The notes below the pieces were generated by a model. It saw only the letters and a list, made by a program, of their open reading frames with translations. It did no database searches and was not told where the DNA came from. From Wallemia ichthyophaga EXF-994 (Eukaryota > Fungi > Basidiomycota): a stretch of DNA of 32,000 bases. Location: assembly GCF_000400465.1 (NCBI RefSeq), contig NW_008806280.1, positions 480,001 through 512,000 of the forward strand, written 5' to 3'. Both the position numbers and the translations under genes were made by a program. The stretch's first letter is position 1. Each line of letters starts with the position of its first letter. Shown piece by piece: positions 1 to 32,000 of the stretch.

Positions 1-833
1 GTGTGCGAGGGTGGTGCACATGGCATGCCATTCCGCACGCTCTCTTTGTACGATGGGGAGTCGATGAGAAGTGAGCAAGTCTTGGGAGTGGAAGTGTTGT
101 CTTGATTTGTACTATCTTCCTCGTGAGTAAAAAACAGTTGCCAAGGCTGCTCTATCTCGTCTTGATCGATATGTCTCATATCATTACCGCGTAAAATAGC
201 CATTGAATCTGAAAAAGGGTTGGATAATGTGGTCGTTGGGAATGGTGTCGGTGAATGTGTAGGGGAAACGGATCTAATCACAGCGTTGCTGTCCAATTTG
301 CGCTTTTTGTGGGGACGTTTGTGGATGGGTTGAGAGGGAGTGAGTGATCTGCCAGCGCCAACATCGTCATCCTGCAATAAAGAGTTTGGAGAATCAGGAA
401 TAAACTCTAATAACTGAGAAGACTTAGTTTCCAAGTGAATAGCATGTGATCTGAGTGGGTGATTTGGATCAGTATTGTACACTAAGCAATTAGTCCATAT
501 CAAGTCCAAATCTGATTTGAATTGTTGCTTGTGTTTATATTGGCGCTGCTTAATCTTCTTGGTTATAGTGGACAGGTCCATTGGGTGGGTAATAACCAAA
601 TGATAGTCAGGCGCTTCAAATTTCCTAACAGGTTTTCTAAAGGCGAAAGAAGAGGAAGATGATTTGAGCTGGTCGATAACCTTATCAAGCAATTCAAACC
701 ACTCGTTGTTTATAGATGGCTGCTGGCTTGTCGTTGCATTCGACAGCTGCCGTATTTTACTAATAAGTGACTTATAATCCACGCCAATTTCAAATAAACT
801 CAATTCCTTATTCAAATATTTCGTTGAAGACAT
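1..833 (-). CDS. SPT7: SAGA subunit Spt7-like bromodomain protein, N-terminal part (runs off window start)
   Basis: Not in the ORF track because it has no stop in the window. Manual translation from ATG 833 is open to base 1: MSSTKYLNKE...FRKPVRKFEAPDYHLVITHPMDLSTITKKIKQRQYKHKQQFKSDLDLIWTNCLVYNTDPNHPLRSHA...LLEFIPD. This is an N-terminal bromodomain with the NHPLR signature typical of fungal Spt7. Confidence 0.85.
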   Translation of the reverse strand, partial: MSSTKYLNKELSLFEIGVDYKSLISKIRQLSNATTSQQPSINNEWFELLDKVIDQLKSSSSSFAFRKPVRKFEAPDYHLVITHPMDLSTITKKIKQRQYKHKQQFKSDLDLIWTNCLVYNTDPNHPLRSHAIHLETKSSQLLEFIPDSPNSLLQDDDVGAGRSLTPSQPIHKRPHKKRKLDSNAVIRSVSPTHSPTPFPTTTLSNPFSDSMAILRGNDMRHIDQDEIEQPWQLFFTHEEDSTNQDNTSTPKTCSLLIDSPSYKESVRNGMPCAPPSH

Positions 834-859
834 GGTGATGGTTACGCCCAACATCCATC

Positions 860-1489
860 ATGGCCATCTCCAAAATAAAGGCAGCGATCAGATCTCACCA
901 CAGGCGCTTAGATAAGGGCGTTGATGAGGAGACCAAGCAGTCCATCTCCAGGAAACTCGATGGCCTCAATTACGAGCTCAATAAGGTCAAAGAAGATGAG
1001 CTCTCAAGGAAAATGAGCTCGAGATATCACAAGATTAAATTTATCGAGAAGAGGAAATTGTTTAGATTGATTAATTCTATTAAAAATAATAAAATTAATA
1101 AGAATGACACTCACCCGGATTCGAAGCGAGCTCTATTCAAATACAGGCAGCAACTCAACTACATAATAAACTACCCAACGAATATCAAGTATATTTCTGT
1201 CCTTCACTCACCCTCCAACTCGGCAGACACAAAATCCAGACAAGAAAAACTTGATGACGTTGAGTCAAAGATGAATGCAGGCGATATCAGCAGTACTCCA
1301 GAGCTAATTGTGTTTAAGAGTCTTCAATCTGACAATGTCAACGAGGTAGAGGGGAGTAAGGGGAGTAAGCAGAAGCCCCAGACGCAGGAATCCCAGAAAT
1401 CCCATAAATCCCAAAAATCCCACCACCATCAGCCATCAGAAGATTCAGATGACCAAGCCAATCTCTCCGCTGACGATTTTTTCGAATAG
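860..1489 (+). CDS. EFG1: rRNA-processing protein Efg1 (209 aa, intronless)
   Basis: SKIKAAIRSHHRRL...KMSSRYHKIKFIEKRKLFR...QLNYIINYPTNIKYISV matches Efg1 family motifs (KxxRYHKxKFxERxK; LNYxxxYPxxxKYISL). Acidic tail ends DDFFE. Confidence 0.9.
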   Translation: MAISKIKAAIRSHHRRLDKGVDEETKQSISRKLDGLNYELNKVKEDELSRKMSSRYHKIKFIEKRKLFRLINSIKNNKINKNDTHPDSKRALFKYRQQLNYIINYPTNIKYISVLHSPSNSADTKSRQEKLDDVESKMNAGDISSTPELIVFKSLQSDNVNEVEGSKGSKQKPQTQESQKSHKSQKSHHHQPSEDSDDQANLSADDFFE

Positions 1490-1543
1490 ACCACTTGAAT
1501 GTAATTTTATATTTATTTACCGTAGAAAGTGAGACACTTGACA

Positions 1544-2758
1544 TCACACCACATCCCCCTCGCTTTCGCTCTCGCTGTCAAAGTGCAGCTGCAGGCCTTG
1601 TGTGTTTCTCTTGGCGAACGTGTATCCATCGCCGCATGGCGGGTGGGGGATAGGCAGGAGGAGTACAGTCCAGTGTCTACGAGAGGCTGTCAGAGAAGGG
1701 GAGAAGAGCGCCACATACCCACCTGCGACCGCCACCAATGTTGAAAAAGAGCGACAAGTTCTTCGCCCACCCGAAGTCGTAGGGGTTGATAGCAGTGTAA
1801 GCAGGCTGAAGCTGGGTAGTGAGAGAATGTGTGAGTATGAGTGTGCACCATATCTCAAATAAGCAACTCACGCCATTTCTTCGATCCCGCCTCACAGCTT
1901 TTCTGTACGCTCTATGATCCTCGTACTCGACACTAGTGAGGCCTTGAAACACGAGCGAGAGCTGCCACGCAGCCATTACACCGACAACGCTTCCAATAAG
2001 TAGGGCGAGAAGCCAAGTCAGCACTGCAAAGAAGGGCGGCGAGTAGTAGCGCTGTGTCCATTCATCACTACCTCGATTAGGCAACACCTCATCGAACACT
2101 GCGCCATAGCCCATCACCCCCACTATCAGACACGCTGCAGAGAGGTATAACCTGTATGATTATGTGCGCGTGTGCGCGTGTTAGTTATCACCTATATACG
2201 CCATGTACACCACTCGACAAAGCAAAACCCACATAAAGAGCACGAAATAACGCTCATTGCCAAGCCCGACACACTGGTTGATCCACGGACAGTGGTGATC
2301 GTATTTGAGTATACAGCGGCTGCAGACGCGGCAATGGTGGGCGCGTTCCGGCTTCACGGCTGAGCATTTGGAGCATTTTGTGTGCGATCTGTGTGCGGTG
2401 TCTGCAGCCACTTCATCTTCACCCACGCTCACCAAGCCCGGTGACACAGTAACAGCCTTGTAGTAGTTGAAGAAGATCACAGCGGCATGCCAGGTGCAGT
2501 ACACGGCAGCCAGACGACGCGTGAGCGGAGTTGAGTGAGCGAGAGCGTGTGGAAAAATAACTTCAACTGCGTTTGCGGGATAGTGTGAGCGGTGTGATAC
2601 GCACACTTAGCACTGCACCCACAGAAAGAGAATGTACACGGTATGAGCAGTGCTACGGCGAAAGTGACAAATAGCACACCCGTTCTCCCCACAATCCTGT
2701 CCGATAGATCCTCGCAGTGCCGTAAAACTTTGTGGATCCGCCGCGCGTGTTTTTCCAT
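1544..2758 (-). CDS. DHHC palmitoyltransferase (about 323 aa, 5 exons: 2758-2623, 2566-2233, 2151-1872, 1811-1723, 1676-1544)
   Basis: Cys-rich domain [44 protein letters not shown], four hydrophobic segments, LTSVE (TTxE-like) and [11 protein letters not shown] motifs. Canonical GT-AG introns join the exons in frame. Confidence 0.92.
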
Positions 2759-2810
2759 CGAAATGGTGGTGATCGTCGGTTATCAACCGCCATTTCGGAT
2801 AATTTTGGAG

Positions 2811-3284
2811 ATGGTCTCAAACAGGGGAGATAGGAATACTTCCGATGTAATCCACAGACAGCCGCTGCATGACAAGAATGCGGGAAATAGGGGAGTTGGG
2901 AGTGAGGAGAGCGGGGAATGCGCTGATAAGACGCCCCCAACGCTCGCAACACGCCAGACGAAGAAGCCATCCGCTAAGAAAACACAGAAACATCACGCAT
3001 CACTCACCAAAGAGAATCTCAAACGGCACACACGATCGATGAGCACGAGTGGGAGTGCTTGGGGTTCGGGGAGTGTATACGGCAACAACGTAACCAAAGT
3101 AACAGCCGCAGCTACGCACTTGTCAGAAGTTTCGCCCGCGCCATCGCCACCGCACAAAACAAAGCGCAAGATGAGAGACAGGGACAGGTACACGGCCCAA
3201 CTTACCCCGCGCAAGCTCAAGCGTATACGTGAGTTTAAAGAGATCGACGAATGGCAGCTGAGTGAGGAATTGGTGTTGTTTTGA
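2811..3284 (+). CDS. Sororin-like (CDCA5/Sor1-type) protein, 157 aa
   Basis: Start chosen at ATG 2811, because the ORF-track start at 2643 overlaps the DHHC gene. Low-complexity basic protein with an RxxL D-box-like motif (RQPL, 2856-2867), a KEN box (3009-3017), S/T-P sites including TPRK, and C-terminal RIREFKEIDEWQLSEELVLF*, which is in register with the sororin C-terminal motif. Confidence 0.65.
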   Translation: MVSNRGDRNTSDVIHRQPLHDKNAGNRGVGSEESGECADKTPPTLATRQTKKPSAKKTQKHHASLTKENLKRHTRSMSTSGSAWGSGSVYGNNVTKVTAAATHLSEVSPAPSPPHKTKRKMRDRDRYTAQLTPRKLKRIREFKEIDEWQLSEELVLF

Positions 3285-3318
3285 GGAAAAGTTATAAATA
3301 TATGCAGTATCCAGAGCA

Positions 3319-3340
3319 TGTGTGTGTGTGTGTGTGTGTG
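3319..3340. repeat. (TG)11 microsatellite
   Basis: Direct reading; abuts the 34-bp array. Confidence 0.97.
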
Positions 3341-4122
3341 TCTATCTATACCTATTTCTGTGTCTGTGTCTGTGTCTATCTATACCTATTTCTGTGTCTG
3401 TGTCTGTGTCTATCTATACCTATTTCTGTGTCTGTGTCTGTGTCTATCTATACCTATTTCTGTGTCTGTGTCTGTGTCTATCTATACCTATTTCTGTGTC
3501 TGTGTCTGTGTCTATCTATACCTATTTCTGTGTCTGTGTCTGTGTCTATCTATACCTATTTCTGTGTCTGTGTCTGTGTCTATCTATACCTATTTCTGTG
3601 TCTGTGTCTGTGTCTATCTATACCTATTTCTGTGTCTGTGTCTGTGTCTATCTATACCTATTTCTGTGTCTGTGTCTGTGTCTATCTATACCTATTTCTG
3701 TGTCTGTGTCTGTGTCTATCTATACCTATTTCTGTGTCTGTGTCTGTGTCTATCTATACCTATTTCTGTGTCTGTGTCTGTGTCTATCTATACCTATTTC
3801 TGTGTCTGTGTCTGTGTCTATCTATACCTATTTCTGTGTCTGTGTCTGTGTCTATCTATACCTATTTCTGTGTCTGTGTCTGTGTCTATCTATACCTATT
3901 TCTGTGTCTGTGTCTGTGTCTATCTATACCTATTTCTGTGTCTGTGTCTGTGTCTATCTATACCTATTTCTGTGTCTGTGTCTGTGTCTATCTATACCTA
4001 TTTCTGTGTCTGTGTCTGTGTCTATCTATACCTATTTCTGTGTCTGTGTCTGTGTCTATCTATACCTATTTCTGTGTCTGTGTCTGTGTCTATCTATACC
4101 TATTTCTGTGTCTGTGTCTGTG
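3341..4122. repeat. Minisatellite: 23 tandem copies of TCTATCTATACCTATTTCTGTGTCTGTGTCTGTG (34 bp)
   Basis: Units start at 3341+34k (checked at 3375, 3409, 3511, 3681, 3851, 4021, 4089). No variant unit or spacer was seen. Confidence 0.97.
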
Positions 4123-4127
4123 CCTCT

Positions 4128-5714
4128 TTAGCCTCCTTCTTCCGCCGCCTTCCTCTCCTCTTCCTCCTTTACGAGCTGATTAACACTCTCCACTATACCT
4201 TGCTTACGCTGCTCGTTATTCGCATCCCACCACTTTCTCCCACCCTCATCTATCCAATTAGGGAGAGGAGCCTGAAAGCACCAATCGGGACTCGTGTAGC
4301 GTGTGGCATGAAGATAGATGAAAAGTTTCTCGCGCGGGGGGTCTGGAATGAGGGGGATGAAGCAAGTGGGGCAGTATCCGCCGAGGCCTTGCGTGACGCT
4401 GTTGAGGTTATGAGCGTCAGTGTTTGTATCATTGTGGCCATGTTGTTGTTGTTGTTGATCTTCCTTTATTTGATTCTGCTTCTGCTTCTCCTGCTCGTCG
4501 CTCCCAAAACCCAGCGCATCTCTCCACCTCGCCCAGCCGTCGCTTTCGTCTTTCTGCGCGCGTAGACGTCGTATCACCTCCTTGTACTCCTCGTGTAGCT
4601 CGACTGGGCTGTTGAACCCGATATCGTCGTCGCTGCGAATGAAATGTTTGGCGTTATCGCCGAGGTGTTTCTCGAGTATTTCTACGTCCTTGGAATGACA
4701 TGTGTTTAATGGCTGTTCTTTGCGCTGCTCCTGATTCTGCCCCTGTTTATGTTCCTGCTCCTGATCGTGCTCCCTGTCCAATTCCAACAACTCACCGAGC
4801 ACGCGCTCGGTGGTATACGTCGGCCATCCCCCTTTCCCTCTTTTCACGCCCCACACCTCGTAGCTCGAGTAGAGAGGATCGTTAGCGATCGGATAGCCTA
4901 GGTACTGAAGATGAACGCGAATCTGGTGAGTGCGACCAGTGAGAGGTTGGCAATAAACGATGCTAGTATCAGTGACAGAATCATACGACATACGTTCGAA
5001 CATTGTTTTGGCCTGCTTGCCGTGTTCGTGGCGAATAACGAGTCCCATCTGTCTATCGACGGTAATGATAGGCTCGTCGACAGTCTCGCGGTCTGGGAAT
5101 CGACCCAGGACGCGTGCAATGTACTCTTTCTTTATTACGCCGCGCATAAACGCTGCACCGAGTTGCTGACCTGCGCTCTTGCGCGTGCCTATCACCATCA
5201 CACCGCTAGTCAGCCTGTCGAGACGATTACAGCAGTAGAGGCTGTTCATTTTGTATTCGTCCTGGAGGATCTCCAGCAGCGTGTTCTTCCTGTACCGCCC
5301 AGCAGCGTGCACAGGCATAGAGCCAGGTTTGGACACAACGAGCCAGCCACGCTCTTTGTTTTCGTAGATTATAACAGGCAGCTCAGCTACAACTGGTGGT
5401 TCATGCGCATGCACTCGGTTCTGGATGAGGTCGCCATTGCGCACTACAGAATCGAGCGTTGCGGGCTGGCTGTTGATAGTAGCTATGCCCGTCTGGATGG
5501 CCCACTCGTAATAAGACTTGGACCGGTCGCGGAACTCCGTCGTACACACTTCCACTAACCTCCGCCCAAACCACCGTTGCTTGGCGTATGTCTGGTAGAC
5601 GTAGTAGTACGGCTGTACACTGCGTAGACCTTCCTTGTACACTATGCGGGGAGGATCCGCCGCGAAAATATCCTTTACATCCACTTTCTGCGTCTGTGGC
5701 ATCCTTCTTCTCAT
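4128..5714 (-). CDS. RluA-family pseudouridine synthase (Rib2/Pus9-like, probably tRNA Psi32), intronless
   Basis: GLRSVQPYYYVYQTYAKQRW, S4-like domain, KPGSMPVH, catalytic NRLDRLTSG, KEYIARV, PLTGRTHQIRVHLQYLGYPIANDPLY. Start is 5714 or 5702. No C-terminal deaminase domain. Confidence 0.92.
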   Translation of the reverse strand: MRRRMPQTQKVDVKDIFAADPPRIVYKEGLRSVQPYYYVYQTYAKQRWFGRRLVEVCTTEFRDRSKSYYEWAIQTGIATINSQPATLDSVVRNGDLIQNRVHAHEPPVVAELPVIIYENKERGWLVVSKPGSMPVHAAGRYRKNTLLEILQDEYKMNSLYCCNRLDRLTSGVMVIGTRKSAGQQLGAAFMRGVIKKEYIARVLGRFPDRETVDEPIITVDRQMGLVIRHEHGKQAKTMFERMSYDSVTDTSIVYCQPLTGRTHQIRVHLQYLGYPIANDPLYSSYEVWGVKRGKGGWPTYTTERVLGELLELDREHDQEQEHKQGQNQEQRKEQPLNTCHSKDVEILEKHLGDNAKHFIRSDDDIGFNSPVELHEEYKEVIRRLRAQKDESDGWARWRDALGFGSDEQEKQKQNQIKEDQQQQQHGHNDTNTDAHNLNSVTQGLGGYCPTCFIPLIPDPPREKLFIYLHATRYTSPDWCFQAPLPNWIDEGGRKWWDANNEQRKQGIVESVNQLVKEEEERKAAEEGG

Positions 5715-5750
5715 ATACCGATGGGCGTCGCAGAGCAAGAGAGGGCAGAC

Positions 5751-6441
5751 ATGGAAATGGAAGACAGCCCAAGCGACTCGGAGTTGCTGGAGGGATTGGA
5801 AGACGATGATTACAGGGAACAGCGTATACGTGAAATACAATCAGACATCACTCGCCGCCAGATAAACGCAGAGTTCGTTAGTCGAGGCGGATACAGGGAG
5901 TATACATCCGAGAAGGAAGTGATGGACGTTGGGCTGAAAGAGGCCAAGGCTGTGGTGCATTTCTTTCATCCACGGTTTAAGCGGTGCGAGATAATGGATA
6001 CCCACTTGGAGGTGAGCGTTGAGCTCATAAATCACTCAAATCACTCACCCACCACCCCAGCTCATTGCTCACCAACATCTAGGCACCAAGTTCCTCAAAG
6101 TACACGTCGAGAATGTGCCTTTCTTGGTAGAGAAGTTGAGAATAAAGGTGCTGCCATGTGTGATTACGTTTAGACAGGGCGTGGCAAGAGATAGGTGTGT
6201 GTGGCGTGTGCATGTACACCCTCTAACCCACCATACAGACTCGTGGGCTTCGAAGACCTCGGAAAATCTGATGAGTTTACGACGAAAATGCTTGAAAATC
6301 GTTTGTTTGAAATGGGTGAGTTGGGAGTTAGTCTATTTCTTTGCTGATAGGTGTACAACAGGTGCAATTACTAGCTTTGATCAAGATAAAGATGCTAATC
6401 ACGGTAATCACTCATCAGACACAAGTGACTACGATGATTAG
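5751..6441 (+). CDS. PLP1: Phosducin-like thioredoxin-domain protein (Plp1/TXNDC9-like, about 183 aa; exons 5751-6011, 6061-6194, 6239-6315, 6362-6441)
   Basis: YREQRIREI, VVHFFHPRFKRCEIMDTHLE|LIAHQHLGTKFLKVHVENVPFLVEKLRIKVLPCV, R|LVGFEDLG. Three GT-AG introns of 44-49 nt. Confidence 0.88.
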
Positions 6442-6450
6442 AAAATTAAC

Positions 6451-7077
6451 TCAGTATATCTCATCAAAGGGTCTTGTATCGTTGAAGCAGCTGCTGAAAA
6501 CTTGGTCAACAACCAATTCAGCCTGTTGAGTAGATTTGCAGTTAAAATTTGCAGCGACTGATAAAATTGCCCTTCTTCTAACGCATTCTTGGTGATGCTT
6601 GTTAAAGCCCATGTTTCCCCTCTTGAGCTCTTTAAAGAATCTACAATCACCGCTAAGATTCGCGGCTCTTATCTCGGAACACGCGTGATGACGGAGGTTG
6701 TTCCAGTCGACATTAAATCTGTGGTGATCCCATGAGTGAAGTAATTCATGCGCCAGAGTATTCTCCATGTGCTCATAACTGAAAATTCTATTGCTGCATA
6801 ACAAAATGCCAGTATCGGGGGAAAAACCACCACCACGCTTAGAAGAACAGGGAAAGCAGTGAATGGAATTTGAATTAAAGTCAACGCCAATTTTACGCAG
6901 ATGATCGACCAAGAATATAATAACTGGAGATGATTGCAACAGAGATCTCTTATACTTGTCGCATCTTTCAAAATCCTTAAGTTGAATCCAAGCAGCGTAA
7001 TCATCTTCAGACAATCCCAAACCAGAAAATAATTTAAAATTGTTTATCCATTTTTTATGGAAATTGGTTTCACTCAT
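6451..7077 (-). CDS. ATP23: Mitochondrial inner-membrane metalloprotease Atp23
   Basis: GGGFSPDTGILLCSN, HELLH (HExxH), VDWNNLRHHACSEIRAANLSGDC, QECVRRRAILSV, CFNDTRPFDEIY*. Start taken at MSETNF (7077). Confidence 0.95.
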   Translation of the reverse strand: MSETNFHKKWINNFKLFSGLGLSEDDYAAWIQLKDFERCDKYKRSLLQSSPVIIFLVDHLRKIGVDFNSNSIHCFPCSSKRGGGFSPDTGILLCSNRIFSYEHMENTLAHELLHSWDHHRFNVDWNNLRHHACSEIRAANLSGDCRFFKELKRGNMGFNKHHQECVRRRAILSVAANFNCKSTQQAELVVDQVFSSCFNDTRPFDEIY

Positions 7078-7143
7078 TGAAATTGAAATCAACGCACAGA
7101 CACGGTTATATCTCTTTCTTGGTTGGCAACGGCGAAGAGGGAG

Positions 7144-10100
7144 ATGACAGGGAATTCCTTGAATAATAATTTAAATAATTCTAATCTAATGAATGGCCTA
7201 TTCGACGCTCCCAGGAAGCTAAAAGGTCTTTCAATATCTCAAGTTGTCCCAGAAGATGCAGATGACGCAGGAGAATACGCACCGCAATGGCTTAGGAACG
7301 TTAAGGGCACCAGGCTACACCCAGAAAAGCTATCTTTGGTGGCAAATGTACTTGGATACAATCACAACCACTCACCATCACCAGTTACATTCAATTCTGG
7401 TTACTTACTCACTGTTATTCCTCCCAAATCGCTTAAATCCAAGTCTAATAACAGCAAACAGTTCAGTAGAGGCATTCTTATACCATTACAACCCTCTTTA
7501 CCCGCAATGAGAGCTGCTATTGCCAGAGAATTCAATCTACCTTCTTCGGGTGGTTTGGTTGTCTATTTAGTGGAGAATATGTCTCAGGACTCTGAAGACC
7601 CTGATAACTACATCGATTACCCAGGACCTCTTATAAACGACGAGTCCTGGAATCTTCTCTGGAAATCTCACCTTCGTTCTCCCTTTTTCTCGGAAAGAAT
7701 GCCCGATAAAATACCAAACGATCACCCTAGAGCGACACCCTCACTCAAAATACCTTCCACTCATCAATCCATTGCAGGCAAAATTGAATTTGATTTCGAC
7801 ACGGATTCAAAAGCCGGTAACTGGTATAGGTCTTGGCATTACCCTAATCTTCAGATTCCACTAGCTGACGGTAAGCGAAAGTTTAAGCTGCGCTCGGATA
7901 GTAAAAGCGTCCGAGGTACACATAACACACATGACACTCAAGGTACACGTGAAACACGTGACACCCAGAAAATAACGCAAGAAATCTTCCTTGACAATAA
8001 GGACACAGCACAAGAAATCTCATTTAACACCCAAGACAGCTCTCAAGTTCCTACTCCTGCTGCTCCCTCTAACCCAACCCTCGATACCAATACCAACGAC
8101 AAGAACGAATCACCACGATCTACTTCTTCACTACCTTACCGTACATTCGAGTTGGAAACACTGCACTCTTTACTGAATCCACACTCCGGAGACAGTTCCC
8201 CAACTCAGTCCATCTCTCAACAAACCAATTACGACCAAAATCCAGATGAAAACCAAGACAAAAACCAGAACAGGGGATCTGTTCACGTTATGCAGGACAC
8301 ACTCGACGAGCTCGAAAAAGCACTTACTGAGCTCAGTCCAAAACCTATCAATCTCCAGGAGGATTTTGGGCAGCGCCGTGATGCTGTACAGAAAGCCGCT
8401 CGTACTCTATCAAAGATTGGCAACAGGGACGGTTTCCATATGCCACGCAAAGATGATGGTACTTTGAAATCGTTTGAGGAAATTTCAGACGAGAATGAGA
8501 TCAATGAGAAGGTGAAAGAGAAAGAGGAAGAGAATTGCAGTGGGTGAAGAATTTGATGACTTCTAAGCTTACTAATCAGAAATATAGCTACGCAGCAAAC
8601 ACAGCACGGCACAATCAACGCACCAAAAAACACCACAGTCAATACCGTCGGATCACGCCAAGGCTATCGTAAGGATGACGAGCCTGTTGATCTCCCAAAA
8701 TCACCATCACGGTCGATGGAGTCGAGGAGTAACAGTCTGTCTAACTCGGATGACAGTAACCAAAACGACACTCTCACTGAAACTCCAGCAACAGAGACTG
8801 ATATGTCTAGATACACTCCACCACCCAAACCATCATTTAAACCACATCTCAGTATCGAAACTAATCCTCACCCTCAAGCTCACCCTCAACATCCCCTATT
8901 CAGCATAACTCCTTCCTCACCCTGGAGTACTGGACCAAAAACAGCACCACCAAATTCAACCAACATATCACCGCCACGGTCTGGATTCAATCTGCCAAAA
9001 ACTCCAACAAGCGCTGATGAGAATCGATCAACCAAGACCTCACTTACCTTTGGCGGTCGTCGCAAGGAGTCCATTCAGATGGACAAAGCAGACAAGGTAG
9101 AGAAGATGGAAAAAGTGGACAGAAAGAACAGCACAGAGTCCAAGAGATCCATCAGCTCAAAGGAGGCATTAGGATTGGATGGGTTAGGTATAAAGGGATT
9201 TAAATTCTGGTCATCGGCCAAAGGTAGCGCAGGCAACAATAGCAATAGCAGTACAAGCGCCAACCAAGCACCACCGGCGCCAAAACAGAGAGAGAGAGCA
9301 CCCAGCATAACAATGCCTATGGGAGTAGTCAAGACAGCTTCTGGGGGTCCAGGGAGGATAACGCAGACTTACTCACACCAGCCCGTCCCCGCCAATACGT
9401 CTATGTCTATGAGATCTATATCACCCACACTATCAAGTCAAGACCACGGCACCGACGCTACGACGTCGATGATTGACCATTTCCCAGACAGCCGATACCC
9501 CAAAGACATAGAACTGAGTGATGGGAAGCGTGAGTTTGAGTTGACTAGAGTAATTGCATTATGATGGCTAACAAGTAATTGAAAAGCAGATATGGTCCCG
9601 CTAAGACCACCGCCAGTGCGTCAAAATTACGTCGATGGTGCACAAACGGCGAGGACGCATTCGTGGAGCAGCTCAACGAAAGCTCGCGGATTTCGTGCCC
9701 GTAAGCAGTCGTTGGATAACGGTGTAGGGCCACCTACACTGCCAAACCAGCACTCCGTCGTGCACTCATACTCTTACTCTCACTCCACTCCCCTCCCGTC
9801 AACAGCGACTTTTGCACCGCCGGAACCTATACCGGAGAACCTGGAGGAAATTAAGAGAGATTCAGAGGCAGAAGCAGCCGAGGCTGCAGAAGAGGAAAAG
9901 ATAAATGAAATACTGGCCAAAGAACGCGAAAAGGATTTCGAGGCTAAGGTGGAGGCGTTCGAACAGGACCAGCTGGCTTCTCAAGCCAGAGCTAGAGCGC
10001 TCACTTATCAGGAAGAGACGAGAAAAGCTATCAAAAAAGAAGAAGAGCAGGAGCCCGAGTTAGTTTCCAAGAAAAAGGGCATGCCTGGATCGAGGTTTAG

Positions 10101-10167
10101 CCTCAGCCCTCCTCCATCCGCTTCGCGCAAATTGCCCAATGTGCCTGTCTTCTCTAGGAGGCGGTGA
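7144..10167 (+). CDS. Hypothetical protein, about 971 aa (exons 7144-8539, 8588-9529, 9590-10167), with an ordered N-terminal block and a long disordered remainder
   Basis: Three ORF-track segments join in frame via GTGGGT...CTAAT...TAG (48 nt) and GTGAGT...CAG (60 nt) introns. The block GILIPLQPSLPAMRAAIAREFNLPSSGGLVVYL...INDESWNLLW...IAGKIEFDFD...WYRSW resembles an uncharacterised basidiomycete family (from memory, not searched). Confidence 0.75.
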
Positions 10168-10365
10168 TATGGGTTCTTTTATTATATTTTAGTCGTCACA
10201 TTAATTCAGCAGCGCAGCGTTATAATAAGAGTTTGACTTGTTTCCTTTGCTTTTTTTTTTTTCTTCTATCATTCAACGGAAATATACTATAAGGATATTG
10301 TATACATGTATTTATATCTCGAATTTATAAGAATCATCATTGCCAACTTTGCGTCCGCATGTGTG

Positions 10366-10374
10366 ATCACGTGA
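10366..10374. promoter_or_regulatory. ATCACGTGA E-box (Cbf1/CDEI-type bHLH consensus) about 140 nt upstream of the GPI-protein ATG
   Basis: Palindromic TCACGTGA in an AT-rich intergenic region. Single site, function unproven. Confidence 0.3.
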
Positions 10375-10510
10375 ATTGCATTAGCTTCAACAAAAAATTT
10401 TGACTGGAATGCAAAGATTCGCACTAAAGTAAAAAATACTAAAATTTAAATACGATATTCAAAGATGTACATTTCTTGCCTCCCAACAACACTTCACAAA
10501 GAGAAACAAC

Positions 10511-11326
10511 ATGAAGTCAGCAATTTTCCTTGCAGCTCTCCCAGCCGTCATCTTGGCTAACGGCATCTGGATCAAGAACCCTGTCGAGGGTGGAGACGCA
10601 TACTGGCGCATAAAGCACACCAACACCATCAAGTGGGGCGCTGACGGACACGACAACCCAGAAGCCTTCAGTGTTTACCTCAAGAACGACAATCCTAATG
10701 TAGACGGGAACAATCTTGGTATTGCAAACAATGTCAAGACTACTGATGGCTCAACCAAGATTGAAAAGCTTCCAGACTATGTCAAACCAAGGTAGGTGTT
10801 TTGGTATTTTGGGTGTTTCACCTTGTCTCAAACTCATGCTCACACTCACATCTGCAGCGATGGCTGGAGAATCGAATTCGTGCAGGTAGACGACATCAAC
10901 AATGTGTACACATCCTCATCTGACTTCAACATTCGTGAGAAGGACGCACCAAGACCACCAGCACAGGAGGGAAGCGACCACGATGAAATCGACGAGGACA
11001 ACATTGAGGAGTCCAACAATGATGACGACAAGTCTAACAAAGACGACGACAAGTCCAAGACCGAAGATGAAGACGCAAGCAGGACATCCAAGTCATACGT
11101 AAGCTCAGGCACAGCTAGCGTGATGAATATGCCATCTTCCTCAAGCTCCAAGTCATCCTCTTCTACTTCACACTCAATCCCTAACCCTACTCACAATGCG
11201 CCATCAAGCTCCGCAGATCCCGATAGCCAGGCCGCTAACGATGAGGACTCTTCTGCTACAACGGCTGCCGTTTCTTCACTCTTACTCGCTACTCTCTCGC
11301 TCGCTATCGCTACGACTGTTTTTTAA
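10511..11326 (+). CDS. Secreted GPI-anchored Ser/Thr-rich cell-surface protein (Kre9/Knh1-N-like domain), about 249 aa; exons 10511-10791, 10858-11326
   Basis: Signal peptide MKSAIFLAALPAVILA; IWIKNP...TIKW...FSVYL...GWRIEFV...VYTSSSDFNI; acidic and Ser-rich linker; hydrophobic C-terminal GPI signal DSSATTAAVSSLLLATLSLAIATTVF*. Confidence 0.85.
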
Positions 11327-11429
11327 TCAACGTTTACTAATGAATTGTTCTCTTTATATAAATGAATTAATACAATACTTGAAAATTTTTATCAGCAAGA
11401 TGGAAAATTATAACAAGAAAAGACCCCTG

Positions 11430-14400
11430 TCACTTGAATCCAAAGAATGATTTGGTGGTCGACCTCAAGCTCGTGTCGGGTGTGAATGAGCGAGATGGTG
11501 TTGCAGATCTGCTTCCGAGACTAGAAAATATGCTACCTCTGAAGCTTTTCTTGTCGTAAGTGGATTGATTTAAACCTTTAGTAGATGACTGGACACTGTT
11601 TGGACCGTTCTTGTTTTTGGTTGGTGTCGGCAAGCTGTCTTGCCTAGATGCTATACTAGCCATGAGACCAGGCTGTGCCATGCCCTTGCCAGTTGAAGGA
11701 GCTGGAGGTGGTTTGCGGCTTGATGTGTGCAACGCGTGCGCAGATGGCATAGGTGATGCCTTTATTGGCGAAAGCGACTGGCGCGGTTGGTGTTGGTTTG
11801 GTGACGTAACAAGGTTCACTACGTTTGACGTTGTACGTTGTGGTAGTTGAGATGGCGGCGGCGATTGGCGCTCTTCCAAAGCCTGCGCCCATAGTGGCTT
11901 AGGTGGTATGCGTCCTATAATACCCCTCAACTCCTTCACCCACACCTCTTTATCCTCATCTGTGTCACTGAAGAAGTGTAGCTTCTCTTCACCACTCTGG
12001 TCTTGCAGTACGAGCATAAATGATCTCTCGACGCTAGCATCTCCCTCATCCACCCATCCATTCTCGACCGCCTCAGCTGACGCGTTGTTGCAATCTAAGA
12101 CTGCTTTCGCCGTTGCTAAGTCTATAGTGGCGATAGCACGCTTTGTCACTTCGTTGAACACTATAATTCGTCCACCGACTAAGCTATACATCCGACGCCT
12201 CCAAGACTGAAGTCTTTGTCAGTACGATGTTAATACTTTATAACCAAAACTCACAGTGACACCTCCACCGAGCTGAGTGAGAACTGATTGGCATATTTTC
12301 TTCTTATGCCACTGCATTTCTTTCATAGTCTTGACAGTGTGCTCCAAAGACGAAGGCAAATCCTTCTGAACAACACCCGGCAGAGTCGGTATTCCAAGCA
12401 CATGTAAAACCAGTTTACCGACAATGCATTTGGTCACGCTGCCGTCATTCTTGGTGAATTTACCTTCCAGTGGAAGAATGAGCTCGACCATTCTGCCTTG
12501 ACACCTAGGTGCGACTTCATTGTAGATGACTCTCGTACTACCGAAAGTGCCATCTTTCTGCAAAAAGTTAAGCATGGGCTCGGTAGGTTCGACGGCATCA
12601 AGCTCTTCAAATTTAGATTGCTCAATTTGCCTTTCGAGTTGCTCCTGCTGTTCTTGCGCTTTCCTCTTCTCCTTCTTAGGTGAGCTGAATATTGACCTGA
12701 AACCAGATCTGCTCTTCGACGGCGTCGGCGGCTGTGTTGGAGTGGCCATGGCAGGCCTGAAGCGAGGCTGTGGGCGTGGTGGTTGAAGGTGTTCGTCCAT
12801 GCGGCACTTGAATGATAGCGTGAAAAAGAGATTCTTGTTCAATATCAAATCAAACTCTTGTCCCAGTGGGGCCTCTTTCCTCAGAGTAGTGTATGGAGTT
12901 GCGACGTGATTGATACCGTTGTCTAGTGTACAGCAGAAAAATGTTTGTTTGCCAACAGGTATCGGGAGTTCAACATCACGCAATCCAGCAACCTTGACAA
13001 ACACCTTGCCTGTAGCTTCACTGAGAGGCTCCTTATTGCGTACCTCTTTCAGGTGTCGAGAGTACTCATTCATATCAGACGGACGCCTAATTACCTTCCA
13101 TGCTTTACCAGTGTCAATATCACCTGCCTTTGCGTGGTGACTAATCTTGGGCTTTTGCACTGTCTCTTCTTGCGATGAAGCTCTGATAACCTCGTTATGT
13201 TCGAACATTTTGTATTTTCTGTCCGAGTCCTTGAATATCTCTCTCATTTCTCTGTCAAGATCATCACCAAAGTCTCCCTCATTGAGTGCTCCCGGTGTCG
13301 GCAACCCACTAGATGGTCTAAATATCGCTTTCTTCCTTGGTGACTCGACTGCATCTGCCGACACGCTTCGCCGCCTCGATGGACGCTCTCCTCTATCTGC
13401 GCGAGATTTCTTCCGTGATAGCAGAATGGCATTTTCACGATCTTTCAAACTGGCGTTACCACGCATCGATTGCTGTCTCTGTGGGGGAATTGCATCAAGA
13501 TTTGGAGAGACAAAAGGTGCGAAAGATTCCAAGTCTCTTGTTGCTTCCTCATCTTGAGTTGGTGGTTGCAGCTCAGCCTTGAGTTGGGGTTGGGGTTGAG
13601 CTTGAATATGAGGCTGAGGTTGAGGTGGTGCATGTTCCGTCTCTTGGTCTGCCTCTGATGGTGCTGCTGTTTCAGGAGCGCTTGGAAATGCCACGGCCTC
13701 CTCAAACGACTGTCTGTTATGCTTCATTGGGGATGGTGCAACTGCAGCAATAGCAGCCTTGATTGGAGATGGAGGTTGAGAATCGTGTGCATCTGGTGCT
13801 CGAATTTCGGGTGTCTGATGTATTTGTTAGATTGTCATGTAAGCTTGTGCGTCACTTACCAAAACATCTTGAACGTTCTCCTTTTCATGCTCACGTTCAC
13901 GCTCACGCTGAGCCAGCAATGCAGCGTTTGCCTCCTCAGTTTCTCTCTTTTTTCTCATTTTCTCTTGAACAGCCTCCCTGAGGTTGCGGCGTCTATTGAT
14001 ACTTCCAGCTGCATTTGGTGAGATTGGATTGCCCGCGGCGTCGAAGCGAGGTGAAAGGAGTGGTGAGATCAGGCTATTGATGTTCGGTGTGTCGTCTGAA
14101 TGCTCTGATTGTTGAGGCAACGGGTGAGCTCGCTCATGTTCATGTTCGATTTGAGGTACTTTTGGCATCTTTGCAACTTCTTCAGATGGAGGAGAGAGTG
14201 CCCAAAGAGGTGATGAGTGTGGTAACTCTGGCAAGACTGAACGATCCTTTAAGTCATCATCACTTGACTGATCTGGCTCCATTTCAGCAACTTCAGGTTC
14301 TTGCAGCAGCTCAGGTTTATGCTCCTCCGGTTGCTCAATTTCAGGTTCTTGCCGTGGCTGATGCTCATAATCTTGCAATTGTTCTGGTTCAAATTGTTGT

Positions 14401-16349
14401 ATTGTCTTTGGCTTAGACTCTTGTAGCTGTTCAACTTGGAACTCTTGCGCTGGCTCTGGTTTAGACTGACGTGGATGTTTAATTTCAGATTCTAACGACC
14501 GCTCGATTTCGAACTCTTGCGACTGTTCAACTTCGTACTCTTGAGATTGCTCTAAGTCGTACTCCTGCGAGTGCTCTAGCTCAGACTGTTGTAGCTGCTC
14601 TGATTCAGACTCAGGCAGCGCATCCTCTTCCTCTTTAATATGGCTAATCATTGGCTCATCCTTAACCATTTCATGAGAAGCCAATTCGGACAAGTTAGGA
14701 GATGGCATAGACTGTGGTCTACCGATACCCAGCTGACGCATTTTGTTAGGCGTGGTATCCTTGGTAGGTGTTGATTGACGCTTGTTCGTCGAAGTTCTTA
14801 ATGGACTAGTTTTAGAGTACCTGAGCTCCTCAATAGACTTTCTACGATCACTATCTCTTAGCAGCTCATCTTTCAAAATAGAGTCAACCAGGTCTTCCAT
14901 CTGGGTGCGTTCCTGATCGTGGCTCTCGTCTGCGTCTTCATAAGGATGCTCGCCTTGGTCGAACGAGTGGTCGATCACTGACGAGTTCTCATCGTAGTGC
15001 CCGCTATCATCATTTTCATTCTCTGCAAAGTGCCCACTTTCATCTTCTTCGTCGTAGAGACTAGGGGACTCTTCAGGATAGGCGGCCTGATAGCTTGTAT
15101 CAACTTCCAACTCCTCATTTCCAAACTCATGAGGATATTCGTGGGAGTATTCCTCCAAGATACCTTCGTGGGCATAGTCATGAGCGAGTTCGGGTGTATT
15201 TTCGGCGCTATCTTGAGTGGGAGTATGACTCTGTCTGTTTCTACCTAGCGTATGCTGCTCGACTAGTGAGCTAGACGGTGGAGGCATTGGAGGGGTGTCT
15301 TCCCAGCTAGCGCCGACTAGAGCGTCCCGAGCATTCTGCGCGTCATACAGATCAATATCATGCTCCAGATCATGCTCAACTTCCTCATACTCCTCTCCGT
15401 CATCGTATTCGTAGCTACCGTCGAATTCATCCAACCTATCATCATACTCTGGGCTGAATACACCCGTCGCAATGGAATCAGGCTCAGGCTCACGCTCGAA
15501 CTCGTGTATATCAGGGTTTTCTTCGAAAGTGACTGTCTTGCGTCTGGAGAGGGTGCTTCCAGCTGAAGGTGGTCTTTCCTGCTCATATTGATCAAATTGA
15601 TCATATTTATCATATTGCTTTACTTGCTCCTCCTCCTCTACTTTCTTAGAAACAGACAGAGGCTTTGTTTGCGCAACGGTTGGAGTTGGTGGTGAAAAAG
15701 CAGAAGATGGGTGTGCCGGGTGATCAGCTTCCGAGCCAGCGGAGCTGTGGTGCCTCCATGGTGACTGAGTGACGCGTTGAGCGGAAGGAAGGAGGTTGTA
15801 ACCCTTCGATTTCCTAGGCTTAGGCGATGAAGTGCGTTCTTGGACCGTATGGTGGCTTTGAATGTGTCTGTGAGGCGATCTCGATGGATGGAGTCCCAAT
15901 CCCATCGCCGGAGATTCTTCTGGCACCGGTGATGATGTGTAGTCGATCTGTGGAGAAGGGAAATCGTTGGTGTGTTGCTTAAACGGGGAATTCTGGACGA
16001 GGGAGTTGTTTCTGACATGTGAAAAACTCGATGAAGTTCTCCGCTGTGTGGATTGTACGCCTGCACCTGCAGCTACAGCAGCAGCGACAGCAGCGGTTGG
16101 AGACTTAGGAGATGACTTTGGAGACTGCTGAGTTGGTTTGAATAGCCTGTTCGGACTAAACTCCGCGTCTGGTGACATTACTGAGTGCGCCTTGAGCGCT
16201 ATTTTGGATGATGGCTGGTTGCGATTCGACCATCCGCGTGAAGCTGCAGATATGATAGCGTCTCTATCGCGCTCCTTGCGCGTAGGCGTTCCAGGAGACC
16301 GTAGCTGTGGTGAGTTGGATGTTTGCAATGGCTGCGTGGGTGTGGGCAT
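11430..16349 (-). CDS. BUD4: Bud4/Int1/Mid2-like anillin-related protein, about 1608 aa (exons 16349-13860, 13814-12255, 12206-11430)
   Basis: Long disordered N-terminus; anillin-homology (DUF1709-like) region GKVFVKV...CCTLDNGINHVATP...QEFDL; PH domain LTQLGGGVT|SWRRRMYSLVGGRIIVFNEVTK...FFSDTDEDKEVWVKEL. Introns of 45 and 48 nt. Confidence 0.85.
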
Positions 16350-16711
16350 TGTAATGACTGTGATTTGGCTGATGGGTTGTGTTAGTTGGCCAGATTTATA
16401 GAATTCCCTATTGAAAACTCACAAATGCTTCTAATTTACAAGCTTTATTTAAATTTAAAAGCCTTTGAATTTAGATATAACGACTGTTCGCGGTTGAAGA
16501 GGCAGTCGCCAAAAATGAACGCGTAAATCGAGGACGGAAATGGCTATTTTAGCCGTGTAAAATAGTGTTAACTGTATTATGTCCCAGTATATTCCCTCAT
16601 CATACGTATAAAGCGCGTTTACCCCGCGTTGATTCTTTTCACTTTTGCCGCTCCACTGTGTCATGACACCAACGGCATATTAAATTATCGTATAATACAA
16701 GTTACAATTAC

Positions 16712-17661
16712 TCAAATGGTATCATTTATGAAAGCCTCTTTTACGACCTTTCTCACTGTCTCCTTTGGTTGTCCAGATTGCTTAAGTGCCTTGATGTTGA
16801 TCTCCAGTGCACGCGTGACCTCCTCGAGACTCTTCATCGTCAGTTTCTGCGAATCGTCGAGGTATGGCTTCAGTTGTCTTGCTGAATCCCCGTGTATGCC
16901 CTTTTTTGTGCTCGCTATAGGTCCCAGCTGTGCAATCGCAATGTTCAGCATCAGCCAAACTGTGTGCATGAAACTTATAACCTCAAACGGCATAGGTTTG
17001 GCTACTCCTAGCAGCCTCAAAAACCCTGGAATCGGCCGTGTGAGCAAGTGGAGCTCTGTTGTCAGCATTGCGAAGAATAAAGAAAACCGAGTATATGCTG
17101 TGGATTTGTAAGACGCATTGAAGAGCGACATAACCATCATTGAGACAAATGTAGCGAGGTAATACATGAACACAGCAGGAAGACCTCTTTTGATGTAGTC
17201 TTGGAGAGTAATGCAGTGCCTCCATTGCGCTATTGATGGTCCGAATCTGTAACTATTGTAAAAAGCTGAGCAGGGGAAGACGCTGATCAAACACACCTTT
17301 CATAAGCAATCCTTCTCACTGGATCTTGAATCAACTGATAAGATTCACGCGCATGGACAAACATTGTCGTGTCTTTGTTCAATCCGACGCGATCTGGGTG
17401 ATTTTTACGCGCATAAGCCTTCCATGCCTTATTTAGACGCGTATCGTCTGCGTCGATTGGTACATTAAGCAGCTTAAAGACGTTTGGATGATAGCCCCAA
17501 GCCATTTTGATGAATGTGAAAGCAATGTATGCGCCAATAATGGCGCACCTAGCTCTGTATGGATGGTTTGGTGCTGGTTTCACATCCGGTCTGAGCTTGT
17601 AAAATGCCCTGAGAGCGTACGATTCAATGATAGGCGGTGCGAAGTAGAATATAAGATCCAT
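16712..17661 (-). CDS. Membrane-associated J-domain (DnaJ) protein, about 299 aa (exons 17661-17297, 17246-16712)
   Basis: FKLLNVPIDADDTRLNKAWKAYARKNHPDRV (HPD motif), DPVRRIAYER|FGP, flanked by hydrophobic segments. One 50-nt intron. Confidence 0.85.
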
Positions 17662-18164
17662 GTTCTAGCTAAGTGAGCGGGTTAGAAGGGATTCTAAGTG
17701 AGACAGAAAAGGCTCATAAGGTTTGTTGCCATCATAGCGGACTCCTTCACGAAACAGCGTGCCTTATCCACTCACATCCTCACGACATCGCGTACGGAGT
17801 AAAACACGCGTCGCTGAATATAGCGAGTACATAGCTATAACCAAATACGTCCACCCAAATCAACAAGGCTCGGTTGAACGGGCTCGGCTGACTAGGTGAA
17901 GTGTATGAGAGCACCTTTGCCGTAGCTGCTATTGGCCTTGAGCAGCCCAGCCTGAAATGCAGACAGATTCCTATATGATGGATGTATGGCTGCGAGCAAG
18001 CACGTGGGCGTTAGGCGCGACTCACACCACCGGCATCTATTCGGCACGCTGCTCGTGGATCTGGAGCCGCTCTGACCTTTTCCTAATATAATAATCATTG
18101 CCGATAGGACTACTCACCGGGAGATGGCAAGATGGACGTCGCGGAAGAACAGTGAACACGTAAA

Positions 18165-21100
18165 ATGAAATTAGAAACTGGTACGAGAGTGTAAGCGTGG
18201 CGATGTTTTTAATGAGCTATTTAATTTACACCTATTAGCTGGCTCAGGGACTCGGTACACGGATGGATTGGTGCCGCTGTCACTGGAACATCCGCAGGCA
18301 GCAAATCAGATGAATTGGTTCATTTACGGACTTCCAACGGCGTAAGCGGACTCCGCGGAGATTTCATCCCTTAACAAACCACCCAGCCAACTCAAATCGC
18401 TGTCAACAACACAGACGATCATCCACCTCTGCGGAGTTTTACACAGGAGCAGAATTTCGTGGATGATCTCACTCAGCTTCATCTACTAAACGAGCCAAAT
18501 TGTGTGTTTATCGAAACAACCGCGTTTCTTGAACCCCGCTGACAGCTATCAGTGCTTATTACACTAAGAAGCCGTTTCGAGCGCAGAATCATTTATACGT
18601 ACTCAGGATTAGTTCTCGTAGCCCTCAATCCATATGCAGATACCTCAATTTACTCAAACGATCATATACTCCACTACGCCTCCGATAATCCTCCGAGCCA
18701 GCCTCATATCTACTCTGTTGCTCGATCAGCTTACGACGGTATCTGTAACGCAAAGCGCAATCAGACTATCATTGTCAGCGGTGAATCTGGTGCTGGTAAG
18801 ACTGTCTCAGCGAGGCACATCATGCGCTATTTCGCTGTTGCAGGTAAAACCAAGGATAAAAACACCATCACTTCAACAGAAGAGCGCATCTTAGCCACAA
18901 ACCCTGTCATGGAAGCATTTGGTAACGCCAAAACACTCAGGAATAGCAACAGTAGTCGTTTCGGTCGTTACTTGCAGATATACTTTGATGACAAGAGCAG
19001 TATAGTTGGTGCACATATACGCATTTTCTTGCTGGAGAGGTCGAGGCTGGTTTATCAACCGCACAACGAACGTAACACTCACATTTTTTACCAGCTCTGC
19101 GCAGGCCTCAAGACAGACTTTAGTCTCAAGAGGGAGTTGAAGCTCGGTTCGGCTGACGAATACAACTACCTCAATCAAGGCCAGTGTTCTAGACTGCCTG
19201 GCGTTGATGATGCTTTCAACTTTGACATTACTAGGCGTGCCATGACCTCATTAGGTATTGATAACAGTACACAAAAACAAATATTCAGACTACTCGCCGC
19301 ATTGTTGCATTTGGGTAACATCGAAATCAAACAAACTTCTTCTACCAGACAAGATGCATCCGTCTCAATCACCGACTCAAGCCTACTGCATGCCGCAGAG
19401 TTGTTGGGTATATCAGCAATCGCATTTCAAAAAGGATTGATGCATAAAACTATCGGTGTTGGAAGAATAAGAGCTGAATCTGAGAAGATTGTCACGTCGC
19501 TCAATAAAGATCAGGCCACCACTGCGAGAGATTCACTGGGTAGACATATTTATACCAGATTATTCGACTGGCTTGTTATTAAGCTCAATTCTACCCTTCT
19601 TTCAAAAGAGTCTGGTGCCTCGGATAGTGCTCGACAGTTTGTCGGTGTGTTGGACATATACGGCTTTGAGCACTTCCATAAGAACTCCTTTGAGCAGTTC
19701 TGCATCAACTACGCAAACGAAAAGCTGCAGCAGGAGGTGTGTATTTTGCTCATTCAGAGTTGTGCTCCATGAGGTAACACTGACACCTTCACAGTTCTAC
19801 AACCACACCTTTAAACTATCGCAGGAAGAGTATGATCGCGAGGGATTGAAGGTCGCATACATCAATTACCCAGACAACCAACCCTGCATTGAAATGATAG
19901 AATCTAGAGTTGGTTTGCTTGCCCTTCTCGACGAGCAGTGTCGATTGCCTGCAGGCACTGACGCAGGACTGCGCACCAAGATGGATGAAATGCTGCGCTC
20001 GCCTTACAAGAAGGCTTTGTTTTCAGGTAGCAAGAGCAACTCGCTAGGTGCAGGTGCATTCACGGTCGCGCACTACGCCCAAGATGTGACTTACGATGTA
20101 GACGGATTTCTAGAAAAGAATAGAGATTCTGTACCGGAGGAGCACAAAAATCTGCTCAATGAAGCTCAAAATTCATTTGTTAAGGAAGTTTGTACAGCCG
20201 ATCTCACACCGACGACACCGCCAAGCATTGTCTCTACACCTACGCAACCATTGAAAACACCTTTACAAGCAGTTCACTCGCCCCCGTCAAGGTCTAGTGT
20301 AGATGAACTGTCTAGCGCTTTCAGCAAAGGTCATATTCGCTCACCTTCAACAATCCCGCCTAGTTGGCCACCCGCATCGCCTGGCTCGCCGTCTCTCAGC
20401 GCGCCAACTCTGCGTAAACAGCCAACGTTAGGAGGCACATTTAAAATGTCATTGAATAATCTAATGACAACGATAAACGACACTGACACACACTACATAC
20501 GTTGTATCAAACCAGCCAATCAAGAAAACGCATCATGGTCATTCGACAACCAAAAAGTATTATCGCAATTAAGAGCATCTGGCGTGCTCGAAACTATCAG
20601 AATAAGCAGAGCAGGATACCCGTCCAAGATGACATTCGACAAATTTGTTGAAAAGTGGGTGATTTGTTTGAAGTTTATAAGACTGACAATTTTAGATACG
20701 ACATACTGATATCACAACGCGAAACGAAACTTAAATCGAACAACGACAGAAAAGCATCTTTCAAGATACTGGAGGGGACAATCACCAACAAGACACTATA
20801 TGCCATTGGGAGAACTAAGGTGTTTATGCGAGTTGGTGTGTTGGCTCATCTCGACAAATTGCGGTCAATATTGCTAGCAAGGATTGTGGCTATACAAGCC
20901 AGCGCACGCTCGACAATCTCCACCAAGCGCTACATCCGTCACCAAGCCAGCATAGCGGTGGAAGCTAAGCTATATGTAAGCCTGCAAGCCGTATCGCGGA
21001 CCAAGCTAGTCATGCTGCGTGTCGGCGAAGCGCTTACCCAGCGACTGGAAAACGTTCGCATCAGACACGCCGAAAAGGAGCGTTGGGAAAGGAAGGCACT

Positions 21101-21620
21101 CGCGCAAGCTGAAAAAGAGAATGCAAGACTATCAAATGCCTGGATGGCACCTGACGCTAATGTGGATGTGAATGTGAACACAAATTTGGGTGTCCGGCGT
21201 CCGGAGAAGTCCCCAATCAGGTATCAGAACAGCGCTGGTAAGGGTGATGACGAGGAGGTTATTGGGACTGGGAGTGTGGAAGTGCTGGAGCATTCACGTA
21301 AGGTGTTCCACCACGCTAACAAACCCTCTTTTGCAAGCTCATTGGCAAGCTCCCTGACAAGCTCTTCGTCTTATGCTACAGCCTACATGGACGAGATTAT
21401 CCCGCCAACAAAACCTCCCCGAAACGCTGCTAGAAATAGTCGGAACGTGACTCCAAACTCTGATACGAGCTCGCGCACTTCCACCGGCAGAACAAGCTCC
21501 ATCATTAGAGGCCCCACACCAACACCCCCAGAACGCACAACTAGTCTCTCAAACGCTAACGATCCACGAGTTAATAAAAGATCTTCGAGAGGTTTCTCCT
21601 CCCCTTTCTTTATGGGATGA
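18165..21620 (+). CDS. Class V-like myosin with truncated neck and tail, about 1070 aa (exons 18165-18190, 18239-18341, 18387-18501, 18553-19736, 19795-20654, 20696-21620)
   Basis: N-terminal GTRVW...GW (SH3-like), DDLTQLHLLNEPN, P-loop GESGAGKT, switch I NSNSSRFG, switch II LDIYGFE, FEQFCINYANEKLQQE, HYIRCIKP, GVLETIRISRAGYP, GRTKVFMR, two degenerate IQ motifs, and a Ser/Thr/Pro-rich tail. Confidence 0.9.
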
Positions 21621-22331
21621 GTTAGTTGTTTGCTTTTTTTTCGTTCTTTCTATTCACTTTGTTATACCACTGCTCTTACCCAGCTCATATCTTCTTAACT
21701 TGCTTCGTAAACTTGTATCATTTAAGCTGTCATTCATGCACGGATCAGCCAGGTTCTGTGGAGTGTGTTAGAGAAGGCAATTGACAGGGACAGCGCGCAT
21801 AGGTTTCCGAGAAAACAGACCAGTGACGAGGTAGTCACAACCCATGATTTAAGAACAATCCCCAAGACAACCATGGCAAGTAGTTTCAATATCTTCAACT
21901 AGTATCCAGTGTCCACCACGTGTCCTCAAATAAATTTGAAAAACCTGTAAAGAAGGAAAGAATGTGTTGAGGCTGAGCCCATGAATACTCGTCAATTACC
22001 CCCATGTGGATGTGAAAATCTTCAATCTTGACCTCAAACACTCACTTGCTTATCCGGTATGCATCCTCGGTGATTTCTGCGCCTATCAAATATATTTTCC
22101 ACTTGATCCACTTTTAAAGCTACACGAGCGGTCCAAGGCTGAAAAAGAACCAGCTTGTTGCTTGAAAATGGATTTGTAGGTCCACCTAGGCTTCCGCTTT
22201 AATGGGTGAATTGACAAATTCGAATTGTTCAAACATGTTGTTGGTACATTTGTATTAGGGTTTTGAGGGTGTGATAGGGTGTATATATCTTTGTATGTCG
22301 CAAATTGGATTTATCTGTACAAGGTAATAGA

Positions 22332-23320
22332 TTACTCCAAGGATGGTGCAAGTACACGCGGGTCTTCCCTATCGACGCTTCTATCCGTGAATACGCGCCA
22401 TCCACCGTCAATCTTGAGGTCATGGCCATTCATCATCGAGTTGTTAATCAGGAAGGACACTGCACTCTTTCGAAGGGTTAACAGCGCAAAAAATGCCGAA
22501 TCAGACTCACTGAAATCTCTTCAGGCTCAATAGGCCTAGCCGGGAAAGAAGCAGACTTTGAGAGATCCGCGATAAAGTATGGGAGTCTTGCGCCCATCAT
22601 AGCTGAGTTGATGACACTAGGGCTAACTGTATTCACACGAATGCCTGTTGGTTGTCAGAGATAGTAGCAGGCCTCTACTCCCCACCCACCTGAAGGACCG
22701 AGGAAGTCTGCTAGAGCGACTGAGAATGCCGACACGGCCGCCTTGCCGGGGCTATATCCGAGGATGCGCGACGCGGGCTGAGCGCCTGCAATGGAAGAGA
22801 AGTTGATGATAACGCCTCTTTCCTCCTTAGTAGTCCACAATTCGCCCTTCTTCATCTTCTCCGGCTCGTATCGCTCGTTGACTGCATCTGCAAACAATGC
22901 AGAGGTAATATATGTGCCAATCCAATTTATGTCGGTCATCTTGCGCACCCTATCGATCGTGTCGCCCAGTCTGTTGGTCCAGGGCTGGGACATTGACACT
23001 CCAGCGCAGTGTACGAGACCTGAGAGCCTCTTCTCAAAAGCGTTGGATGCAATGCGCATCGCATTCTTGACGCTGTTCTCGTCTGTGATGTTGGTCTGGA
23101 CGTAGATTGCCTTAGTGGTGCTGATACCTGACGCAGCTTCCTCTCCAGCCTTCTGTTCGAGCAGATCTAGTAACACTACATATCCACCTTGGTCTATTAC
23201 GCTTTTCGCAATGGTTTTACCAGCACCTCCGAGGCCGCCAGTTCTGCCATCTTGTTAGATTCTGCGGTGTCTCAGTCGGTCACCCGCTTACACTACAAAT
23301 GTGTTTTTGAGGACTTGCAT
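22332..23320 (-). CDS. Classical short-chain dehydrogenase (3-hydroxyacyl-CoA dehydrogenase type 2/HSD17B10-like), about 283 aa (exons 23320-23292, 23243-22690, 22644-22511, 22466-22332)
   Basis: VV|TGGLGGAG Rossmann motif, LVHCAGV, EERGVIINFSS, YSPGK (YxxxK), GIRVNTVSP, MMNGHDLKIDGGWR. Confidence 0.9.
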
Positions 23321-23718
23321 TGTGTTTGTATATGAAATATTGAAATAAGAGGCTCATAACGCATGGCTTTTATTTACCGGCAAGTGCCATGTGAGAGTAG
23401 CTGATGTCCGACTCGGGTTTCGTCTGCAAATTTTGATTGAAGCCCTATCAAAGAGAAGAACCACAGGGCTGTACTAGGAAATGCGCGAAATCTTCAGTCG
23501 GCTAGACTATTCAATCAAAATTTATCGTCATGTTCGACAATATCGCATTGCGTCATAGGACTTCTTTCCACTATAGGTGTGTCGGGGGCTGGAAGTAGGT
23601 CTGCGCAGTCCAACTAAACAGGATTACAAAAAATAGAATTATGAAATTTGACCATCTTTACCATTCTGCTCCCTTCCTATGGAGTGGCGAAAATCATAAT
23701 ATCGTGTGGGATCAGTGA

Positions 23719-23753
23719 ACGTCATCTTTTTGGAGTGAGCTGTGGGCTATAAG
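23719..23753 (+). promoter_or_regulatory. CRE/M26-type site (ACGTCAT = reverse complement of ATGACGT, 23719-23725) plus TATA-like TATAAG (23748-23753) upstream of the small gene at 23800
   Basis: Exact match to the ATGACGT ATF/CREB heptamer 75 nt before the ATG, with a TATA-like box about 50 nt before it. Function is inferred. Confidence 0.4.
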
Positions 23754-23799
23754 ACACGGCCAAACTTTTGTCTTTCTACACTACTCTCATCATAAAATA

Positions 23800-24123
23800 A
23801 TGACTGGCTCTAAGAACGAATTCTCCGGTGGCGCATCTGATGCAGCTTTAAAGCACGAGGCTGAGAAGAAGGGACTTGGTGGGTGCATTTTAAGCTCCTA
23901 GTAGCCATCTAATAAAACTCTAGGCACTGGACCAGGCCACGAAGCTGCCAAGCCAGCTGAATCAACCTTCAAGCAAGCACCAGTCATCAACGACGCCCCA
24001 GTCGTGACTGGTATCGATGTCAACAACAAATCTCACGGAACAGACTCCCACTCTGGTGCTGCAGGTGCTGATGGCAACATCGAAGTTTCTGGCGGTGCAC
24101 CAACCGGCTCTACTGCCAACTAA
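23800..24123 (+). CDS. Small Gly/Ala-rich hydrophilic protein (hydrophilin-like), 92 aa; exons 23800-23878, 23924-24123
   Basis: A 45-nt intron GTGGGT...CTAAT...TAG joins the two exons in frame: MTGSKNEFSGGASDAALKHEAEKKGLGTGPGHEAAKPAESTFKQAPVINDAPVVTGIDVNNKSHGTDSHSGAAGADGNIEVSGGAPTGSTAN. A-rich start context and biased codon use (AAG, AAC, TCT, GGT/GGC). Confidence 0.8.
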
Positions 24124-24670
24124 AATTATGAAAAGTAACGATCAGTACTAATTGCATTGTATTTGACTAATGAATTTAAACCTTTATACGCGCACATCGA
24201 ATGTTAGAGTAGTGTATTTCTAACGGAGAAGATTGTCAATTGTGAAACAGACATTGACAATGTTATTAGAAGTGTTTCAATGCCATCCGTACATCAAGTT
24301 TGCGAACTCGAATTATGCTTACCGCGTTTGTGAATTACCCGTTAAACTTGCTCATATTCAAATAGCAAAGATTTCTTTGGTTATCTTGTGAGGCTATAGG
24401 ACTAATAAGTTGAGCGCTATTCTGGCTTCTGTGCTAGGCTGTTTCACGTTGAATAAAGACTAACTCACGTCTATAAGAACGCTAGTGGGACACGCGCTGC
24501 AGATTAATAAATGTAACATCTATAATTACGTGATGATTCGAAAGGTCAGAAGAAAAGAGCTTGAAATATATATAGATTTGCACTGTATTGTCAAATATGT
24601 CTTAATCTTCCAAGGTGCGTAAAATGATAAATGCAGAACGAACAGCTTGAAATCACAGATCATACTAGTA

Positions 24671-26408
24671 TTATATTCGTATCTTTCCAGGTCTCGAACC
24701 TGTCATGCGATACCAAAAATTTAGAGCTTGTTGACTGAGAGTTTGTGCTTTTGATATTTATGGATGATTAGACAAGCTATTATGAATTTCCAAACACTCA
24801 CGCTGCTGGAAATGCTGCCATTCGTTCCTTTTTTCTTCGTCGTCGAACTCTTCATCACTACCATCCAGATCAATCACTAGAGCGGCAGATTGGAAGCCAG
24901 CAGCGGCTACAGTGAAAGCAAAGGTACGCCTATTCCATGAAAAAGACACGGGAAGTGGTTCAGCGATAAAGTCATCGCGGGTGTGATCCAAGTTAGTCAC
25001 ACCCAATCTCCCTCCCTTCTGCTCTCCCCAAGCGCTCACCTCGCCATCACGCGTGAGTAGCAAAGCGTGACCATCTCCTCTCGCAAACTCTACAGCATTA
25101 TTCACTCCAAAAGGCTTTGGTTGAGCGTCATCTGTGTTTGCCATGCCTTTCAGTAGCACGTTGTGCCGGTTGGAAGATGCGTAGAGTGAGAATTGAGTTT
25201 GTGAGCATGTTATGTGGCTGATGCGGGGTTCTTCAGCGCCCTCTGGCAGTAATTTTTGTAGCTTATCTGGAGCAAAGCTCTTCATCTTAAACTTTTTGTC
25301 AGCACTGCGCGTTCGCTAACGCAAAACCCACCTCATTCCATCTTTTGCTACCGTTTATGAACATTTCATTGATATTTTGTACTCTCTCGCTTCCCCTCAG
25401 ATCGGGCCTGCCGCATATGAAGTCCATCCTATAAAGCCTATTTGATGCTGTGAGAGCCAGTACGGCATCTTTAGCATTGGATATTTGCACAACACTCTCA
25501 TTTCTGATGGGTGGGAGTGTCACACTGTCCGGTTCAAAGTCGAAGGGACGCGTACTGAGACTTTCTCCATGAAAGACGTCTTGTACAGTTTGCCTCGGTC
25601 CAGCTCTATATCCAACCGTGTAATCCTCCCGTAGAGAACAATCATGAGGCCAGAAGATAATTATGGTGCCGCTCTTGAGGAGAATGGCAGAATGTCTCCA
25701 CCCCGCTCCTATCTGTACTATTGAGTCATTTTCAAGGAAAGGATGAACGATGCGATGTGGGAGAGCGCAGCATATTGACTGATAGACATGTCCATTATCG
25801 GTCAAGAACAGGGCATGAGCACGTCCGGCGCTGTGACTAAGTCAGCAGTGCACACCACTCGTAACCCACTCCCACCTCACGTCTACTGTGCGGAAAGGCA
25901 GGTCAAGTCTAGTGGGTTTCGTGACCCTCAGTCCAGGATTTCTATAGTCAGGGTTCCCGAATGGGACGGTATCACCTCCATACTCGCCCCAGAAGACGAC
26001 CTCACCTTTGCAGCCCAAACCATGGAACGAGGTGTTACCCGCGACGATTTTGACGAGGTCGATACCAGCATCGATGCAAATTGGCGATGGGACGCAGTTG
26101 CCTCTAGCCATGCGCTTATCGTTTAAGTCAATACCAAGGCGACCACTGGCAGCTACACCCCATACGTACAGCTGAGGTGAGAGAGAACGTCTGTATATTG
26201 TCTGCCAGTCCAGCGGACGCTGCGATTGCGCAAGGATGCGCAGTGCGATGTAGGGCGAGTGTGCGTTGAGCTTGCGTTTCCATATGGTTGGTTCTAAGAT
26301 GAGCGCGTGGAGACTGCGCGATGAGCTTCCAATAGCGAGAATATCGCCAGCTTTCAGCAGCGGGAAGATATCATCGAGGACGATTTCAGGTGGCAGTCTA
26401 TCGAGCAT
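24671..26408 (-). CDS. SAF1-like F-box/RCC1-repeat SCF adaptor, copy A, about 530 aa (exons 26408-25876, 25830-25332, 25285-24802, 24747-24671)
   Basis: F-box MLDRLPPEIVLDDIFPLL; RCC1 blades LYVWGVAASGRLG, KIVAGNTSFHGL, VSAGRAHAL, QIGAGWRHSAIL, FARGDGHALLLTRDGEVSAWG, VAAAGFQSAALV. Confidence 0.85.
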
Positions 26409-26516
26409 CTTGGTGGGGTTAATGATAGCCGTGTGCGATAGCTGCGATAGAAATCAACAAGTAATGTTTGTATTCGCGCATTCCATATAATCCTGCTCCT
26501 CATATCTTCCCTTCCG

Positions 26517-26557
26517 CAAGACGAGGTGTCTCACGCGGTCGCTGAAGCAGGCCACTT
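26517..26557 (+). other. Remnant of MAD1 5' coding sequence upstream of SAF1 copy A
   Basis: 26534-26557 CGCGGTCGCTGAAGCAGGCCACTT versus 30748-30771 CGCGGTCGTTGAAGCAGCGCACTT (21/24 identical), at the equivalent position relative to each SAF1 ATG. Confidence 0.7.
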
Positions 26558-26982
26558 GTGAATATTGTGAAAGTGTAGAAAGCCAAATGGCTTTTATATT
26601 CATTTGTCTTTATATCTTTTGCTATCTTTCTCTACAAAAAGTTCATGAATGCATACAATTCACTCAGTATGAATATGGCAGTGGTCTTGAGGAAGAACTT
26701 ATTGACCAAAATTTCCGTAGCAATACGGCTGACTTAAAGCCGAACAAATTTATTATTCTTCTAAAAACGATATAGACTACAAGATGCTGGAAAGCGCATC
26801 ATATCGCATAATGAACATGACCGAATAAGTCGTTCGTGTACAAGGTAAACAATACTAGTAGTCTGTCTTTGCAAGAATGCTGTTATTACCTTGCGCTGCT
26901 ATGCTAGTTCTCCTCTACATATCACAACCATTTCACTCAGACTCAAAACTGACATCAACTTGCGCAATAAAGATATCAAGAA

Positions 26983-28302
26983 ATGTCCGTTAACAAAGTG
27001 CCAGTAGAGATTTGGGAAGAAATACTTGAATGGTGCTTTATCGCTGATGACTGGGCTATCGGCAGCAACTTGGCTCAAGTGAATACAAAAACAAGATCAA
27101 AATTACTATCGACGCCCATACCCTGGCGCAGAATCTACATCAAGGCCGTCGAACTCCTCGATCACGATAGCGACATCAGGGAGTCGTATGAGGCGTGGGC
27201 GAGTTTAATCAAAGAGAGATCAGAGCATTCCGTGAAATACATACACCTAGATATTCTCTATGCACCCGAAAACAAAAAGTACAAGCTACTTCATACCTAC
27301 TCTCTCGACAATCTGTTGAATCCATTCACTTTACTGCAACTAGACACACTCATATTCACCTCTGGGCAGCCCTATGTCGAGCTATTTAGTATACCAGCCA
27401 AACACATCATTGCGCGGCACACGGGCCTCGACGAAGATTCTGATCCTATCGCCCTACACCTCAATAACACAGTGGAGACGGTAGATTGCGAGGATGTGGT
27501 GCTTCGATATCCTGATATATACACTGGTAATGTATCGACATCACTCAGATCTGCCAGGTCGAACTTTGTGGGTAGAACGAATGCTATTATGAAAAGCAAT
27601 CAGTGGACTGGAGATGATTTTAGAGACTGCGCCACGGCATACGACGATGAACATTTCGATGTTATCTTCTCTAGTCCGAAGCTCGAATCTCTCACAGTCA
27701 TTCATTCAGACGCCGCGACGTGGACGACGAATAAAAGCATGGCTCAGCTCAAATCACTCACTGTTAGCAATAGCCACTGCGACTTTTTTTATAATGTTCG
27801 CATGCCGAATTTGGAGAGACTGACACTCGCTGATTGTTTCAGTATCCAGTCTAATGATTTAGCTGTCATGCCTGACTCAATTAAACACCTGGCGGTCATA
27901 CGCACTGAAACTCCTTATTATTATCACTACCTACCTAATATCATTTCGCTTAATTTGGAGGGTTCCCCTTTGGAATTGGTTCACTGGGTGGATCGACTGC
28001 TGAATGTACAAAACCATAACTTAACATCGCTCAACTCTCTCAAAGCACTCAACATCTCTTTCACATGTGTGGATTTTGAAACGGTGCTTGAGATAGCCAA
28101 GAGGCTCGATCTGGACCAATTGGTATGTGATATGCCCCCTGGTGAGGGACTAGAGGGATACATAAGAGACTTTGTTCCTCATGTTTGGACGAGCATAGAG
28201 CAGTATTATGAGGATGTTGAGAGAAATGATGATCTGGAGCAGTACTTCTTCCCTGCGCCAGTGGAACCTGGTATACCACCGGATTCAGATGAGGAAACTT
28301 AA
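26983..28302 (+). CDS. F-box-like protein with C-terminal LRR-like repeats (439 aa, intronless)
   Basis: VPVEIWEEILEWC F-box-like start; LxxLxL repeats LESLTV, LKSLTVSNS, LERLTLADC, IISLNLEGS, LKALNISFT. Confidence 0.7.
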   Translation: MSVNKVPVEIWEEILEWCFIADDWAIGSNLAQVNTKTRSKLLSTPIPWRRIYIKAVELLDHDSDIRESYEAWASLIKERSEHSVKYIHLDILYAPENKKYKLLHTYSLDNLLNPFTLLQLDTLIFTSGQPYVELFSIPAKHIIARHTGLDEDSDPIALHLNNTVETVDCEDVVLRYPDIYTGNVSTSLRSARSNFVGRTNAIMKSNQWTGDDFRDCATAYDDEHFDVIFSSPKLESLTVIHSDAATWTTNKSMAQLKSLTVSNSHCDFFYNVRMPNLERLTLADCFSIQSNDLAVMPDSIKHLAVIRTETPYYYHYLPNIISLNLEGSPLELVHWVDRLLNVQNHNLTSLNSLKALNISFTCVDFETVLEIAKRLDLDQLVCDMPPGEGLEGYIRDFVPHVWTSIEQYYEDVERNDDLEQYFFPAPVEPGIPPDSDEET

Positions 28303-28438
28303 GTGAATTCAGCTGTAACAATATGAATGTATTTATCGCTTATTTTGTTGTTTGTTACGTGCAATTTATTGATACCAAACATCCACCAGGTAATCTTAAC
28401 GAATCAAATAGCAATCTCAGCTCTAAATATACCAACCA

Positions 28439-28760
28439 ATGACAATTACAAATTACCCATAAAGATCTGGGAAGAGATCGTCGAACTTTAGTATGATGCT
28501 GACGACTGGGGGTATCGGAAGCAATTTTCAAGGAGTCAATAGAAAAAATAAAAAAATAAAAACCGGTTCTATGAAGAGTTTGGTATTATCTGCTCTAGTC
28601 CAGAGCTACAAAGCTTAAAGTGTAATGATTAGAAATGGGTAAATCTCTCGGGGCCAATTTGAAATCGCGAATACTTAGTATAAAATTTAGCAATCACCAC
28701 TGCTTGACCATGACCTGATACTTCCTCGCATAATGTACCTGAACTTATTTCTTCCTAATG
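28439..28760 (+). pseudogene. Degenerate tandem copy of the 26983 F-box/LRR gene
   Basis: Reads MTI/KLPIKIWEEIVEL*YDADDWG/IGSNFQGVNRK (cf. KVPVEIWEEILEWCFIADDWAIGSNLAQVNTK), then jumps to FYEEFGIICSSPELQSL (cf. YDDEHFDVIFSSPKLESL) and FSNHHC (cf. VSNSHC). It carries frameshifts, stops and an internal deletion of about 180 codons. The right boundary is approximate. Confidence 0.85.
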
Positions 28761-28830
28761 ATTGACGTCATCTTTTCATAAATTGATACAGTACAAAATT
28801 GGTGAATGGATAATTAACGAAATCGTAGCA

Positions 28831-30673
28831 TCATCTCTGTGTCATGCCAGTCCTCATACCGATGAAGCGCTGGACAAAGGAATAAGCATGTTGAGTGAGA
28901 CTGTTTGCTTCGGCTGTGTGTGGGGGGATGGTGTGAGGTGAGTAAGAATGAAAGAAAAGAGAGAGGAAGGTACGTACGCTGTTCATCTTGCTGCCCTTTC
29001 TGCTCCTCCTCGTTCTCGTTCCCCTGCTCCTGCTCATATTCCTCCCCATCGCCATCATCGCCATCATCGCCCTCAAGATCGATGACGAGAGCGGCAGAAT
29101 GCCAGCCAGCAGCGGCGACGGAGAAAGCGAAGAAACGTTTGCGAGTGCCGCCGTCACCTTCACCATCGCTTTTGAAGGAGACGGGGAGAGGATCACTAAC
29201 ATCGCCATCGCGGAGGTGGTCCAAACCGTTTACACCAAGTTTACCACCTTTCTGCGACCCCCAAGCACGTACGTGTCCGTCACGCGTGAGCGCGAGAGCG
29301 TGGTAATCACCTCTGGCGACATCTACAACATTGTCCAATCCAACGAGCGTAGGCTGACTGTCATCTCTAGTAGCGTCGCCTGCAAATACGGCAAAATTGC
29401 GGTGGATGGAGGGTGCATAAAGGGTGAACTGACGGAATGAGCATGTTATGTGGCTGAGATGAGGTGCTTCATCGCCGTCGGGAAGCAGTTTCCGCAGGTT
29501 CTCAGGAGCAAAATGAGTGAGCTGTAGTGTGTCAGCATTATACAACCCCGCAACACCCAATCAATGGTCAACCTACCTCATTCCACCGCCGACTACCATC
29601 GAGAAACATCTCGTGCATGTCACGCACCCGCTCGCTGCCGCGCAAACCACGTCGTGTGGACAGATCCATCCTGTAAACTCTACCAGAAGCAGTGAGGGCG
29701 AGCATAGCGTCTTCTGCGTTGGCAATCTGGGCGACAGACTGGCCGGGTATGTGAGGTAGTGTGACGGCGTCTGGTGTGTAGTCGAAGACTGAGGCAAGGA
29801 TAGTCCTCCTACCCCCAGCCCCATCAGCCCGACCATGTGCATGCTGTCGCGGACCGGCGTCGTGCGCCACCCTGTACTCCTCGCGCAACAGACAATCATG
29901 AGGCCAAAAAACGAGAATGGCGCCGCTGGTGAGCAGTAGTGCGGAATGCGTCCATCCAGCGCTTATCTGAGCAATTGCGTCATTTTCGAGACATGCGTGC
30001 GTGATGCGCTGCGTGAGCGCGGGGGATATCGACTGGTAGACGCGGCCTTTGTCGTCGGTGAGGAGGATATGAGCACGACCTGCGCTGTGAATTTAATAGG
30101 TTAGTAGATATCACAACACACACCGTCCACCCACCTCATATCGACGGTGCGGAAAGGGAGTTCGAGAGTAGATGGAGTGGCTACGCGCGCGCCAGGATTC
30201 CTGTAGTCTACATGACCGAAAGGGACGATATCACCGTTGAACTGACCCCAGAAGACGACTTGTCCGTTGCGACCGAGAGCGTGGAATGACCAGCCACCAG
30301 CAACGACCTGGACAAGATCTATACCGGTGCGTATGGGAATGGGAGTGGGAACACAGTTACCGCGTGCTATGCGTGGATCGTGGAAATCAATACCGAGGCG
30401 CCCATTGGTGGCTACACCCCAGACGTAGAGCTGAGGAGAAAGGGCGCGCTTGTAGATGCGCTGCCAGTCGAGGTTATGAGATTGGGATGATTGAGTTAAT
30501 ACACGTAAAGCAATATACTTTGTTTGTGCGCTGAGCTTGCGTTTCCAAATCAGGGCATCGAGGATCAAGGCGTGGAGAGAGCGTGAAGAGCTGCCAATAG
30601 CAAGAATATCGCGGGGAGAGAGGAGAGGGAATAAAGAATCGAGAATAATTTCAGTTGGAACTTTATCGAGCAT
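28831..30673 (-). CDS. SAF1: SAF1-like F-box/RCC1-repeat SCF adaptor, copy B, about 557 aa (exons 30673-30135, 30084-29577, 29521-28978, 28913-28831)
   Basis: MLDKVPTEIILDSLFPLL F-box; VVAGGWSFHAL, VARGDYHALALTRDGHVRAWG, VAAAGWHSAALV. Same three intron positions and phases as copy A. Confidence 0.85.
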
Positions 30674-30695
30674 TGATGGCGGTTGATCAAATACA

Positions 30696-32000
30696 ATGGA
30701 CAGTCCCAGTAAATCACTTAAACGAAATCACAACCAAGATGATTTGTCGCGGTCGTTGAAGCAGCGCACTTACGAGACTAGCATTAGTAAATCACAGTAT
30801 GAGCGTAAATTACTGGCATTTGAAACGACAAAGAGAGAATTCGAGATAACGATGCGGGAGAAGAATCTGCAGCATGGAAAATTGGTTAAGGATATCTCTT
30901 ATTATAAGGACAAGGCGGAGACAGCGCACAAGGAGAAGGACGCGGCTCTTGCACTGGCTAATCAGAACAAGACGGAGAATGATAAAACACAGAGCCAGCA
31001 CAGATACACGCTTGGTCAATTAAAAGAGGAGAATATTCAATTGAAAATGGATTTGGACAGCCTTCAATCACAGTACACACGCCAAATCCATTCCAAGGAT
31101 TCTGTGATTAGTTCAATCGAGCATAGGTGTGCTTCTCTAGAAGAAGATCTTCATTCTGCCATCGAAACTTCCAATCTGAGACAATCCTTACTCGAAAATA
31201 CCCGCAGGTCGTTGGATACCCTCGAACAAGACAAGTCATCGAGTAACATTGACTCCTCACACGCTTACACCTCTTTCATGCGCGATGAGCTCTCTAAGCA
31301 GTCCTCCATCAACAAACATTTGGAATCCCAGAACAAATCGTTGAACAGAGACTTGAACGGGCTTAAAGAGAAGTCTGCTAAATTTGACGTTCTTAGAGAG
31401 GAGAAATTGGCGCTCTCCTCTAAACTAAAGATGCTCGATAGAGTAAGCACGCAGTTGTCCAGTGTGGAGTTGGAGCGTGATTCCTTACTTAAAGAAAAGG
31501 AAGGCTGGCAAGATGTCTTACAACCAGGTGAATCACCTGCCACTGTAACCACCCTCATTGCACAGCTAAGACTGGAGAATGCCACTCTCAGAGAGAGTGT
31601 AGGATCAACCAACGCTGATAAGAGTGGTCACTCTACAGAACTAGCTCAGTTGCTGGACCAAATCGACAGTCTGAGAAAGGCAGAAGCGCAGCTGCAAATT
31701 AACGTTGAGAAACTCACCACCTCCACCACAAGCCAGTACAGACTACTAGAGTTGTCACAACAGGAAGTGTCCTCGCTGAAGAAACAACTCGACACAATAC
31801 TATCAGAAGAAGAGACACTTAATGCTCACAAACTTGACACTCTTCATCACGACAGAATGGTTGGTTTGGAGGGGCTATTGCAGCAGCACAAAAGCGAGAA
31901 TGAGAAGCTGGCAAGAGAGATGTTCAATCTGTCCAAGAGCACAACGACTGACACGAGTAATGAGAAAGCCTTCCAACTCAAGATAGACCACGCTGAGCAG
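30696..32000 (+). CDS. MAD1: Spindle assembly checkpoint protein Mad1, N-terminal part (runs off window end)
   Basis: Not in the ORF track. Open coiled-coil frame from ATG 30696: MDSPSKSLKR...MRDELSKQSSINKHLESQNKSL...DVLREEKLALSSKLKMLD...EKEGWQDVL...SPATVTTLIAQLRLENATLRESVG, matching fungal Mad1 (EL..Q......LE..N; vL.EEk..L..K; W; P......L..LRle.a.L.e..G). Confidence 0.8.
   Translation, partial: MDSPSKSLKRNHNQDDLSRSLKQRTYETSISKSQYERKLLAFETTKREFEITMREKNLQHGKLVKDISYYKDKAETAHKEKDAALALANQNKTENDKTQSQHRYTLGQLKEENIQLKMDLDSLQSQYTRQIHSKDSVISSIEHRCASLEEDLHSAIETSNLRQSLLENTRRSLDTLEQDKSSSNIDSSHAYTSFMRDELSKQSSINKHLESQNKSLNRDLNGLKEKSAKFDVLREEKLALSSKLKMLDRVSTQLSSVELERDSLLKEKEGWQDVLQPGESPATVTTLIAQLRLENATLRESVGSTNADKSGHSTELAQLLDQIDSLRKAEAQLQINVEKLTTSTTSQYRLLELSQQEVSSLKKQLDTILSEEETLNAHKLDTLHHDRMVGLEGLLQQHKSENEKLAREMFNLSKSTTTDTSNEKAFQLKIDHAEQ

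Follow-up and report, generated by a model that had tools for sequence, protein, structure and literature searches.

A plausible but statistically unproven sororin candidate in the basidiomycete genus Wallemia

A small open reading frame of the salt-loving basidiomycete Wallemia ichthyophaga EXF-994 encodes a protein that, judging from its sequence, would be a sororin-like cohesin protector of very small size; we give this reading a probability of about 55%. The frame lies in a stretch of 32,000 nucleotides, hereafter the window (contig NW_008806280.1, positions 480,001 to 512,000), within which all coordinates are numbered (Table 1). Basidiomycetes would thereby gain a plausible first sororin candidate, though one that is unproven statistically. 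As to the identity put forward in the original prediction, the C-terminal motif, the KEN box and the overall architecture fit a sororin, whereas no significant profile link to known sororins was obtained.

Sororin is the antagonist of Wapl that maintains sister-chromatid cohesion. Its occurrence beyond animals came to light only in 2022-2024, and the sole trace by which it can be found is a short and degenerate C-terminal box. Sororins share the architecture of a short disordered protein in which a K/R cluster and a linker precede a C-terminal helix and a tail carrying phenylalanine, acidic and aromatic residues (PMC11148194, PMC10656103, PMC12976308). When the evolution of SMC complexes was surveyed, Ustilago, Agaricus and Cryptococcus were found to have WAPL, Eco1 and securin, but a sororin was called in none of them (the column order of the survey table was checked on S. 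pombe), which would leave a place for one in basidiomycetes. The authors of this survey warn that short sororin-like motifs are 'not always unique', and short acidic/aromatic motifs can arise convergently.

Table 1. Features of the candidate gene and its product, with positions in the window
Feature	Residues	Position	Strand	Remarks
Candidate promoter element ATCGTCGGTTATCAAC		2772..2787	+	DNA motif conserved ahead of the ATG, within the 52 bp that separate the gene from the divergent DHHC gene
Candidate CDS	1-157	2811..3284	+	157 aa + stop, intronless; ORF read from the sequence
RQPL, D-box-like	16-19	2856..2867	+	No conservation in orthologs
SLTKENLKRH, contains KEN box	64-73	3000..3029	+	S64-L70 and H73 invariant, 5 orthologs
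SPAPSP, minimal CDK/MAPK-type S-P sites	S108 and S112	3132..3149	+	Directly before the basic cluster
K/R-rich cluster HKTKRKMRDRDR	115-126	3153..3188	+	Likely NLS; matches the basic stretch before sororin boxes
TPRK, full CDK consensus	132-135	3204..3215	+	Invariant in 5/5 orthologs; start of the predicted C-terminal helix
Predicted amphipathic alpha-helix PRKLKRIREFKEID	133-146	3207..3248	+	AF2 monomer, block pLDDT 88 and 78
Sororin-box-like C-terminus FKEIDEWQLSEELVLF	142-157	3234..3281	+	Invariant residues; spacing as in Sor1/human

A conserved protein-coding gene in Wallemia

The original prediction described a basic, disordered 157-aa protein of basidiomycete origin, and it was right on both counts. 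Between the ATG at 2811 and the TGA at 3282-3284, the plus strand encodes a product with a computed pI of 10.18, 30 K+R against 17 D+E and a GRAVY of -1.12, the AF2 monomer of which has a mean pLDDT of 59 and a pTM of 0.18. Its orthologs include E3P77_03102, a W. ichthyophaga 'hypothetical protein' with which it shares 98% identity, and E3P99_01404 from W. hederae. Alternative starts occur upstream, the longest ORF beginning at 2643 and the NCBI model at 2763. Because the N-termini of the orthologs read MV[ST]xR[GN], the sequence comparison supports 2811 as the true start, as first proposed, despite these longer versions.

Uninterrupted syntenic ORFs at four other Wallemia loci encode orthologs of 98-174 aa, with 35-57% identity to one another and to the candidate. 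All five genes are flanked by those of a DHHC palmitoyltransferase and of an RluA-type pseudouridine synthase. The frame stays open in all five species, between which nucleotide identity is about 64-74%, the length differences are in-frame, and HMMER E-values between the orthologous proteins range from 1e-9 to 1e-68. At this level of divergence, 25 positions are invariant and fall into two blocks, SLTKENL..H and TPRK..RI.xF..ID.W.L.EELVL[FY]-end, the latter spanning about the last 26 residues, whereas identity drops to 35-44% elsewhere in the protein. In both blocks synonymous changes strongly exceed replacements (17 synonymous and 4 non-synonymous changes in the last 31 codons, against ortholog L001), so that the candidate is a real protein-coding gene under protein-level selection. 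In the W. hederae model, a 30-nt 'intron' is annotated that is probably an artefact, because the ORF continues through it in frame. The shortest orthologs (98-103 aa), known solely from unannotated Logan/ENA assemblies, contain little beyond the KEN box and the C-terminal box.

The candidate and the divergent DHHC gene stand head-to-head, 52 bp apart. The DNA motif TCGTCG(G/T)T..TATC precedes the ATG at every orthologous locus and may be a promoter element; MCB/SCB cell-cycle promoter elements upstream of the candidate show no conservation among these loci.

When 1.84 billion representatives were searched exhaustively by HMMER with the family profile, the Wallemia orthologs were matched, plus one low-complexity protein of 1,677 aa, and no relative outside the genus came up. 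A word-index search with a 4-sequence profile added one more Wallemia ortholog and a spurious SLTKENLERH match, again with nothing outside Wallemia, and a metagenome scan for the family returned no members. These searches therefore provide no chain of intermediates.

The C-terminal box and its counterparts in named sororins

The translation of the candidate ends with REFKEIDEWQLSEELVLF, directly before the stop codon. In this region F142, I145, D146, W148, L150, E152, E153, L154, V155 and L156 are invariant in the five orthologs. The candidate does match the pattern F-x3-[DE]-x-[FW]-x-L-x2-E pointed out at the outset, and the conservation of this motif, set beforehand as a point on which the idea could be refuted, extends to all five Wallemia orthologs. 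The pattern F-x2-[A/V/I]-[D/E]-x-[F/Y/W]-x-L is also found at the extreme C-terminus, the box ending 9 residues before the stop. Given the amino-acid composition of the genes of the window, a proteome of 5,000 proteins would be expected to contain, by chance, about 0.1 with F-x3-[DE]-x-[FW]-x-L-x2-E in the last 25 residues, and about 3 with it anywhere in the sequence. The window and five related loci yielded 614 stop-to-stop ORFs of 50 aa or more, of which only the candidate and its orthologs carry this pattern.

By published residue positions, F142/I145/D146/W148 reproduce the spacing of F299/V302/D303/Y305 in S. pombe Sor1 (SPAC9E9.05), each of which is essential (PMC11148194). Like the candidate, Sor1 and the sororin-like proteins of Pezizomycotina, Yarrowia and Lipomyces are mostly disordered; in them conservation is confined to the last ~14 residues, after a K/R stretch (PMC11148194). 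From the phenylalanine of the box to the C-terminus there are 14 residues in Sor1 and 15 in the candidate, and both proteins are detected only at twilight-zone HMM scores. On another hand, Sor1 has 313 residues, against 98-174 in the Wallemia proteins, and carries a putative FGF motif that the latter lack; it has no KEN box and is not degraded by APC/C in extracts, whereas the KEN block is invariant in Wallemia.

In human sororin, F241, E245, F247 and E252 contact the RAD21-SMC3 gate (PMC12976308), F241, F247 and E252 having been shown to be essential. These four residues align with the invariant F142, D146, W148 and E153. The human helix K227-E245 ends at E245 (PMC12976308), and the predicted helix of the candidate ends at the equivalent D146. 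In animals the box follows the consensus FxE[A/hydrophobic][E/D]x[F/Y]ELx(hydrophobic)E (PMC10656103). Its first half (ELDEW233AAAMN, W233...N238) has no counterpart in the candidate, which runs on for four residues (LVLF) past the site equivalent to E252, the last residue of the human protein. More generally, vertebrate sororin/CDCA5 (PF09666 Sororin_middle and PF25220 Sororin_C) and the candidate have in common S/T-P CDK sites, an SPP element right before the K/R cluster, the C-terminal helix and tail that follow, and a KEN box with a leucine two residues before it (LEKEN, LTKEN in Wallemia). They differ in that the candidate has neither YSR/FGF Pds5-binding motifs nor a Sororin_middle match.

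The box also resembles that of plants. [quoted passage not shown] Over the nine published residues compared, the two share the core F-[RKQ]-[DE]-I-D-x-[FW]-[EQ], which reads FRDIDAFE in the plant and FKEIDEWQ, FEEIDKWE and FQDIDSWE in the Wallemia orthologs. Plant sororins differ by the lack of a KEN box, and the Haspin motif is joined to a kinase and is not C-terminal.

Ahead of the box, a linker of 15 aa separates the K/R cluster from F142, as in the published sororin layout, where a K/R cluster and a linker of 10-20 aa precede the motif (PMC11148194). This cluster, which the orthologs of 98-103 aa have in a weaker form (KSKK), is likely to be a nuclear localisation signal. In the AF2 model only residues 67-79 and 133-146 are helical, with a non-helical tail at 147-157. 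The candidate is thus predicted to be a short and largely unstructured protein that ends with a helix followed by a short tail.

The KEN block, phosphorylation sites and other short motifs

The KEN box noticed originally is indeed present, at residues 67-69 inside the invariant SLTKENL, and is kept in all five Wallemia orthologs, between which the nucleotide differences in this block are mostly synonymous. Among described sororins, a KEN box is found in metazoan members and is absent from those of S. pombe, Sordaria and Arabidopsis. The Wallemia block is a putative APC/C-Cdh1 degron. Nevertheless, its conservation over 7 residues and the helix that AF2 places over it (67-79, pLDDT about 78) suggest that it may be a binding helix instead of a degron.

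The other sites listed in the original prediction fared unequally. The CDK consensus TPRK is invariant at 132, and further S/T-P sites were found at 41, 108 and 112, although only the three long orthologs retain an SPP element. The D-box-like RQPL is present in the window but is not kept: an RxxL occurs in two of the five orthologs, outside the candidate only as RAVL in ortholog P0002, and is absent from the W. hederae and the short orthologs, so that this D-box is probably non-functional. The absence of a vertebrate-type FGF motif was borne out by a motif scan of the candidate, which contains neither FGF nor YSR, Pds5-binding motifs that are a feature of vertebrates and are not universal. A B56-type LxxIxE (LKRIRE) and a Cy-type RxL (RKL) were rejected for lack of conservation in the orthologs. 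Readings of the C-terminus as a Shugoshin C-terminal motif, PIP box, ABBA, RVxF or LIR were also discarded, as it departs from these consensuses by inspection and gives no Pfam matches. Finally, a weakly conserved patch, [SA]-x-[YFH]-[GK]-[NS], is observed around residues 88-92.

Profile comparisons with known sororins

Comparison with the Pfam Sororin families, suggested as a check from the start, gave no match above threshold. The candidate itself has no Sororin match at E<=10, whether the full length, the last 33 aa or the last 23 aa are used, and its scan yields only noise from DUF5427 and Peptidase_S32. The last 33 aa of the W. hederae ortholog match Sororin_C (PF25220) in the predicted register, with 15.2 bits and E=0.021, about 12 bits under the gathering score of 27.4 bits; FEEIDKWELCEE aligns there to model positions 13-24 of 24. 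With the full-length ortholog, Sororin_C ranks at the top of five weak Pfam matches (11.9 bits, E 0.22), and no other Pfam family came up when the last 33 aa of each of the five orthologs were scanned. The human sororin control scored 38-43 bits. Scaled to a 5,000-protein proteome, the W. hederae match would correspond to about E 0.05-0.1; the sororins of S. pombe (E=1), Arabidopsis (0.04), Pyrenophora (0.089) and Yarrowia (0.03) were originally picked out at similar values (PMC11148194). However, the match re-measures the very motif that prompted the sororin idea and is, because of this, not independent evidence.

With hhalign, human sororin was paired at 9% probability and over the basic/SPP region only (SPAPSPPHKTKRKM of the candidate with human ISPPPEKQKRKKKKM). 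Against 20 mammalian sororins the probability was 0.7%, in another register of 5 residues (EIDEW=ELDEW), and a local box HMM built from mammals alone gave about 0 bits; the homology search behind this mammalian profile had returned only mammals, which makes it too narrow for a fair test. The rival register, suggested by these mammalian comparisons, is insignificant and was set aside. Searching PDB sequences with the profile of the family gave RNase A noise only, and the human sororin control likewise finds no sororin chain in that database. A reciprocal profile link to the human, fission yeast or Arabidopsis orthologs has been used to define sororins (bioRxiv 10.1101/2024.01.07.573240). Such a link was not found here: the Wallemia profile retrieves Wallemia sequences only, and the human and mammalian hhalign probabilities remain those given above. 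None of the tests being significant, statistical homology of the candidate to known sororins is not established.

Other possible identities

It may be imagined that the candidate is a nuclear protein restricted to Wallemia and regulated by the cell cycle, which binds another partner and resembles the sororin box by chance or convergence. Candidate partners would be H2A-H2B (through a DEF/Y-type anchor), SUMO (through the acidic stretch and the LVL core) or an Atg8/LIR-type pocket. The confinement of the family to one genus in every search, the non-significance of all profile tests against sororins, the shortness of the box together with its chance expectation, the survey authors' warning about such motifs and the helical KEN block conserved beyond K-E-N would all agree with this idea. 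We nevertheless find it unlikely, if a serious contender: no alternative family was matched, the B56 and Cy motifs are not conserved, and the invariant residues are exactly those essential in Sor1 and in human sororin. Moreover, several sororin features coincide, namely the extreme C-terminal site, the K/R cluster, disorder, small size, the KEN box and the CDK site.

A small, disordered and basic protein with a conserved KEN box, and with RxxL in two of five orthologs, might also be the Wallemia securin, or an APC/C pseudosubstrate or inhibitor (Acm1- or Mes1-like), the C-terminus of which binds separase or Cdh1; securins, too, are detectable only via short motifs. This is much less probable still. 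The combination of KEN box, D-box and long separase-binding segment that characterises Pds1, Cut2, PTTG1 and PATRONUS is not found in the candidate. Its D-box is not conserved, and about 9 residues after the aromatic, about 30 conserved C-terminal residues and a shortest ortholog of 98 aa leave too little for a separase-binding segment. Securin-separase structures have revealed a pseudosubstrate-type motif, [DE]-[IV]-E-x-x-P, which is absent here, as are an ABBA motif and any Pfam Securin match at E<=10; in addition, the survey calls securin separately in three other basidiomycetes. A further possibility is a non-functional frame, open by chance within a bidirectional promoter or a 3' region: the frame is short and of low complexity, only 52 bp separate it from the start of the divergent DHHC gene, its annotation goes no further than hypothetical, and its short orthologs come from the unannotated assemblies. 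Yet its maintenance in five species with in-frame length changes, the strong synonymous excess in both conserved blocks and the E-values between orthologs effectively refute this explanation already.

A possible mode of action and its significance

If the candidate is a sororin-like protein, its C-terminal helix and tail (133-157) would bind the interface between the Smc3 neck and the N-terminal domain of Scc1 (Rad21), that is, the DNA-exit gate of cohesin. F142, D146, W148 and E153 would act there as F241, E245, F247 and E252 of the human protein, or as F299, D303 and Y305 of Sor1, and the gate would be locked after replication against its Wapl-Pds5-mediated opening. The basic cluster would ensure nuclear import and might contribute affinity for DNA or cohesin. 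CDK, acting on TPRK, the invariant site at which the helix starts, would modulate binding in mitosis, and APC/C-Cdh1, through the invariant KEN box, would target the protein for destruction during late mitosis and G1, as happens in animals. Because the FGF/YSR Pds5-binding module is absent, gate locking would be the main activity. We hold more tentatively, at odds slightly below even, that this is the first recognisable basidiomycete sororin and the smallest natural one, some Wallemia species making do with 98-103 aa that comprise a KEN box, one CDK site and a 25-residue box, devoid of FGF/YSR.

Should the sororin reading be wrong, the family would stand as a cautionary case of short acidic/aromatic motifs mimicking the sororin box. 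If it is confirmed, the candidate would provide a seed for tracing the missing basidiomycete sororins and would show that a fungal sororin can carry a KEN box of the metazoan kind. Moreover, it would offer a natural 'minimal sororin' in which gate locking can be separated from Pds5 competition, in agreement with the 2026 finding that the 30-residue C-terminal region of the human protein is enough when tethered. Gate locking alone would then be the ancestral and sufficient activity of sororin, and its control by KEN and APC/C would be older than the animal-fungal split and would have been lost in ascomycetes and plants.

The candidate gene and its Wallemia orthologs

Wallemia ichthyophaga is a halophilic basidiomycete. 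In this fungus, the frame that the original prediction assigned to a sororin, a protector of cohesin, runs without interruption from its start to its stop, and its description was accurate: the product is basic, carries KEN, RQPL and TPRK motifs, and contains no FGF along its 157 residues, as assessed by motif scanning. Its computed pI is 10.18 (30 K+R versus 17 D+E), its GRAVY of -1.12 indicates a hydrophilic chain, and its C-terminus reads ...PRKLKRIREFKEIDEWQLSEELVLF. Database searches retrieved the hypothetical protein E3P77_03102 [Wallemia ichthyophaga], 98% identical to the candidate, and four more orthologs. All four lie directly upstream of the pseudouridine synthase gene, in convergent orientation, and they adjoin the DHHC gene wherever the contig extends far enough to show it.

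Features of the candidate, its surroundings and its orthologs
Feature	Position	Strand	Remark
Efg1 rRNA-processing gene	860-1489	+	ORF and Pfam
DHHC palmitoyltransferase gene, multi-exon	1677-2758	-	first ATG at 2758
Candidate gene	2811-3284	+	157 codons and stop
34-bp minisatellite	3325-4122		23.5 copies, 99% identity
RluA-type pseudouridine synthase gene	4128-5840	-	ORF and Pfam
Peptidase_M76 (Atp23-like) gene	6451-7092	-	Pfam
Myosin motor gene	18552-20709	+	split over at least two frames
RQPL	candidate residues 16-19		motif scan
KEN	candidate residues 67-69		motif scan
S/T-P sites (n = 4)	candidate residues 41, 108, 112, 132		motif scan; TPRK is a full CDK consensus
Invariant block 1	S64-L-T-K-E-N-L70..H73
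Invariant block 2	T132-P-R-K..R138-I..F142..I145-D146.W148.L150.E152-E-L-V-L156		then F or Y and stop
P0003 (W. hederae E3P99_01404)			reads through as 173 aa
P0002			167 aa, unannotated assembly
P0005			98 aa, unannotated assembly
P0006			103 aa, unannotated assembly

Identity of the orthologs to the candidate is 35-57% overall and 43% in the five-sequence alignment, where 25 invariant positions fall into two blocks. Between the window and the orthologous locus L001, the last 31 codons show 17 synonymous and 4 non-synonymous differences; in the KEN block, more distant pairs show 3-6 synonymous versus 1-2 non-synonymous changes. This synonymous excess in both blocks shows purifying selection at the protein level, so that the codon analysis excludes a non-functional ORF, a reading left with a negligible probability. 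The proposal of RQPL as a D-box-like element did not hold, as it is not kept in the orthologs. Neither a B56-like LKRIRE nor a Cy-like RKL of the candidate is conserved. An aromatic-glycine patch (residues 88-92, nt 3072-3086) that follows the KEN block and precedes the basic cluster is weakly conserved: the five orthologs read SVYGN, SAYGN, SAFKS, IAHGN and MAHGS. It faintly recalls the [K/R]-[S/T]-Y-[S/G]-[K/R] Pds5-interaction motifs, but without their basic residues.

Gene models and neighbourhood

The NCBI model of E3P77_03102 begins at ATG 2763, 16 codons upstream of 2811. The additional residues, MVVIVGYQPPFRIILE (2763-2810), are absent from every ortholog and, as three orthologs begin with MV[ST]xR[GN], the start at 2811 is favored and the NCBI start is probably mis-called. 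In W. hederae, the deposited product of E3P99_01404 (L003 6001-6522) has 163 aa, 10 residues short of the uninterrupted 173-codon frame; the 30-nt "intron" in the annotation is in frame and probably an artefact.

The initiation codons of the candidate and of the DHHC gene face each other head-to-head with just 52 bp between them, a spacing with which the two genes must either have one very short bidirectional promoter in common or overlap in their transcripts. The DNA motif ATCGTCGGTTATCAAC (2772-2787), within the 2763-2810 stretch, has a core TCGTCG(G/T)T..TATC kept upstream of the candidate gene in all orthologous loci, and is probably an element of such a promoter. The DHHC gene has at least three exons, with minus-strand ORF pieces at 2477-2758, 2181-2606 and 1677-2123. 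On the other side, the minisatellite (TGTGTCTGTGTCTGTGTCTATCTATACCTATTTC), preceded by a (GT)n run, occupies the convergent gap from the candidate stop to that of the pseudouridine synthase and produces long spurious ORFs (3281-4183, 3318-4565 and 3322-4131). Since this gap is only ~20-45 bp in the four orthologous Wallemia loci, the array is a W. ichthyophaga-specific expansion. L001, from a Wallemia relative (Logan SRR25399871), carries at 3202-4440, between the Efg1 and DHHC genes, a PI-PLC gene missing there in the window; the two are otherwise collinear, with 64-74% nucleotide identity. Farther along the window, the frame split of the myosin gene points to an intron or a frameshift near 19489-19772, and several long ORFs in 7123-16349 (474, 282, 253, 502 and 840 aa) match no Pfam family at E<=0.001.

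Comparison with known sororins

Sororins are short, mostly unstructured proteins that have in common only a C-terminal box, with a K/R cluster and a linker of 10-20 aa ahead of it (PMC11148194). In animals, the consensus reads [W/F/Y]xxx(hydrophobic)NxxFxE[A/hydrophobic][E/D]x[F/Y]ELx(hydrophobic)E (PMC10656103). The 30-residue C-terminal region of human sororin directly binds the RAD21-SMC3 exit gate, with AF3-predicted contacts at W233, F241, A243, E245, F247 and E252; the W233A/E252K and F241A/F247A double mutants abolish binding and cohesion (PMC12976308). In the register of the original prediction, human F241, E245, F247, L249 and E252 correspond to the invariant F142, D146, W148, L150 and E153. 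In the 313-aa Sor1 of S. pombe, residues 298-311 are the most conserved, and F299, V302, D303 and Y305 are each essential (PMC11148194); their spacing is that of F142, I145, D146 and W148, all four invariant in Wallemia, and the phenylalanine lies 14 residues from the C-terminus in Sor1 and 15 in the candidate. The "well-conserved Sororin domain" at the N-terminus of Arabidopsis Haspin, YFRDIDAFE (PMC11148194), also resembles EFKEIDEWQ of the candidate and EFQDIDSWE of P0005. A K/R cluster, HKTKRKMRDRDR, is found 15 residues upstream of F142. The AF2 monomer model, for which the five-sequence alignment was the input, shows disorder (pTM 0.18) everywhere except in helices 67-79 and 133-146. The latter stops at D146, which aligns with E245, the end of the human helix K227-E245 (PMC12976308).

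Profile searches were less favorable. The human CDCA5 control (98-100% identical to database sororins) matched Pfam PF09666 Sororin_middle and PF25220 Sororin_C (24 model positions, residues 229-252), whereas the candidate gave no Sororin match at E<=10 with the whole protein or with C-terminal fragments. Of the five orthologs, P0003 alone matches Sororin_C, as the first of five weak Pfam matches at full length (E=0.22, 11.9 bits) and as the sole one with its last 33 aa (E=0.021, 15.2 bits, 12 bits under the gathering score and ~E 0.05-0.1 when rescaled to a 5,000-protein proteome). Its FEEIDKWELCEE is aligned to model positions 13-24, in the register originally proposed. The match falls in the same twilight range as the E-values with which sororins of S. 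pombe (1), Pyrenophora (0.089), Arabidopsis (0.04) and Yarrowia (0.03) were first nominated (PMC11148194). However, it measures the very motif that prompted the hypothesis and thus brings no independent evidence. With hhalign, just SPAPSPPHKTKRKM was aligned with ISPPPEKQKRKKKKM of human sororin (probability 9%), and just EIDEW with ELDEW(229-233) of 20 mammalian sororins (0.7%). A local HMM of the mammalian box gave ~0 bits on the family, a null result from a weak test, the profile being narrow because the sororin homology search had returned mammals only. The PDB search found no sororin chain.

Alternative explanations and possible mechanism

Under a chance model using the amino-acid composition of the window's genes and a 5,000-protein proteome, the 12-residue pattern of the original prediction, F-x3-[DE]-x-[FW]-x-L-x2-E, is expected ~0.1 times in the last 25 residues and ~3 times anywhere; for the bare Sor1 core F..[VI]D.[YFW], the expectation in C-terminal tails is ~1.5. 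On its own, the motif thus has no more than moderate specificity. When 614 ORFs (minimum 50 aa) of the window and related loci were scanned, the pattern occurred in the candidate family only. The family profile found no relatives outside Wallemia among 1.84 billion representative proteins, nor any relatives in JGI metagenome contigs, and a word-index search of 5.8 billion sequences likewise found none outside the genus. It may thus be envisaged, as a possible though less probable reading, that the candidate is a cell-cycle protein peculiar to Wallemia, with motifs for other binding partners, its likeness to the sororin box being due to chance or convergence. A securin or an APC/C pseudosubstrate, which the KEN box could also recall, is improbable, as the orthologs do not share the D-box, the C-terminal segment is much too short, and a separate securin has been called in other basidiomycetes.

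The case for a sororin lies in the combination of the motif with other features: it sits at the extreme C-terminus, a basic cluster precedes it, the protein is small and disordered, KEN and the CDK site heading the helix are invariant, and so are exactly those residues that are functionally essential in Sor1 and the human protein. The sororin claim stands in part: the observation is confirmed, the box residues are invariant and the architecture fits, but no profile match is significant, and the protein is a candidate new member of the family. As a sororin, it would enter the nucleus by means of its basic clusters. Following replication, the C-terminal helix and tail would dock on the Smc3-neck/Scc1-N interface and block the exit-gate opening driven by Wapl-Pds5. 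Mitotic binding would be tuned by CDK through phosphorylation of the SP sites and of T132, which lies at the helix N-cap; in late mitosis and G1, APC/C-Cdh1 would recognise the KEN box and eliminate the protein. Lacking FGF and YSR modules, the protein is not expected to compete with Wapl for Pds5. To judge by the orthologs of 98-103 aa, KEN and the box may form the functional minimum. The KEN block shows conservation across seven residues and is predicted to be helical, so that it may be a binding helix instead of, or as well as, a degron.

A survey of SMC-complex evolution, whose column order was checked on its S. pombe row (Scc3=2, Shugoshin=2, Sororin=1), lists WAPL=1, Eco1=1, Securin=1 and Sororin=0 in Ustilago maydis, Agaricus bisporus and Cryptococcus neoformans; its authors stressed that the motifs by which sororin and securin are recognised are short and "not always unique", and ~20 putative sororins did not pass their test of reciprocity (bioRxiv 10.1101/2024.01.07.573240). 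By this standard, the Wallemia candidate would at present be one of the "putative" cases. Our literature search found no paper combining sororin with Basidiomycota and, given the zero counts of the survey, a basidiomycete sororin would fill a recognised gap.
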